Of a stretch of DNA of 64,000 bases, positions 1 to 64,000 are shown in pieces (positions within the stretch are counted from its first letter, which is position 1; every line of letters starts with the position of its first letter). The notes beneath the pieces are model-generated. The model was not told the DNA's origin. It worked only from the letters and a program-made list of their open reading frames with translations, and did not search any database. Where the stretch lies: contig JAADGS010000027.1 in assembly GCA_013152275.1 (NCBI GenBank), positions 1 through 64,000 on the forward strand, read 5' to 3'. The translations under genes and the position numbers were made by a program. Origin of the DNA: Actinomycetota bacterium (lineage in GTDB: Bacteria; Actinomycetota; Acidimicrobiia; Spongiisociales; UBA4744).

Positions 1-1314
1 CAGGACAGCGACTTCTACTACCTGACCGGTTTCGAGGAACCCGACGCGATTGCCGTGTTCAATCCGTCGCATTCCTCCGAGAGGTATGTGCTGTTCGTTC
101 GACCCCGGGACAAGGAGCAAGAGACATGGGTCGGTCGCAGGGCCGGTGTCGAGGGGGCCGTCGAGCGGTTCGGGGCAGATACTGCCTATCCGTTGACCGA
201 GTTTCAGGAGCGTCTCCGCGGATACCTGATCGGAAGGCCGATGCTGCACTGCAGGGCAGATACCGTGGAGAGACTGCTCGAGCCGTTGAGCGCCGCACGA
301 ACGTTCCATCTCAGGGATGGCAGGCCGGTGCCCTTCGAAATCGGCGACTTGGCATCGCTGCTCGCAGAGATGCGGCTCCGAAAGGACCCGACCGAGATCG
401 ATCTCCTTCGGAAGGCGGCTGCCGTCACCGGAGCGGGCCATCTCGAAGCGATGAAGTTCACGAAACCGGGAGTCGGCGAAGATCGGGTCCAGGCGGTGAT
501 GGAGTACGTGTTCCGGGCAGGGGGCTCTCCTCGCAACGCCTACCCTTCCATCGTCGCCTCCGGTCCCAATGCCTGCATTCTCCACTACACGGAGAACGGC
601 AGGCAGATGCAGGGTGGAGACCTTCTCCTGATCGATGCGGGCGCCGAATACGGGTATCTGGGGGCCGATGTCACACGTACCTTCCCGGTCAACGGGAAGT
701 TCACCGCGCCACAGGCTGCCGTCTACGAAGTCGTGCTCGGCGCGCAGAAAGCAGCGTTCGACGAGGTCATCGTCGGAGCGACGTACGAGCGAATGCATAT
801 GGCGGCACGGAAGGTCATCACCGAGGGGCTCTTCGAGATGGGCTTGTTGCCGAAGGGAACCGAACAATCGATCGCCATGCACCACTATCGCGAGTTCTTC
901 ATGCACGGGACCGGCCATTGGCTCGGTATGGACGTCCATGATGTTGGCGCGTACAAGGATGCCGCGGGTTCTCGGGTGCTGGAGCCCGGTATGGTCTTCA
1001 CGGTCGAACCGGGTATCTACGTCGATCCGGAACGAGCGACCGTCAAGTTCGCGCTGCTGGAATACGACCTGGACGATTGGATGGAGCGGCGCTATCGCCT
1101 CGGCGCGGAAGCCGCACGCAAGATCGAGACCGAGGAGCGTGACAAAGCGGGGTACGCGGAGCACGCGATTCCCGAGGAGTTTCGTGGGATCGGTGTGAGG
1201 ATCGAAGACGATCTGCTCGTAACATCGTCCGGATACGAGATTCTCACGGCGGATGTTCCCTCGACGCTCGAGGACGTAGAAGAGGCGTGTGCCCTGCGGT
1301 CGACTCTCAGGTAG
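1..1314 (+). CDS. pepP: Xaa-Pro aminopeptidase (aminopeptidase P, M24B), 5'-truncated by window edge
   Basis: Frame open from base 1 (QDSDFYYLTGFEEPDA); metal-ligand motifs LIDAGAE, ADVTRT, HGTGHWLGMDVHD, TVEPGIY, GVRIEDD. Confidence 0.93.
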   Translation, partial: QDSDFYYLTGFEEPDAIAVFNPSHSSERYVLFVRPRDKEQETWVGRRAGVEGAVERFGADTAYPLTEFQERLRGYLIGRPMLHCRADTVERLLEPLSAARTFHLRDGRPVPFEIGDLASLLAEMRLRKDPTEIDLLRKAAAVTGAGHLEAMKFTKPGVGEDRVQAVMEYVFRAGGSPRNAYPSIVASGPNACILHYTENGRQMQGGDLLLIDAGAEYGYLGADVTRTFPVNGKFTAPQAAVYEVVLGAQKAAFDEVIVGATYERMHMAARKVITEGLFEMGLLPKGTEQSIAMHHYREFFMHGTGHWLGMDVHDVGAYKDAAGSRVLEPGMVFTVEPGIYVDPERATVKFALLEYDLDDWMERRYRLGAEAARKIETEERDKAGYAEHAIPEEFRGIGVRIEDDLLVTSSGYEILTADVPSTLEDVEEACALRSTLR

Positions 1315-1419
1315 TGGAGAACATCCGAAGCCGCCCTCAGGGCACCTCGTGTCGGATGTCATGGGCGACGCAGGCCAGATACCGCTTCACATGACGTTCC
1401 CGTTGCCGATAGAGATTGA

Positions 1420-2403
1420 ATGAGCGTTGCAACTCTCAAAGGGACGTTCGATAGTTTTCCCTTGCCGGATGTACTCCGTCTCGTTGCCGCGTCCAGGGAA
1501 ACAGGGTTGCTCGAGGTACATTCGCCGGAGCTTGGCGGCAGGATCTTCGTCGTCGATGGGCAGATTGCCTACGCCACAACCCGGTCCGACGATCAACTCA
1601 TCGACGATCTAGCGCGGATGGACCACATCAGCGAAGAAGAGCGAGACGCAATCGAACGCCGCGCCGTTCAGCTCGAGGATGTCTTGAGCACCCGTGCCGC
1701 CGTGCTCGGTATCTTCTTCGGGTACCAGGTGACCGATGTGCTCGTGCGCCTGCTCGCTGTGACCGAAGGGAGTTTTTCGTTTGACGTCGGAGTCATGACG
1801 AAACACCAAACTGCCTACCGGATCGACGTCGAAGCTGCACTGGAGGCCGCAACGGCGCGATCCATCGAGTGGGAGGAGATCCACAAGGTCCTTCCGAGAG
1901 TCGACGTCTCCTTTCGTATGGCGCCCGCGATCGACGATGAAGTCACGATCGACCCGAACCGCTGGGCGATTCTTGCTGCTTTGCCCGCGGCGGGTACCCC
2001 GCGAGAGCTTGCTCTGGCGCTGAAGATCTTCGAATTCGATGCGGCCAGGAGGTTGGCGGAGCTGGTGACGGCCGGCCTGATCGTTGCCGAGGAGCGGCGA
2101 TCGGAACCCGCCGCCGTCAGTCATGGTGTTCCCGAGCAACCGCCGGAGCCGGTATCGGAAGAACGGGAGTTGACGTCCGAGGAACGCGAGTTGACGTCCG
2201 AGGAACGCGAGTTGACGTCCGAGGAAGCGGCGGAGGTGCTCGGGTCTTTCATCGGCCTCGGCGACAGGTCGGAAGAAGAGCCGGCCGGTCAGGAAGAAGG
2301 ACCTGAAGAGCGAGCGGCAGGAGCAGGCGCCGAGGAAGAGGAAAGTGACCTCGCCCGGCGGTGGAGACGACTACGCAAGGACCACAGATCCGCAGGGAGC
2401 TGA
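1420..2403 (+). CDS. DUF4388 (PatA-N-like) domain protein with acidic low-complexity C-terminus
   Basis: N-terminal LKGTFDSFPLPDVLRLVAASRETGLLEV…GRIFVVDGQIAYA and …EGSFSFD are typical of DUF4388. Confidence 0.8.
   Translation: MSVATLKGTFDSFPLPDVLRLVAASRETGLLEVHSPELGGRIFVVDGQIAYATTRSDDQLIDDLARMDHISEEERDAIERRAVQLEDVLSTRAAVLGIFFGYQVTDVLVRLLAVTEGSFSFDVGVMTKHQTAYRIDVEAALEAATARSIEWEEIHKVLPRVDVSFRMAPAIDDEVTIDPNRWAILAALPAAGTPRELALALKIFEFDAARRLAELVTAGLIVAEERRSEPAAVSHGVPEQPPEPVSEERELTSEERELTSEERELTSEEAAEVLGSFIGLGDRSEEEPAGQEEGPEERAAGAGAEEEESDLARRWRRLRKDHRSAGS
2158..2226 (+). repeat. 21-bp in-frame tandem repeat x3 (EERELTS)
   Basis: GA(A/G)GAACG(G/C)GAGTTGACGTCC repeated three times inside the DUF4388 gene. 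Confidence 0.95.
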
Positions 2404-2445
2404 GGGATCTTCGACGTCCGTCCGGCCTCCGGTCCCCCTCGGTAT

Positions 2446-3930
2446 TCAAACGAGTGGGGGACGACGATCCGCCCAAGGTTGGGCGGCCTCGAGTTGTCCC
2501 GCGAGCCTCAGTAGTGTCGCCTCATCGCCGTATCTGCCTGCGAACTGGACGCCGATCGGGAGATCCGAGGCGTTCCAATGGAGGGGAATCGACATGGCGG
2601 GCTGTCCGGTCAGGTTGAACAGCATCGTGTTGGGAACGGGGTCCATCTGTTCGGCTGCCATCTGGTCCAGGACGAGGTCCAGTATCTTGCGGGCCGGGAA
2701 GCGACCGACGGCCTTGATCGCCAACTCGTCACGCCGGGATGGCTGGAGTTCTCCGATCTTCACGGGAGGCCGGCCGAGCGTCGGTGTGAGTAGGACGTCG
2801 TAGGTCTCGTGGAAAATGGCGATTCTCCGGGCATCTTCCTGGGTTGCGACCAGGAGAGAAGCGAGTTCATCGCCTCGGGTTTTTCGCCCTATCAGCATCA
2901 TGAGCCAAGTCACCGGCTCGAAGTAGTCGCGTTTGGGTTCCTTCCCAACGAGATGGGCCGCGTAGTCGATGTCGGCGGCGAGGCCGGTGGCAACGATACG
3001 TAGATACGCCTCCACCATCCTCGCCTTGTTGAACGGTGGACATGCCTCTTCAACATGGTGTCCGAGGCTCTCCAGAAGAGCAGCCGCCTTTTCTGCCGCC
3101 TCTACGCAGTCGGGATGTGTGGTCGTGCCGAACAGGGACTTCGTGCAGAGGGCTACGCGCAGGTGCCCCGGGTCCGTGTGGGCCTCTTCGAGGAATGGGC
3201 GTTCCGGAGCGGGCGCGATCAGAGGTTCGCCGATTGCAGGTTGTGACGAGATGTCGAGCATTGCGGCACTGTCACGAACGCTGCGGCTCAAGACGTGCTC
3301 CTGGACGAGACCGAGCCAGTTTCCGTCGAAGTGCGGTCCCAGAGGGTTGCGACCTCTGGACGGTTTCAGCCCGAACAGCCCGCAGGCAGACGACGGGATA
3401 CGAATCGACCCGCCTCCGTCGCCGCCATGGGCCGCCGGAACGAACCCGGCGGCAACGGCGGCTGCGGAGCCGCCGCTGGAACCTCCGGGAGTGTGATCGA
3501 GGTTCCACGGATTGCGTGTCGGGCCTCGAAGGGCGGGTTCTGTGACGGCGAGCAGACCGAATTCGGGCGTGTTGGTCTTGCCAAGAACGAGAAGACCCGC
3601 CTTGCGGTAGCGTGACACGAGTACCGAATCCTCGTCGGCGACGAAGAACTGGAGAAGGCGAGACGACGCGGTCGTCGGTTCGCCTTCGTAGAGGGCCGTC
3701 AGGTCTTTGAGGAGGAAGGGGACCCCGGCGAAAGGCCCGTCGAGTGACTGCGCGGCCTGGGCGAGGGCTCGGTCGTACATCTTGTGGACGACTGCGTTCA
3801 GGCGGGGATTGAGCTGTTCGATGCGAGAGATTGCAGCCTCGACGAGTTCGCTTGGGTGTACATCACCGTTTCTGACGAGATCGGCGAGGCCGATGGCGTC
3901 GTACTCGGCGTATTCGGCAAACACTGTCAC
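2446..3930 (-). CDS. Amidase signature family protein
   Basis: PFLLKD, GKTNTPEFG, PGGSSGGSAAAVA, DGGGSIRIP motifs; GTG start 8 nt after GGAGG. Confidence 0.92.
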   Translation of the reverse strand: MTVFAEYAEYDAIGLADLVRNGDVHPSELVEAAISRIEQLNPRLNAVVHKMYDRALAQAAQSLDGPFAGVPFLLKDLTALYEGEPTTASSRLLQFFVADEDSVLVSRYRKAGLLVLGKTNTPEFGLLAVTEPALRGPTRNPWNLDHTPGGSSGGSAAAVAAGFVPAAHGGDGGGSIRIPSSACGLFGLKPSRGRNPLGPHFDGNWLGLVQEHVLSRSVRDSAAMLDISSQPAIGEPLIAPAPERPFLEEAHTDPGHLRVALCTKSLFGTTTHPDCVEAAEKAAALLESLGHHVEEACPPFNKARMVEAYLRIVATGLAADIDYAAHLVGKEPKRDYFEPVTWLMMLIGRKTRGDELASLLVATQEDARRIAIFHETYDVLLTPTLGRPPVKIGELQPSRRDELAIKAVGRFPARKILDLVLDQMAAEQMDPVPNTMLFNLTGQPAMSIPLHWNASDLPIGVQFAGRYGDEATLLRLAGQLEAAQPWADRRPPLV

Positions 3931-4182
3931 TGGGACCACCTCCACGAGTCAGCTTACGCGCATCGTCGTCCAGCAAGGCCAGGAGTCCGCCGATGAAGGG
4001 TGGTGCGCCGACCGGCCGGCGGGCACGTCGATTGCCCTGCGGTTCGTATCTGCTCGTGGGCATCGAGACTGCAGGTCGAGGCGAGACGGCGGAGGACGGC
4101 GTTCCGGATCAGGAGGAACGGTCTTGCACCGGCCGGCGGCCGCGCCGGATGCGAGGTACCGGTCTGGAGCCGAGGGCTCGAA

Positions 4183-4548
4183 TCAGTTCACGAGGCGGAT
4201 CGTTACCGGATAGCGGTAGTACTCACCGTTGGACGCGCGAACGGCAGCAAGGATCACCAGCACGAGCCAGGCGATCAAGACGATGGGCAGCAGCAGGAGG
4301 CCGATACCGACGAGTATCAACAGTGCCGAAACGATGCCATAGATCATGAAGGAGATGTTGAAGTTCAGGGCCTCTTTCCCGTGATAGTCGATGAACGGGT
4401 CTTCATCCTTCTTGATGAGCCAGACGACGAGTGGTCCGATGACCGATGGGATGCCGACGAGATTGACCAGTGCGGACAGATGCGCGATGACCGCCCAATT
4501 CTTCGCATCCTGTGTGGCCGGTTCGGGGACGAGTGGCTGAGCTTCCAC
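4183..4548 (-). CDS. DUF4870 domain membrane protein
   Basis: WAVIAHLS…GPLVVWLIKKDEDPFIDYHGKEALNFNIS…GEYYRYP; GTG start after a GGAG-rich RBS. Confidence 0.85.
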   Translation of the reverse strand: MEAQPLVPEPATQDAKNWAVIAHLSALVNLVGIPSVIGPLVVWLIKKDEDPFIDYHGKEALNFNISFMIYGIVSALLILVGIGLLLLPIVLIAWLVLVILAAVRASNGEYYRYPVTIRLVN

Positions 4549-4756
4549 GATGACTCCTCTCCTCTCCTCACGCATAGTCTGCCAGCTCGTATCGAAGTTT
4601 GCTCGTGGTCCATGTCGCTTCCTCCACCTGAACGTCGGTGCAGGCAACCCCGAGGGTCGGGAGGAAGCGTGCAAGAGCCGTCCGCTCGACCATGTCCGGC
4701 TTCTGGTCCGCTCGGGTGAATCGAGGATTTCGGTCGGACACGTCGTCGAGGTCGCC

Positions 4757-5392
4757 TCAGGCTTGGGAAGAGCCTTCGGTCGTGCCGGGATGGACACGGA
4801 GCTCCCCCTTGCCGGCTGCGCGTAATGTCAGATAGAGAGAGGAGTTCTCCAGCGGTGTCGACGGCAGCGGAAGGGGAATGTCGACAACGACGGCTCCTTC
4901 CTCGAGCCGGCGTTCGATATCCCATCGTTCGAGCGCTTTCATGACGACGTCGTTCTGTGGGGAGACCCACGCCCGGAACCGCCGAATACCGTGTTCGAAG
5001 GCGGTTTCGGCGGTGAGCCGCAGAAGTATGCCGCCAAGTCCTCGTTGCTGGTACCCGTCGAGGACGACAACGGCGGCCTCGGCTGCGCCGGGCTCGAACT
5101 GGGCATACCGAGCGACGCCGATGCCACGGGGCTGCGGAGTCGAGACGTCGAACGCAACCCAGGCGAAGTGCGTGTCGTAGTCGACATTGGTCAGATACGC
5201 GAGTTCCCCGCTGCTGAGCTTGTCGACCGACCGGAGGAATCGCAGGTAGCGGGACCGGGGAGAGAGGTCCTCGAGTCCCTCGGCGAGTTTGGGACCGTCG
5301 TCGGGGACGATGGGTCGTATACGGACCGGCGTTTGGTCACGAAGGCGGATGTCGACGGTCCGAGCGGTGATGAACGGATCCGATTCTTTCAT
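4757..5392 (-). CDS. GNAT family N-acetyltransferase
   Basis: IRPIVPDD…LSPRSRYLRF…GVARY…AEAAVVVLDGYQQRGLG acetyl-CoA binding motif. Confidence 0.85.
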   Translation of the reverse strand: MKESDPFITARTVDIRLRDQTPVRIRPIVPDDGPKLAEGLEDLSPRSRYLRFLRSVDKLSSGELAYLTNVDYDTHFAWVAFDVSTPQPRGIGVARYAQFEPGAAEAAVVVLDGYQQRGLGGILLRLTAETAFEHGIRRFRAWVSPQNDVVMKALERWDIERRLEEGAVVVDIPLPLPSTPLENSSLYLTLRAAGKGELRVHPGTTEGSSQA

Positions 5393-6054
5393 GTCCGGGC
5401 GATCGGCGCGATGTACAAGAGGATCATCAGGAAGTGCGCGACGCTTCCGGAGATGACCAGGAGGTGGAATACCTCGTGGTAGGAGAACACCCGCGGTGAG
5501 AGGCGGGGGCGCTTGGTGACCAGCAGAATCATGCCGGTGCTATAGAAGATGCCACCGAGGATCAGGAGTCCGACCGCTCCCATGCCGAGTCGATCCATGA
5601 GCCGGGGGAGGGGGATCACGGCGAACCACCCCATCACCATGTAGAGCGTGATCGAGAGCCAGTTCCTGATCTTCGGAAAGAATACTTTCTGGAAGATGCC
5701 GGCCGCTGCAATGCCCCAGACGAACGCAAGCGTGACCCATTTGAGGGATCCGGAGAGAACGTTGAAGGCAATCGGGGTATAGGTGCCTGCGACGAGCAGG
5801 AAGATCATCGAGTGATCCAGGCGCTGCATACGCTGTTTCCAGCGTCTTCTCCAGGGGATCGAGTGGTACAGGGAACTGGTCGTGTACAACGCGGCTGCGC
5901 TGAGTCCGAACGCGATCATGGAAAGCATGCGCGGGGTGTCCCACGCAGTGCGAATGGCAAGCAGGATCAAGGCTGCGACGGACGCTGCGGCCGCAGTACC
6001 GTGGAGGAACCCGCGAACCGGGTTGTTCATCCTTCCCAACGTCGTTCGGTCCAC
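5389..6054 (-). CDS. Hemolysin III / PAQR family membrane protein
   Basis: SSLYH, RLDHSMIFLLVAGTYTP, YHEVFH motifs; 7 hydrophobic segments; TAGTCT -10 six nt before GTG. Confidence 0.9.
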   Translation of the reverse strand: MDRTTLGRMNNPVRGFLHGTAAAASVAALILLAIRTAWDTPRMLSMIAFGLSAAALYTTSSLYHSIPWRRRWKQRMQRLDHSMIFLLVAGTYTPIAFNVLSGSLKWVTLAFVWGIAAAGIFQKVFFPKIRNWLSITLYMVMGWFAVIPLPRLMDRLGMGAVGLLILGGIFYSTGMILLVTKRPRLSPRVFSYHEVFHLLVISGSVAHFLMILLYIAPIART

Positions 6055-6105
6055 GCTCACAGACTACCGGGGTGGTGGGAATGGGGATACAGGTAGCATT
6101 GGTTT

Positions 6106-6885
6106 GTGAAACCCGAACGGCTCCTCCGACCCATCTATCGGTTGTACGAAGACAGTGTGCTTCGTGGTCTTCCTGCAGATCGGCTGCCCCGTCATATCGG
6201 AATCATCCTCGACGGGCATCGTCGGTACGCACGAGCCGAAGGGTTGTCCGATTATGCGGCAAGCTATCGGGCCGGAATGCGCAAGTTCGAGGAGTTCATC
6301 GGCTGGGCCGAACAGATCGAGATTCCTGCAATCACGGGATGGCTCCTGTCCAAGGAGAACCTCGCGAGACCGGACGAGGAACTGGAACCGTACTTCGACG
6401 TCCTGATCGGACTCTTTGAACGTCTGCCGGATCTCGCGGCACGAAACGACCTGAGGGTTCGGTTCATCGGGAGTCTGGGGCTGCTTCCCGACACACTGAC
6501 CATGGCAGCGAAAAAGGTCGAAGAGGAGGCAGGTGACGGCAGCAGGCGCCTGACGATCGCCATGGGGTACGGTGGCAGACAGGAGATCGTCGACGCGTGC
6601 CGTGACCTCGTTTCCGCGCTTGCCGCCGAGGGTGTTCCTGCCGCCGAGATTGCCGACAGGATCGACGCAGAGGGGATTGGAACTCATCTGTACACGGCAG
6701 ACTTGCCCGATCCCGACCTCGTCATCCGAACCAGCGGCGAGTCGCGCTTGTCCGGTTTCCTCCTGTGGCAGTCGGCATATGCCGAATACGCGTTTGTCGA
6801 TGTCTACTGGCCCGCGTTTCGGCGCGTCGACTTTCTTCGGGCGTTGCGTGATTTCTCCCGGAGGGACCGCCGGTTCGGCAGGTAG
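6106..6885 (+). CDS. uppS: cis-isoprenyl transferase (UppS family)
   Basis: PRHIGIILDGHRR, LSKENL, GYGGRQEI, DPDLVIRTSGESRLSGFLLWQSAYAE; divergent from hemolysin III as in other actinobacteria. Confidence 0.92.
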   Translation: MKPERLLRPIYRLYEDSVLRGLPADRLPRHIGIILDGHRRYARAEGLSDYAASYRAGMRKFEEFIGWAEQIEIPAITGWLLSKENLARPDEELEPYFDVLIGLFERLPDLAARNDLRVRFIGSLGLLPDTLTMAAKKVEEEAGDGSRRLTIAMGYGGRQEIVDACRDLVSALAAEGVPAAEIADRIDAEGIGTHLYTADLPDPDLVIRTSGESRLSGFLLWQSAYAEYAFVDVYWPAFRRVDFLRALRDFSRRDRRFGR

Positions 6886-7151
6886 GCCGAGGACCCATCG
6901 GTGCGGTGAGTGCCGTGGCTGCGTGTGGGACCCGGCGGGGTTCCTCTCGTCTTCTTCGAAACCCTGGTTTGCCGGGATGTCCGCATCGAGGTGCAGCGCA
7001 TATCTCGGTCGGGCTGTCTGAGGTCTGGACTCGGAGGTTCTCGAAGAACAGGGGTCTCACGTGTTCCGAGCGGTGATCGAGTTTTTTGCGACAGGGACGC
7101 TTTGCCTCAGGGCCAACCTGGCGGCAGGCAAAGGAATGTCGCATAACCGGT

Positions 7152-7178
7152 GCGACCGCCCTCGGGGAGGGCGGTCGC
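7152..7178. terminator. Perfect GC-rich hairpin (12-bp stem) upstream of pyrE
   Basis: GCGACCGCCCTC-GGG-GAGGGCGGTCGC; no U-tract. Confidence 0.5.
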
Positions 7179-7240
7179 TATGGTCGGGCTAACTTGGGAG
7201 GTTGGCTAACACTCATGGTATCGGCGTCCGGGAGTGGAAC

Positions 7241-7780
7241 TTGAGCGATTTGTTTCGGCATCTGATCGAACATTCTTTGCGGACCGACGGACCGTTTCTT
7301 CTTCGGTCGGGCATCGAGAGCGATTGGTATCTCGATGCCCGCCGGACCACCTTCGATGGAGCCGGCGCACGTCTGGTGGCGGAGGCGGTCCTGGACGTTC
7401 TGGCGTCCGGCGTCCAGGCGGTCGGGGGGATGACGATGGGGGCGGATCCCATCGCCGTGTCCACGGCGATCGTCGGCACTGAGCGGGGTCTCGACCTGCG
7501 GGCATTCTCGATCCGCAAGCAGGGCAAGGATCACGGAGTGCGGGGACGGTTGGTGGGTGCGGTCTCGCCCGGCGACAGCGTCGCCGTCCTGGAGGACACG
7601 ACCAGTACGGGAGGCGCTCTGGCCGAAGCCGTCGACGTCGCCGTCGGACAGGGACTCGTCGTGATTCAGGCCATAGCGCTCGTCGACAGGAGTGGCACCG
7701 TTGCTGCACGGCTGATGGCCGAGCGCGGGGTACCGTATGTGGCACTGGTCCGTCCCGCGGATCTGGGAGTCGTCGAATGA
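7241..7780 (+). CDS. pyrE: Orotate phosphoribosyltransferase
   Basis: FLLRSGIESDWYLD, GGMTMGADPI, RKQGKDHG, VAVLEDTTSTGG PRPP motif; TTG start after GGAG. Confidence 0.9.
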   Translation: MSDLFRHLIEHSLRTDGPFLLRSGIESDWYLDARRTTFDGAGARLVAEAVLDVLASGVQAVGGMTMGADPIAVSTAIVGTERGLDLRAFSIRKQGKDHGVRGRLVGAVSPGDSVAVLEDTTSTGGALAEAVDVAVGQGLVVIQAIALVDRSGTVAARLMAERGVPYVALVRPADLGVVE

Positions 7781-8349
7781 ATCGATTGGAAGTCGAGCGG
7801 TCCGCGCTGAGGGTGTGGTTGCTGTCGCTCCTCGGGGTCCCGTTTATCCTGCTCGGCCTCGACCTGCTGACCGAACAGCGCTTCATCAACGCGTTCGGCG
7901 CGCTCGTCTACGGTGCAGAGCAGATCCCTGCTTTCGAGCCGAGAGACAAGATCTTCGCGATCGTCTCGGTGCTTGCGGGATTGGTGCTGGTGATCTGGGG
8001 ATTACGAGACCTCGTCCTTCCTCGGAAGTTGGTCGTCGCGGACGGAGCGGGACTCCGGATCGCTCTCGCAGGTCCCCTCCGGCGCGCGGTGTCGATCCCC
8101 TGGGACGAGGTCGGCGACATTAGGGCGGAAATGGCCGACGAGGGCGGAGAGATGCTTCCTGTTCTGGTCGTCGAGTTCTCTGATCCGGACCGGCTTCCCA
8201 CCGACCCGTGGGCGGCGCGTTGGGTGGGCCCGACAACGCTCATGATCGAGAGTGCGGGATGGTCGCTGAGCGCCGAGAGTGTCGCCGCCACGCTGAACAA
8301 GATTCGGGAGTCGATTCCCGCCGAATCCGAAGCGATGCCTTGGGAGTAG
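7777..8349 (+). CDS. Hypothetical membrane protein (2 TM helices plus PH-like domain)
   Basis: ATGA overlap with pyrE; two hydrophobic helices then …GLRI…IPWDEV pattern. Confidence 0.7.
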
Positions 8350-8359
8350 GGTCGCGCCC

Positions 8360-9124
8360 ATGCTGATCGGAGCCCACGTTCCCAGTGCCGACCCGATCGG
8401 GGAGGCAGCGGCACGAAACGCCGATGTGGTGCAGATCTTCCTTTCGAACCCGCAGTCGTGGAAGAAGCCCCTCGAGCGGGATGACGCCGGCGAGCTGGCG
8501 GCGTCGGGGCTGCCGATCTACGTGCATGCGCCATACCTGATCAACGTGGTCTCACCGAACAACAAGGTGCGCATTCCGAGTCGCAAGATACTCGTCGACA
8601 CGGTTGCAGCGGCAGAGACGATTCGTTCGGCGGGAGTGATCGTCCACGGGGGCCATGTGACAGGCGACAGCACATTCGAAGAAGGATTGGAGCGGTGGGG
8701 GAAGGCACTCCAGCCGATCGAATCCACGGTCCCGATCCTGATCGAGAATACGGCCGGTGGGGGAAACGCCATGGCGCGCAGAGTCGAGGATATCGCCCGG
8801 CTCTGGGAGGTCGTAGGCGCTTTCGGGGCCGGACTCTGCCTCGATACGTGCCATGCGTGGGCCGCCGGTGAGGATCTCGACGGGATCGTCGATCGGGTCA
8901 TGGGGGCGACAGGACGGATCGATCTCATACATCTGAACGATTCGCGGGATCCCTTCGACAGCCGTCGCGATCGTCACGCAAACCTTGGGGAAGGCGAGAT
9001 CCCCACCGACCTGCTGGTGCAAGTCGTCCGCGATGCCGGCGCACCGGTGGTGGTGGAGACACCGGGAGGAGCGGAGGCACAGGCAGCCGATATCGCCTGG
9101 ATTCGGGAACGCCTTCGGAGTTGA
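8360..9124 (+). CDS. nfo: Deoxyribonuclease IV (AP endonuclease 2)
   Basis: [45 protein letters not shown] motifs. Confidence 0.92.
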
Positions 9125-9158
9125 CGGCGGCCGGCATCGCTCGGCCGATTCGCGGCCT

Positions 9159-9250
9159 GTTCTCAGTCGTCAGAAGTCGTCGCGCCGCCCTCTGTCGGGA
9201 ACGCTCGATGACTGATGACTGATGACTGATGACTGATGACTGATGACTGA
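9159..9250 (+). repeat. Heptamer-armed intergenic element, copy A
   Basis: GTTCTCA GTCGTCA - core ending CTGTCGGGAACGCTC - (GATGACT)x6; between convergent nfo and ino1. Confidence 0.85.
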
Positions 9251-9256
9251 GTACCC

Positions 9257-10363
9257 CTACTCGAGGAAGGTCCGCATCTTCTCGCGTTCCGGATCACCCG
9301 TCGAGATGAATTCCTCCACGAATCGGCGGGCGTCCTCGTCGTGGTACTGCACCGGGGGGCTCTTCATGAAATAGGCCGACGGGCCGAGCAGCGGTCCACC
9401 GATACCCCGATCCTTTGCGAGCTTGACAGTCCGGATCGCGTCGATGACGACCCCTGCCGAGTTGGGTGAGTCCCACACTTCCATCTTGAGTTCGATATTC
9501 AGAGGCACATCTCCGAAGGCGCTGCCTTCGAGTCGGATATACGCCCACTTTCGATCGGTCAGCCATGGGACGTAGTCGGAGGGACCGATGTGAACGTTGT
9601 GGTCGCCCAATTCGTGGCTGAGCTGTGAGGTGACTGCCTGCGTCTTGGAGATCTTCTTCGATTCGAGTCGTTCCCGTTCCAGCATGTTCATGAAGTCCAT
9701 GTTGCCGCCGACGTTGAGCTGGGAGGTCCGGTCCAGATTGATGCCGCGGTCCTCGAAGAGGCGCGCCAACTGGCGGTGAACGATGGTGGCGCCGACCTGC
9801 GACTTGATGTCGTCACCAACGATCGGGACGCCTGCGTCGTGAAAGCGTCGAGACCATTCTTGATTGGAGGCGATGAAGACGGGGATGCAGTTCACGAACG
9901 CCACCCGGGCCTCGAGTGCCGCCTCCGCATATGACCGAGCGGCGTTCTCGGAACCGACGGGCAGGTAGTTGACCAGCACGTCTGCTCCAGAGTCACGCAG
10001 CGCCTGGGCGACGTCGACCGGTTCGGCCGGGGACTCATCGATCGTCTTGCGGTAGTAGGTCCCGAGTCCGTCGAGGGTTGGCCCGCGCAGCACCTCGACA
10101 CCTTTGTGGCCGACGTCCGTGAACCGGTACGTGTTGTTCTGCCCGTTCCACATTGCTTTCGATATGTCGACTCCCACCTTGGTGGCGTCGACGTCGAACG
10201 CGGCCACGAACTCGAGGTCACCAACGTGGTAGCCGTGCATCTCGACATGCATCAAGCCTGGCACCGTGTTGCTCGGATCTGCCTCCCGGTAGTACTCAAC
10301 GCCCTGGATCAGGGAGTTTGCGCAGTTCCCCATTCCGGCGACCGCCACGCGTATCGTGCCCAT
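9257..10363 (-). CDS. ino1: myo-inositol-1-phosphate (inositol-3-phosphate) synthase
   Basis: [67 protein letters not shown]. Confidence 0.95.
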
Positions 10364-10380
10364 TGATTGCTTCCCTTCGT

Positions 10381-10929
10381 TCATTCGTGCGTCCGAGCCT
10401 TGGTGGGATTCCGACGGTGCATGACCGCCTGCTCCGTTTCGATGAGCTCGTCGATCCAGGCGATATCCGCTTCGGCTCGATGCGCTCCTCGTTCGATCAA
10501 GGAGATCGTGTATCGGTCGATCCGTGCTCGTGTGCGGTTCATCGTCTCGTGCAACGATGCGCGAGCATCGCTGGCCCGATCGGCGAGGATCATGCGTCTC
10601 CGTTCGAGGAGTCTGAGCCGGGTCTCGGGGTCGACGTATCGAAAGAAGGCAACTCTGAGATTGAAGCTGCGATCGTCTTCGTTCTCGGTTGTACGTCCCT
10701 CGATGAGTTCGCGGAACCGAGCTTCTCCCGCCGCGGTGATCTGATAGACCCTCTTGCGCTCCTGTGAGTCGACCGCCTCGATGAGGCGGTGACGATCGAG
10801 GCGCCGGAGCGCCGGATAGAGCGAGCCGAACGACACCGAACGCAACCCGAGGTCCGCGAGACGGCGCCTGAGGTCGTACCCGTGGCGGGGTTCTTCTTTG
10901 AGAAAGCCGAGGATTGCGAGGTCGAGCAA
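10381..10929 (-). CDS. PadR family transcriptional regulator upstream of ino1
   Basis: [23 protein letters not shown]…[12 protein letters not shown]…[11 protein letters not shown]; PadR-ino1 pairing is conserved in actinobacteria. Confidence 0.9.
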
Positions 10930-10938
10930 TGTGATTTC

Positions 10939-10957
10939 GTTATAGCGATTCGATATA
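10939..10957 (-). promoter_or_regulatory. Candidate PadR operator overlapping a -10 box
   Basis: Imperfect palindrome TATAGCG-ATT-CGATATA (10941-10957) overlapping minus-strand TATAAC, 9 nt before the TTG start. Confidence 0.55.
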
Positions 10958-11081
10958 GCTTGCCACCAAGACGGCGTCGTGTCCAGCGGGACGGGCAACC
11001 CGGGTGCCGAGGCGCCAGGTTTGACCTTGTTCACGATCCGTCACAGAATCGAACATTGCAGGGAGGTTCCGGATCCCCGAC

Positions 11082-11459
11082 GTGCTACTCACCGCCCATT
11101 CGATCGTACGCTGGTTCGTGCTGGCGGGACTCGGCGCGACGGCGCTCGCCGGGGTGACACTGACCCTCCGCAAGGAGGCATGGAGGCTCGGGTATGGCCG
11201 AATCGTTTCTGTCACACTCGGACTGATCGATCTTCAGGTGGCTCTGGGCTTGCTCGTGTGGATCACCAAGCAGGACCTCTCGATCTTCAGGGCCTACATC
11301 GATCCGATCGGAATGCTGGTGGCGGTCGCCGTGGCGCACACGGCTGCGGCGCGGGCAAAGAGGCAATCGGGCTATGCGGGTGCGGGTACCGTAGTCGCCG
11401 GTCTGATGGCGGCTTTTGCGATCGTCGTTCTCACGATTCCTCGTGCAGTGTGGTTTTGA
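11082..11459 (+). CDS. Hypothetical 4-TM membrane protein
   Basis: Four hydrophobic segments; GGAGG upstream; TTGA overlap with next gene. Confidence 0.7.
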   Translation: MLLTAHSIVRWFVLAGLGATALAGVTLTLRKEAWRLGYGRIVSVTLGLIDLQVALGLLVWITKQDLSIFRAYIDPIGMLVAVAVAHTAAARAKRQSGYAGAGTVVAGLMAAFAIVVLTIPRAVWF

Positions 11460-11869
11460 TCCGTCGCGTCGGACTCGTTCTCATCGTGTTCTTGATCGCG
11501 GGTTGTGCGACCAACCGATACGGCCCCTGGTACACGCCTTCCGGCAACCTCGTGTCGAACAGCATCGTGGTCGAGTTCCAGGGCTTCAAGGATTGCGGAA
11601 CCGACAAGGTGGTGTTCCTCAGGTTCCTTGGTCGCCAGTACGCCCACGATCCTCAAGGCCAACTCGGCACTTTGACCGCCGCCGACGGTACGGAGCTCAC
11701 GTACGCCGAACTCGACGGTCCGCCGGCAGGAGCCGAGGCAACCGGTGTCCGGCACAAAGATCAGGAGATCTGGAGGTCGTCGGCGGACATCGAGAACTAC
11801 TTGTATATCGTCTACGACAACGGGTATACGCAACGCTGGCCGAGGGCTGAGGTCCGATGCGAGCGATGA
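11456..11869 (+). CDS. Hypothetical lipoprotein
   Basis: MIRRVGLVLIVFLIAGC signal with lipobox IAGC; TTG start overlapping upstream stop. Confidence 0.7.
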   Translation: MIRRVGLVLIVFLIAGCATNRYGPWYTPSGNLVSNSIVVEFQGFKDCGTDKVVFLRFLGRQYAHDPQGQLGTLTAADGTELTYAELDGPPAGAEATGVRHKDQEIWRSSADIENYLYIVYDNGYTQRWPRAEVRCER

Positions 11870-12017
11870 TACGGGGGCCTGCAGGGCAGGCGGTGGCCGG
11901 CAAGAGCCCCCGGCTCGTCCCACGGTCTCGCCGTGACACCTGTCGCGACACGAGGTGAGGCTCCATGGCGAACGGTCGCGAACCGGTAACGTGTGACCGG
12001 CAAGACGAGGAGGGGAT

Positions 12018-12680
12018 GTGACCTTTGATCTGACCCGCCATGAGACGGTGTTCGTGTTGACGATGGACGCGGGAGACAATCGCTTCAACCGCAGGTCCTT
12101 GGAGCGCATCAACGACCTTCTCGATCAGGTCGAGAAGGTGGATGGTCCTGCGGCGCTGGTGACGACCGGAACCGGGAAGTTCTACTCGAACGGCCTCGAC
12201 CTCGATTGGGTGTTGAGCGGTGAGGCCGACATGTGTTTCGTGGATCTGGCCATGGCGACACAGCAACTCCTGGCGCGTACGCTGATCTTTCCGCGCCCCA
12301 CCGTGGCTGCGATCAACGGGCACTGCTTCGCGGCCGGTGCCATGTGGTCACTTGCACATGACTTTCGTGTGATGCGTGCCGACAGGGGGTTCTGGTCGAT
12401 GCCGGAAGTGGACATCAAGATACCGTTCACCGAGGGCATGGCCGCGTTGATTCAGGCACGGCTCTCGCCGCAGCAGGCCCACACGGCGATGACGACGGCG
12501 CGCCGCTACGGGGGAACGGAAGCGGCCGAAGCGAGGATCGTCGAACAGGCCGTGTCGGAGGATGACGTGCTTCCGACGGCGATCGAGATGGCCGCAACAC
12601 TCGCGAAGAAGGACACGGCAACACTGGGAGCGATCAAGCAGATCATGTATGCGCCCGTTGTCGAGGCGCTGACGGGATGA
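12018..12680 (+). CDS. Enoyl-CoA hydratase/isomerase family (delta3,delta2-enoyl-CoA isomerase-like)
   Basis: DNRFN, KFYSNGLDL, PTVAAINGHCFAAG, HDFRVMRADRGF…PEVDI. Confidence 0.88.
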   Translation: MTFDLTRHETVFVLTMDAGDNRFNRRSLERINDLLDQVEKVDGPAALVTTGTGKFYSNGLDLDWVLSGEADMCFVDLAMATQQLLARTLIFPRPTVAAINGHCFAAGAMWSLAHDFRVMRADRGFWSMPEVDIKIPFTEGMAALIQARLSPQQAHTAMTTARRYGGTEAAEARIVEQAVSEDDVLPTAIEMAATLAKKDTATLGAIKQIMYAPVVEALTG

Positions 12681-12790
12681 GGGAAGGCGCACGGCGGGGT
12701 CTCGACCCCGGGCGCGCGAGTACCGAATCGTCGGAGCCGAGCCGTCGGCGGTCGCCTCGACGTGCGGCCTCGAGTCGTGAGCCATGACTC

Positions 12791-13306
12791 CTACGTTCCG
12801 AGCGAGAACGCCGTGTGCGCGGTCCACGACACGTTGTCGGTGACCATGAGTGTCACGGTCCGGGCAACCGAGTCGAGCGGGAGGTATGGGGACACGTCGG
12901 CGACGATTCGCCGTGCGACGGCGTCATTCGAAGTGTGCGCGACGGTCACGTGGGGAATGATACGATCGAACTTGCCCTCGTAGGGCTTGGCGTCGGGCCA
13001 GTGTTGCACGAGCATCTCGGTGAGGTCGGCGAACGGCTCGCGGGGTTCCGGGACCAGATACACGACGTCCGGCCACCGACGTACCTCGGTCAGAGCGAAT
13101 GGGAACGGCCGGATGTTCCGAAACAGGTCACCGAGAGATCTCAGCGTCACCTCGTCGAGACGGTTCGGTGCAAGGAACGGATACAGCACGGTGACATGGG
13201 CGGGGACGCCGACCAGCGCAGCCGGATCCAGGAGGGTTCTCCAACGGCCGATCACGGGCTCGGCTTCGGGAACTTCGATCAGCAGCGCCGACTCGGTCAA
13301 CATCAC
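12791..13306 (-). CDS. 2'-5' RNA ligase family (2H phosphoesterase) protein
   Basis: Two HxT motifs: PAHVTVLYPF and PHVTVA. Confidence 0.85.
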   Translation of the reverse strand: MMLTESALLIEVPEAEPVIGRWRTLLDPAALVGVPAHVTVLYPFLAPNRLDEVTLRSLGDLFRNIRPFPFALTEVRRWPDVVYLVPEPREPFADLTEMLVQHWPDAKPYEGKFDRIIPHVTVAHTSNDAVARRIVADVSPYLPLDSVARTVTLMVTDNVSWTAHTAFSLGT

Positions 13307-13614
13307 TCACGCAGCAAGGTCAGCAGCATCACGGTCGGCTCGAGCGCGTAGACCGCATGGGTGAGGCCCGCCGGCAGGTACGTCCAGGAACCCGGCACGG
13401 CTTCAACGATGCTCGCCCCGAGGGTCAGGCGCGCCTTGCCGGAGATCACCTGGACGATCGCGGGCATCGAAGCGGTGTGATCGGTGAGTTCCTGATCGGC
13501 GTCGAATCCGAATACGACGACCCGGACACGATCGTTCTTGTACACAACCTTGCTGAGCGTCCCCTCATCCGGGATGTCGACGTTCAACGCGGGAAGAAAG
13601 GTGTAGTCGTCCAT
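13303..13614 (-). CDS. Cupin domain protein
   Basis: VVVFGFDADQELTDHTA…GSWTYLPAGLTHAV…MLLTLL; it is the C-terminal part of the long shadow ORF, with TACGGT -10 six nt before ATG. Confidence 0.85.
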   Translation of the reverse strand: MDDYTFLPALNVDIPDEGTLSKVVYKNDRVRVVVFGFDADQELTDHTASMPAIVQVISGKARLTLGASIVEAVPGSWTYLPAGLTHAVYALEPTVMLLTLLRE

Positions 13615-13767
13615 GAGGGAACCGTAGCGTCCAAGGGTTCGATAAGGCGGTAGGCTTGGTGCTCCCACCGGTCCGGGCGACCTGTCGAGGCGGCCGAGTC
13701 CAACACGTGGGTACGACATTCCGAACAGGTCCCCCAACCCGTCGTGGTGGGGAGAGAGGAGCCAGTC

Positions 13768-14604
13768 ATGGCAGGCAAGATCACCGTTCCGCACGTTCGG
13801 TCGCGCAAGGGCGGTGAGAAACTGGCCGTGGTGACCGCCTACGACACACCGACGGCGCGCATCGCCGACGCAGCGGGTGTCGACATGATTCTCGTGGGTG
13901 ACTCTCTTGCCAACGTCGTGTTGGGATACGAGGACACGCTGAGAGTCGACATGGACGTGATGGTCCACCACACTGCCGCGGTCGCGAGAGCCGGTACGAA
14001 CGCGCTCGTGATCGGGGACATGCCGTGGATGAGCTATCACGTGTCGATCGAGGATGCGGTCCGCAACGCAGGCCGCTTCATTCGCGAAGGCGGTGCCGGA
14101 GCGGTGAAGCTCGAGGGGGGACGCAAGAGAGTTCCTGTCGTCGAGGCGATCATCGACGCGGAGATCCCGGTAATGGGCCACCTGGGGCTGACTCCGCAGT
14201 CGGTGCACGCCATGGGCGGATACAAGGTACAGGGCAAGACGAGTGCTGCAGCCAGGGAACTGCTCGCAGACGCCCTCGCACTGGCCGAAGCGGGAGTGTT
14301 CTCGATGGTGCTCGAAGGGATCCCCGACCTGCTTGCCGAGATGGTCACCAAGGAGGTGCCGGTGCCGACGATCGGGATCGGTGCCGGCAACGACACCGAT
14401 GGACAAGTGCTCGTGTTTCACGATGTGCTCGGACTGAACACCGGACACCTCCCCAAGTTCGTTCGGCAGTACGCGAATCTGTATGGCGTCGCGGTCGATG
14501 CGCTGCGGCACTATGTCGCCGACGTACGATCCGGAGGGTTCCCGAGTGACGATGAGAGCTACCACATGGGTGAGCAGGCGGCGGCGGAGCTTCTGGGAAG
14601 ATGA
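13768..14604 (+). CDS. panB: 3-methyl-2-oxobutanoate hydroxymethyltransferase
   Basis: TAYD, ILVGDSL, DMPWMSY, AVKLEGG, GHLGLTPQS, PTIGIGAG, DGQVLV. Confidence 0.96.
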   Translation: MAGKITVPHVRSRKGGEKLAVVTAYDTPTARIADAAGVDMILVGDSLANVVLGYEDTLRVDMDVMVHHTAAVARAGTNALVIGDMPWMSYHVSIEDAVRNAGRFIREGGAGAVKLEGGRKRVPVVEAIIDAEIPVMGHLGLTPQSVHAMGGYKVQGKTSAAARELLADALALAEAGVFSMVLEGIPDLLAEMVTKEVPVPTIGIGAGNDTDGQVLVFHDVLGLNTGHLPKFVRQYANLYGVAVDALRHYVADVRSGGFPSDDESYHMGEQAAAELLGR

Positions 14605-15086
14605 AGCGGCTGGTCGTGGGGGTCGTGTTGTTGTTGCTGACAGCCGGTTGCGGCGTGGGAGGAGCGACGATCGTGGATCCGATGCCCGTCTCCACGTCCT
14701 CCGTTCCCCGAACGGAACCGTGGAACGGCTTCGAGACTCGACAGATCACTCTGAACGGGACGCCTCTCTTTGTCGCCGTGGCCTCGACGCGCGATGAGCG
14801 AGCCAAGGGGTTGAGTGGTGTCTCGAATCTGGACGGGATCGATGGCATGTTGTTCTTCTTCGAAGGGTCATCGACGGCGAGATTCTGGATGAAGGACACG
14901 CTGATCGATCTCGACATCGCGTTCTTCGACACTCTGGGTCGGCTCATCACGGTCAGAACGATGCCCGTATGCACGGAGGATCCGTGTCCCACGTACGGTT
15001 CCACCGGTCCGTACCGATGGGCCTTGGAGGTACCGGCGGGCCATGCTCTGACCGACCTGGCTCCGGGGTCGGTTCTGGTCCCTTGA
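14601..15086 (+). CDS. DUF192 domain lipoprotein
   Basis: Lipobox TAGC; VAST…ERAKGL…GMLFFF…FWMKDTLIDLDIAF…ALEVPAG. Confidence 0.88.
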   Translation: MKRLVVGVVLLLLTAGCGVGGATIVDPMPVSTSSVPRTEPWNGFETRQITLNGTPLFVAVASTRDERAKGLSGVSNLDGIDGMLFFFEGSSTARFWMKDTLIDLDIAFFDTLGRLITVRTMPVCTEDPCPTYGSTGPYRWALEVPAGHALTDLAPGSVLVP

Positions 15087-15302
15087 GAGGGCACCGACAT
15101 CTCGGATGCAGGGAACGCCACATCGTCGGCCACGATGCCGGACGCCTGCACGATCTGCGCCGCAGGAGCTGTTCCACAGGTGGAGTGCGCATCGCTTTGA
15201 TACGACGCTGCCACGAAGTCGGGAAAACCTCTTTGCGGTTCGGCTTTCAGGTACCGATCGAGGCGGTTACACTCCAACCGCTTCCCTCGGCGAATCGCCG
15301 AA

Positions 15303-15359
15303 CCCTGCTCCGTCGACCGGCGGGGCCTTCCGCGAAAGTGGATGTCCAAAGGAGGTGCA
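15303..15359 (+). promoter_or_regulatory. Candidate S6:S18 ribosomal-protein leader (rpsF autoregulatory element)
   Basis: CCCTGCTC…GGGGC…GTCCAAAGGAGGTG just before rpsF, matching the CCR-before-SD layout; TACACT -10 at 15268. Confidence 0.6.
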
Positions 15360-15647
15360 ATGCGAAGCTATGAATTGATGACCATTCATCGGCCCGAGTT
15401 GGCCGAGAGCGACTACCTGAAGCTCGTCGAGCAGACGGAGGAGTTTCTCCGCAGTCGCGGAGGAACCGTAGGCGAGCGGGATCTCTGGGGAAAACGTCGA
15501 TTTGCGTACGAGATCAATCACCTGCACGAGGGGTACTACTCGGTGCTTCACTTCGAGGCCGAACCGGATGTTGTGGATGATCTCGACCGGGTGCTGCTCC
15601 TCGCAGACCTGGTCGTGCGCCACAAGATCATTCGTCCCGAGAACTGA
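15360..15647 (+). CDS. rpsF: 30S ribosomal protein S6
   Basis: [12 protein letters not shown]…[10 protein letters not shown]…EGYY…VVRHKIIR. Confidence 0.96.
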
Positions 15648-15717
15648 TCGACTGTTTTCTGTCACACCCCCACGACAGGATGGGCGGTGGAGACCGGGCT
15701 GCAAAGGAGAGAGAATC

Positions 15718-16161
15718 ATGGCGACGAACACCGTGACGGTGATTGGCAACCTCGTCGAAGATCCGGAATTGCGCTTCACTCCCTCTGGTGTTGCGATGGC
15801 GAAGATTCGCGTAGCCGTGAATCGGCGTTGGAGGGACCAGGCCGGAGAGTGGCAAGAGCAGACGAGCTTCTTCGGTGGGACGCTGTGGCGAGAAGCGGCC
15901 GAGAATGCCGCCGAATCGTTGCAGAAGGGAGCGAGGGTGATCATCACCGGCAGTCTCGAGCAACGGCAGTGGGAAACCCAGGATGGGGAGAAGCGCTCGG
16001 TCGTGGAACTTCGCATCGAGGAAATCGGGCCTTCCCTGCGTTGGGCGACCGCTTCGGTCACAAAGACCGCACGCGACAGTGGCGACTGGGGCTCGTCACG
16101 TCCGGCGCCTGCCGCGCCCGTCGCCCGCAAGGACTACGAGCCCGACGAGGCCCCGTTTTAG
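15718..16161 (+). CDS. ssb: Single-stranded DNA-binding protein
   Basis: [19 protein letters not shown]…[11 protein letters not shown]…EIGPSLRWA; acidic C-terminal DEAPF. Confidence 0.97.
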
Positions 16162-16170
16162 AGAGGACAT

Positions 16171-16434
16171 ATGGCACAGAGAGCCAAACCGAAGCGCCGC
16201 AGGCAGTCGCAGAGCAGCCTCCGGCAACGCAAGCCGAAACCCTGCTATTTCTGCAAAGAGAAGATCGACTACATCGACTACAAAGATGTGGCGGTTCTCC
16301 GCAACTACATGTCCGACCGCGCCAAGATCAGGGCTCGGCGGGTGACCGGCAACTGCACGCAACACCAGCGCAAAGTGGCACGCGCCATCCGCAACGCCCG
16401 TGAGATGGCGCTCCTTCCCTACATCAAGCGATGA
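16171..16434 (+). CDS. rpsR: 30S ribosomal protein S18 (Zn-binding C+ type)
   Basis: CYFC…IDYKD…[16 protein letters not shown]…AREMALLPY. Confidence 0.97.
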
Positions 16435-16877
16435 AGCTCATACTCACTTCCGAAGTTCCCGATCTGGGGGGAAAGGGTGATGTCGTCGAGGTTTCCGAAG
16501 GGTACGGGCGAAACTATCTACTTCCGAAGAACCTTGCGGTGAAAGCGACTCCCGGTGCCCTGAGCAATGCGGAGGCACTGCTCAGATCCCGGAGGGAGAC
16601 GGAACGGCGCTCATTCGAGGCTGCCGAGGCAGTCGCCAAGGCTCTGGTCGGCACTCGCGTCGTAGTGGCCGCTCGCGCCGGTGACGAGGGCAAGCTGTTC
16701 GGATCCGTGTCCACAGCCGACATCGTCGAGGGTGTAAAGAAATTCACAGGGATCGAACTGGACAAGAGCCACGTGTATCTCCCCGAGCCGATCAAGAGCA
16801 TCGGACTGTACGAAATACGGGTGAAGCTGCATCCGGACGTGGAGTTCCCCCTTTCTCTGGATGTGATCCCCGCGTAG
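16431..16877 (+). CDS. rplI: 50S ribosomal protein L9
   Basis: [32 protein letters not shown]…GKLFGSV…VKLHP. Confidence 0.97.
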
Positions 16878-16884
16878 AGGTGAC

Positions 16885-18255
16885 ATGACCGATCTGGACC
16901 GAATGGCCCCTTCCCCGGCAGGCGGTGTGAGCCGCAGGCTCCGGGTCGCCCCACACAATCGAGAGGCAGAGGAATCCGTTCTGGGAGCGATCATGCTCTC
17001 GTCGGAGGCCGCGAACCTCGTAATGGACAAGCTGGACCCCGACGACTTCTACATCCCGGCACACCAGGCCATCTTCGAAGTGATCGTGGACCTCTACAAC
17101 GCCAACCAGCCGATCGATCCGTTGACGGTTTCGGATGCATTACACCGCAAAGGTGAGTTGGATCGGGTTGGCGGAGCGGGCTATCTGTCAGAGGTGATGG
17201 ACGCCGTGCCGACGGCATCCAACATCGAGTACTACGCGAGTATCGTCGAAGAGCACGGTCTTCGACGCCGCCTCATCAGCGCAGGAGGCATGCTTGGCGA
17301 TCTCGCCATCGCCACCGATGTCGCGATCACAGAAGTCCTGGATCGAGCCGAGCAGACCGTGTTCGCGGTGGCCGAGCGCCGAGTCGGAGACGGCCTCATG
17401 CCGATGAGCCCGCTGCTCCACAGCACACTCGAGACGATCGAGGAGATGGAGGCTCGGGGAACGGAACTCACGGGTCTGGCCACGGGGTTTCGCGATCTCG
17501 ACAGGAAGCTTGGAGGGCTCCAGCCGGCGAACCTCGTCATCGTGGCCGCGAGACCGGCGATGGGCAAGTCCGCTTTGGCGGCCAACATCGCGACCAACGT
17601 CGCACTCGAAGGGGGCACCGTCGCCTTGTTCTCCCTCGAGATGAGTCGCGAGGAAATCGTGCAGCGGCTGTTGTGCTCGATCGGGCGGGTCGACTCGATG
17701 AAACTTCGGACCGGCCAGCTCGGCCCTCAGTTATGGCAGAAGGTCGTCCATGCGGCATCGAAGATGTACCAGGTGCCCGTCTACATCGACGACTCCGGGC
17801 AGCTCACCGTCACCGACATCCGTGCGAAGTCCCGCAGACTGAAGCGGGCACACGGTCTCGACCTGGTGATCGTCGACTATCTGCAGCTCATGCAAGGCTC
17901 CAACCGCGAGAATCGGCAGCAAGAGATCGCAGAGATCAGCCGTTCGCTCAAGAACCTGGCCCGTGAGTTGGAGGTGCCGGTGATAGCGGTGTCGCAGCTG
18001 AACCGGGGCCTGGAATCTCGGGAAGACAAACGTCCCCGCCTCGGGGACCTTCGCGAATCGGGCGCCATCGAGCAGGACTCGGACCTCGTCATGTTCATCT
18101 ACCGCCATGAGTACTACCACCCGGAGGCACAGGAAACGAAGGGCCTCGCCGAGGTGATCGTCGCCAAACATCGGAGCGGGTCTACGGGCAAGGTGGACAT
18201 GACCTTCCTTCCCGAGTTCACACTCTTTGCCGACCTCGGCCGCGACGTCGTCTGA
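16885..18255 (+). CDS. dnaB: Replicative DNA helicase (no intein)
   Basis: PHNREAEESVLG, AARPAMGKS, FSLEMS, VDYLQLM, SQLNR, DLRESGAIEQDSD. Confidence 0.97.
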   Translation: MTDLDRMAPSPAGGVSRRLRVAPHNREAEESVLGAIMLSSEAANLVMDKLDPDDFYIPAHQAIFEVIVDLYNANQPIDPLTVSDALHRKGELDRVGGAGYLSEVMDAVPTASNIEYYASIVEEHGLRRRLISAGGMLGDLAIATDVAITEVLDRAEQTVFAVAERRVGDGLMPMSPLLHSTLETIEEMEARGTELTGLATGFRDLDRKLGGLQPANLVIVAARPAMGKSALAANIATNVALEGGTVALFSLEMSREEIVQRLLCSIGRVDSMKLRTGQLGPQLWQKVVHAASKMYQVPVYIDDSGQLTVTDIRAKSRRLKRAHGLDLVIVDYLQLMQGSNRENRQQEIAEISRSLKNLARELEVPVIAVSQLNRGLESREDKRPRLGDLRESGAIEQDSDLVMFIYRHEYYHPEAQETKGLAEVIVAKHRSGSTGKVDMTFLPEFTLFADLGRDVV

Positions 18256-18541
18256 GAGGCTTGCATCGCTGGCCGTGCCGGGTGCTTCGTAGTTGGTATC
18301 GGGCCTCAGATCGATGCAAGATCGCGGGGTGAGCGTCGCGGCTCCCGGCATCGGCTTCGAACGCCGCGAGAGGCGGTACACCGTCGTTGAGATGCGTGCC
18401 GTGTGTTGATCGACGGGCCCCTGGGACATTTGCGGGCGAGGCCTCGGATCGGACCGACGTGATCGCTTGGGACCTTCGGCGGATCCTGTAACCGCGTCGT
18501 CGGATAGTGTGGGGGAAACAACGAGATCATGAGGAGGATCC

Positions 18542-20941
18542 ATGGCTATAAGGATCAACCGGGCGGCAGTGCTGGGAGCAGGCGTCATGGGCCAGGGCAT
18601 CGCAGCCCACCTGGCCAACGTCGGAATACCCTCTTATCTCTTCGATATCGCACCGACCGAGCTGACCGATCAGGAGGTGAAGAAGGGTCTGACACTCGAA
18701 GATCGTGAAGTTCGCAACAGGATCTCGGCCGCCGGGTATACATCGATGATCAAGGCCAAACCGGCCTTGCTCTATCACAAGGACTTTGCACGATTCGTCA
18801 CGCCCTGCAACTACGAAGACGACGCCGACAAGCTGGGGGACGTGGACTGGATCATCGAAGCGGTTGTGGAGCGGCTCGACATCAAGCAGAAGGTCTTTGC
18901 GATGGTTGACGAACGACGCAAGCCGGGAAGCATCGTCTGCTCCAATACCTCTGGTCTCTCGGTTGCGGGGATGGTCGAAGGTCGCAGCGACGACTTTCGC
19001 AAGCACTTCCTCGTGACCCACTTCTTCAATCCGGTCAGATATATGCGCCTCCTCGAGCTGGTCCCCTGCGAGGACACCGACCCGGAATTGCTGGCCGACA
19101 TGGCCGCGTTCGGTGCGAACGTTCTCGGCAAGGGCATCGTCTACGGCAAGGACACTCCGAACTTCGTTGGAAACCGGATCGGCACCTTCGGCATGACGTC
19201 GGTATTCCACTGGATGAACGAGATGGGTGTTGGCGTTACCGAGGTCGACAAGATCTTTGGACCTGCAACAGGGCGTCCGAAATCAGCCGTGTTCCGAACC
19301 CTGGACGTCGTCGGTCTCGACACCATGGCCCATGTTGTGACCACGCTGGCGGAGTCTTCACCCGACGATCCGTGGCGTGAGCGATTCACCGTTCCGGACG
19401 CTCTCCGGAAACTGGTCGAAAGGGGCGATCTGGGGGAGAAGACAGGGGCCGGCTTCTACAAGAAGACTCGGGATGCGGAGGGAAAGCGCAAGATCCTCGT
19501 GCTGAACCTGGAAACCCTCGAGTATGAAGAACAGCCGAAAGTCCGGTTCGACTCCATTGCTGCAGCCAGGAAGTTCGAGACTGCGGCGGAGAGAATCCGT
19601 GAGATGGTCTGGTTCGATGACAAGGCAGGACGGCTCGCCTGGAAGGTCACGGCGGAGATGTGTATCTATTCCGCACAACTCCTGGGAGAGATCACAGACG
19701 ACATCGTCAATATGGATCGGGCCCTTCGGTGGGGCTTCAACTATGAACTTGGTCCATTCGAAACGTGGGATGCGATCGGTGTCGAACGGTCGGTTCGGCG
19801 TATGCGCGAGGAAGGCATGACGGTTCCCGGTGTTGTCGAAACGCTGCTCGCCAAGGGTGATGGAACCTGGTACGTGCGTCGTGACGGCACTCTGTACTTC
19901 TGGAATGTGTTCACCGAGGAGTACGTGCCGGTTCCAGGGTTGGAAGACATCATCACGATTGCCGATCTGGAGGTGCTCGACAGCAACGAAGGGGCCACGC
20001 TGTTCGACATGGGAGACGGTGTCGGCCTGCTCGAATTCCACACGAAGATGAACTCGATCGACGCGCAGGTCATCGAGATGATGGACAAGGCGTGTGATTG
20101 GGTGAACGAAGGCAGGCTCGTCGGCCTCGTGGTCGGCAACGAGGCTGTCAACTTCTCCGTCGGAGCGAACATCGGTCTGGTGGGGATGCTCGCCATGTCG
20201 AACATGTGGGACGAACTCGAGGGTGCGGTTGAGGGCATCCAGAATGCCTATATGAAGATGAAGTACTGTGAAGGGCCCGTCGTGGCCGCTCCAAGAGGTC
20301 TGGCGCTGGGCGGTGGATGCGAAGCCGTCATGCACAGCGATGTCGTTCGGGCGTTCGCCGAGACGTACATGGGTCTTGTGGAGCTGGGGGTGGGACTCAT
20401 CCCAGCGGGGGGTGGATGCAAGGAGATGGCGTTTCGGTACTACGGAAGCGTGCCGGTCGGCGTGGACACGAACATGTTCCCGTTCATGGAGAAGATCTTC
20501 AAGACGATCGGGATGGCCACCGTGTCCACGAGTGCCGAGGAAGCGCGCGACCTCGGGTACTTGCGTCCGATCGACAAGGTACACCTGAACTCCGATACTC
20601 TCCTCGCCGCCGCCAAGAAGGACGTTCTAGCGATGGTGGACACCGGGTACACGCCGCCGGCGCGGCGCACGGTCACCGTCCCCGGGAGGGATGGCGTTGC
20701 CGCCATCGAGATCGCGGCACACACGATGCGAGGCGGCGGCTACATCAGCGAGTATGACGAGCATCTGGCCAAGAGGCTTGCGTACGTGATCTGTGGTGGC
20801 GATGTCGCCCAGGGAACCGAACGGAGCGAGCAGGACTTCCTCGATCTTGAACGTGAGGTATTCCTGGAGCTGTGTCACGAAGACAAGACACTCGAACGGA
20901 TTCAGCACATGTTGGCTACCGGAAAACCGCTGCGGAACTAA
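18542..20941 (+). CDS. 3-hydroxyacyl-CoA dehydrogenase / enoyl-CoA hydratase fusion (FadN-like)
   Basis: VLGAGVMG, IEAVVE, SNTSG, HFFNPVRYM, C-terminal crotonase (FSVGAN, ALGGGCE, GLVELGVGLIPAGGG), ends GKPLRN. Confidence 0.93.
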   Translation: MAIRINRAAVLGAGVMGQGIAAHLANVGIPSYLFDIAPTELTDQEVKKGLTLEDREVRNRISAAGYTSMIKAKPALLYHKDFARFVTPCNYEDDADKLGDVDWIIEAVVERLDIKQKVFAMVDERRKPGSIVCSNTSGLSVAGMVEGRSDDFRKHFLVTHFFNPVRYMRLLELVPCEDTDPELLADMAAFGANVLGKGIVYGKDTPNFVGNRIGTFGMTSVFHWMNEMGVGVTEVDKIFGPATGRPKSAVFRTLDVVGLDTMAHVVTTLAESSPDDPWRERFTVPDALRKLVERGDLGEKTGAGFYKKTRDAEGKRKILVLNLETLEYEEQPKVRFDSIAAARKFETAAERIREMVWFDDKAGRLAWKVTAEMCIYSAQLLGEITDDIVNMDRALRWGFNYELGPFETWDAIGVERSVRRMREEGMTVPGVVETLLAKGDGTWYVRRDGTLYFWNVFTEEYVPVPGLEDIITIADLEVLDSNEGATLFDMGDGVGLLEFHTKMNSIDAQVIEMMDKACDWVNEGRLVGLVVGNEAVNFSVGANIGLVGMLAMSNMWDELEGAVEGIQNAYMKMKYCEGPVVAAPRGLALGGGCEAVMHSDVVRAFAETYMGLVELGVGLIPAGGGCKEMAFRYYGSVPVGVDTNMFPFMEKIFKTIGMATVSTSAEEARDLGYLRPIDKVHLNSDTLLAAAKKDVLAMVDTGYTPPARRTVTVPGRDGVAAIEIAAHTMRGGGYISEYDEHLAKRLAYVICGGDVAQGTERSEQDFLDLEREVFLELCHEDKTLERIQHMLATGKPLRN

Positions 20942-20955
20942 AGGAGCAAAGATAT

Positions 20956-22107
<1,152 letters not shown>

Positions 22108-22225
22108 ACCCTCTCTTTCTCGTCGATCCGGCCGTCGTTTCTTGCAGAGTCTTCGAGGTTTGCTCACAGGCCGCTTACATCGCAGCCACATCGTGAGAGC
22201 AGACGCAGAACCAAGGAGGTTGCAG

Positions 22226-22726
22226 ATGCGTTTGCGAAAACTCACGATCCTGCTGTTGGCCGTCGCCCTCATCGGTGCCGTGTTGGCAGTACCCGCCCTC
22301 GCCGAAGAGACCGGTGGGAATGGCGACGCCCTTGTCTCGGGCCGAGGATGGCTCTGGGCGAAAGGTGTCGGGGAAGTACGGTTCGACATGGGCGGCCGGG
22401 TGCAGCTCCTCATCGACGGTGATGTGACGATCAGCGATTTCGCCGGTGACATGAAGGTCAAGATCATCAGCGAGGACACGTTCCGAGAGAATGGGATTGC
22501 GGTCGCCGACGAGGAGTATGTCGGCAGCGACCTGACCCTCGAAGACTTCCGCGGCTACGTCGCCGTGGAAGGCACCCACTTCCTGCTGGAGGCTCAGGGG
22601 AAGGCCAGGCTTCGAGCCCACGGCGGTGGTGTCGCGTATCTTGCGGGACGAGGCTGGTACAAGACCGACAGCGGACCGATGGTCCGGTGGATCGGCACCG
22701 GGACGGAGGTCGAACTGGCCGGATGA
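22226..22726 (+). CDS. Hypothetical secreted beta-rich protein
   Basis: AAGGAGG RBS; signal peptide MRLRKLTILLLAVALIGAVLAVPALA; Gly-rich beta-strand pattern. Confidence 0.75.
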   Translation: MRLRKLTILLLAVALIGAVLAVPALAEETGGNGDALVSGRGWLWAKGVGEVRFDMGGRVQLLIDGDVTISDFAGDMKVKIISEDTFRENGIAVADEEYVGSDLTLEDFRGYVAVEGTHFLLEAQGKARLRAHGGGVAYLAGRGWYKTDSGPMVRWIGTGTEVELAG

Positions 22727-22751
22727 GTCGGTGACACGAAGGGCCCGGCCG

Positions 22752-23603
22752 TCAGGTCGGGCCCTCGGACTGTGTTCCTGCAGCAATGCCGGCGCCGACG
22801 ACGAGTGCGACGCCGATCCACGACCACGTATTTCCGGGTTCGCGCAGGAACAAGGCAGCCCACACGACCGCCGAGGCGGGCTCCAGGTACGAGAGGATCG
22901 CGATGCTCATGACGGGCAGGGTCGCTATGAGCGACCAGTAGATCATCAACCCGACGCCGGTGAGTACGACTCCAAGGAGGACGATCTTCCACCAGTACAC
23001 CGGAATCTCGGGAATCGACATGGCAGCCCAGGGTGTCATGACGAGAGCCGCGACACTCATCTGCAGGCCCGCCAGCTTGAGTCCCCCCACCTGTTGAGCG
23101 GCCGGCTTTCCGATGAGGACCATGGCGGCGAAGGTGGCCGCGGCAATGAGACCGGTGATCACGCCCTCTGCGGTGACGCCGGCACCCGGACGTGCCACCA
23201 GGATCACACCGACCAGGGCGGCCGCGAGAGCGATGATGGATCTGCGCTTGAGTGGTTCACCGAGAACTGCACGAGCCAGGGTCCCCATCGCGACAGGTCC
23301 GAGGTAGACCAACACCAGGGCCACCGCCACCGTCGTCGTCTTGATCGACCAGAAGAACGCGGCCCAGTGGATGGCCAGAAGGATCCCGATCGTGACGATC
23401 CGGCCGAGCGGGTCGGTACGTCGAAGGTGGAGCTCACCTCGGATTCCGAGGACGATGAGTACCGTGATTGCACCGAGCCAGAGCCGCAAGGCCGCGAGCT
23501 GTTCTGCGGGCAGGGAGACGGTCCGGACGATCAGGGGAATCGTGCCCCACGCCGCCGCCACGACCGCCATGGTGGCGGACGCAACGACACGAGGGCGGGC
23601 CAT
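22752..23603 (-). CDS. DMT/EamA family transporter
   Basis: About 10 TM segments in two EamA repeats; AAAWG…, LVYLGPV, LSYLEPASA…LFLRE. Confidence 0.88.
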   Translation of the reverse strand: MARPRVVASATMAVVAAAWGTIPLIVRTVSLPAEQLAALRLWLGAITVLIVLGIRGELHLRRTDPLGRIVTIGILLAIHWAAFFWSIKTTTVAVALVLVYLGPVAMGTLARAVLGEPLKRRSIIALAAALVGVILVARPGAGVTAEGVITGLIAAATFAAMVLIGKPAAQQVGGLKLAGLQMSVAALVMTPWAAMSIPEIPVYWWKIVLLGVVLTGVGLMIYWSLIATLPVMSIAILSYLEPASAVVWAALFLREPGNTWSWIGVALVVGAGIAAGTQSEGPT

Positions 23604-23613
23604 CAGGAGGAGG

Positions 23614-24558
23614 TCAGCAGAACGTGTCTGGTGGGAGACTTGGTTGACGTCGGATGTGTTCGTTCTCGGGCGAGAACGCAAACTCCCAATACGCCGCCTG
23701 GGCTCTGGTAGCAGGCCGGTCGGTATCGCGGGCCATGAAGAGCGTCGTTGTGAGGTCCATGTCTTCGATCTGGATGGGAACGACCGTCCCGGCCTTCGTG
23801 GCCTCGCAGGCAACGGACATCGAGACGAACGCAACTCCGATCTTTTCCTGTACCGCCCCGCAGATGGCTTCCGAGTTCCCGAGCACCATCACCTTCTCGA
23901 GATCGTCGATGGTCATATCGTGCCAGGAGAGCCCTTCGATCACCGCTCCGCGGGTTCCCGACTGGGACTCTCGAAGGATGAACTGACCTGCGAGTAGCTC
24001 CTTGGGTTTGAGAGGACGTTCGAGTGTCGCCCAGGGATGATCCGGCGGGACGATCAACACGATCCGATCGGTCAGGAACGGCCGGTATTCGATGCCTTTG
24101 TACGGTTCTCGGAGGCTCGTCAGTGCGAGCTGAACGTCACCTTCGCGCAGTTTCTCCAGTGCCATGTGGCGGCCGGTCACGTCACAGATGAGGCCCACTC
24201 TCGGGAAGCGCTTGTGAAAGCCGGCCATGAGTTTCGGAATGACGTACTTTCCGGCAGCCGTGCTGCACCCGAGCTTGAGCACTCCGACGATTTCTCCCTG
24301 CAACGAGGCCATCGCCTCCTCCAGGTGGATGGTGCGGTCGATGACGTCGCGGGCCATCGGGATGAGTACCCGGCCCGGGTCCGTCAGGGTGACCTGTCTG
24401 CCTGTGCGGGTGAACAGGGGGACTTTGAGTTTCTCTTCCAAAGACCGGATCTGCATCGAGATTGCAGGCTGTGAGATGCTGAGCCTTCTGGCAGCCTCGG
24501 AGAAGTTTTCGGTCTCGGCCGCGGCGAGGAAGATCTGGAGTTCTCTCGGGTTGAGCAT
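23614..24558 (-). CDS. LysR family transcriptional regulator (CysL-like binding domain)
   Basis: LQIFLAAAETENFSEAARRLSISQPAISMQIRSLEE HTH; FILRESQSGTR. Confidence 0.93.
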   Translation of the reverse strand: MLNPRELQIFLAAAETENFSEAARRLSISQPAISMQIRSLEEKLKVPLFTRTGRQVTLTDPGRVLIPMARDVIDRTIHLEEAMASLQGEIVGVLKLGCSTAAGKYVIPKLMAGFHKRFPRVGLICDVTGRHMALEKLREGDVQLALTSLREPYKGIEYRPFLTDRIVLIVPPDHPWATLERPLKPKELLAGQFILRESQSGTRGAVIEGLSWHDMTIDDLEKVMVLGNSEAICGAVQEKIGVAFVSMSVACEATKAGTVVPIQIEDMDLTTTLFMARDTDRPATRAQAAYWEFAFSPENEHIRRQPSLPPDTFC

Positions 24559-24722
24559 AACCAAACTCTATCAGAAGCGAAGGGGAGAGCGCCACTTGAC
24601 TTCTTGCCAACGGGCTGTGGTTGATAAGGCGTTGTATGTGGTGCCGGCTTTGCTCGATAAGTGGTTCGTGATAAACTGTGGGTGTTCGTTCGGGAATCTC
24701 GAGCGGACCGTACAGTGAACGT

Positions 24723-24903
24723 GGCACCCTCGGCTACCTCCCTCCCGGCTGGGGGTGCTTCGCGTTGCCCTCAAGATCCAGACCGGATCGACCGATACCT
24801 GGTGGTGAGAGTGTCCTCGATGCGCCAACAGCAAACGGAGTACCCCCTTCCTCCAACTCACCGAGGACAACGGAGGCCCCCCGAGTTCGGGGGGCCTCCG
24901 CAT
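24723..24903 (+). ncRNA. Candidate small RNA with CU-rich loops, divergent from LysR
   Basis: TACAGT -10 at 24711; hairpin 24724-24758 with loop ACCTCCCTCCC; second C-rich loop at 24842-24855; strong terminal hairpin. Confidence 0.45.
24871..24900 (+). terminator. Strong hairpin upstream of surE
   Basis: CGGAGGCCCCCCGA-GT-TCGGGGGGCCTCCG perfect inverted repeat. Confidence 0.65.
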
Positions 24904-24924
24904 GCCGAGTACTCTGGCCCTCTC

Positions 24925-25725
24925 GTGGGGTATCTTCTGTTGACCAATGATGATGGCGCCGACTCGCCGGCCTTGCTGCCGTTTGCTCATGCGCTGCAAG
25001 AGATCGCAGAGGTCAAGGTGGTCGTTCCCGATCGCGAGCGCAGCTGGATCGGCAAGGCGATCACCAGGTTCGGGGAAATCCGGGTGCAGCGAACGGTTCT
25101 CGAAGGTGTCGAAGTGGTGGTGGCAGACGGGTTTCCTGCCGACTGCACCCAGCTTGGTGTGCATTCGTTGTTCGGGGCCCGGCCGGACATGGTCGTATCC
25201 GGTATCAACATCGGCTTGAACGACAGCCTGGCGTTCTTCCTGTCCAGCGGCACGGCCGGCGCGGCGGCCGAAGGATGGATTGCCGGTATCCCGGCATTCG
25301 CCTTCTCCACCGGGGTGACGAGTGACCATCGGTCATGGGCAAAACGCGTATGGGCGGGTGAGGACGCCGAGTTGTGGCCTCGCGCCGCCCAGATCAGTGT
25401 CGGCGTCGTAGGCGATGCCATGCGTAACGGCTACCCGAAAGGCGTCGATCTGCTCAATGTGAACTTCGGGATCGACGCGACCGTGCACTCATCCCGATTG
25501 ATCACGGATCTTGCCAAACTCGGTTATGACAGCATCTTCCGAGAACGAGAACCGGGCGTGTTCGTTCACGACTTCTCCACCGGCCTCCGGTTGCGTGGCG
25601 ACCTTTCGGGTACCGATGTGGAAGCGGTGGCGCGAGGCTTCGTGTCGATCACTCCGGTCCGCCTGGCGCACGCAGCCGAGATCAGCGATGAGGATCGACG
25701 TGTGTTGGAGCGGCACGACGGCTGA
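24925..25725 (+). CDS. surE: 5'/3'-nucleotidase SurE
   Basis: LLTNDDG, VVVPDRERSW, DGFPADC, VVSGINIG, SGTAGAA, LLNVN, VSITPV; start GTG 24925 (the ORF-track extension upstream is unlikely to be coding). Confidence 0.9.
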   Translation: MGYLLLTNDDGADSPALLPFAHALQEIAEVKVVVPDRERSWIGKAITRFGEIRVQRTVLEGVEVVVADGFPADCTQLGVHSLFGARPDMVVSGINIGLNDSLAFFLSSGTAGAAAEGWIAGIPAFAFSTGVTSDHRSWAKRVWAGEDAELWPRAAQISVGVVGDAMRNGYPKGVDLLNVNFGIDATVHSSRLITDLAKLGYDSIFREREPGVFVHDFSTGLRLRGDLSGTDVEAVARGFVSITPVRLAHAAEISDEDRRVLERHDG

Positions 25726-25728
25726 GCC

Positions 25729-26286
25729 CTACGCGAAGTCCTGGTGGATTCTGCTTGGTGTCGGTCCCCGCTGTCCCTGATACTTGCTGCCCGCCGTGCC
25801 GTAGGGGTGGTCGGCGGGTGTCGTCAACTCGTAGAAGGAGATCTGTCCGATCCTCATACCCGGGTAGATGGCGATCGGCAGCTTCGCAACGTTGGAGAGT
25901 TCGAGCGTGAGATAGCCGTCGAATCCGGGATCCACGAACCCGGCGGTCGAATGGATCAGCAGACCGAGCCGTCCGAGACTCGACTTGCCCTCGAGCCGTG
26001 CGACGACATCGTCGGCGAGACGAACTCGCTCCAGAGTGGAGCCGAGGACGAACTCGCCCGGGTGCAACATGAAGGGATCGTCGGCGCCGGTCTCCACGAG
26101 AGCGGTCAGATCCTCCTGGGCCAGTTTTGGGTCGATGTGGGAGTATCGGTGGTTCTCGAAGACCCGGAAGAACCGGTCGACCCTCAGGTCTACGCTGGAA
26201 GGCTGCACGAACGACTCGTCGAAGGGGTCGATGACGATGCGCCCCGAGTCCACGGCCTCTTTGATGGTCCTGTCTGAGAAGATCAC
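25729..26286 (-). CDS. dcd: dCTP deaminase
   Basis: [64 protein letters not shown] start after GGAGG. Confidence 0.96.
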
Positions 26287-26364
26287 GGCTGCCTCCTGGG
26301 GGGATGGTAGATGAGAGACGTCCCCGGGGCACCAGGACCGACGACAACGGTGCGCCATGTCCTG

Positions 26365-26468
26365 CGAACCCAGGGCTCAGGGGGGTCGCCACGACGCCTA
26401 CGAACCCAGGGCTCAGGGGGGTCGCCACGACGCCTACGAGCCCAGGGCTCAGGGGGGTCCACGGCGCC
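26365..26468 (+). repeat. 36-bp head-to-tail tandem repeat (about 2.8 copies)
   Basis: CGAACCCAGGGCTCAGGGGGGTCGCCACGACGCCTA at 26365 and 26401, degenerate copy at 26437; no spacers. Confidence 0.92.
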
Positions 26469-26503
26469 CCTCTGTTCATACGACCGCCGAGCCACCGGTT
26501 TTC

Positions 26504-28228
26504 CTACCCCGGCGGGAAGAGCACGTGGACTCCGGTATCCACGGTCCACTGATCGCCGGTTTGCGTGTCGACGATGAACCGTCGACCCAGATCTTCGCTT
26601 TCGACGTAGGGAGCGTAGAGAGGCGGAACGGCGAGAGTGGCGGCCGCGTAGCGTCCATCGAATACGAGAGATGTCGTGAATGCCTGAGAGGCGATGATCG
26701 CGTCGGCGAGCACGGACCATCGATCGATTTCGGTTCCGTCGAGAGTAGACGTCAACACGATGGTCTGGGGGTTGTGCAGCGAGACGTCTGCGGTGTAGAC
26801 GAACGTGGAGCCATCAGGCGAGAGAACTGCGCATCCGGATGCCTTCGGCGGCTCCAGGTGTGCCGACTGGACGAGGTCGCCGAGACCGTAGAGGTCATAG
26901 GACGTCGAGTCGCCGACCACCGAGGTGACGAGGAGCTGGTTGCCACCAACCGTGGCACAAACGATCGAAGATTCGCTTCCGTCGAGATCCACCAGGGTCC
27001 GCACCTCGCTGCTTGCAAGGTCGTAGGCGGCGAGTCGCCGTCCGTCGGTCACCAGGGCGGTGGGGGCATCGTCGATCATGGCGACACCCGCAAGGCGCCA
27101 CGGATCTGCGGCAATGACTTTCTGGACCTCGACGGTGCCCGATTCGTAGGTGGCGAGACGAACACCACCGAAACCGGTGAAGAGAACCCGTCCGGCAACC
27201 GTCTGCACATCGGGAGCGTGTGAGGCGCTCGGCCATCCATACCATGTGGAGTCCGGGCCGCCGAACTGCAGGGCTCTGGACCGGACGAGCACGAAGTGAG
27301 TCGGGAGTCCATTCGGGAAGAGCCGGTCTTGTATGGATACGAGAGTGCGTCCGGGCCTACCTTCGGGTGGCAGTTCTCCAGCTGTCAAGCTGCCTTTGAA
27401 CAGCACGACCGGGATCTCGGTGTCGACGGGTCCTTCGGTCGAGTCGAACCGGATGCCAAAGGTGCGGCTTTGGGGATCGAGGGTTTCGCCATCAAGGATT
27501 TCGTACGAAGCGCCGCACAGAGCGGTCTCACAGAACGGTTCCAGGAGTTCATTCCACGGTGTGGTCCAGAGATCCGGGAATCGGGCCTCGATGGCGGGGG
27601 TGGTTCCTCGGTTCACGAGGAGACTTCCTGCCACATCCCACGCGCCGTCGGCAAGGGCTGCAAGGAGATCGTCGATGATCCGTCGGGCGTCGATCTCTGC
27701 GACCATCGACTCGGGCTCGACCCTGACGCCGACGATCAAGACCTGCCGGCTGTCTCCCGGGCCTCGAACCGTCTGGATGTCGTAGATCTCCCGCATCCGT
27801 CGATGGATTCTGTCTTCGATCTGGTAATCGATGAGCAGCGAACGGAGCGGCCCGAGATTGGTCTCACCTGCAGGGATGATGTTCGGGGTCTCGGGGAGTT
27901 GGAGCTGTGCAATATCGGAGCATGCGTAGAGGCAGAGCGGAAACGTCGAGTCTGCAAAGGCCTTCGCTGCCGTATCGGTGAGGCAACCTTCCGCGCCGAC
28001 ACCGTTGAGGCGATCGGTGTTGAACCGTGCGATCAGTTCGTCTGCGACCCGGACATCGGGGATCCGTTCACCGGTGAGCAGCGGGGTACCGCAGAGTCCG
28101 GGCCCGGTGCGCAGCGTTGTGCTTGTCGTCGTAATCGACGAAACCGTCGTGGTCGTGGGTATCCACACGGGGCGGGGTGGTGAACAGGCGGCTGCAAGCA
28201 GCAGGAGGGCGAGAAGGGCTCGTTGCAT
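26504..28228 (-). CDS. Hypothetical lipoprotein with Thr-rich linker and probable C-terminal beta-propeller
   Basis: MQRALLALLLLAAAC lipobox; TTTTVSSITTTSTT; LSPDG-type blade motif. Confidence 0.7.
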   Translation of the reverse strand: MQRALLALLLLAAACSPPRPVWIPTTTTVSSITTTSTTLRTGPGLCGTPLLTGERIPDVRVADELIARFNTDRLNGVGAEGCLTDTAAKAFADSTFPLCLYACSDIAQLQLPETPNIIPAGETNLGPLRSLLIDYQIEDRIHRRMREIYDIQTVRGPGDSRQVLIVGVRVEPESMVAEIDARRIIDDLLAALADGAWDVAGSLLVNRGTTPAIEARFPDLWTTPWNELLEPFCETALCGASYEILDGETLDPQSRTFGIRFDSTEGPVDTEIPVVLFKGSLTAGELPPEGRPGRTLVSIQDRLFPNGLPTHFVLVRSRALQFGGPDSTWYGWPSASHAPDVQTVAGRVLFTGFGGVRLATYESGTVEVQKVIAADPWRLAGVAMIDDAPTALVTDGRRLAAYDLASSEVRTLVDLDGSESSIVCATVGGNQLLVTSVVGDSTSYDLYGLGDLVQSAHLEPPKASGCAVLSPDGSTFVYTADVSLHNPQTIVLTSTLDGTEIDRWSVLADAIIASQAFTTSLVFDGRYAAATLAVPPLYAPYVESEDLGRRFIVDTQTGDQWTVDTGVHVLFPPG

Positions 28229-28409
28229 GAGACGAACGGCAGGGTAGTAGGGGGAGGGGTCGGCTCGGTGCTTCCGGAACGAAGGAAGGTGTGTTCCTCG
28301 AGTCCCGACAGAGGCGTTCCGCCTGCGGACAACACTCCTGGCATGGAGGGGTTCGGGCCCCGGCGGGCCGAGTGTCGGCGGGTCGTCGCCCGGAAGCATG
28401 CCGGAAGTC

Positions 28410-28886
28410 TCAGTTTCTGGCGGTGACCTGCACGGTGGCGAAGCCGGTGATCCACGTGTCCTCGATGTGGTTCTCGATCCGGTGGACGCCGGGGGATACA
28501 TCAGGAACGAGGGTTTCCGAGGAGTCGGGCAACCGAATACCGATCGCGGGAAGGGCCGTGGTTTGGCCCGGCATCACCGGAACGGTACCTGGCGATAACC
28601 CGGGCTTGTCGCGCGTGAGGAGGAAGAGCGGCTTCCGGTCCGCCCCGTTTCGGCGCCGGAATCCTGCACCGATCCCGACCATTTCTCCGGCGAGATCACC
28701 GTCGGGATCCATGGAGAGTCTTGCTCTTGTTCCTGCCACGAGCGGATTCGGTTCGAGACTCGTCTCGATCGTGGAGGTCGCGTCGCATTCGCATGCGGGA
28801 GGTGTGACACAGGCGGCGGTGGCCACATCAGCCGAACACGAGGCCGCGAGCAGTGTGAGGACGGGTGCGACTCCGGCCTGATACAC
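28410..28886 (-). CDS. Hypothetical protein (possible lipoprotein or remnant)
   Basis: LTLLAASC lipobox-like stretch and protein-like C-terminus; start uncertain. Confidence 0.4.
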   Translation of the reverse strand: MYQAGVAPVLTLLAASCSADVATAACVTPPACECDATSTIETSLEPNPLVAGTRARLSMDPDGDLAGEMVGIGAGFRRRNGADRKPLFLLTRDKPGLSPGTVPVMPGQTTALPAIGIRLPDSSETLVPDVSPGVHRIENHIEDTWITGFATVQVTARN

Positions 28887-28955
28887 GAAGCCGGGTCACG
28901 CCAGGTCGTCGCCGTGTCGAGGGTTTCCCATGCCGGTCCGCCGGCGCGGGTGGAG

Positions 28956-29026
28956 AGCGGGTGAGGGGAATCGAACCCCCGTTGCAAGCTTGGGAAGCTC
29001 GTGTTCTACCACTGAACTACACCCGC
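28956..29026 (-). tRNA. tRNA-Gly (anticodon CCC)
   Basis: GCGGGTG TA GTTCAGTGGTAGAAC A CGAGC TTCCCAA GCTTG CAAC GGGGG TTCGATT CCCCT CACCCGC T cloverleaf; CCA not encoded in register. Confidence 0.96.
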
Positions 29027-29039
29027 GAAGGTCGCAAGC

Positions 29040-29255
29040 TTACCCGATGAGACTGGCCACGGCCCAGACGGTGATGACCGCTCCGGCGACGAGCAGAAAC
29101 CAGGCTCGGCCTACGTGCAGGCTCCCCTCTTGGCCGACCGGACCTTCGCCCCTGCTGCCTTTCACGAGGGCAAACGCATTTCCCAAGACCATTGCCAGCC
29201 CGATTGCGAGCACCAGCAGCGCAATCGTCTCATCGAGGCTGAATAGTCCTGACAT
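29040..29255 (-). CDS. Small 2-TM membrane protein
   Basis: MSGLFSLDETIALLVLAIGLAMVLGNAFALV…AWFLLVAGAVITVWAVASLIG. Confidence 0.7.
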   Translation of the reverse strand: MSGLFSLDETIALLVLAIGLAMVLGNAFALVKGSRGEGPVGQEGSLHVGRAWFLLVAGAVITVWAVASLIG

Positions 29256-29343
29256 GATGGACGTTACGTTAGGAGCCTGACGGCGACGAGACGAAGTCGG
29301 CGGGGTTCTACGCACTCCATCCGGCACCCGTACAATGCGGCCC

Positions 29344-30249
29344 ATGCCGAGCAAAGGTTCCCGATCTGCGGTCATCGCCGCGCTGGTGGGCAACAGCAGC
29401 ATCGCCGCTGCAAAGTTCGTTGCCGCACTCCTTACCGGGAGTGCGGGCATGCTCGCAGAGGCGTTTCATTCGGTTGCGGACACCGGAAACCAGTTGTTGC
29501 TGCTGCGGGGTCTGGCAGTGTCGCATCGTGGCCGATCCGTGGAACATCCGTTCGGGCGCGGCAAGGAGGTGTACTTCTGGAGTTTCATGGTGGCGGTCAT
29601 GCTGTTCGTCGGCGGCGGCGTTCTGGCGGTTCAGCGCGGCATCCAGGCGCTGCAACATCCGCACGAGGTGACCGATTTCACGGTGAACTTCATCGTGCTC
29701 GGTGTTGCCGCCATAATCGAATCGCTGTCGTTTCGTGTGGCGCTGAGACACTTCAACAACGAACGGGGAAGCCGTGGCGTATGGCGTTCGTTGCGTGGGA
29801 CCAAGGACACTGCGGTATTGGTTGTCTTGCTGGAGGACAGTGCTGCCATCGTCGGGCTTCTGGTCGCCGCGGTCGGTCTGGCACTCACGCAGATCACGGG
29901 CTCGACGATATGGGATGGACTTGCATCGATCGTCATCGGTATTCTCCTTGGCCTCGTGGCCGTGCTGCTCGCTTCAGAGACAAAGGAGTTGCTGGTCGGC
30001 GAGGCGGCGGACCGTTCGGATCGTTCCGCCGTCAGGGGGGCGGTGCTGTCGGTCGATGAGGTCGAGGGCATCGGCAGGCTGCTCACGATGCATATGGGGC
30101 CGGAAGAGGTGCTGGTGAACATCGAGGTCGACCTTCGCGACGATCTCACCGGAGAGCAGGTGGAGGCTGCAACGAGACGGATCGAAACGGCCATCCGGGG
30201 CGTCCTTCCCGAAGCAGGTGACATCTTCGTGGAGTCGATCCATGTCTGA
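29344..30249 (+). CDS. Cation diffusion facilitator (CDF) transporter
   Basis: AEAFHSVADTGNQ, HPFGRGKEVYFWS, LLEDSAA, cytosolic dimerisation domain; TACAAT -10 seven nt before ATG. Confidence 0.92.
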   Translation: MPSKGSRSAVIAALVGNSSIAAAKFVAALLTGSAGMLAEAFHSVADTGNQLLLLRGLAVSHRGRSVEHPFGRGKEVYFWSFMVAVMLFVGGGVLAVQRGIQALQHPHEVTDFTVNFIVLGVAAIIESLSFRVALRHFNNERGSRGVWRSLRGTKDTAVLVVLLEDSAAIVGLLVAAVGLALTQITGSTIWDGLASIVIGILLGLVAVLLASETKELLVGEAADRSDRSAVRGAVLSVDEVEGIGRLLTMHMGPEEVLVNIEVDLRDDLTGEQVEAATRRIETAIRGVLPEAGDIFVESIHV

Positions 30250-31096
30250 AGCCTCGGCTCCGGGATCATCGGGGAATCTGGGCCCCGGATTCGACACCCT
30301 CGCACTGGCCGTGGAGCTTCGCTGCCGAGTCGATGCGGTTCCGGCCGATGCGTGGAAGATCAGTCATGTCGGTGTACATCGACCGGAGCATGGCGATGCC
30401 GTTCTTGCAGCGGCGCGTCTCGCCGTCGGGGATCGATCGCCGCTCCTGCTGACGGTCCGCAACGAGATTCCGATCGGTCGGGGATTGGGTTCCTCCGCGG
30501 CCGTGGCAGCAGCAGGCGCCGCGGCAGCGTGGCGCGCGGTCGGGCACACACCGGCGCTGTCGGAGCTATTCGGCATCGCGACGGAGATCGACGGTCACCC
30601 CGACAATGCGGCGGCCTCGGTCTACGGAGGTCTCGTCTCGGTGACGACAGAGGGAAACGTTCTTCGGCTCGCTCTGCATGAGAGCATCGAGTTGGTGATC
30701 GGAGTTCCCCGGGAGACGTTGGCGACGAAGGAGGCAAGGAAGGTGTTGCCGGACACGATCGATCGCAATGTGGGGGTGCGGAGCCTGCAGAGGATCGTTG
30801 CGTTGGTCGAGGGCCTGCGGACGGGTGATGCCGCGACACTGTCCGCCGCCGCAGGCGACGAGCTTCACGAATCGCCGCGTGCGCGTCTGAACCCCCGGGC
30901 GGAGCGACTGATCGATGCGGCACGACGCGCCGGAGCACTCCATGCGTGCTGGAGTGGTGCCGGTCCTTCCGTGCTCGCGCTCACGGCTGCCGGCAGCCGC
31001 ACGGCGGTGGTCGATGCGATGCGTGTCGAGCTCGGAATCGACGGCGTCGTGCTGACACCGGAGGTGGCGTTTGACGGGGTGAAGGAGATGGGCTGA
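30242..31096 (+). CDS. thrB: Homoserine kinase
   Basis: APGSSGNLGPGFD, IPIGRGLGSSAA, DGHPDNAA, WSGAGPS. Confidence 0.92.
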   Translation: MSEASAPGSSGNLGPGFDTLALAVELRCRVDAVPADAWKISHVGVHRPEHGDAVLAAARLAVGDRSPLLLTVRNEIPIGRGLGSSAAVAAAGAAAAWRAVGHTPALSELFGIATEIDGHPDNAAASVYGGLVSVTTEGNVLRLALHESIELVIGVPRETLATKEARKVLPDTIDRNVGVRSLQRIVALVEGLRTGDAATLSAAAGDELHESPRARLNPRAERLIDAARRAGALHACWSGAGPSVLALTAAGSRTAVVDAMRVELGIDGVVLTPEVAFDGVKEMG

Positions 31097-31162
31097 CAGG
31101 CTCCGGCTTGCGCTCGGACGTCGGAGCGTGCATGCTATTGGTCTCAACGCTCAGAGGTTCAC

Positions 31163-31252
31163 ATGGGTTCGCTGATCAAGAAGCGGCGCAAGAAGATGTC
31201 GAAACACAAGTACCGCAAGCGCCGCAAGGCCAATCGGCACAAGAAGAAGTAG
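31163..31252 (+). CDS. AURKAIP1/COX24-domain peptide (30S ribosomal protein bS22 family), 29 aa
   Basis: MGSLIKKRRKKMSKHKYRKRRKANRHKKK; GAGG RBS; below the ORF-track length cutoff. Confidence 0.9.
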   Translation: MGSLIKKRRKKMSKHKYRKRRKANRHKKK

Positions 31253-31392
31253 CGACGCGGCGGCGTTCACGCCGCCGGTTCGTCCCGCGAGGTCCGGCAA
31301 GGCCGGACCTCATCGCGTAGTCGCTCTCAGACGTGTCGTCGCGTGCGACGCTTCGCTCCCATGCCCCGGATGTCGCCGGTCCTGTTGGGTGA

Positions 31393-31806
31393 TCAGACCG
31401 AGAATCCTTGGCGGACTCCAGCGATGATTGCCCCACCCATCACGATGATCGCTATGACGGCCAGGATCAGCCCGACGAGGGTGATGATTCCGTAGAGGGT
31501 GAAGAGAGTCTTGAGCTTTGTCTGTGATACGAGGAAGCGGTCGACGTTCCCCGTCGAGTGTGCATCTTCTGCGGCGCCGGCGGACTGCCAAAGAAGGACG
31601 CCAATCCATATGGGAAGCCACGCCACGATGATGCCCACGATGGTGAGGGCGTAGAGCGCTCCGCCGCCGATCGACAGCACGGCGAGGAGTTTCATCCAGC
31701 CTTTTGCCTCGAAGAGCGGTCTGGCCGCATCCTGAACACGTAGTGTCGACGGGGGTGGCGCTGCCGGCGGTTGGGCCGGTGGTCCGAATCCTTCCGGGTA
31801 GGTCAT
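31393..31806 (-). CDS. DUF5362-like membrane protein
   Basis: Pro-rich N-terminus, KGWMKLLAVL…VGIIVAWLPIWIGVLLWQSA…KLKTLF; GGGAG RBS. Confidence 0.75.
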   Translation of the reverse strand: MTYPEGFGPPAQPPAAPPPSTLRVQDAARPLFEAKGWMKLLAVLSIGGGALYALTIVGIIVAWLPIWIGVLLWQSAGAAEDAHSTGNVDRFLVSQTKLKTLFTLYGIITLVGLILAVIAIIVMGGAIIAGVRQGFSV

Positions 31807-31850
31807 GAGTTCTCCCTCTCGTTCTCCGTCACCGTAGCGGATAGATCCCC

Positions 31851-31895
31851 TCTCGTCTCTGCCGGCCACGGATAGTGCTGCCGGCAGAGACGAGA
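31851..31895. terminator. 16-bp inverted repeat after copA (terminator or REP-like)
   Basis: TCTCGTCTCTGCCGGC…GCCGGCAGAGACGAGA. Confidence 0.65.
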
Positions 31896-31899
31896 ACAT

Positions 31900-34080
31900 T
31901 CAGGGCCGGAACCGGCGAAGCCTCAGTGAGTTGGTCACCACCGAGACACTCGATGAGGCCATCGCCGCTGCAGCGAGAACCGGGCTGATGATGCCGGCCG
32001 CCGCCAGGGGAATCATGGCAGTGTTGTAGATGAACGCCCAGAAGAGGTTCTGCTTGATCGTGCGGAACGTTGTCCGAGCCAGGCTCATCGCGGTGCCGGC
32101 GAGTGCGGGGTCGCCGGACATCAAGATTACGTCACCGGCCTCGATAGCTATGTCGGTCCCTGTTCCGATGGCCATTCCCAGATCTGCCTGGGTGAGTGCC
32201 GGGGCATCGTTGATGCCGTCACCGATGAACGCGACCGTCATGCCTTGGGATTGGTAATGCTCGACGCGGGCGGCCTTGTCGCCGGGCATGACCTCGGCTA
32301 CGACGTCGTCGATGCCGAGCGAACGGCCGATCGCATCGGCGGTCGTCCGGTTGTCGCCGGTGATCATTGCCACGCGGGTGCCCATCTGCTTGAGGTTCCG
32401 GATCGTGTCTCTTGCGGTCGGCCTGACGGTGTCGGCGACTGCGATCGCTCCACGGGTCAGACCGTCCCAGGCCACGAAGAAGACGGTTCTTGCATCCTTC
32501 TCGAGGTCGGCGGCCTTCGTGAGTAGAGACGTATCGATGTCGAGACCGAGGTCTGCGAACAGGGCTCGTCTGCCCACGACGACATCGTGGCCGTCAACGG
32601 TCCCCTGGACCCCCCGGCCGGGGTGATTCACAAACTGCGCCGGTCGTTCCAGCGTCACCTCGCGTTCTTCGGCACCAAGCGCGACCGCTCGGGCGATGGG
32701 ATGCTCGGACGCGGCCTCGATGGAACCGGCGAGCCGCAGGAACGTGTTCTCATCCTCGGTGGTGATGACGTCTGTCAACTCCATGAGCCCGTGCGTGAGG
32801 GTTCCGGTCTTGTCGAACATCACCAGGTCTACGTTCTTGGATCGCTCGAAGACCTCCGCTCCCTTGAAGACCACGCCGAGCTCGGCGCCCTTTCCGGAGC
32901 CCACCATGATGGCGGTGGGGGTGGCGAGGCCCAGTGCGCACGGGCAGGCGACGACGAGAACGGCGACACCGGTGATCACCGCTTTCGAGATGCCGCCGCC
33001 GGCGATGATCCACCCGACGGCGGTGAGCAGGGCGATACCCATGACGATGGGAACGAACAAGCCGGCGATCTTGTCTGCGAGCTTCTGGACGGGGGCCTTG
33101 GACGCTTGGGCGTCCTCCACGAGCGCCACGATCTGCGACAGGGCCGTATCGGCACCAACGCGAGTTGCCCGCACGATCAGGTTTCCCTGCTGGTTGATCG
33201 TTGCACCGAACACGTTCGCTCCGGGAGCCTTGTCCACGGGAACCGATTCGCCGGTGAGCATGCTCTCATCGATGGAAGACCGGCCATCGGTGATCACACC
33301 GTCGGTCGGAATCTTCTCCCCAGGCTTGACGATCATCAGGTCTCCGGCGGTGATGTCTTCGATCGGAATCAGTGTCTCTGTGCCGTTTCGCACGACCCTG
33401 GCCTGTTTCGCTCCGAGTTCCAGCAGTTTGCCGATGGCAGAGGAAGCGCGTCCCTTGGATCGAGCCTCGAAGAAACGACCGAGCAGAATCAGGGAGATGA
33501 TGATGCCGGCGGTGTCGAAGAAGAGCGGTTGACCGGCGAAGAATGCCCAGACCGAGTATCCCCATGCAGCGAGCGTCCCAACCGAGACGAGCGTGTCCAT
33601 GTTCGCGTCGAAACCGCGCAGCCGCTTGGCTGCGACACGGTGGAACTGCCAGCCGAAGACGAACTCCACGATCGTGGCGAGTCCCCACTGCAGGAGGCCG
33701 TTCGTTCTCGACTGCGGGACGAGCCATGCGAGGAGGATGAGAGGAATCGTGAAGAGCACCGCCCCGATGAAGTTGCGCCGCTGGTAGCGTTCCTCGTCGC
33801 TGTAGCGCTCCACGATGTCCACGCGTTCCATGTCGGGGGTCTTCTCCGAGATCTCATATCCGATCTTCTCGACTGCCCGGATGAGCCCGGAAACGTCGAC
33901 GTCGGGCGTAGTGGTGACCCTTGCTTCTTGACCTGCGTAGTTCACGACTGCCGTCGCGACACCTTCTTGTCTGGACAAGATGCGTTCGATACGGAGGGCG
34001 CACGAAGCACAGGTCATACCCTCGACATCGAAAGTGATCTGATCTGGAGGGAAGGTTCGAGTATCGGTGTCAGTGGCCAT
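31900..34080 (-). CDS. copA: Cu(I)-translocating P1B-type ATPase
   Basis: GMTCASC N-terminal domain, TGES, CPCALG, DKTGT, EHP, GDGIND, YN, MASSS. Confidence 0.95.
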
Positions 34081-34282
34081 CGACGCTGTAGCCCTGATCC
34101 TCGATGGCCCCCACGATGGTGCCGAGAGTCAGCGTTGCATCGTCCCATGTGATATCGACGGTGCGCGGTTCGATGTGCACTTCTACCTTTTCGACGCCTG
34201 GGAGCCCGCCGATGGCGCCTTCGATCGACGTTTTGCAGTGGCCGCAGGAGATGTCGGGAACGTTCAAGGTCATGGTGGTCAT
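34070..34282 (-). CDS. copZ: Copper chaperone (HMA domain)
   Basis: VPDISCGHC…AIEDQGY; between csoR and copA. Confidence 0.9.
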
Positions 34283-34584
34283 TGGATCTCCTGGTCGAGT
34301 TGGGGTGCCGGTCCGGTGACCGCTTCGGTGTATTTCATCGTCTCCATCAGCTCGTCGACGATTTCGTCGGCACGGTTCTCCCGTACGGCATCCGCGAAAC
34401 AGGTCTCGAGATGATTCTGGAGCACGATCCTGTTCACTCGTTCGAGCGATGCCTGGAGTGCTGAAACCTGTTTCATCACGTCTGGGCAGTATCGATCTCC
34501 TTCGACCATCGCGATGACTCCATCGAGGTGCCCTCTGATCGTCTTGAGCCGGTTGAGCGCTTTGTGCTTGTGATCCGCCTTCAT
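34279..34584 (-). CDS. csoR: Copper-sensing repressor, CsoR family
   Basis: LNRLKTIRGHL…YCPDVMKQ…HLETC (C-H-C ligands). Confidence 0.9.
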   Translation of the reverse strand: MKADHKHKALNRLKTIRGHLDGVIAMVEGDRYCPDVMKQVSALQASLERVNRIVLQNHLETCFADAVRENRADEIVDELMETMKYTEAVTGPAPQLDQEIQ

Positions 34585-34641
34585 GGCACAACACCCTACC
34601 AGGGCCCACCCGGGGTGGGGTGGGGACAATCTGGCAAGGGT

Positions 34642-34719
34642 GAGGCCCCGGAGGAGGGGACGTCCGGGGCCTCGGATCGGCGCCTGCGTGGAGGGGGTGG
34701 CGCCGCGATGGGAGGGGAT
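34642..34719 (-). ncRNA. Structured 3' trailer with three CCCCUCC motifs (candidate 3'-UTR-derived sRNA or terminator)
   Basis: Minus strand: ATCCCCTCCC…GGCGCC[ACCCCCTCCACGCA]GGCGCC…GAGGCCCCGGA[CGTCCCCTCC]TCCGGGGCCTC. Confidence 0.4.
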
Positions 34720-34914
34720 TCAGGTGCTTTCGGGGACGACACGTCCTCGGACTCTCGGGAACCTGACGGGGGCGTGGGCAAAGCAGTACTCGCGCCGGTT
34801 GTACATGGAGAGGCGAGTGTGGCAGCCCTTGTGGGCGCATACCCGATTCTCTCCGTACTTGCGGGAAGGACGGATTCCGCCCTTCAGTCTTGCGCCTTTC
34901 AATGTATCTGTCAT
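34720..34914 (-). CDS. Small basic protein with C-x4-C-x12-C-x2-H putative Zn site
   Basis: MTDTLKGARLKGGIRPSRKYGENRVCAHKGCHTRLSMYNRREYCFAHAPVRFPRVRG; GGAGG RBS. Confidence 0.75.
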   Translation of the reverse strand: MTDTLKGARLKGGIRPSRKYGENRVCAHKGCHTRLSMYNRREYCFAHAPVRFPRVRGRVVPEST

Positions 34915-35159
34915 GCCGGCCTCCATCCTCGAACTTCTGTCAACGTTCGTGATCCGGGTTTTGTTCCCGGTACATTACCCGGATCCCCGAGGGTTTCACC
35001 TATTAAGACGTTGGCAATGGTGGTTTTGTTCCCTGATCTTTCGCGTTCTCGAGAATCATGCCTCGACCTCTGTTAATCAGTGTGCCCTATGAAGATGAAC
35101 ACGGCGTGAAGGCTTCCTAAGCATTTGGTGAGAACGCTCAGAGTGATGTGTGGGTGCCG

Positions 35160-35235
35160 GGTTTCGGTCATCGTCGGCTGATGCTGCGCCGTCTTGTCGG
35201 GAACGTTCCGACGACCGACGACCGACGACCGACGA
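35160..35235 (+). repeat. Heptamer-armed intergenic element, copy B
   Basis: GGTTTCG GTCATCG - core ending TCTTGTCGGGAACGTTCC - (GACGACC)x3+. Confidence 0.85.
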
Positions 35236-35253
35236 GGCACTACCGTCTTGTTC

Positions 35254-36021
35254 ATGGATACCGATCTGCGCAATAAGGGAGTTCTCGTCACTGGTGGTGC
35301 GGGAGGAATCGGACAGGCCGTGGTCCGGGCATTCGCCTCCGAGGGAGCGAAGGTGGCGATCCATTATCTGACTTCGGAAGCTCCGGCACTGGCGCTTGCC
35401 GCAGAGGTGGGCGGAGTTGCGCTCGGAGCAGATCTGCGGCTCGAGGAGGAAGCGGACGAACTCGTGCCGCGTGCTGCGCAGGCATTGGGCCGTGTCGATG
35501 TCTGTGTTGCCAATGCCGGTGTGTGGCCATCCGAGGATCTCCGCCTCTGGGATCTGCCGTTGGCCAGATGGGAAGAGACCATGAGCGCAAACCTCACGGC
35601 AACCTTCCTCACGTTGCGGGCGTTCCTCCGTCACGCCGAGAAGACGCACACGGGGAGCATCGTGATGGTCGGCTCGACGGCCGGCATATTCGGAGAGGCC
35701 GGCCACGTGGACTATGCGGCTGCAAAGGGCGCCATCATGACGGGGCTTCTGCTCAGCGCCAAGAATGAGGCGGCTCGGATCGGTGTCAGGGTGAACGCCG
35801 TCGCTCCCGGATGGACGGTCACGCCGATGACCACGGAAGCTCGAAAGGACCCGGCGCTCGAACGGCGGGTGACGTCGACGATGGCACTCAAGAAACTCGG
35901 GACGCCGGAGGATGTCGCTGCACAGATCGTCATCCTCGCCTCCGATAAGGTTTCCGGCCATGTCACCGGTCAGGTCGTCATGGTTGCGGGAGGCATGGAA
36001 GGCAGGCTTCTTCGGGACTGA
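35254..36021 (+). CDS. SDR family oxidoreductase
   Basis: TGGAGGIG, VANAG, YAAAK, VNAVAPG. Confidence 0.92.
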   Translation: MDTDLRNKGVLVTGGAGGIGQAVVRAFASEGAKVAIHYLTSEAPALALAAEVGGVALGADLRLEEEADELVPRAAQALGRVDVCVANAGVWPSEDLRLWDLPLARWEETMSANLTATFLTLRAFLRHAEKTHTGSIVMVGSTAGIFGEAGHVDYAAAKGAIMTGLLLSAKNEAARIGVRVNAVAPGWTVTPMTTEARKDPALERRVTSTMALKKLGTPEDVAAQIVILASDKVSGHVTGQVVMVAGGMEGRLLRD

Positions 36022-36030
36022 ATGACGTCG

Positions 36031-37566
36031 TCAGACCTTACGTCCTTCTACCCAGGTGGAGAGCACCCTTGCCTGGCGAAGTTCTGTGGGCGAGGCTGTC
36101 ACGGGGTCACGATCGACGATGATGAAATCCGCCGGACTGCCCGGGGAGAGGGGCTCCGGTTCACCGAGAAGGCGGGCCGCGTCGTCGGTGAAGAGAGCGA
36201 GCGCCTGGTTGGCGGTGAGCGACTCTTCCGGCCAGAAACCGGCCCGATCTCGAGCTGCCGCCATACCGGCGAAGGGGCTCGGTGATTCCACTGGCGCGTC
36301 CGAACCACCTGCCAGATGGATTCCATCCCGTGCCATCGTCGCAAATCGGTACGTGCACGCCGCCCGGCGTGTGCCGAGGCGTTGTTCCAGCCAGGGTCCA
36401 TCGGATGGTACGAACGCCGGCTGGATACACGCGCCAACGCCGGTTTCTGCCATGCGCCGCAGGTCGTTCCCTTGCAACATCGAAGCATGCTCCATGCGAA
36501 GTCGAGATGGATCGGCACCTTGGTCGATGAGCGATTCGAACACGTCGAGGACGTGGGATGTGGCACGATCGCCGATCGCGTGGATGGCAACGGATCCGTC
36601 GAGAGCAAGCGCTGCGTGAGCTCGCTCCAGTGTCTCGGAACGGTTCAGCATGAGGAGAGTGCCGGAGTCTTTCGGCCGGTCTGCATACGGGGCCTGTAGC
36701 GCCGCCGTGTGCCCTCCGAGGCTTCCGTCTGCAAACTCTTTGGCGCCTCCGAAACGCAGGCGGGATGAGGTCCTGTCGATCTGACGTGCTGCCGTCTCGA
36801 GATCCTTCGATGTGGGGGCAATCACAAAGGCGCAAACACGCAGGGGGAGGTCTGAAGCGATGTCGGCGAGTATCTCGAGTTCGTTTCCCGACGTCCAGAC
36901 GCCGCCGGAGACGTCGACGATCCCGCCGAGCGATGTGAGCCCGAGACGAGCAAGATGGCGCATCGTTTCGAGAAGGGCACTCGTGTCGACGGGAGGCATC
37001 TTCAGAACCGACGCCACGAGCCCGATCGCCGCCTCCCGCAAGACCCCGTTTGGATTCCCGTCTGTGTCACGATCGAAAGAGCCTCCGACAGGATTTGAGG
37101 CGTCCGGTCCTATCCCTGCCGCCTCGAGCGCTGCGGTATTCACCACCGCGATGTGGCCGCAGACTCGAGCGAGAAACACCGGACGCTCTGCGATCACGGT
37201 GTCCAGGTCGTGCCTGGTCGGTAGGCGCCGATCGGAGAAGCGTTCCTCGTCGAGGCGGTTTCCGATCAGTGCCCAACCGCCGTCAAGGTGGGCGTCGGCG
37301 TCTGCGAGTACCGACAACAACGTCGAGATATCCGGGACTCCGTCGAGGAGGAGGCCTCCTTTGGCGGATGCGTAGCCGACAGGATGGATGTGGGCGTCAT
37401 GGAGGCCTGGGAGGAGCGCTCCGCCGGAGAAGTGCTCCTCCGGGATGTCTCTCGATCGCAATCGGTCGGCTTGGCCGAGTTCGACGACCTTTCCTTCGTG
37501 GACGAGAACGGCATCCCCGGAGACCCCGCGCGCCGTTCGAACCAGATCGGCCACGAAGAGACGCAT
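36031..37566 (-). CDS. Amidohydrolase family 3 (YtcJ-like)
   Basis: PGLHDAHIH, CGHIAVVNT, FADGSLG, IHAIGD, RMEHAS, GGSDAPV. Confidence 0.88.
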   Translation of the reverse strand: MRLFVADLVRTARGVSGDAVLVHEGKVVELGQADRLRSRDIPEEHFSGGALLPGLHDAHIHPVGYASAKGGLLLDGVPDISTLLSVLADADAHLDGGWALIGNRLDEERFSDRRLPTRHDLDTVIAERPVFLARVCGHIAVVNTAALEAAGIGPDASNPVGGSFDRDTDGNPNGVLREAAIGLVASVLKMPPVDTSALLETMRHLARLGLTSLGGIVDVSGGVWTSGNELEILADIASDLPLRVCAFVIAPTSKDLETAARQIDRTSSRLRFGGAKEFADGSLGGHTAALQAPYADRPKDSGTLLMLNRSETLERAHAALALDGSVAIHAIGDRATSHVLDVFESLIDQGADPSRLRMEHASMLQGNDLRRMAETGVGACIQPAFVPSDGPWLEQRLGTRRAACTYRFATMARDGIHLAGGSDAPVESPSPFAGMAAARDRAGFWPEESLTANQALALFTDDAARLLGEPEPLSPGSPADFIIVDRDPVTASPTELRQARVLSTWVEGRKV

Positions 37567-38084
37567 CAGTGTGGGAATTCCCACACGAGTTCGCTCATCG
37601 GCTTCCTGCCGGCATATGCGCGCCGAGATCGTGAGACTCGTTCACGCTCCGCGTCTTCGTAGCCGAAGGCGATCGCGTACCGGCAGACATGGCCGTCGGG
37701 TAGGTGGAGGGTACGGCGGCTGCATTCGCCGTCGTGCAGCGTTACCGGGCACGACGCAATTCCCAGGGCTGCGGCGGCCAGCATCATGTTCTGTGCCACC
37801 CGCCCGATATCGAACTCGTAGCCGTCCGGGAGTCGAATCAGCGCTATGCCAAAGGTTGCGTTGCGGAGGGGTGTCGTGTAGTTGCCGCACGCCGAGATCG
37901 CCTCGCGCGCGGCTTCATCCCGCAGTGGGACGAACGCCCAGCGCTGTGTGTTCTTGGCGCTGCCCGTCCAGCGACCCGCCTCGAGGATGCGATCTATGTC
38001 CTGATCGGGGATGGGGTCTGTGGTGAATTGTCGGACGGCTCTGAGTCCCGTGATCAGTGCATATGGGTTCGTGAGATGAGCCAT
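37566..38084 (-). CDS. Nitroreductase family protein
   Basis: LRAVRQF…ILEAGRWTGSAKNTQRW…DIGRVAQNMMLAA…AFGY. Confidence 0.88.
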   Translation of the reverse strand: MAHLTNPYALITGLRAVRQFTTDPIPDQDIDRILEAGRWTGSAKNTQRWAFVPLRDEAAREAISACGNYTTPLRNATFGIALIRLPDGYEFDIGRVAQNMMLAAAALGIASCPVTLHDGECSRRTLHLPDGHVCRYAIAFGYEDAERERVSRSRRAYAGRKPMSELVWEFPH

Positions 38085-38108
38085 GTGCGCAAACTCCTCA
38101 TTGCTGGC

Positions 38109-38909
38109 TTACGAAACGGAATCTACCCTCGGTCCGGAGAGCGACGCGTCGATGAGCGTGCGCCATTCGGCATGCATGGCTGCATTGGATGCGATGAAGT
38201 GGGCGTCCAACGGGGTGGAGGGGTCCCCGGTTCTGTTCGTCACGACGCCACCCGCCTCTCGCACGAGGAGAAGTCCTGCGGCGACATCCCACGGGGCGAG
38301 GTCCAGTTCCCAGAACGCGTCGTATCGACCTGCAGCGAGCCATGTGAGGTCCAGTGATGCGGTCCCCATGCGCCGAAGCCCTTGGATACGGGCCAGCACG
38401 GCGCCGAGTGTTCGTGCATATTCGTCTGCGCGTTCACGACGATCGTATGGAAAACCCGTTGCGACGATGGCTTTGTCGAGTGTCTTCGTGGGCGACACCG
38501 TGAGACGCCGATCGTTCAGCCACGCTCCGCCTCCCGCCATGGCGTGGAATACCTCTTGCCGAAACACGTCGAGAACGACACCGACCAGGGGCCGCCCACC
38601 TTCATAGAGAGCGACGGAGACGGCGACATGCGGCACGCCGTGCACGAAGTTTACGGTGCCGTCGAGCGGATCGACGATCCACATCCGCTCGGTATTCTCG
38701 AGGTCGCCACCTTCTTCCTCGCCGAGGAACGCGTCGCCGGGCCGTTCCCGGGACACGAGCGTCCGAATACGTTCCTCGGATTCTCGATCTGCGGCCGTGA
38801 CCGGATTGACCTTGCCTTTGTAGTCGACCGACGTCAGGTGTCCGAAGAGACGTCGGATCGCCGACGCCCCTTCGCTCGCCGCCGCTCGCGCAAGTTGGAG
38901 ATCGTTCAT
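38109..38909 (-). CDS. Inositol monophosphatase family protein (SuhB-like)
   Basis: VTAADRESE, LGEE, WIVDPLDGTVNF, RRMGTASLDL, PWDVAAG. Confidence 0.92.
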   Translation of the reverse strand: MNDLQLARAAASEGASAIRRLFGHLTSVDYKGKVNPVTAADRESEERIRTLVSRERPGDAFLGEEEGGDLENTERMWIVDPLDGTVNFVHGVPHVAVSVALYEGGRPLVGVVLDVFRQEVFHAMAGGGAWLNDRRLTVSPTKTLDKAIVATGFPYDRRERADEYARTLGAVLARIQGLRRMGTASLDLTWLAAGRYDAFWELDLAPWDVAAGLLLVREAGGVVTNRTGDPSTPLDAHFIASNAAMHAEWRTLIDASLSGPRVDSVS

Positions 38910-39153
38910 GGTCGTGGACTCTAGGAGCCCGTCGGCCGATGCATGGCATGGGTTTCGAAGACCCTGGGTCACCAGGCACGTGTCGTCGTTTCGTCAGAGG
39001 AGCGACGTCCGCTCCGGGGTCTTGCGGCGACGCAGGTCACGGTACCCGATACGAAGTACCGGGTACCGTGGGCGAAGCGGGCCTGTGTGTCGCCTCCTGC
39101 AGCCGATCCAGGGGTCGTGACCCCTGCCGGGGGCAGGTCGGCCCTGTGGATCG

Positions 39154-40431
39154 TTACCGGCTCTCGTACGCGAAGAGCCCTGCCTCGATCGTGTCGATTG
39201 CTTGATCCAGCTCCTCGATCGTGGTGATGAGCGGGGGGATGAATCTGATCACGTTTCCATCGGGGCCGCACGAGATGATGATCAGTTCATGCTCCAACCC
39301 GAACCGTGCGAGGAACTGCATCGCTTCCGCGTCGGGCTCTCTGGTGTCACGATCCTTGACCAACTCGACACCGATCATCAAACCGAGTCCGCGCACATCA
39401 CCGATCGTGGGATGTTCTATCTGCGCCTTACGGAAACGTTCGAATGCGTGAGCAGAGAGATCTCGAGCATGCGGGAGGAGACCCTCCATGACCTCGAGGC
39501 CGGCCACCGATGCGGCACATGCCACCGGATTCCCACCGAAGGTCGTACCGTGAGCGCCGACGGGCCATGCGTTCATGACTTCCCGAGAAGCTCCGTACGC
39601 CGAGAGCGGCATTCCGTTTGCGATGCCCTTGCCGAGCACGATGATGTCGGGATCGATCCCGAAATGCTCAGAGGCGAACCAGTTCGCCGTGCGGCCGAAA
39701 CCTGTCTGGACTTCGTCGAACACCAGCATGATGCCGTGCTCGTCTGCCATCTCTCGGAGTGCTCGGAGGAAGGGCTCGGGAGCGGGGTAGTAGCCACCTT
39801 CTCCTTGCACGGGCTCGACGAGGAACGCGGCGATGGTCTTCGGGAGGACCTCGTGCTTGAACATTCTCTGCAGTTCGTCCAAGGAGAGTTTCGTCGCCTC
39901 CTCCTCGGTCATTCCCCAGCGATAAGGGTGTGGAAACGGGGCGACCCACACCGAACCGAGGATCGGGTGATAGCCGTCCCGATACTTCGCGTTCGAGGTC
40001 GTATAGGAGACCGATCCCATCGTTCGACCGTGGAACGCGCCCCGAAACACGACTACACCCTGACGTTTCGTCGTGTACTTGGCGAGTTTGACCGCGGCTT
40101 CGACGGCTTCGGCGCCTGAGTTCGCGAAACCGAACATCTCGATGCCATCGGGGGTGATCTCACGAAGTCGTTCCGCTGCGCGGACGATGGAGTCATATCG
40201 AAAAACGCAGCCGGCGTGGGTCAGCTTGTCAAGTTGCTCTTTGGCGGCTGCCACGATGACCGGATGGCTATGCCCGAGATTGGCGACGGCGGTTCCGCAC
40301 GCGAAGTCGGCATAGCGGTTGCCGTCGGTGTCGTATACCCAGAGGCCCTCGGCGTGGTCTGCGTGGATGTCGGTGTCAAAGGCGAGGACGGGGGCGACGG
40401 AAGAGGCGAAACGGTCGAGAAAGTCGTTCAT
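39154..40431 (-). CDS. Class III PLP aminotransferase (4-aminobutyrate aminotransferase-like)
   Basis: NSGAEAVE, AFHGRT, EPVQGEGG, FDEVQTGFGRT, LGKGIANG, HGTTFGGNP. Confidence 0.9.
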   Translation of the reverse strand: MNDFLDRFASSVAPVLAFDTDIHADHAEGLWVYDTDGNRYADFACGTAVANLGHSHPVIVAAAKEQLDKLTHAGCVFRYDSIVRAAERLREITPDGIEMFGFANSGAEAVEAAVKLAKYTTKRQGVVVFRGAFHGRTMGSVSYTTSNAKYRDGYHPILGSVWVAPFPHPYRWGMTEEEATKLSLDELQRMFKHEVLPKTIAAFLVEPVQGEGGYYPAPEPFLRALREMADEHGIMLVFDEVQTGFGRTANWFASEHFGIDPDIIVLGKGIANGMPLSAYGASREVMNAWPVGAHGTTFGGNPVACAASVAGLEVMEGLLPHARDLSAHAFERFRKAQIEHPTIGDVRGLGLMIGVELVKDRDTREPDAEAMQFLARFGLEHELIIISCGPDGNVIRFIPPLITTIEELDQAIDTIEAGLFAYESR

Positions 40432-40614
40432 TGAGGTTCCTTTCAGCAGTGGCAGCGGATCTGGAGAGGATCGCTACAAAGGAACGGCAAACAGCGCGGC
40501 CCTTGCGAGACGCGGAGTGTACGCACGCAGATCCACGGTTGCCATGGGCTCATTGTGCCACAGGACGCAAACGACCGCAGGGCTATTACGTGTTGGTCGG
40601 GTAGGGGGCCGACG

Positions 40615-42795
40615 TCATGGTGACGGTATCCAGGCGACCTGATCCGGGGCGGCGATGTCGATGACTACCCGTCCGCGTCCTCGGGTCGAGATCGCTTCGA
40701 GCCGTCCGGCGATGTTCGCGAGCAACCACGATCCGTCAGGGGAGAAGCCAAGGACCGTCCCGTCGAATGCATCCGTGACGCAGGCGACGATTCCAGAACA
40801 CGTGGACAGTCCCATTCCCGGATCGGCCATGATGAGCGTGAGTGCGCCGTCGGGAGAGTGCATCTCGACGGCGAAGGTTTGAGCGTCGTCGGCCGGGACG
40901 ATACGACCCGAGGTTATCTGTAGGTCTTGCGGGTTGGTGTAGATCAACGAGAAGGGAGTTGCGTTGGACATCGGAGCATTGGGAAGCACGATGTCGCGCA
41001 GGAGTTCGGAGTCGCCGGGGATCCAGAGCACGGCAGGCACTCCGATCTGTTGCTGAACGAGGACCAGCAGGTCCGAACGGACTCCGACCGCGGCGAGCAA
41101 TCCACGGACACCCGGGAGATCCGAAGCGTGGATGAGGACCTCGGGGTCTTCACCCTCTGGAGGCACCGTGAGGATCGACGAGGAGGTTTGCGAAACGGCG
41201 AATGGCACCGTGCCGACGACACCGAGTGAGGATCCCGAGAGCACCGTTGTGAGTCCTGCGGGACCGGCGCGAAGGATCTCTCGGTTATCGGTCTCGAGGA
41301 GAACGCCGAGATCAGCATTATTGACGATCGCGGTGACGGTTGCGGCGCCTGCAGGCAGGGAGCCGAGCGTTCGCTCCGTCGTGCCCGTTGTGTCGAGGAG
41401 CAGGACGTCGACGGTGTCGAGCCCGAACGCTGCCGTACGCAACAACGGCGTCGCGGGATCGACGGAGAACGCGGCCTGAATGGATGTGGTGGTCCCTGTG
41501 TCCGCCGGGTCGATGAGGTGCAGGCCATCCGGGTCGCGGCGGAACAACACCGAGTCTCGCAGTTCGAAGAGTGGCCCGGTATCGACGAGCGGCGTCGAGG
41601 TCGGGACCAGCGCAGGATCGTAGACTCGTAGGCGATCGCCGGGCTCGGCGGCCGTGTCACTGATGAGCGTTTCTGTGAATCGGGGTCCGACGGGGTGCGC
41701 ATAGGTTCCGGTTTCGTCGGCCCAGTAGAGGGCGGTTCCGTCACCGGACCATGTGAACGGGGAGTTCGCGGGTGCGAGCAGGTGGGGGATGGGCTCCATG
41801 AGGTTGAGCAGCCAGATGCCGGAGCCTTCGCCGGTGATCGTTGCGTCGACGGCGAGATACTTCGCGTCGGGGCTAAGTACCCCAATACGGATGTCCGAGA
41901 TGGCAGTCCGAGGAAGGATGTGGAAACCTCCGTTTATCCTGAGGCCCTCCTCATCTTCGCCTACCGCAGCAAGTCGGCTCACCGCGATCAGGCGACCGGC
42001 CGTTGGGCCTTGGAGGAGTGGTCCTTCCACCGACCAGACGTAGTAGGACTGCTCGGACAGACCGAGACCCAAAGCCATCGAATCGGCCGACCAGTGCAGG
42101 GATGCTGCGCGCGGTGGACTGGGGTAGGAAACCCGGTCGAGCTCGAGCGAAGCTCCGGTCTCGAGATCCCAAACCGTGGGGTGACCGTCGAGGTCGACCG
42201 TCGCGAGCAGCCTTCCGTTGGGGGAGAGTGCCGCGTCGAGGAGATCGGCAGGAACGGGGATCGGCAAGGGCGTGTGGCCTCCATCGGGGGTGACTCGCAC
42301 ATAGGCTTCGTCGGTGACGGTCAGCAGCGACCCGTCCGGCAATACGTCGAAGGCCGGTTCCAGGAAGGGGAACGTTCCTGTGAGAGTCTCCGGCGGCGTA
42401 TCGGGCTTCAGTAAACCCAACCAGGTTCCGGCGGCGGGCTCGTACGCGGGTCGGTCGGCGCCGGGCCTGGGGATCGTGGTTGTCGTTGTCGTGATGACCG
42501 GTGGGGCGGTCGGTGCCGTCACGCGTTGGAAGCCGGATGGAATGGTGAGGATGGACAGGACTACTCCCAGTCCCACCACGGTGGCGGCGACCACCCAAGG
42601 CTTGATCGAGGGCCGCTGTTCCGTGGACTCCGGAAGAGGCGCCATGGAGGGTGGCATGTCCGATGGTGTATCGAACGTCTCGAGTGAGGAATCATCGGTT
42701 CCCTGCGGTTCCTCGGCGGGCGTCCAGGCGGGCCGTCCGCACCTCGGGCAGTCGTTGCCATCAACAGGCGCATCACAGTAGAAGCAGTACCCCAT
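40615..42795 (-). CDS. Hypothetical membrane-anchored protein: N-terminal Zn ribbon, TM helix, Thr linker, WD40/TolB-like propeller(s)
   Basis: CFYC…CPRC, one TM helix, repeated LSPNG/WSADS/LSPDA/WSGDG/FSPDG motifs. Confidence 0.7.
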   Translation of the reverse strand: MGYCFYCDAPVDGNDCPRCGRPAWTPAEEPQGTDDSSLETFDTPSDMPPSMAPLPESTEQRPSIKPWVVAATVVGLGVVLSILTIPSGFQRVTAPTAPPVITTTTTTIPRPGADRPAYEPAAGTWLGLLKPDTPPETLTGTFPFLEPAFDVLPDGSLLTVTDEAYVRVTPDGGHTPLPIPVPADLLDAALSPNGRLLATVDLDGHPTVWDLETGASLELDRVSYPSPPRAASLHWSADSMALGLGLSEQSYYVWSVEGPLLQGPTAGRLIAVSRLAAVGEDEEGLRINGGFHILPRTAISDIRIGVLSPDAKYLAVDATITGEGSGIWLLNLMEPIPHLLAPANSPFTWSGDGTALYWADETGTYAHPVGPRFTETLISDTAAEPGDRLRVYDPALVPTSTPLVDTGPLFELRDSVLFRRDPDGLHLIDPADTGTTTSIQAAFSVDPATPLLRTAAFGLDTVDVLLLDTTGTTERTLGSLPAGAATVTAIVNNADLGVLLETDNREILRAGPAGLTTVLSGSSLGVVGTVPFAVSQTSSSILTVPPEGEDPEVLIHASDLPGVRGLLAAVGVRSDLLVLVQQQIGVPAVLWIPGDSELLRDIVLPNAPMSNATPFSLIYTNPQDLQITSGRIVPADDAQTFAVEMHSPDGALTLIMADPGMGLSTCSGIVACVTDAFDGTVLGFSPDGSWLLANIAGRLEAISTRGRGRVVIDIAAPDQVAWIPSP

Positions 42796-42946
42796 CGGGC
42801 ACAGAGTACGGTGCACGTGGAGCAAGTGCAGGGGTGGGTCGGCTGCTGCGGGTGGTTCCCCGGGGGAGGGGGTGTTGGCGCCTCACGGCACGATGGGTGT
42901 GATTCCGGCGCATGCGAGGACGCATTCCGGGCGCGAAGACGAGGCA

Positions 42947-43738
42947 CTAGGGCTTGCGCTCGAAATGGATATGGCGTGCATCGACGGGTCGGTGGTGGGG
43001 ATCGTCGTGGAGGACATGGCCCTCATCGGTGGTCGACATGGGATGTCCATAGGCGATACTCAGAGATTCTGCCGTCAGTACCTCATCAGGTGTGCCGGAG
43101 GCCACGACGCGACCTGCGAGCAGGATCACGTGGTCCGCCATGTCTGCCTCATCGAGAGAATGAGTCGTGCCGATCACGGTGTTGCCGGCCGCCCTTTCGG
43201 CTTCGATGGCCTCCAGGATGTACTCGCGCGAAACGAGGTCGAGGCCGGTAATGGGTTCGTCGAGCAGGAGCAGCGAAGCCTCCTGGGCAAGTCCCTGGGC
43301 GACAAAGACCCGCTGACGCTGGCCGCCGGAGAGTTCAGACAGGTGCCGATCCGCCAGATCGCGGATACCGAGACGTTCCATGGCGCGTTGACAGGCCAAA
43401 CGATCTCGTGGCTGGAAGCGGTGGAAGAACCCGAGTTGTGCATACCTGCCCATCCCCACGGCTTCGTGAACGGTGATTGGGGTGAGCTCGTTCAGTTTTG
43501 TCGACTGGAGCACGTAGGCGATGCCGGCCGGCCCGAGCGACGGCATGATCAACGAACCGGAGGTCGGTTCGATGAGGCCGGCGATAGCGCCGAGAAGGGT
43601 TGACTTGCCCGCACCGTTGGGTCCGATGATGGCGGTAACCGAGCCCGCAGGTATCTCGAAGCTCGACGAAACCAGCGCCGTCCGGTCCCCGTAGGAGAGT
43701 TCGAGGTTCTCCGCGCGAATCAGTGTTTTGCCTGGCAT
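42947..43738 (-). CDS. znuC: Zn/Mn ABC transporter ATP-binding protein
   Basis: GPNGAGKS, LSGGQRQR, LLDEP; His-rich C-terminus. Confidence 0.88.
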   Translation of the reverse strand: MPGKTLIRAENLELSYGDRTALVSSSFEIPAGSVTAIIGPNGAGKSTLLGAIAGLIEPTSGSLIMPSLGPAGIAYVLQSTKLNELTPITVHEAVGMGRYAQLGFFHRFQPRDRLACQRAMERLGIRDLADRHLSELSGGQRQRVFVAQGLAQEASLLLLDEPITGLDLVSREYILEAIEAERAAGNTVIGTTHSLDEADMADHVILLAGRVVASGTPDEVLTAESLSIAYGHPMSTTDEGHVLHDDPHHRPVDARHIHFERKP

Positions 43739-44175
43739 GCCTTACAGATCCCTTCCAGTTCGAGGCGGTGACCTGTGATGTGGTAGTTCCCGGCATCTGC
43801 CAACGAACGGATGAGACGCGAAATGGCACGTTCGAGTTCGGATGGGATGGCGACATCATCGGTGAGGCCACACTCGATGCACACGAAGTGGTGGTGATGC
43901 TCACCGGTGACCGCTTCGGCGATCTCGTAGCGGGCGACGCCCTCCGCGTCTCGATACTTGGTGACGAGTTCCGCCGTTTCCAGCGAGAGAAGCGTTCGGT
44001 AGAGCGACGATACGGGAACTGCCCGTCCCATTGCAGTGTCCAGCTCCGCGGCGGTGCGGGGCCCTGGTGTCTCCGTGAGCGCCTCGAGAACGAGTCGCCT
44101 TGCCTTGGTCAGCCGGACGTTCCGGGCGACGAGTTGTCGCTTCGCCCGTTCGAGAAGGTCTGCTTGCGTCATCAC
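43720..44175 (-). CDS. zur: Fur family regulator (Zur-like)
   Basis: RLTKARRLVL…SSLYRTL…HHHHFVCIECG…GICKAC; linked to znuABC. Confidence 0.85.
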   Translation of the reverse strand: MMTQADLLERAKRQLVARNVRLTKARRLVLEALTETPGPRTAAELDTAMGRAVPVSSLYRTLLSLETAELVTKYRDAEGVARYEIAEAVTGEHHHHFVCIECGLTDDVAIPSELERAISRLIRSLADAGNYHITGHRLELEGICKACQAKH

Positions 44176-44197
44176 GCCAAGATGATACCATTCCCTC

Positions 44198-45103
44198 ATG
44201 AAAATGAGAACCGTTACCATAATGATGGTGGCACTTTCCCTCTTCGGAAGTGCCTGCAGCAGTTCGCCGGTGGATGATCGACCGATCGTGGTGGCCACGA
44301 CCACAATCCTCGGTGATATCGTCCGCGAGATCGCGGGCGACGAGTTGAATGTACAGGTCCTCATGCCGGTCGGAGTGGACCCTCACGAGTTCAGCGCGTC
44401 GGCCAAGCAGGTCGCGCAGATGGAGTCCGCGGTCCTCGTGGTGGCCAATGGCCTCGGCCTCGAGGAGGGTCTCACATCGGTCCTCGACGCCGTGATGGCC
44501 GACGGAGTGCCGGTGCTGAAGGTGGGGGATGTGGTGACGCCGCGGTATTTCGAGAACGGACGACCCGATCCCCACATCTGGTTCGATCCGGAGCGGATGG
44601 CCGTTGTCGCCCGCAAGATCGCCGATCGCCTCGCGCAGGTTGACGATGGTTTGTCACCTGCCGACTGGTCGAGTCGTGGAGGCGCCTACGCGGCTCGGAT
44701 TCTGGACACCGAAGCGGAAATGGAGCGACGCTTTGGGCAGATCAGCCCCGAGCGCCGCAAGCTGGTGACTTCGCACATGGCGTTCGGCTACCTCGCCGAT
44801 CGTTTCGGTTTCGAGGTTGTTGGCGTTGTCATCCCGGGCGGTGGCACACTTGGCGAAACGAGCGCATCCGCGCTCGGATCTCTTGCAGAGACCATCGTTG
44901 CCGAGGACGTGCCCGCGATTTTCGTCGAGACCACGGTGTCTCCTCGGCTCTCTGAAACGCTGGCTGCGGAGACAGGTCGCGACGTGAAGATCGTTACCCT
45001 CTATACGGGCTCGCTTGGTGCCCCTGGATCGGGAGCGGATACGTACCTGGGGCTTCTGCTCACCGATACGGAGCGAATCGTCGACGCCTTGAAGGAGGGC
45101 TAG
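44198..45103 (+). CDS. znuA: Zn/Mn ABC transporter substrate-binding lipoprotein
   Basis: Lipobox SAC; DPHEF, NGLGLE, DPHIWFDP, TSHMAFGYLA. Confidence 0.9.
   Translation: MKMRTVTIMMVALSLFGSACSSSPVDDRPIVVATTTILGDIVREIAGDELNVQVLMPVGVDPHEFSASAKQVAQMESAVLVVANGLGLEEGLTSVLDAVMADGVPVLKVGDVVTPRYFENGRPDPHIWFDPERMAVVARKIADRLAQVDDGLSPADWSSRGGAYAARILDTEAEMERRFGQISPERRKLVTSHMAFGYLADRFGFEVVGVVIPGGGTLGETSASALGSLAETIVAEDVPAIFVETTVSPRLSETLAAETGRDVKIVTLYTGSLGAPGSGADTYLGLLLTDTERIVDALKEG
44204..44220. promoter_or_regulatory. Candidate Zur/Fur box
   Basis: ATGAGAACCGTTACCAT imperfect palindrome in the AT-rich zur/znuA junction. Confidence 0.65.
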
Positions 45104-45161
45104 TGGCAACGTCGAGGGATGGAGAGGATCCCAGGACGAGTTGTGCGAGGGGCCACTGAGC

Positions 45162-45986
45162 GTGGACTGGCTCATCGATCCGTTCCGTCTGGAGTTCATG
45201 CAGCGGGCGTTGCTGGCAGGATTCCTCGTGGCGGCAGTGACGTCGGTTGTCGGTACCTGGGTCGTCCTGCGGGGCCTTGCCTTCATGGGCGACGCACTTG
45301 CCCACGGAGTGTTGCCCGGGATCGCTCTCGCGGTGTTGATCGGATTCAGTCAGCTGCTTGGCGCAATCGTATCTGCGCTCGTGATGGTGTGGGGTATCGG
45401 TGTGATCCATCGCAGGGCGAGACTTTCGGAGGACACGGGGATCGGTCTGCTGTTCGTGGGGATGTTGGCCCTTGGCGTGGTGATCATCTCCCGCACATCC
45501 TCCTACGCGGGAAGTTTGACAGGGATCCTCTTCGGTGATGCGCTGGGCGTGACGAGGGGCGACCTCTGGGTTCTGGGCGCCGGGTTGGTCGTGACGGTGA
45601 TCATCGCTCTGGCCTTCTACCGACCGTTTCTCGCCCTGTCGTTCAACGAAGACAAGGCCGCCGTGCTTGGAATGCGGCCCCGTCTCGCTCACGCCGTCAT
45701 GCTCGCGCTCGTGACCCTGGCTGTCGTCATCGCATTCAGAACGGTGGGAACCCTGCTGGTCTTCGGCCTCTTGATCGCTCCACCGGCAACTGCGGCGCTG
45801 ATCACGCGGCGCGTGCCGACGATGATGGTGATGGCCGTCGGGCTAGGCCTGCTCTCGGTGGCGGGCGGGCTCCTCACGAGCTTCTACGCGAACACGGCCG
45901 CCGGGGCGACGATGGCGGGACTCTCTGTGGCGTTGTTCTTCCTCGTGCTCATGTCGAGAGATCTCGTGACGCGCCATCACGCGTAA
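45162..45986 (+). CDS. znuB: Zn/Mn ABC transporter permease
   Basis: FMGDALAHGVLPG, ILFGDAL, VGTLLVFGLLIAPPATA. Confidence 0.92.
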   Translation: MDWLIDPFRLEFMQRALLAGFLVAAVTSVVGTWVVLRGLAFMGDALAHGVLPGIALAVLIGFSQLLGAIVSALVMVWGIGVIHRRARLSEDTGIGLLFVGMLALGVVIISRTSSYAGSLTGILFGDALGVTRGDLWVLGAGLVVTVIIALAFYRPFLALSFNEDKAAVLGMRPRLAHAVMLALVTLAVVIAFRTVGTLLVFGLLIAPPATAALITRRVPTMMVMAVGLGLLSVAGGLLTSFYANTAAGATMAGLSVALFFLVLMSRDLVTRHHA

Positions 45987-46022
45987 TCGAGATGTTCCGG
46001 CAGGCATCTACCATGAATGTTC

Positions 46023-47195
46023 ATGGCCAGGCATCGAGTATCGACGAAACGCCCTGAAGTCGTGCGGGCTCTGCTGGCGGCTGCAATCGTGTTCGGCGTC
46101 GTCCTGTTCGCCTTTGTCACAGTATCGGGTGTCCGCGCCTTTCAGGCCTATCGGAGCGTTGAGCGCGAGCCGTTTGCCGAAGCGACCAAGGTGCGGCAAG
46201 GAATCGCAGGCATGACGGACGAGCAGCGATCCGAGATTCGGCAGGAGGCCTCGGTCGCTCAGAAGACCGCTCAGAAGACCGGTCAGGAGGCCAGTCGCGC
46301 CATTCCGCTCCTCGATCGGGATCTGCTCGCGATCGTGGCGGCACAGCGGAACGGCCGTCAACCCTATTTCGTTCCCTTCACCGTCCCGGAGGCTACGAGC
46401 CCCGCGCTTCCGGACGGCATGTTCGCGTCGTACCTGTTGGTGGGTCAGGAGGGGCCTCGCGCCGACTCGATGATCTTCATCCTCCTTCCTTCCGACGGGT
46501 CTGCTCCGATCATGACGTCCCTTCCTCGGGACCTCTACGTGAAGAATCCCTGTACGGATGAGTACGCCCGACTCAACACGGGTCTCGGCGGGTGCAAAGG
46601 TTTTGCGGGTGGCGCCGAGTTGCTGTCATTGATGGTGCAGGACTACACGGGCATCGAAGTGGACCATTTCGCCCGGATCGACTTCGGCGGGTTCGCCGCC
46701 GTCATCGATGCGCTGGGAGGGGTGGACGTGTGTCTCGACAATCCCGTTCGAGACTGGAGGTCGAAGCTCGACCTTCCGGCAGGATGCTCACATATCGGTG
46801 GCGATCAGGCGCTTGCGTGGGTGCGAACGCGACATACCGAGGAGTATGTCGATGGCGCGTGGCGGCCCGTGCGGGGCGCAAGTGATTTCACCCGCGAGCG
46901 GCATCAGCAGGAGATGCTGTTCAAGGTCGCCGACCGGCTCGCCTCGTTCGGCTCGCTGTCGGCGTTCTCCAATGTGGCGGACCAGGTGGCGGGAATGATC
47001 CATCTCGATTCGCGATTCGCATTCGGCGATGCGGTGAGTCTCGCTTGGAGCTTCCGTGGGATCAGTTCGTCACAGGTCAAGCGTGTCCGCGTGTCGGTGA
47101 AGGATTACGTCACCGATCGGGGTGCGTGGGTGCTGCTTCCGACGGCGACGTTCAACGAGGCCTTGGCGAAGGTCTATCCGCCGGCAAAGCGCTGA
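46023..47195 (+). CDS. LCP (LytR-CpsA-Psr) family protein
   Basis: N-terminal TM; RADSMI, SLPRDLYV, IDFGGF…DALGGV, ALAWVRTR, DFTRERHQQ. Confidence 0.88.
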   Translation: MARHRVSTKRPEVVRALLAAAIVFGVVLFAFVTVSGVRAFQAYRSVEREPFAEATKVRQGIAGMTDEQRSEIRQEASVAQKTAQKTGQEASRAIPLLDRDLLAIVAAQRNGRQPYFVPFTVPEATSPALPDGMFASYLLVGQEGPRADSMIFILLPSDGSAPIMTSLPRDLYVKNPCTDEYARLNTGLGGCKGFAGGAELLSLMVQDYTGIEVDHFARIDFGGFAAVIDALGGVDVCLDNPVRDWRSKLDLPAGCSHIGGDQALAWVRTRHTEEYVDGAWRPVRGASDFTRERHQQEMLFKVADRLASFGSLSAFSNVADQVAGMIHLDSRFAFGDAVSLAWSFRGISSSQVKRVRVSVKDYVTDRGAWVLLPTATFNEALAKVYPPAKR

Positions 47196-47214
47196 TCGAG
47201 CACGAAACCGCTCG

Positions 47215-47332
47215 GCCATTGGTTCTCGGTCATCGGTGATCAGTTTTCAGTCATCAGTGGTCGACGCGGTGGCCTTCTTGTTGGGAACGCTTCGACGGCC
47301 GACGACTGACGACTGACGACTGACGACTGACG
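47215..47332 (+). repeat. Heptamer-armed intergenic element, copy C
   Basis: Six GYNNTYR heptamers - core GTGGTCGACGCGGTGGCCTTCTTGTTGGGAACGCTTC - GACGGCC (GACGACT)x4; between convergent LCP and OsmC genes. Confidence 0.9.
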
Positions 47333-47345
47333 GAGGCGGTCTCGC

Positions 47346-47738
47346 CTACACGATCTCCACGGTTGTTTCCACCGGCACGTTTCCGCGAATGGCGTGAGAT
47401 ACCGAGCACATCTCCTCGTGGCTCTTGTGCACCGCATCGGTGGCCTCCTGTTCGGTTATGCCGTGGCCACCGACTCGGTAGTGCATGCGGAAACGCTGGA
47501 ACTTCCACGGAGGATCCGGTTGCTTCGTGTAGCGAACGGTGATTGTGAACTCGTCGACCCGATCGGTGCCGAGCAGGTTCAAGACGTCGATGCCCGAACA
47601 ACCGGCCAGGGCCATCGGCAGGAGGTCGGAGGGGCGAACGCCCAACGTCGCCTCTCCATCGATGTCGACGGGCATGTCATCCCGGTCGACGGCATCGAAG
47701 CGATGGTCGCCCCCCCACGTGAGAGATACGGAAGCCAC
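47346..47738 (-). CDS. OsmC family protein
   Basis: RPSDLLPMALAGCSGIDV…SHEEMCSVSH; AAAGGA RBS before GTG. Confidence 0.85.
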   Translation of the reverse strand: MASVSLTWGGDHRFDAVDRDDMPVDIDGEATLGVRPSDLLPMALAGCSGIDVLNLLGTDRVDEFTITVRYTKQPDPPWKFQRFRMHYRVGGHGITEQEATDAVHKSHEEMCSVSHAIRGNVPVETTVEIV

Positions 47739-47922
47739 TTCAGTTCCTTTCGTAACTGTTTCGAATGATGGCAGATGTCGATGGACACCCGGTTGGAGGT
47801 AGTGCATGACTGGTAGAACGTGGGACACGAGGGCGGCCGCCCGTTGTCCTCGATCCCGGACAGGACTAAGTTGGACGTTGCTTGACATGTTCCGTCGAGC
47901 GACATCTAATGGAGGAGAGAGC

Positions 47923-49638
47923 ATGAGACGCCGATTCTGGGTCGTTGCGTTGTTTGCCGTGTTGGCCATGGTGGCTGCTGCTTGCGGTGGCGGCGCGACG
48001 ACAACGACGACGGCTGCCCCGGCAACGACGGCTGCCACGACGACAACCGCCCCGACGACAACGACGACGGCTGCCACGACGACGACCGAGGCACCTCCGA
48101 GCCCCAAGACGATCATCATCGGCACGACCGACACGATTGCCGAGTTCGACTCGGCAGATGCGTACTCGGTGCGTGACTGGGAGATCATTCGTAATACCGG
48201 TGTGGGTCTGTTGACCTTTGCCCCCGGTACGACGGATCTGGTGCCCGGCATCGCCAAGAGCTACGACGTCAGTGATGACGGAAAGACCTATACGTTCCAT
48301 CTTCGTGACGATGTGAAGTTCGGCGATGGTTTGGCCCTGACGGCGCCGATGTATGTTGACCACATCCACCGGATGCTGACCCTCGACGGGTCGGGCGGTG
48401 TCGGCGGCGCGCTCGGTACGCCGTACATCGATACGGTGAGTGCACCGGATGATTTGACCGTGGTCTTCCAGCTGAAGGACGCGTTCGGCTACTTCCCGCA
48501 GATCGTTGCGGGTGCGCCGTACATCCCGATGGATCCGAACCAGTTCCCCCAGGACGCTCTCGTCGAGTTCCCGGACCCGCCGTTCTATGGCGTAGGTCCG
48601 TGGACGGTCACCGACTACACGATCGGTGAGCAGATGGTCCTCGAGCCCAATGAGTTCTACTTCGGCGACAAGCCGAAGGTGGACCGGATCATCATCAAGG
48701 ACTACTCGGATGCCCAGACCATGGCGCTGGCGCTGCAGAACCACGAGATCGACATCGCGTGGCGCACGATTGCGCAGCCCGACCTTCTCGAGCAGCTCAA
48801 GGGCGTGGACGGCCTGACGGTCGCCACCGTGCCTGGTGGTTCCATCCGCTATCTGATCATCAACCACGCTCTGTCGCCGACCGACGACTCCAACGTGCGC
48901 AAGGCGCTGGCATACGCGCTCGACCGTGACGACATCGTCGACCGGGTATCCGGTGGGACGTGGGAGCCGCTGTACTCGATGGACCCGCCAGGGTTCCTCG
49001 GTGCAACGGAGGCGTTCGACACGATGTACGGGTCGCCGAATCTCGACAAGGCGAAGGAAGCGTTGAAGGCCGCCGGCTACAGCGAATCGAACAAGCTGGA
49101 GCTGCAGTTGAGCTTCCCGCCACAGCACTACGGTGGCACGGTGAGCGACACGATGCAGGTTCTGAAGGAGCAGTTCGAAGCGACCGGCATGATCAACGTC
49201 ACGTTGAACTCGCAGGAGTGGAGCACGTATATCGGTGCCGTGATCGGCGGAGCCGACTACACCGTCTCGCTGCTCGGTTGGTTCTTCGACTATCCGGATC
49301 CGAGCAACTACCTGGAGCCGTTCGTACTCAATGGTGGACTTGGCACGATGGTGACCGATCCCGATACGGGTGAGGCATTGAGTGATGAGGCCGCGAACCT
49401 CGTCGACCTGCTGAAGCAGGCTGCGACGAGCACGGATCAGGCGAAGCGCGCCGACCTCTACGGGCAGGCACAGGATGTGTATGCAGACCTGGTCGTGACG
49501 ATCCCGATGTGGTTCGAGGCGGAGCACGTGATCTATTGGGACAACATCTCTGGCTCGGCGACCGACGCGAACCCGCAGTCGCTGAACATCGGACCTTCGT
49601 TCGATCTGAACTACGCGCTGCTGGATATCACCGGCTAG
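47923..49638 (+). CDS. Peptide/nickel ABC transporter substrate-binding lipoprotein (SBP family 5)
   Basis: Lipobox AAAC, Thr-rich linker, SDDGKTYTFHLRDDVKFGDG, GVGPW, VRKALAYALDRD. Confidence 0.92.
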   Translation: MRRRFWVVALFAVLAMVAAACGGGATTTTTAAPATTAATTTTAPTTTTTAATTTTEAPPSPKTIIIGTTDTIAEFDSADAYSVRDWEIIRNTGVGLLTFAPGTTDLVPGIAKSYDVSDDGKTYTFHLRDDVKFGDGLALTAPMYVDHIHRMLTLDGSGGVGGALGTPYIDTVSAPDDLTVVFQLKDAFGYFPQIVAGAPYIPMDPNQFPQDALVEFPDPPFYGVGPWTVTDYTIGEQMVLEPNEFYFGDKPKVDRIIIKDYSDAQTMALALQNHEIDIAWRTIAQPDLLEQLKGVDGLTVATVPGGSIRYLIINHALSPTDDSNVRKALAYALDRDDIVDRVSGGTWEPLYSMDPPGFLGATEAFDTMYGSPNLDKAKEALKAAGYSESNKLELQLSFPPQHYGGTVSDTMQVLKEQFEATGMINVTLNSQEWSTYIGAVIGGADYTVSLLGWFFDYPDPSNYLEPFVLNGGLGTMVTDPDTGEALSDEAANLVDLLKQAATSTDQAKRADLYGQAQDVYADLVVTIPMWFEAEHVIYWDNISGSATDANPQSLNIGPSFDLNYALLDITG

Positions 49639-49654
49639 TCGCTTTCAAGCTGAG

Positions 49655-49684
49655 GAAGGGGCGGGCCTTCGGGCCCGCCCCTTC
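49655..49684 (+). terminator. Hairpin after SBP gene (partial terminator or mRNA stabiliser)
   Basis: GAAGGGGCGGGCC-TTCG-GGCCCGCCCCTTC followed by TCTT. Confidence 0.75.
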
Positions 49685-49791
49685 TCTTGTCGTTGTGGGA
49701 CCTGCACAGGCGGCCAATCCGAGGATCGGAAGGGCGCCAGAGGGCGACCGTGGCGCGACGGGGGTAAACGCGGAGTAATCTGACGCTCCTT

Positions 49792-50889
49792 GTGCATCCA
49801 CTAGCGATTCTCTTTCTCATGATCGGCATCCCTGCCGGGATCGCTCTTCTGTATGTTTTCGTGCGCGGGAGCGCAGGGCTGCGGCGCTATGTGATCACTC
49901 GTGTGCTGCTGACGATCCCGATGATCTTCATCCTCGCATCGCTCGTGTTCCTCGTCCTGCGGGCGATTCCGGGTGATCCGGTGACGTCCAGCCTTGGGCC
50001 GAAAGGCAGCCCCGAACTCAAGCAACGGCTGAGGACGGAACTCGGCCTGGAAGATCCGATGATCGTGCAGTACGGAAGGTTCCTGGGAGAGGTCGTCACC
50101 TTGGACTTCGGACGGTCACTCGTCGGGGGACGGCGGCGCATCGTGGACGAGATGGGTGAGCGGTTTCCCGCGACGTTGGAGCTGATCGTCCCTGCCGCGT
50201 TGATGGCGCTGCTCCTGGGTATCGTTCCGGGGACCTTCGCGGCGTCGCGTCGAAGACGGACAGCCGACTACTCACTGCGCCTGTACAGCGTCATCGTGTA
50301 TTCCATGCCGATCTTCTGGCTGGGTCTGCTGCTTCAGTTGCTGTTCGCCGTCCATCTGGGCTGGGTTCCGGTCGCAGGGCGCATTGACGCCGTTGTGGGG
50401 ACGACTGTCCATCGAACTACCAATATTCTCCTGATCGACACCCTGTTGACGGGGAATTGGCCTGCTTTCTGGAGTGTCGTGCATCACCTCATCCTTCCGG
50501 TGATCACGCTCGGATTGATCCTGTCGGGAGTCTTTCTCCGACTCACCCGCATCAACGTCATCGAGACGTTGCAGCAGGACTACATCACCGCAGCCCGCGC
50601 TCGAGGTGTCAAAGAATGGGTCGTCGTCTATCGACACGCGTTGAAGAACGCGATGATCCCGGTGATCACGCTGATCGGACTGCAGGTGGCCATCCTGCTG
50701 GCAGGTGCGGTGCTGACCGAGACGGTGTTCTCATGGCCGGGAATGGGGCGGTATCTCGTGGAAAGGATCTCGGTTCGTGACTACACCGCCGTCCAGAGTG
50801 TGATCACGATGTTCGCGATCTTTGTGGCGCTCATCAGCCTTGCCGTGGACATCGTCTACTCGCTGCTCGACCCGAGGGTGCGGTACTGA
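49792..50889 (+). CDS. ABC transporter permease (DppB/OppB-like)
   Basis: IPGDP, LGLEDP…QY, ERFPATLEL, DYITAARARG, HALKNA, ETVFSWPGMG, LLDPRVRY. Confidence 0.93.
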   Translation: MHPLAILFLMIGIPAGIALLYVFVRGSAGLRRYVITRVLLTIPMIFILASLVFLVLRAIPGDPVTSSLGPKGSPELKQRLRTELGLEDPMIVQYGRFLGEVVTLDFGRSLVGGRRRIVDEMGERFPATLELIVPAALMALLLGIVPGTFAASRRRRTADYSLRLYSVIVYSMPIFWLGLLLQLLFAVHLGWVPVAGRIDAVVGTTVHRTTNILLIDTLLTGNWPAFWSVVHHLILPVITLGLILSGVFLRLTRINVIETLQQDYITAARARGVKEWVVVYRHALKNAMIPVITLIGLQVAILLAGAVLTETVFSWPGMGRYLVERISVRDYTAVQSVITMFAIFVALISLAVDIVYSLLDPRVRY

Positions 50890-52151
50890 TGGCGAATCCG
50901 CAGACCCGCGAAGAGGTACCCCAGTGGGAGCAGGACCTTGCCAAGGTCGGCTGGGTCCGCAGGGCAATCCAGGCACGCCGTTGGTACAAGGCCGACTGGT
51001 GGTTCGTCACGATCAGCATGGTCCTCGTGTTGTTCTTCCTCATGTTGGCGATCGCCCCGGGAGCGTTCGCCGCCCATGATCCTCGGGAGCAGGTCGGACC
51101 CCGACTCCTCGCACCCGGTGAGGCACCCGACGTCGAGGCGCTTGTCGTGCCCGTGGATTCGGGCATCGCCACACTCAGTGACCTCGCAGGTGTCGGCAGA
51201 GTCTCCGTTGGAGTCGTCAAGGGCACGCCTTCGAGCCAGACGGTTCGTGATGAGGCAGCCCGCATCACCGACGAGATGAAGGCGAAGGGAAGCGACGATA
51301 CGATCCGGCTGAGGGTGAAGCGCTATGAGACCGTGGAAGAGACGCTCGCGGCATTGGCCGCCGGTGACATCGGCTTCGCCGTGCTTTCCTCGAAAGCCGC
51401 ATCGGCGATCATCGATCAGTATCCCGGACTGGTCGTGGACGGACCGGTGGCCGGAGAAGGAATCTCGACGAGTGGCAGTTTCCCGCTCGGAACGAACCAG
51501 CTCGGTCAGGACGTTCTCAGCCGGCTGATCTGGGGGACGCGAGTTGCCTTTCTCATCGGATTCGCGGCGGCACTCATGTCGCTGATCATCGGGCTCCCAC
51601 TCGGGTTGATTGCCGGGTTCGCGGGCGGATGGCTGGATCGCACGATGAGTGTGATCATGGACAGCCTCTACGCGTTCCCGGGGCTGATCCTCGCCATCGC
51701 GATCACGGCGGTACTCGGTCCTTCGATCATCAACGTGATCGTTGCCATCGGCGTCGTGTATGTTCCGACCTACTACCGGATCGTGCGCGGGCAGACGCTG
51801 TCGGTGAAAGAAGAGATGTATGTGGAGGCAGCTCGCAGCATCGGCGCCACGCGCGGCTCGATCTTGCGCAGCTATGTCTTCCCGAACGTCATTCCATCGG
51901 TGGCCATCATCTTCTCGGTCAACGTCGCCGATGCCATCCTCACCGGTGCAGGCCTGAGCTTCCTTGGTCTCGGCCTTCCACCGGACACGCCGGACTGGGG
52001 CATCGATCTGGCTCGCGGTCAGGAGAACATCCAGAACGCGTGGTGGATGATCACCTTCCCCGGTCTCGCCGTGATGTCCGTCGTGCTCGCCTTCACCATG
52101 ATGGGTGAGGGCCTCATGGAGATCTTCAACCCGAAACTGAGGGATCGATGA
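50889..52151 (+). CDS. ABC transporter permease (DppC/OppC-like) with an inserted extracellular domain of about 105 aa
   Basis: FPLGTNQLGQDVLSRLIWG, YVEAARSIGA, LSFLGLG, PDWG; insert before FPLGT. Confidence 0.9.
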   Translation: MANPQTREEVPQWEQDLAKVGWVRRAIQARRWYKADWWFVTISMVLVLFFLMLAIAPGAFAAHDPREQVGPRLLAPGEAPDVEALVVPVDSGIATLSDLAGVGRVSVGVVKGTPSSQTVRDEAARITDEMKAKGSDDTIRLRVKRYETVEETLAALAAGDIGFAVLSSKAASAIIDQYPGLVVDGPVAGEGISTSGSFPLGTNQLGQDVLSRLIWGTRVAFLIGFAAALMSLIIGLPLGLIAGFAGGWLDRTMSVIMDSLYAFPGLILAIAITAVLGPSIINVIVAIGVVYVPTYYRIVRGQTLSVKEEMYVEAARSIGATRGSILRSYVFPNVIPSVAIIFSVNVADAILTGAGLSFLGLGLPPDTPDWGIDLARGQENIQNAWWMITFPGLAVMSVVLAFTMMGEGLMEIFNPKLRDR

Positions 52152-53140
52152 TGGGAGACATCCTCTACTCGATACGCGACCTCACCGTGGAGTACGCGAC
52201 CCGCTCCGGTTATGTGCACGCTGTCGACCAGGTCTCGTTCGACATCCGCAGAACCGAGATCCTGGGTCTCGTCGGCGAGTCCGGTTGCGGCAAGTCCACG
52301 TTGGGCAAGGCGCTCATGCGAATGATCCGACCTCCGGGTCGGATCGACGGCGGGGAGCTGTGGTTCGACGGCGTCGACCTCATGACGCTGTCGGAAAGGC
52401 AGATGCAGTCTGTCCGCGGTGCCGATATCGGCATGGTGTTCCAGGATCCCATGACGTCGCTGAACCCGGTCCAGAGGGTGATCGAGCATCTCACCGAGAC
52501 CATCCGAACCCATGAGCGGGGTGTCTCGGAGCTTGCGGCGAGAGCGAGATCCGAGGAACTGGTCGAGAAGCTCGGGATCAGGCGGGAGCGTCTTACCGAC
52601 TACCCCCACCAGCTCTCCGGAGGAATGCGGCAGCGGGTCATGATCTCACTGGCGCTTGCCCTGCGAGCAAAACTGGTGATCGCCGACGAGCCGACGACCT
52701 CTCTCGACGTCATCGTCGAGGCGAAATTCCTGGATCTGCTTCGGGAGCTTCGTGAGGAGTTCGACCTGACGATCCTGCTGATCACGCACAACATCGGCGT
52801 CGTCGCCGAAGTCGCCGACCGTGTCGCCGTCATGTATGCGGGCCGGATGGCGGAGATCGGTGACGTGTATGGAGTGTTCGAGAAACCGAAGCATCCGTAC
52901 ACCGATGGTCTGCTCCAGTCGGTGCCGAACATCAATCTGGCCGAACACGACCTCTACAAGATGGAGGGTTCCCCACCGAACCTGCTCCATCCTCCGTCCG
53001 GATGCCCGTTCCATCCTCGCTGTCCGAAGGCGATGGATATCTGCGCAGTCGAGGTGCCGGTGTTCCACGAAGTGGTTCCGGGACAGGCAACCGCATGCTG
53101 GCTCTATGAAGACGCCACCGAGGGGGCTGCGCGTGGCTGA
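52148..53140 (+). CDS. ABC transporter ATP-binding protein (DppD/OppD-like)
   Basis: [31 protein letters not shown]-terminal CPFHPRC…C…C. Confidence 0.94.
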
Positions 53141-54161
53141 GAATCTCGTCGAGGTTGTCGACCTCAAGAAGTGGTTCCCCGTCGCGCAGGGGTTTGTGGC
53201 GGGGCTGACCGGTGCTCCCCGTCGGTATGTGCGAGCCGTCGATGGGGTCACGTTCGAAATCCGCAAGGGAGAGGTATTCGGCCTCGCCGGCGAATCCGGC
53301 TCGGGAAAGTCCACCGTCGGCAGATTGGTGCTTCGGCTGCTCGAGCCGACCGACGGGAAGGTCGTGTTCGATGGCGTCGAGTTGGGTTCACTGTCTCGTG
53401 AAGAAATGCGGAAGCTTCGGCACCGCATGCAGGTCGTCTTCCAGGATCCGCTGGCGTCACTGAACCCCCGGATGACGATCGGCGAGGCCATCGAACATCC
53501 TGCAAAGATCCATATGCCCCATCTGAGTGCGGAGGAGCGCCACGCGCTCGTCCTTCGGATGCTCGACCAGGTGGGGATGGTGCCTCCGGAGTTCTTCCAC
53601 TCGAAGTATCCGCATCAGATCAGCGGTGGGCAACGGCAGCGGATCGTGTTCGCGAGGGGAATGATCACCGCACCCGATCTCATCGTGGCCGATGAGCCGA
53701 TCGCCATGGCGGACGTGAGCGTGCGAGCGCTGCTGCTCGATCTGATGATGGAGCTCAAGGATGAGTTCGACCTCACGTATCTGTTCATCAGTCACGACCT
53801 CGCCACCGCGAAGTATGTGTGCAACCGGATTGCCATCATGTATCTCGGCAAGATCGTCGAGATCGGTCCGCTCGAAGAGGTCTACACGAACGCGCAGCAT
53901 CCCTACACGCGGGCACTGCTCGACGCGGTTCCCGTTCCAGACCCGAAGCACCGGCGCACCGAGCCGCTGCCGGCCGGCGAGATTCCCAACCCGATCGATC
54001 CGCCTCCCGGCTGCAATTTCCATCCGCGGTGCAAGATCGCGCAAGCCGGGATCTGTGACGAGATCGACCCGGTCCTCTTGCCGGTCGGCGATGATCCCGA
54101 GCATCTCGCCGCCTGCCATCTTCGTACCGGCGAGTATCGGGACCTCGACCCGACGAAGTAG
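53133..54161 (+). CDS. ABC transporter ATP-binding protein (DppF/OppF-like)
   Basis: GESGSGKST, ISGGQRQR, HPYTRALL, CNFHPRC; GTG start overlapping upstream stop. Confidence 0.94.
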   Translation: MAENLVEVVDLKKWFPVAQGFVAGLTGAPRRYVRAVDGVTFEIRKGEVFGLAGESGSGKSTVGRLVLRLLEPTDGKVVFDGVELGSLSREEMRKLRHRMQVVFQDPLASLNPRMTIGEAIEHPAKIHMPHLSAEERHALVLRMLDQVGMVPPEFFHSKYPHQISGGQRQRIVFARGMITAPDLIVADEPIAMADVSVRALLLDLMMELKDEFDLTYLFISHDLATAKYVCNRIAIMYLGKIVEIGPLEEVYTNAQHPYTRALLDAVPVPDPKHRRTEPLPAGEIPNPIDPPPGCNFHPRCKIAQAGICDEIDPVLLPVGDDPEHLAACHLRTGEYRDLDPTK

Positions 54162-54167
54162 TTCCCG

Positions 54168-54274
54168 TTCTCGTCAATGCCGGCGTCGGTATGCGACGCT
54201 TGTATTGACAGGAATCAGGTCCCGGTTTTCTTGTCAATGCCGGCGTCGGTATGCGACGCTTGTATTGACGAGAA
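54168..54274. repeat. Two direct copies (60-bp period) of a palindromic REP-like unit
   Basis: Identical 37-mer GTCAATGCCGGCGTCGGTATGCGACGCTTGTATTGAC at 54173 and 54233; each folds into a hairpin, with TTCT…GAA flanks. Confidence 0.9.
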
Positions 54275-54283
54275 AGGGTGGAT

Positions 54284-55174
54284 GTGCGGATAGGGATCGA
54301 CCTGGGTGGAACCAAGATCGAGGGGATCGCTCTCGACGACAGAGACCACGAGCTGGTTCGGCGGAGGATCGCGACCCCTGCCGGCGACTATGAGGCGATC
54401 GTTCGAGCCGTCGCAGAGCTGGCCCGATCGCTCGAAGAGGCGACCGGATCTCAGGGAACGGTGGGGATCGGGCACCCGGGCGCGATCTCACCTGCCACAG
54501 GTCTGGTCAAGAACGCCAACTCCGTCGTGCTCAACGGGCGTCCGCTCGATGAAGACCTCTCGGCAGCTCTCGGTCGGCCGGTCCGTCTCGCCAACGACGC
54601 CGACTGCTTCGCGCTGTCCGAGGCGATCGACGGGGCGGCGGTTGGAGCAGACGTCGTGTTTGCAGTGATCCTGGGCACGGGGGTCGGTGGGGGCATTGTG
54701 GTACATGGCGCACTGCTGTCCGGTCCGAACGGTATCGCCGGCGAGTGGGGGCACAACCCGTTGCCGTGGCCACGGGCGGATGAACTGCCCGGTCCCGCCT
54801 GCTATTGCGGGCTGCACGGCTGTGTGGAGACGTACCTCTCAGGGCCGGCGATGGAGCGCGATTACTCCGAAGGGCGGGAGCTGTCGAGTCGGGAAATCGT
54901 TCGGCGGGCCGAGGCCGGAGGCGACAGGGCGATCGCGGTGATGGATCGGTATGTCGACAGGCTCGCGAGGTCGCTCGCCGTTGTGATCAACATCGTCGAT
55001 CCGAACGTCGTCGTCTTGGGTGGTGGCATGTCCAACATCGATGTTCTCTATGAACGGATTCCACAGATGTGGGACAGGTACGTGTTCAGCGACCGGGTCG
55101 ATACCCGGTTGGTGAAGGCGCTCCACGGTGACTCGAGCGGAGTGCGTGGTGCTGCACGGCTCTGGCCCGGGTAG
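54284..55174 (+). CDS. ROK family sugar kinase (fructokinase Mak-like)
   Basis: IGIDLGGTKIE, ANDADCFALSEA, ILGTGVGGG, GEWGHNPLPW, CYCGLHGCVE, HGDSSGVRGAA. Confidence 0.9.
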   Translation: MRIGIDLGGTKIEGIALDDRDHELVRRRIATPAGDYEAIVRAVAELARSLEEATGSQGTVGIGHPGAISPATGLVKNANSVVLNGRPLDEDLSAALGRPVRLANDADCFALSEAIDGAAVGADVVFAVILGTGVGGGIVVHGALLSGPNGIAGEWGHNPLPWPRADELPGPACYCGLHGCVETYLSGPAMERDYSEGRELSSREIVRRAEAGGDRAIAVMDRYVDRLARSLAVVINIVDPNVVVLGGGMSNIDVLYERIPQMWDRYVFSDRVDTRLVKALHGDSSGVRGAARLWPG

Positions 55175-55204
55175 TCGGGTCACGGCTGTAGCCTCCTCCG
55201 AGCG

Positions 55205-55792
55205 ATGAGGATCGGTACGACACGTTTCCAGAAGACAGCATTTGCATTTGGCGGCCTCGCGGCCCTCGGCGCGCTTCTGCTCGTCACGGGCGGGTTGTCG
55301 GGAGCCCATCTGGAGAATCGTGACACGTTCTGCGCGTCTTGCCATTCGCAACCGGAGAGTGTCTACGTCACTCGCAGCCTCGCGGCGAACCCGATCGATC
55401 TGGCGAGCTTCCACACCACGAAGCAGGTGCGCTGCATCGACTGTCACTCCGGGCCTGGCGTGATGGGGAGGGCCTCCGCCCTCGCGCTGGGGGTTCGGGA
55501 CGCAACGCGCTACTTCACGGGTCGTTTCACCCAGCCGGCACCACTGACCAGGGCGATCGCCGACGCGCAGTGCACGAAGTGTCACGGCGATGTGGCGAAC
55601 GGGCAGGACTTCCAGAACCACTTCCACGTGTTCCTCGCCCAGTGGCAGGCACGGAGCCCGAACGCGGCCTCCTGTGTCCGCTGCCACGAGAGTCACATCA
55701 CCGATGGAGAGGCGCGTATCGGATTCCTCAACGAGGCGCGCACCACCCAGGTCTGTCAGGCTTGTCACTCGTTCGCGGGCGCAGATGACTGA
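55205..55792 (+). CDS. Membrane-anchored multiheme c-type cytochrome (5 CxxCH; NapC/NirT-like N-terminus)
   Basis: N-terminal hydrophobic helix; CASCH, CIDCH, CTKCH, CVRCH, CQACH. Confidence 0.85.
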   Translation: MRIGTTRFQKTAFAFGGLAALGALLLVTGGLSGAHLENRDTFCASCHSQPESVYVTRSLAANPIDLASFHTTKQVRCIDCHSGPGVMGRASALALGVRDATRYFTGRFTQPAPLTRAIADAQCTKCHGDVANGQDFQNHFHVFLAQWQARSPNAASCVRCHESHITDGEARIGFLNEARTTQVCQACHSFAGADD

Positions 55793-57093
55793 GGTATCTC
55801 GAGGACGAGCCCTTCGAGGCGGTCGAAGACGACGCCGGCGTTGCGGAGATGCCGTTCCGGCTCGAAACAGCCGGCGATGCCGTCACCGTCGAGTGGCACA
55901 TCGAGATCGGTCATGAGCAGGTCGCGCAGATCTCGGTCTTCGTTCCAGGCGCGTACCGCGTCACGCTGGACGATCCGATAGGCGTCGTCGCGCGTGAGGC
56001 CGGCGTCCACGAGCGCGAGCAGCACGGACTGACTGAACACGAGGCCGCGTGTTGCGTCGAGGTTCGCCTGCATGCGTTCCGGTTTGACGATCAGACCGTC
56101 GACAACCCTTGCGAATGTGGCAAGCATGTAGTCGAGGGTCGTGCACGCATCGGGAAGAATCACCCGTTCGGCGGAGGAGTGGCTGATGTCCCGTTCATGC
56201 CAGAGTGAGACGTTCTCCAGGGCCGTTACCGCATAGCCGCGCAACACGCGGGCAAGGCCCGCCATACGTTCGGACAGGATCGGGTTGCGCTTGTGAGGCA
56301 TCGCCGATGAGCCCTTCTGGCCAGGCTGGAAAGGCTCTTGAACTTCGCCGAGTTCACTTCGCTGCAGGTGGCGGATCTCGGTGGCGAAGCGCTCGATCGA
56401 AGATCCCGTGAGAGCGATGGCCTGAATCAGTTCCGCATGGCGGTCCCGGTGGGTTATCTGTGACGATGCGGGTTCGATGCCCAGACCGAGCCTCTCACAC
56501 ACATACGCCTCGATGGCAGGGGGTGCCTGAGCATAGGTGCCGACTGCTCCGCTGATCTTGCCGACGGCAACGGACTCGCGGGCGCGTTGCATCCTGGCGT
56601 GGTCTCGCTCGAGTTCGAACGCCCATGTGGCGAGTTTCAAGCCGAATGTCGTGGGTTCGGCCCACATGCCATGGGTTCGGCCCACCATCACCGTGTCTCG
56701 GTGTTCGAACGCTCGACGTTTGACGATGTCGAAGAGGGCGGTGATCTTCTCGATCAGGAGGTCCGCTGCATCGCGCAGCACGGTGGCCTGTGCGGTGTCG
56801 AGGACATCGGACGAGGTGAGACCGTAGTGGACCCACGAGCCGGCGGGCCCCGACGATGATGCGAGCAGATCGACGAACGCCGCGACGTCGTGGTGTGTGA
56901 TCTGTTCTCGCTCCTTCCAAGCGACAGGATCGACCGGTGGTGCAGAGCGGACGGCCTGTCCGGCTCCTTCCGGAGCGATACCGGCGTCTTCCCATGCCTC
57001 GACGACGAGTGCCTCGACTTCGGTCCACATGGAGAGTTTGTGTGACTCAGACCAGAGTTCCACCATTTCGGGGAGGGAGTATCGGGCGATCAT
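55765..57093 (-). CDS. purB: Adenylosuccinate lyase
   Basis: MIARYS, HDVAAF, HYGLTSSD, GRTHG, GSSAMPHKRNP, WHERDISHSSAER. Confidence 0.96.
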   Translation of the reverse strand: MIARYSLPEMVELWSESHKLSMWTEVEALVVEAWEDAGIAPEGAGQAVRSAPPVDPVAWKEREQITHHDVAAFVDLLASSSGPAGSWVHYGLTSSDVLDTAQATVLRDAADLLIEKITALFDIVKRRAFEHRDTVMVGRTHGMWAEPTTFGLKLATWAFELERDHARMQRARESVAVGKISGAVGTYAQAPPAIEAYVCERLGLGIEPASSQITHRDRHAELIQAIALTGSSIERFATEIRHLQRSELGEVQEPFQPGQKGSSAMPHKRNPILSERMAGLARVLRGYAVTALENVSLWHERDISHSSAERVILPDACTTLDYMLATFARVVDGLIVKPERMQANLDATRGLVFSQSVLLALVDAGLTRDDAYRIVQRDAVRAWNEDRDLRDLLMTDLDVPLDGDGIAGCFEPERHLRNAGVVFDRLEGLVLEIPQSSAPANE

Positions 57094-57196
57094 GGGCGTA
57101 TCTTCGCAGGTCCCCGTCTGCTCCGGCGTGAGGCGGTGGGGCTTCTTGGCGAACTCATGAACGGGCCGTCTAGTGTCGTGGTTCCTGGAGGGAGCA

Positions 57197-58378
57197 ATGC
57201 GAACGCTGACAAATGCTCAGGCGCGCAGAATCGCGCTTCACGCGCAAGGGTTTGCCGACCCGGTGCCCAAGGGCAGAGTGGACGTACGGCACTTTCGCAG
57301 GGTGATCCGCCGCACCGGAGTCGTACAGCTGGATTCGGTGAACGTGCTCGCGAGGGCTCACTACCTGCCGTTCTTCTCTCGGCTCGGCTCGTATGATCGG
57401 GGCACGCTCGACCGGTGGCTGTGGAATAGTGGCGAACTGTTCGAGTACTGGGGGCACGAAGCCTCGCTCCTTCCCATTGACGCCAGGCCCCTGCTTGTGC
57501 ACCGAATGAACGGCGACACCCACTGGGCGTCGATCGAAAGGCTCGGCCGGGAACGTCCCGACTTCATCGAGCACATCTTGAACGAAGTCCGGACCAGAGG
57601 TCCACTGACCGTATCGGACCTCGACGCGCAAGAGCGGAGATCTGACGCGTGGTGGGGATGGCGAGCGGAGAAGCTCGCTCTCGAATGGCTTTTCTTCCGT
57701 GGAAGGCTCACCGTCGCCGGTCGGCCCAACTTTTCGCGGTTGTACGACTTACCCGAGCGGGTTCATCCGCAGGCGCTCACGTGGATCGCACCGGCGGTGG
57801 AGGATGCCCGAAAGGAGTTGCTTCTGCGTGCCGCAACAGCACACGGGATAGGGACCGCAGCCGACCTGGCCGACTACTACCGGATGCGGCCGGCGGTGGC
57901 GAGGCCTCTTCTCGATGACCTGGTGCGGTCCGGTCGGCTGCAGCTCGCCGAGGTGACCGGATGGTCCGGAAACGCGTACGTGCATCCTGACGCGGTCTTG
58001 CCCCGTCGCATCGAGGGCGCCGCGCTCGTAGGCCCGTTCGATCCGCTCATCTGGTGCAGGCCCCGTGCGGAGCGACTGTTCGATTTCCGCTACAGGATCG
58101 AGATCTATGTACCCGTGGAGAAGCGACAGTTCGGGTACTACGTCCTGCCGTTTCTGCTCGACGGGGAGTTCGTCGGTCGTGTCGATCTCAAGGCCGATCG
58201 CAAGAGGAGCGTTCTGATGGCGCGGAGTTCCTATGTGGAAGATGGGCACGATCCGATGAGGGTTGCCCGGGCCATGGCCGGAGAGCTTTGGTCGATGGCC
58301 CGATGGCTGGGACTGGGAGAGCTCGAAATCGACCAAAAGGGGGACTTGTCGAGCCTCCTCCGGAAGGAGGCGCAGTGA
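57197..58378 (+). CDS. YcaQ/AlkZ family winged-helix DNA glycosylase (crosslink repair)
   Basis: ARRIALHAQGF, VQLDSVNVLARAHY (QxD), FEYWGHEAS, PFDPL, YRIEIYVP…KRQFGYYVLP. Confidence 0.88.
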   Translation: MRTLTNAQARRIALHAQGFADPVPKGRVDVRHFRRVIRRTGVVQLDSVNVLARAHYLPFFSRLGSYDRGTLDRWLWNSGELFEYWGHEASLLPIDARPLLVHRMNGDTHWASIERLGRERPDFIEHILNEVRTRGPLTVSDLDAQERRSDAWWGWRAEKLALEWLFFRGRLTVAGRPNFSRLYDLPERVHPQALTWIAPAVEDARKELLLRAATAHGIGTAADLADYYRMRPAVARPLLDDLVRSGRLQLAEVTGWSGNAYVHPDAVLPRRIEGAALVGPFDPLIWCRPRAERLFDFRYRIEIYVPVEKRQFGYYVLPFLLDGEFVGRVDLKADRKRSVLMARSSYVEDGHDPMRVARAMAGELWSMARWLGLGELEIDQKGDLSSLLRKEAQ

Positions 58379-58980
58379 GCGCGTTCCTCGAAGGCGTCAT
58401 CGCAGGATACGGCATTGCCATCCCCGTTGGCCCGATTGCGGTGCTGATCATCGGACTCGGTACACGTCGTGGCTTCCCCCGGGCCTTCTTTGCAGGTCTT
58501 GGCGCGGCACTGGCCGATCTGATCTACGCAGGCGTTGCGGCGGTCGCCGGGGCTACCGCCGCCGCCCTGCTGATGCCATACGAAGGGGCATTGCGGGTTG
58601 CCGGAGGGTTGGTGCTGCTGGTTGTCGCCGTCGCCGCGGCGATGAAGACGTTCCGGCCGGGCTCTGAAAGCGAACGTACGGCTTCGTCTCATGTGCGCGC
58701 GCTGACGGGCTTCCTGTCGATCACGTTGATGAACCCGGTAACGCTCACGTACTTTGCCGCCTTGATTCTCGGATCGGCCGGAGGCGTGGCCACGACGGCG
58801 ACAGGAGCGATGTTGTTCGTCACCGGAGCCTTCCTCGCGTCACTCTCATGGCAGACATCCCTCGCCGTGGCCGGCGCGGTGCTCGGGCATCGTATGTCCG
58901 ATCGAACACGCGTCGTCACGGGGTTGCTGGGGGCCGGCGTGATCCTGCTGCTGGCGGTTCGGATGCTGTTCGTAGCCTGA
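58375..58980 (+). CDS. LysE family transporter
   Basis: GYGIAIPVGPI, GLGAALAD, TLMNPVT; GTGA overlap. Confidence 0.88.
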   Translation: MSAFLEGVIAGYGIAIPVGPIAVLIIGLGTRRGFPRAFFAGLGAALADLIYAGVAAVAGATAAALLMPYEGALRVAGGLVLLVVAVAAAMKTFRPGSESERTASSHVRALTGFLSITLMNPVTLTYFAALILGSAGGVATTATGAMLFVTGAFLASLSWQTSLAVAGAVLGHRMSDRTRVVTGLLGAGVILLLAVRMLFVA

Positions 58981-59053
58981 GCTGCCACGCTCACCGCACG
59001 GTCGTGTGTCGATCCGAGGCCGCGCAACGAAGCGCCTGGTACTCGACAGAGGC

Positions 59054-60328
59054 CTACTCCACAGGAATCACCTGTGTGCGCTCCGGACCGACCGAGATCC
59101 ATCGGACGGGAACGTCTGTGCTCTCTTCGATGAACTCGAGATAGGTTCGGGCCTCTTTCGGCAGGTCGTCGATCCGGCGCACCGCCGAGATGTCATTGTG
59201 CCAGCCGGGCAGCTCCTGGTAGACGGGAGTGCAGTTGTAGAGCACTCGCTGTTGACGGGGCAGCTCCGTGTAGCGATCTCCGAGCGAGCTGTAGGCAGTG
59301 GCAACTTTGAGCGTGTCGAACTCCGAGAGGATGTCCAGTTTCGTGATGAACAGGTCGGTGAGAGAGTTGACTCTGACCGAATACCGCAGTGCTACGAGAT
59401 CCAGCCAGCCGCATCTGCGCCGCCGCCCGGTCACGGTTCCGTACTCGCCCCCCACCCGGACCATGGTCTCGCCGACCTCATCGTCGAGTTCGGTTGGGAA
59501 GGGCCCGGTTCCGACCCTGGAGATGTATGCCTTTGCGACGCCGACGACGCGGTCGATCGCCTTCGGACCGATACCTGAGCCCGTCAGAGCGCCTCCTGCG
59601 GACGGATTCGAGGAGGTTACGAACGGGTATGTTCCATGGTCGATGTCGAGCAGTGTGCCCTGGGCACCTTCAAAGAGCACTCTCTTGCCGTCTCGCAGAG
59701 CCGACCAGATGAGTAGAGAGGTGTCCGTCACGTATGGCCGGAGACGTTCTGCATACTCGTGGTACTCCTCCGTGATCTGATGCCCGTCGAGGGGGAGCTG
59801 GTTATAGACCCGCGTCAGGATCTTGTTCTTCTCTTCAAGCGCAATGTCGAGCTTGTTGCGAAAGATCTTCTCGTCGAAGAGGTCCTGGACTCTGATTCCC
59901 TGGCGTGCGTACTTGTCGGTGTACGCGGGCCCGATGCCCTTCTTTGTCGTGCCGATCTTCTGCCGTCCGAGATAGCGCTCTTTGACGGCGTCCAATTTGC
60001 GGTGGTAAGGCATGATCACATGGGCATTCGAGGAGAGGCGGAGGCGCGAAGGGTCGACTCCCCGAGACGCGAGCATGTCGATCTCTCCGAGCAGCACACC
60101 GGGGTCTACCACGCATCCGGAGGCGATGACCGGTGTGCACATCGGGTTCATGACGCCTGAAGGAACGAGGGAGAGAGCGAAACGTTCCTCGCCCACCACG
60201 ACGGTATGACCGGCGTTGTTTCCCCCCTGGTATCGCACGACGTAGTCGGCGCCTTCCGAGAAGTAGTCGGTGACTTTTCCCTTGCCTTCATCGCCCCACT
60301 GGGCACCGAGAACGATCGTTGCAGTCAT
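59054..60328 (-). CDS. purA: Adenylosuccinate synthase
   Basis: GAQWGDEGKGK, RYQGGNNAGHT, IGTTKKGIGP, EGAQG, GEYGTVTGRRRRCGW. Confidence 0.97.
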   Translation of the reverse strand: MTATIVLGAQWGDEGKGKVTDYFSEGADYVVRYQGGNNAGHTVVVGEERFALSLVPSGVMNPMCTPVIASGCVVDPGVLLGEIDMLASRGVDPSRLRLSSNAHVIMPYHRKLDAVKERYLGRQKIGTTKKGIGPAYTDKYARQGIRVQDLFDEKIFRNKLDIALEEKNKILTRVYNQLPLDGHQITEEYHEYAERLRPYVTDTSLLIWSALRDGKRVLFEGAQGTLLDIDHGTYPFVTSSNPSAGGALTGSGIGPKAIDRVVGVAKAYISRVGTGPFPTELDDEVGETMVRVGGEYGTVTGRRRRCGWLDLVALRYSVRVNSLTDLFITKLDILSEFDTLKVATAYSSLGDRYTELPRQQRVLYNCTPVYQELPGWHNDISAVRRIDDLPKEARTYLEFIEESTDVPVRWISVGPERTQVIPVE

Positions 60329-60431
60329 GCGCAGATGGTACATCGAGATCGCTCCATGGAGCCTTTCGCCGTTCAGGAACATCCTCCGCCTGTCGATAGG
60401 ATGGTGTGGATCAGTCGAGGAGGGCTCTGCA

Positions 60432-61043
60432 ATGCCGCGAATCCGCGCCGGCAACATCGCCGAACATAAGGAACTGACGCGAATGCAGATCCTTGGGGCT
60501 GCACAGATCCTTTTCCACGATCTCGGGTACCAGGGAACGTCACTCGCCGACATCGCCGCCAAGGTGGGCATCGGGAGGACCACGCTGTACGAGTACTTCA
60601 CCGACAAGGAGGACCTGGTCGTCTCCTTGGTCGAACTGGAGCTACCGAAGCTGCTGCACCGTCTCGTCCAGTCTGTGGATACCGCGGCTCCGTATGCCGA
60701 TCAGATCGCCGAGCTGGCCAGGGGAATGGTCGAGTTCGTGGGGACCGACCCGACGCTTGGACTGATTCTTCACCGAGATATCCCGAAGCTTTCGCGCAAG
60801 GCCCAACGTCGAGTGCGCGGCGCCCACGCGGAGTTCACGGACGCGTTGGCCCGCATCTACGGAGAAGGCGTGGAGGCGGGTGAGCTCCGGGCGATTCCGG
60901 TCGACTTGGCAGGGCGATTCCTGCAGGATCTGATCATGTCTGCTGCCAAGGCGTTGATCGTTCGACCCGATCCAGCCGACCGGATGCAAGAGGTGACTGC
61001 CTCTATGGAAGAGTTTCTTCTCCATGGCTTGTCCGTTGGGTAG
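60432..61043 (+). CDS. TetR/AcrR family transcriptional regulator
   Basis: ILGAAQILF…GYQGTSLADIAAKVGIGRTTLYEYFTDKEDL. Confidence 0.92.
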   Translation: MPRIRAGNIAEHKELTRMQILGAAQILFHDLGYQGTSLADIAAKVGIGRTTLYEYFTDKEDLVVSLVELELPKLLHRLVQSVDTAAPYADQIAELARGMVEFVGTDPTLGLILHRDIPKLSRKAQRRVRGAHAEFTDALARIYGEGVEAGELRAIPVDLAGRFLQDLIMSAAKALIVRPDPADRMQEVTASMEEFLLHGLSVG

Positions 61044-61057
61044 AGGGGCGGGAGATC

Positions 61058-61945
61058 ATGGCTGCCGGTGCCATCTATCCGAAGATCCGTGTTCACGATC
61101 TGCCGGATGATCCCTCTGCGGGTGAGCTTCTGACGCACGGTTTTGCACGTTCCAGCGCACGACTCTTCAAGAACTTGTCGGAGAGCGATCCCGAATCGAT
61201 CCACCAGGCGCGCGTGGCGACGCGGCGCCTTCGATCTGATCTGCGAACGTTCGGTCCACTCTTGGAAGGGAGTGCTCGGGCCTTGCGGCGAGACTTGAAG
61301 CCTCTCGCGGCGGCGCTCGGAGAAGTCCGCGACCGTGATGTCTTCATGCATTGGGTTGCCGACAACATGGAAGTACTCGATGAGACCGACCAGCTCGTGG
61401 CCGAGGCACTGCTCGGAGCCTTCGGCCGTCGCCGGGAAGAGGGTCTCGTTCGGTTGCATGTGTACTTGGAGACCTTCGAGGGGCTTGCCGAGAGGCTGAC
61501 CGCGTGGGCGTGTTCGCCACCCCTGAAGGCCGAGGCCGACCGTCGGGGCAGGAAAGTGATGCCTCCTCTGGTTCGGAGACGCTGGAACTGTCTCAAATCC
61601 GCGGTGAGGGAGCCAGGGCCGAAGGACGGTGCCGCCCTGCATCGGATTCGTGTTCTGACGAAGCGAGTCCGTTACGGAGCAGAGCTCGTGGCACCCGCAA
61701 TCGGACGCAAGGCCGATCGATTCGCGGCCGCAGCGGCGATCGTCCAGGACGTTCTCGGGGAGCACCATGATGCCGTGGTGGGACACCGGATCCTCGTCGG
61801 CGTCGCTCGCCGACTCGCCCCCCGGTACGCCGTTGCACTTGGACAGCTCGCCGGGCTGGAACTCGTCCGACGGAGGCAGGCGGAAGCCGACTGGGAACCG
61901 GCCTTCGTCGCCCTGAACCGCAAGGAGCTGAGGAAGTGGATGTGA
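61058..61945 (+). CDS. CHAD domain (polyphosphate-binding) protein
   Basis: IHQARVATRRLRS, LGEVRDRDV, LHRIRVLTKRVRY, QDVLGEHHDA. Confidence 0.9.
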   Translation: MAAGAIYPKIRVHDLPDDPSAGELLTHGFARSSARLFKNLSESDPESIHQARVATRRLRSDLRTFGPLLEGSARALRRDLKPLAAALGEVRDRDVFMHWVADNMEVLDETDQLVAEALLGAFGRRREEGLVRLHVYLETFEGLAERLTAWACSPPLKAEADRRGRKVMPPLVRRRWNCLKSAVREPGPKDGAALHRIRVLTKRVRYGAELVAPAIGRKADRFAAAAAIVQDVLGEHHDAVVGHRILVGVARRLAPRYAVALGQLAGLELVRRRQAEADWEPAFVALNRKELRKWM

Positions 61946-62319
61946 TTCGCGCAGCCGGAGGGGTCATTCCGAGGGATCGTTCGGTTGTTCTCGTCCACCG
62001 GCCGAAATATGACGACTGGAGTTTTCCGAAGGGCAAGCTCGACGGTTCCGAGAGTTTTCACGACGCAGCGCTGCGAGAGGTCGAGGAAGAGACGGGGCTG
62101 CGGTGTCGGCTGGGTCGGTGGTTGTCCGATGTGGAGTACGTTGACGCCGATGGCCGCCAGAAGATCGTTCGGTACTGGCTCATGGAGGTGGTCGGGGGTG
62201 ACGTGGCCGATCACGAGCCCGACGCCGAGATCGACGCGGTCGAATGGGTTCCCATGGAAGAAGCCGTCGGGCGGCTGACGCACGATCTCGACAGGAAGCT
62301 TCTGGCGCTGATCAAGTAG
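61936..62319 (+). CDS. NUDIX hydrolase (MutT1/Ap4A-hydrolase-like)
   Basis: AAGGV…LVHRPKYDDWSFPKGKL…ALREVEEETG Nudix box. Confidence 0.9.
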   Translation: MDVIRAAGGVIPRDRSVVLVHRPKYDDWSFPKGKLDGSESFHDAALREVEEETGLRCRLGRWLSDVEYVDADGRQKIVRYWLMEVVGGDVADHEPDAEIDAVEWVPMEEAVGRLTHDLDRKLLALIK

Positions 62320-62322
62320 CCG

Positions 62323-62431
62323 GTTTTCAGTTCTCAGTTTTCAGCCATCGGTGGTTGACGTGGTGTGCTCTTGTCGGGAACGCTCCGACGACCGACGACC
62401 GACGACCGACGACCGACGACCGACGACCGAC
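62323..62431 (+). repeat. Heptamer-armed intergenic element, copy D
   Basis: GTTTTCA GTTCTCA GTTTTCA GCCATCG - core GTGGTTGACGTGGTGTGCTCTTGTCGGGAACGCTCC - (GACGACC)x6; between convergent NUDIX and ppk1. Confidence 0.9.
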
Positions 62432-62433
62432 TC

Positions 62434-64000
62434 CTACCCGGGCGGTCGCAGTTGGGTGATTGCTGCCTCGCTGTCGCTTCCTCGAAAGCCCCAGTTGTCC
62501 AGCATCCATTGCTGACTGTCGAAGCCGTCGCCGTCGCCGTCGGCGCGGCGGTAGCTGCCATCTGCTTGGAGAATCCGAGCCTGTGCCGTGTCCTTGAGGT
62601 GAACGGCAAGCACCGCATCTCTTACGAGAATGAGATCGGCGCCTTCGAGGGGGAACAACAGCTCGACCCGTCGGTTGAGGTTGCGGGGCATGAGGTCGGC
62701 GCTTCCGAGGAACAGCTCCTCTCCGTCACCACCGTTGTGGAAGTAGTAGATGCGCGTGTGTTCCAGGAACCGGCCAACGATGGAGCTGACGGAGATCGTG
62801 CTGCTCACACCCGGAACACCCGGGCGGAGGGCACAAATGCCTCTCACCTGGAGATCGATCTTCACACCGGCTTGCGAAGCGCGATAGAGCGCCTGGATTA
62901 TCTGTTTGTCGACAAGGGCGTTCATCTTGAATGCCAGGTATCCATCACCGTGCGTTTGATGTCGTTCGATCTCACGCTCGATCCGTTCGAGGAGTTCGGA
63001 ACGCATGGCGGTCGGTGCGACGAGGAGCTTTCGGTACTTGGACTGATGGGCATAACCGGTGAGGACATTGAAGAGTTCGGAGACATCCTCGGCGATGTCC
63101 TCGTCGATCGTGAACAGCCCGAAGTCCGAGTACACGCGCGCCGTGACCAGGTTGTAGTTCCCGGTTCCCAAATGCACATAGCGACGAAGGCCTGTCGACT
63201 CTCGGCGCACGACGATGGTCATCTTCGCGTGGGTCTTCAACCCGACGAGTCCATAGACGACATGCACCCCCGCTTTCTCGAGGGCACGTGCCCAGCCCAG
63301 GTTGTTTTCTTCGTCGAACCGAGCTTTGAGTTCCACGAGCACGCTGACTTGCCTGCCGTCCTCGCGTGCCTCGAGGAGTGCGTCGACGATCGGGGAATTG
63401 GGTCCGATGCGATACAGGGTCTGCTTGATCGCCAGCACCTTGGGATCGCGTGCCGCCTGGCGGAGGAAGTCGACGACCGGCATGAAGCTGTCGTACGGGT
63501 GATAGAGGATCACATTCTGCTGGCGGATCGCAGCGAAGATGTTGTCTGCTCCTGCAAGAGCCGGTGGGATGGACGGCTTGAACGGCTCGTCTTTCAAATC
63601 GGGTCGGTCGACCTGTGTGAGCTCCATCAGATCTGTGAGACCGAGCGGACCGTCGAAGGCGAACACCTGGTATGGGGCGAGCCCGAGGTTCTTGATCAAC
63701 ATGGCGCGCACCCATTCGGGCATCGCCTGGTCGATCTCCAATCGATCGGCAGAGCCAAAGCGCCGGAGTCCAACCCAGCGTTCGACGGCGACGGAGAGAT
63801 CTGCAGCTTCGTCTTCCTCGATCTCGACATCGGCATCGCGTGTGAGGCGGAACGGATACGCCGCGACGATCTCAACCCCTGGAAACAGCAAGTCGAGGTT
63901 GGCTGCGATTACCTCTTCGATCCAGACGAACGTGTTGCTGGAATGTACAAGGCCAAGGTTCTCGTAACTATCGGCCTTCTCTTCGCTTGGGACGCGGAGG
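62434..64000 (-). CDS. ppk1: Polyphosphate kinase 1, 5'-truncated by window edge
   Basis: FRLTRDAD, HPYDSF, AIKQTLYR, ELKARFDEENN, KTHAK, GTGNYN, KMNAL, GRFLEH, GSADLMPRNL. Confidence 0.96.
   Translation of the reverse strand, partial: LRVPSEEKADSYENLGLVHSSNTFVWIEEVIAANLDLLFPGVEIVAAYPFRLTRDADVEIEEDEAADLSVAVERWVGLRRFGSADRLEIDQAMPEWVRAMLIKNLGLAPYQVFAFDGPLGLTDLMELTQVDRPDLKDEPFKPSIPPALAGADNIFAAIRQQNVILYHPYDSFMPVVDFLRQAARDPKVLAIKQTLYRIGPNSPIVDALLEAREDGRQVSVLVELKARFDEENNLGWARALEKAGVHVVYGLVGLKTHAKMTIVVRRESTGLRRYVHLGTGNYNLVTARVYSDFGLFTIDEDIAEDVSELFNVLTGYAHQSKYRKLLVAPTAMRSELLERIEREIERHQTHGDGYLAFKMNALVDKQIIQALYRASQAGVKIDLQVRGICALRPGVPGVSSTISVSSIVGRFLEHTRIYYFHNGGDGEELFLGSADLMPRNLNRRVELLFPLEGADLILVRDAVLAVHLKDTAQARILQADGSYRRADGDGDGFDSQQWMLDNWGFRGSDSEAAITQLRPPG

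Follow-up and report, generated by a model that had tools for sequence, protein, structure and literature searches.

Two kinds of described system lie closest to the locus examined here, C-rich small RNAs and the WhiG/sigma28-type regulons. The actinobacterial 6C RNA pairs with mRNAs without a chaperone, as described in PMC6486639, and the cuckoo RNAs of Alphaproteobacteria consist, in the account of PMC4615179, of two to four adjacent hairpins that each bear the CCUCCUCCC motif. The sigma factor WhiG is controlled by the RsiG/c-di-GMP switch described in PMC8325347, and the search rule for its promoters given in PMC13595943 combines a -35 of XT(C/A)AX, a 16-nt spacer and a -10 of GCCGA with one mismatch tolerated. 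The published WhiG regulon predictions presented in that source scored protein genes only (PMC13595943), and in the expression data of PMC2602773, 6C (scr3558) was unchanged by a whiG mutation.

We analyzed a 64,000-nt stretch of an actinobacterial contig (hereafter the window) and compared it with related genomes, focusing on the gap that separates a minus-strand lysR gene from a plus-strand surE gene (Table 1). The initial annotation had interpreted this gap as one LysR-controlled RNA of about 180 nt, transcribed from a TACAGT -10 at 24711. That interpretation is not supported: a WhiG-type promoter of its own precedes the 3' half, which spans at least nine families, mostly without an adjoining lysR or surE. 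Rather than one small RNA gene, the gap likely contains two, arranged as structured C-rich elements in tandem. Our main reading, which we hold at a probability of about 0.6 from sequence comparison, is that the downstream element (unit B) would be a WhiG-made pairing sRNA and the upstream element (unit A) a separate RNA from a LysR-controlled promoter. A LysR-linked C-rich RNA is plausible as unit A, and the 180-nt RNA as a whole is unsupported. Both prominent hairpins reported earlier are present, the first with loop ACCTCCCTCCC; the TACAGT letters are also present, although they are kept in only 1 of 10 homologues, which leaves a promoter role unsupported. The internal WhiG-type promoter and the outer stem of unit B had been missed.

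Table 1. Features of the lysR-surE gap and related loci; positions are those of the window
Feature	Position	Strand	Remarks
LysR-family regulator gene	23614..24558	-	likely leaderless
lysR extended -10	24565..24573	-	6 nt upstream of lysR ATG; read from sequence
Two ATAA(G) motifs	24624..24661	+	candidate LysR half-sites for unit A promoter
Predicted unit A promoter	24669..24677	+	extended -10 TGnTAnnnT in 10/10 homologues; +1 near 24684
Unit A, predicted ~80-nt RNA	24684..24765	+	variable 5' hairpin 24684-24708; 12-bp hairpin 24724-24758
WhiG/sigma28-type promoter	24770..24797	+	CTCAA(G)-16 nt-ACCGATA; +1 predicted 24805-24807
Unit B, predicted ~98-nt small RNA	24805..24902	+	structured, C-rich, non-coding
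Unit B outer stem	24812-24819/24862-24869	+	encloses small inner hairpin
Unit B hairpin GGAG-UACCCCCUUC-CUCC	24837-24854	+	
Unit B terminator-like hairpin	24871..24900	+	13 bp; this copy has no U run, many homologues have U-richer tails
surE -10 TACTCT	24910..24915	+	predicted leaderless promoter
surE nucleotidase	24925..25725	+	bystander
Metallo-beta-lactamase-fold loci			L143, L099, L140, L142, L184, L209, L166, L141; opposite strand, ~940 nt upstream of unit B

Folding of the stretch 24715-24910 is more stable than that of its shuffled counterparts (z -3.4; 0 of 200), the gap region is conserved in 9 of 19 genomes of the family, and the element is single-copy in the genome. An Rfam scan of the gap region matched no family, and the sole Rfam match in the window is a tRNA gene on the minus strand (28956-29026). 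Elsewhere in the window, short GC-rich tandem palindromic repeats follow dcd (~26330-26470), and similar REP-like units follow other genes in the genome. The gap is non-coding, as originally proposed: no reading frame is conserved among homologues, which also speaks against a small ORF or an extension of SurE within it. A cis-acting surE leader or riboswitch, or an N-terminal extension of SurE, is extremely improbable and is largely refuted by the gene neighborhoods. The surE frame is indeed open across the element in the window, but just 4 of 10 homologues keep it open, and their registers differ; surE has its own -10, as had been noted, with TAnnnT lying 8-9 nt ahead of the start codon in 10 of 10 homologues, and the usual gene downstream of the element is a convergent dnaB.

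Unit B is very probably a real WhiG-made RNA. The published WhiG rule identifies CTCAA-16-ACCGA at 24770-24795, and 53 of 55 unit B members score 9 or 10 of 10. When a model of both C-rich hairpins was applied to genus g3, it matched the 3' part only in all nine genomes, where the LysR was not found; these loci retain CTCAAG-N16-CCGAT upstream of the core while the sequence of the spacer varies freely. Conservation of the boxes alongside drift of the spacer is how a promoter behaves. The boxes are 94-100% conserved compared with at most 54% for spacer columns, in a membership chosen in part by a model that included the promoter. We therefore left the promoter out of the query in a core-only metagenome scan, which returned 55 matches, two of them too close to a contig end. 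Fifty-one of the other 53 carried at least 9 of the 10 promoter letters at the right distance (48 perfect, 3 with one mismatch), against 22 of 5000 random genome positions taken as the control. Within this genome, CT[CT]AAG-Nk-CCGAT[AG] occurs at 14 sites for k = 15-16 and at 0-4 sites for each of 16 other spacings. A start codon follows the WhiG-type motif by 8-9 nt at 8 of 12 sites fetched, and this distance places the predicted start of unit B (Table 1).

WhiG (above the model cut-off) and RsiG (two motif hits) are both encoded in this genome, and WhiG is found in 53 of 56 genomes with a unit B member, the three misses being genomes that are 63-90% complete. In family f10, WhiG was found in 0 of 18 genomes (a tally that includes one unpublished genome, G034) and no unit B member was found; four weak unit B matches in that family are chance.

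The WhiG-type promoter of unit B and the 13 other such sites in this genome mark a largely leaderless predicted regulon. This regulon includes the gene for a CheA-like kinase, which follows a strict site, and genes for pilin-type proteins, a subtilase, YkuD and M23 cell-wall enzymes, an ADP-ribosylglycohydrolase and a PAS kinase; looser sites lie upstream of a pilin-type gene, two pilus ATPases, a DUF4388 gene and response regulators. No flagellin was found in this genome. A second candidate combining a WhiG-type site with C-rich sequence, on contig C17, abuts a glmS ribozyme and was dropped; the ribozyme itself (G000:C17:9552-9702) sits between glmM and glmS.

This Acidimicrobiia order was sampled with 151 genomes, of which 56, from nine families, carry unit B behind its WhiG-type promoter. 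These members derive from a second model, which matched 66 of the 151 genomes at E 0.01 and yielded 54 members with both promoter and core upon inspection, and from a third model, which added two. One additional member, in G339, lies outside the 151-genome sample. Weak matches were judged to be chance on inspection in two sets (3 in one, 14 of 15 in another), and those in G179, G374, G282 and G543 were likewise inspected and dropped. Outside the order, unit B was found neither in a class sample nor in a phylum sample of 151 genomes each, the one model match in each being chance, and a pattern search of 401 class genomes also found none. Many WhiG-bearing genomes have no detected unit B, which may reflect divergence. 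At two loci (L437 in G025 and L366 in G068), a unit B-like structure occurs without the WhiG promoter and has possibly been rewired to another sigma factor. The genes around unit B vary: a convergent dnaB downstream is common, with eamA or dcd upstream, and unit B sits between lysR and surE only in a single family (10 genomes). Because most copies lack lysR or surE next to them, unit B is independent of either gene as a neighbor.

Unit B folds well overall (z -5.1), and the body of the window's copy, minus the terminator, is no more stable than its shuffles (z -0.3). The minus strand folds well too, so the strand call rests on the promoter and the terminator. Among 87 distinct unit B sequences (median length 116 nt), 86 have their core enclosed by an outer stem of 5 bp or more, and the terminator-like hairpin was detected in 64 by a finder that misses some perfect palindromes, including the one in the window. 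No conserved reading frame was found in the unit B homologues. A set of 32 sequences from a single clade has two-sided change at 11 outer-stem pairs, and 0 of 500 shuffles score as high, a count that is inflated by relatedness, as related genomes are not independent. The pairs were set by hand on a structure taken from one member and are biased in its favor; RNAalifold, given MAFFT alignments, did not recover the outer stem. The inner GGAG/CUCC register is preferred in 63 of 84 homologues, with both sides of this stem changed in two members (G069 and G056), whereas the second stem described originally (24838-24859) exists as a minor register in 10 of the 84. The favored register leaves CCCCCUU exposed and sequesters most of CCUCC, for which the unpaired probability is ~0.2.

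This fold bears on what unit B does. Unit B could be made by WhiG and yet bind a protein instead of mRNAs, its three-way junction serving as the contact for, say, a C-rich-RNA-binding protein or a component of RNA polymerase. The ACGGAG/CUCC stem and the junction are conserved as strongly as the loop, CCUCC is mostly sequestered, and a conserved mRNA target was not found; nevertheless, CsrA was not found in this genome, which also removes a CsrA sponge from consideration, and unit B has several single-stranded CUCC-type motifs like those of the pairing RNAs described in PMC4615179 and PMC6486639. We regard protein binding as improbable and consider that unit B probably acts by mRNA pairing, most likely repressing translation, by analogy with 6C and with sigma28-dependent RNAs. 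Under the pairing model, RsiG would release WhiG as c-di-GMP falls, and WhiG would then transcribe unit B between its predicted ends. The exposed CCCCCUU loop could seed on G-rich ribosome-binding regions, after which the 4-5 bp GGAG/CUCC stem would open to lengthen the duplex, and translation would be repressed without a chaperone, as for 6C. The leading target candidates are the leadered WhiG-regulon mRNAs for pili and signaling, which would create a feedback loop.

Duplex ranking, complement sites and orthologue comparison revealed no conserved unit B target. The ranking of duplexes over 2713 predicted genes of one genome gave a smooth distribution without discrimination, and perfect-complement sites in 40 genomes (50 loci fetched) share no gene family and have unrelated genes downstream. 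A site in an Flp pilin gene, GGAAGGGG, was rejected since it occurs in 2 of 38 readable orthologues (of 50), from two genomes only. This genome contains a Tad pilus operon (L299; G000:C90:116116-122418) that encodes a 55-aa Flp-type pilin unrecognised by Pfam and matched in 81 of 151 genomes of the order. By eye, the dnaB leader in the window has no long match to unit B. In family f6 and related contigs, a metallo-beta-lactamase-fold gene follows a WhiG promoter of its own and has AAGGGG as its ribosome-binding site, a combination observed at 7 of 8 related loci. It was discarded as a general target, since it lacks a leader in genus g3 and this genome was not found to contain it, and stands as a candidate lineage-limited target. 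In a post hoc comparison, GAAGG lies near the start of 5 of the 12 genes that have a leader and follow a WhiG-like promoter, versus 222 of 2681 others (p 0.002); the pairing energies of the two sets do not differ (p 0.48), and the motif also occurs in genomes where unit B was not found.

Unit A is narrower in distribution, and the odds slightly favor its being a LysR-linked small RNA. It occurs solely beside this LysR (10 genomes), and within the family it and the LysR orthologue share the identical 9 of 19 genomes; outside the family, a search for the unit A pattern gave matches at control level. Its 9-nt loop, CUCCCUCCC, is invariant in 10 of 10 homologues. The plus strand folds better than its shuffles and the minus strand does not (z -2.7 and +1.9, respectively), and the predicted start precedes an extra hairpin. 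Of the 12 stem pairs, six show one-sided variation and one two-sided, a total not above shuffles. Unit A displays the co-occurrence and conserved upstream motifs of a LysR-divergent transcript, and its promoter may be controlled by LysR.

The regulator itself is nearest to the NCBIfam model LysR_Sec_metab, under the cut-off (209 of 250 bits). The initial annotation placed a LysR box at an ATA-N9-TAT dyad (24557-24571), the letters of which are present here and at 14 of 16 LysR loci. These letters coincide with the lysR start codon and the minus-strand extended -10, so that the leaderless promoter layout explains the dyad; a LysR binding site could still exist alongside it. The GATAA motifs reported at 24623, 24656 and 24670 are present. 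Two ATAA motifs closer to the divergent promoter appear to be better activation-site candidates than the ATA-N9-TAT box: both are found in 9 of 10 LysR-linked loci, 33 nt apart in 8, and ATAAG-N28-ATAA has a single occurrence in this genome.

In two other families, LysR orthologues (L030, L034 and L035) lie opposite a multiheme cytochrome c gene or a TusA-DsrE operon. These neighbors suggest a sulfur-compound signal, pointing to a sulfur-compound-sensing LysR subfamily near NF040786. The same neighbors fit an account in which unit A is no functional RNA and instead a conserved terminator or promoter remnant that persisted after this LysR lost its original sulfur target, and the absence of significant covariation in unit A also fits. 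We consider a remnant rather unlikely, because the 9-nt loop is invariant and terminator-like hairpins here mostly have loops of 3-5 nt (125 of 169), and because the extended -10 is retained in 10 of 10 homologues.

The hairpin closing unit A has only a weak U tail, and units A and B are adjacent in all 10 genomes that have A. Both observations would be expected if one RNA of ~220 nt extended from the LysR-linked promoter through the final hairpin, with unit B as a shorter WhiG isoform, in which case two signals would feed one RNA. However, unit B is solitary in the other 46 genomes, and in G124 a comparable stem, ending in an identical tail, is placed after a stop codon, as a terminator would be. 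Read-through is therefore quite unlikely in our estimation, and we retain two separate RNAs.

If unit B is WhiG-made as predicted, a regulatory RNA joins a pilus-linked control circuit so far described through proteins alone: a structured RNA whose consensus WhiG promoter has persisted in at least nine families would place RNA directly among the members of an actinobacterial sigma28 regulon whose output in these bacteria appears to be pili, neither flagella nor spores. Unit B also supplies a new RNA family for modeling, and CTCAAG-N15/16-CCGAT a sharp promoter signature for mapping the WhiG regulon in uncultured Acidimicrobiia. A more elaborate and doubtful scenario would make unit B the post-transcriptional arm of the c-di-GMP/RsiG/WhiG switch, repressing GAAGG-type mRNAs including those for a pilus ATPase and a pilin, with leaderless WhiG transcripts escaping; a family-specific sulfur-sensing LysR would then have added a second anti-Shine-Dalgarno RNA upstream, tying sulfur status to the same output.

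Among known RNAs, 6C (Rfam RF01066; B11 of Mycobacterium) resembles unit B in being actinobacterial, ~90-100 nt long and equipped with C-rich loops. However, the two stem-loops with six-C loops that define 6C are absent from the folds here, and unit B forms a three-way junction that includes a single short C-rich hairpin. RF01066 had no match in the genome or the gap region, in a search whose control passed the cut-off in 0 of 14 genomes, limiting its sensitivity. The cuckoo/CcsR RNAs share an anti-Shine-Dalgarno-like loop, that of unit A being CCUCCUCCC with one inserted C. Where cuckoo RNAs have several hairpins, a single hairpin with CCUCCCUCCC or CUCCCUCCC is found here; unit A has one hairpin, unit B another motif, the phylum is different and there is no Rfam match. 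Rfam searches of the window and 13 loci (12 with unit B) for cuckoo/CcsR, RsaE or any other family gave tRNAs and sub-threshold chance matches only, reducing the likeness to cuckoo, 6C and RsaE drawn originally to analogy. One locus, L067 in G139, has two adjacent hairpins with loops CUCCCUCCC and CUCCUCCC, below any Rfam threshold, and is possibly a 6C- or cuckoo-like RNA.

With regard to transcription, the sigma28-dependent sRNAs of E. coli covered in PMC10578931 and CjNC1 and CjNC4 of Campylobacter (PMC4626219) are likewise small RNAs made by a sigma28-family factor, and tuning of surface-appendage genes is a predicted common theme. As presented in those sources, they act on flagellar genes, whereas the predicted regulon here comprises pili and signaling and resembles the type IV pilus regulon predicted for Rubrobacter WhiG in PMC8325347; their sequence relation to unit B was compared through Rfam. 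Neither the literature covered nor Rfam yielded a description of unit B, which we predict to be a new C-rich small-RNA family in the WhiG regulon. Streptomyces scr1906, the sole whiG-dependent sRNA encountered in that literature, shares the dependence on whiG predicted for unit B, but PMC2602773 describes a promoter without a WhiG consensus and an effect judged to be indirect, whereas unit B has a direct consensus promoter.
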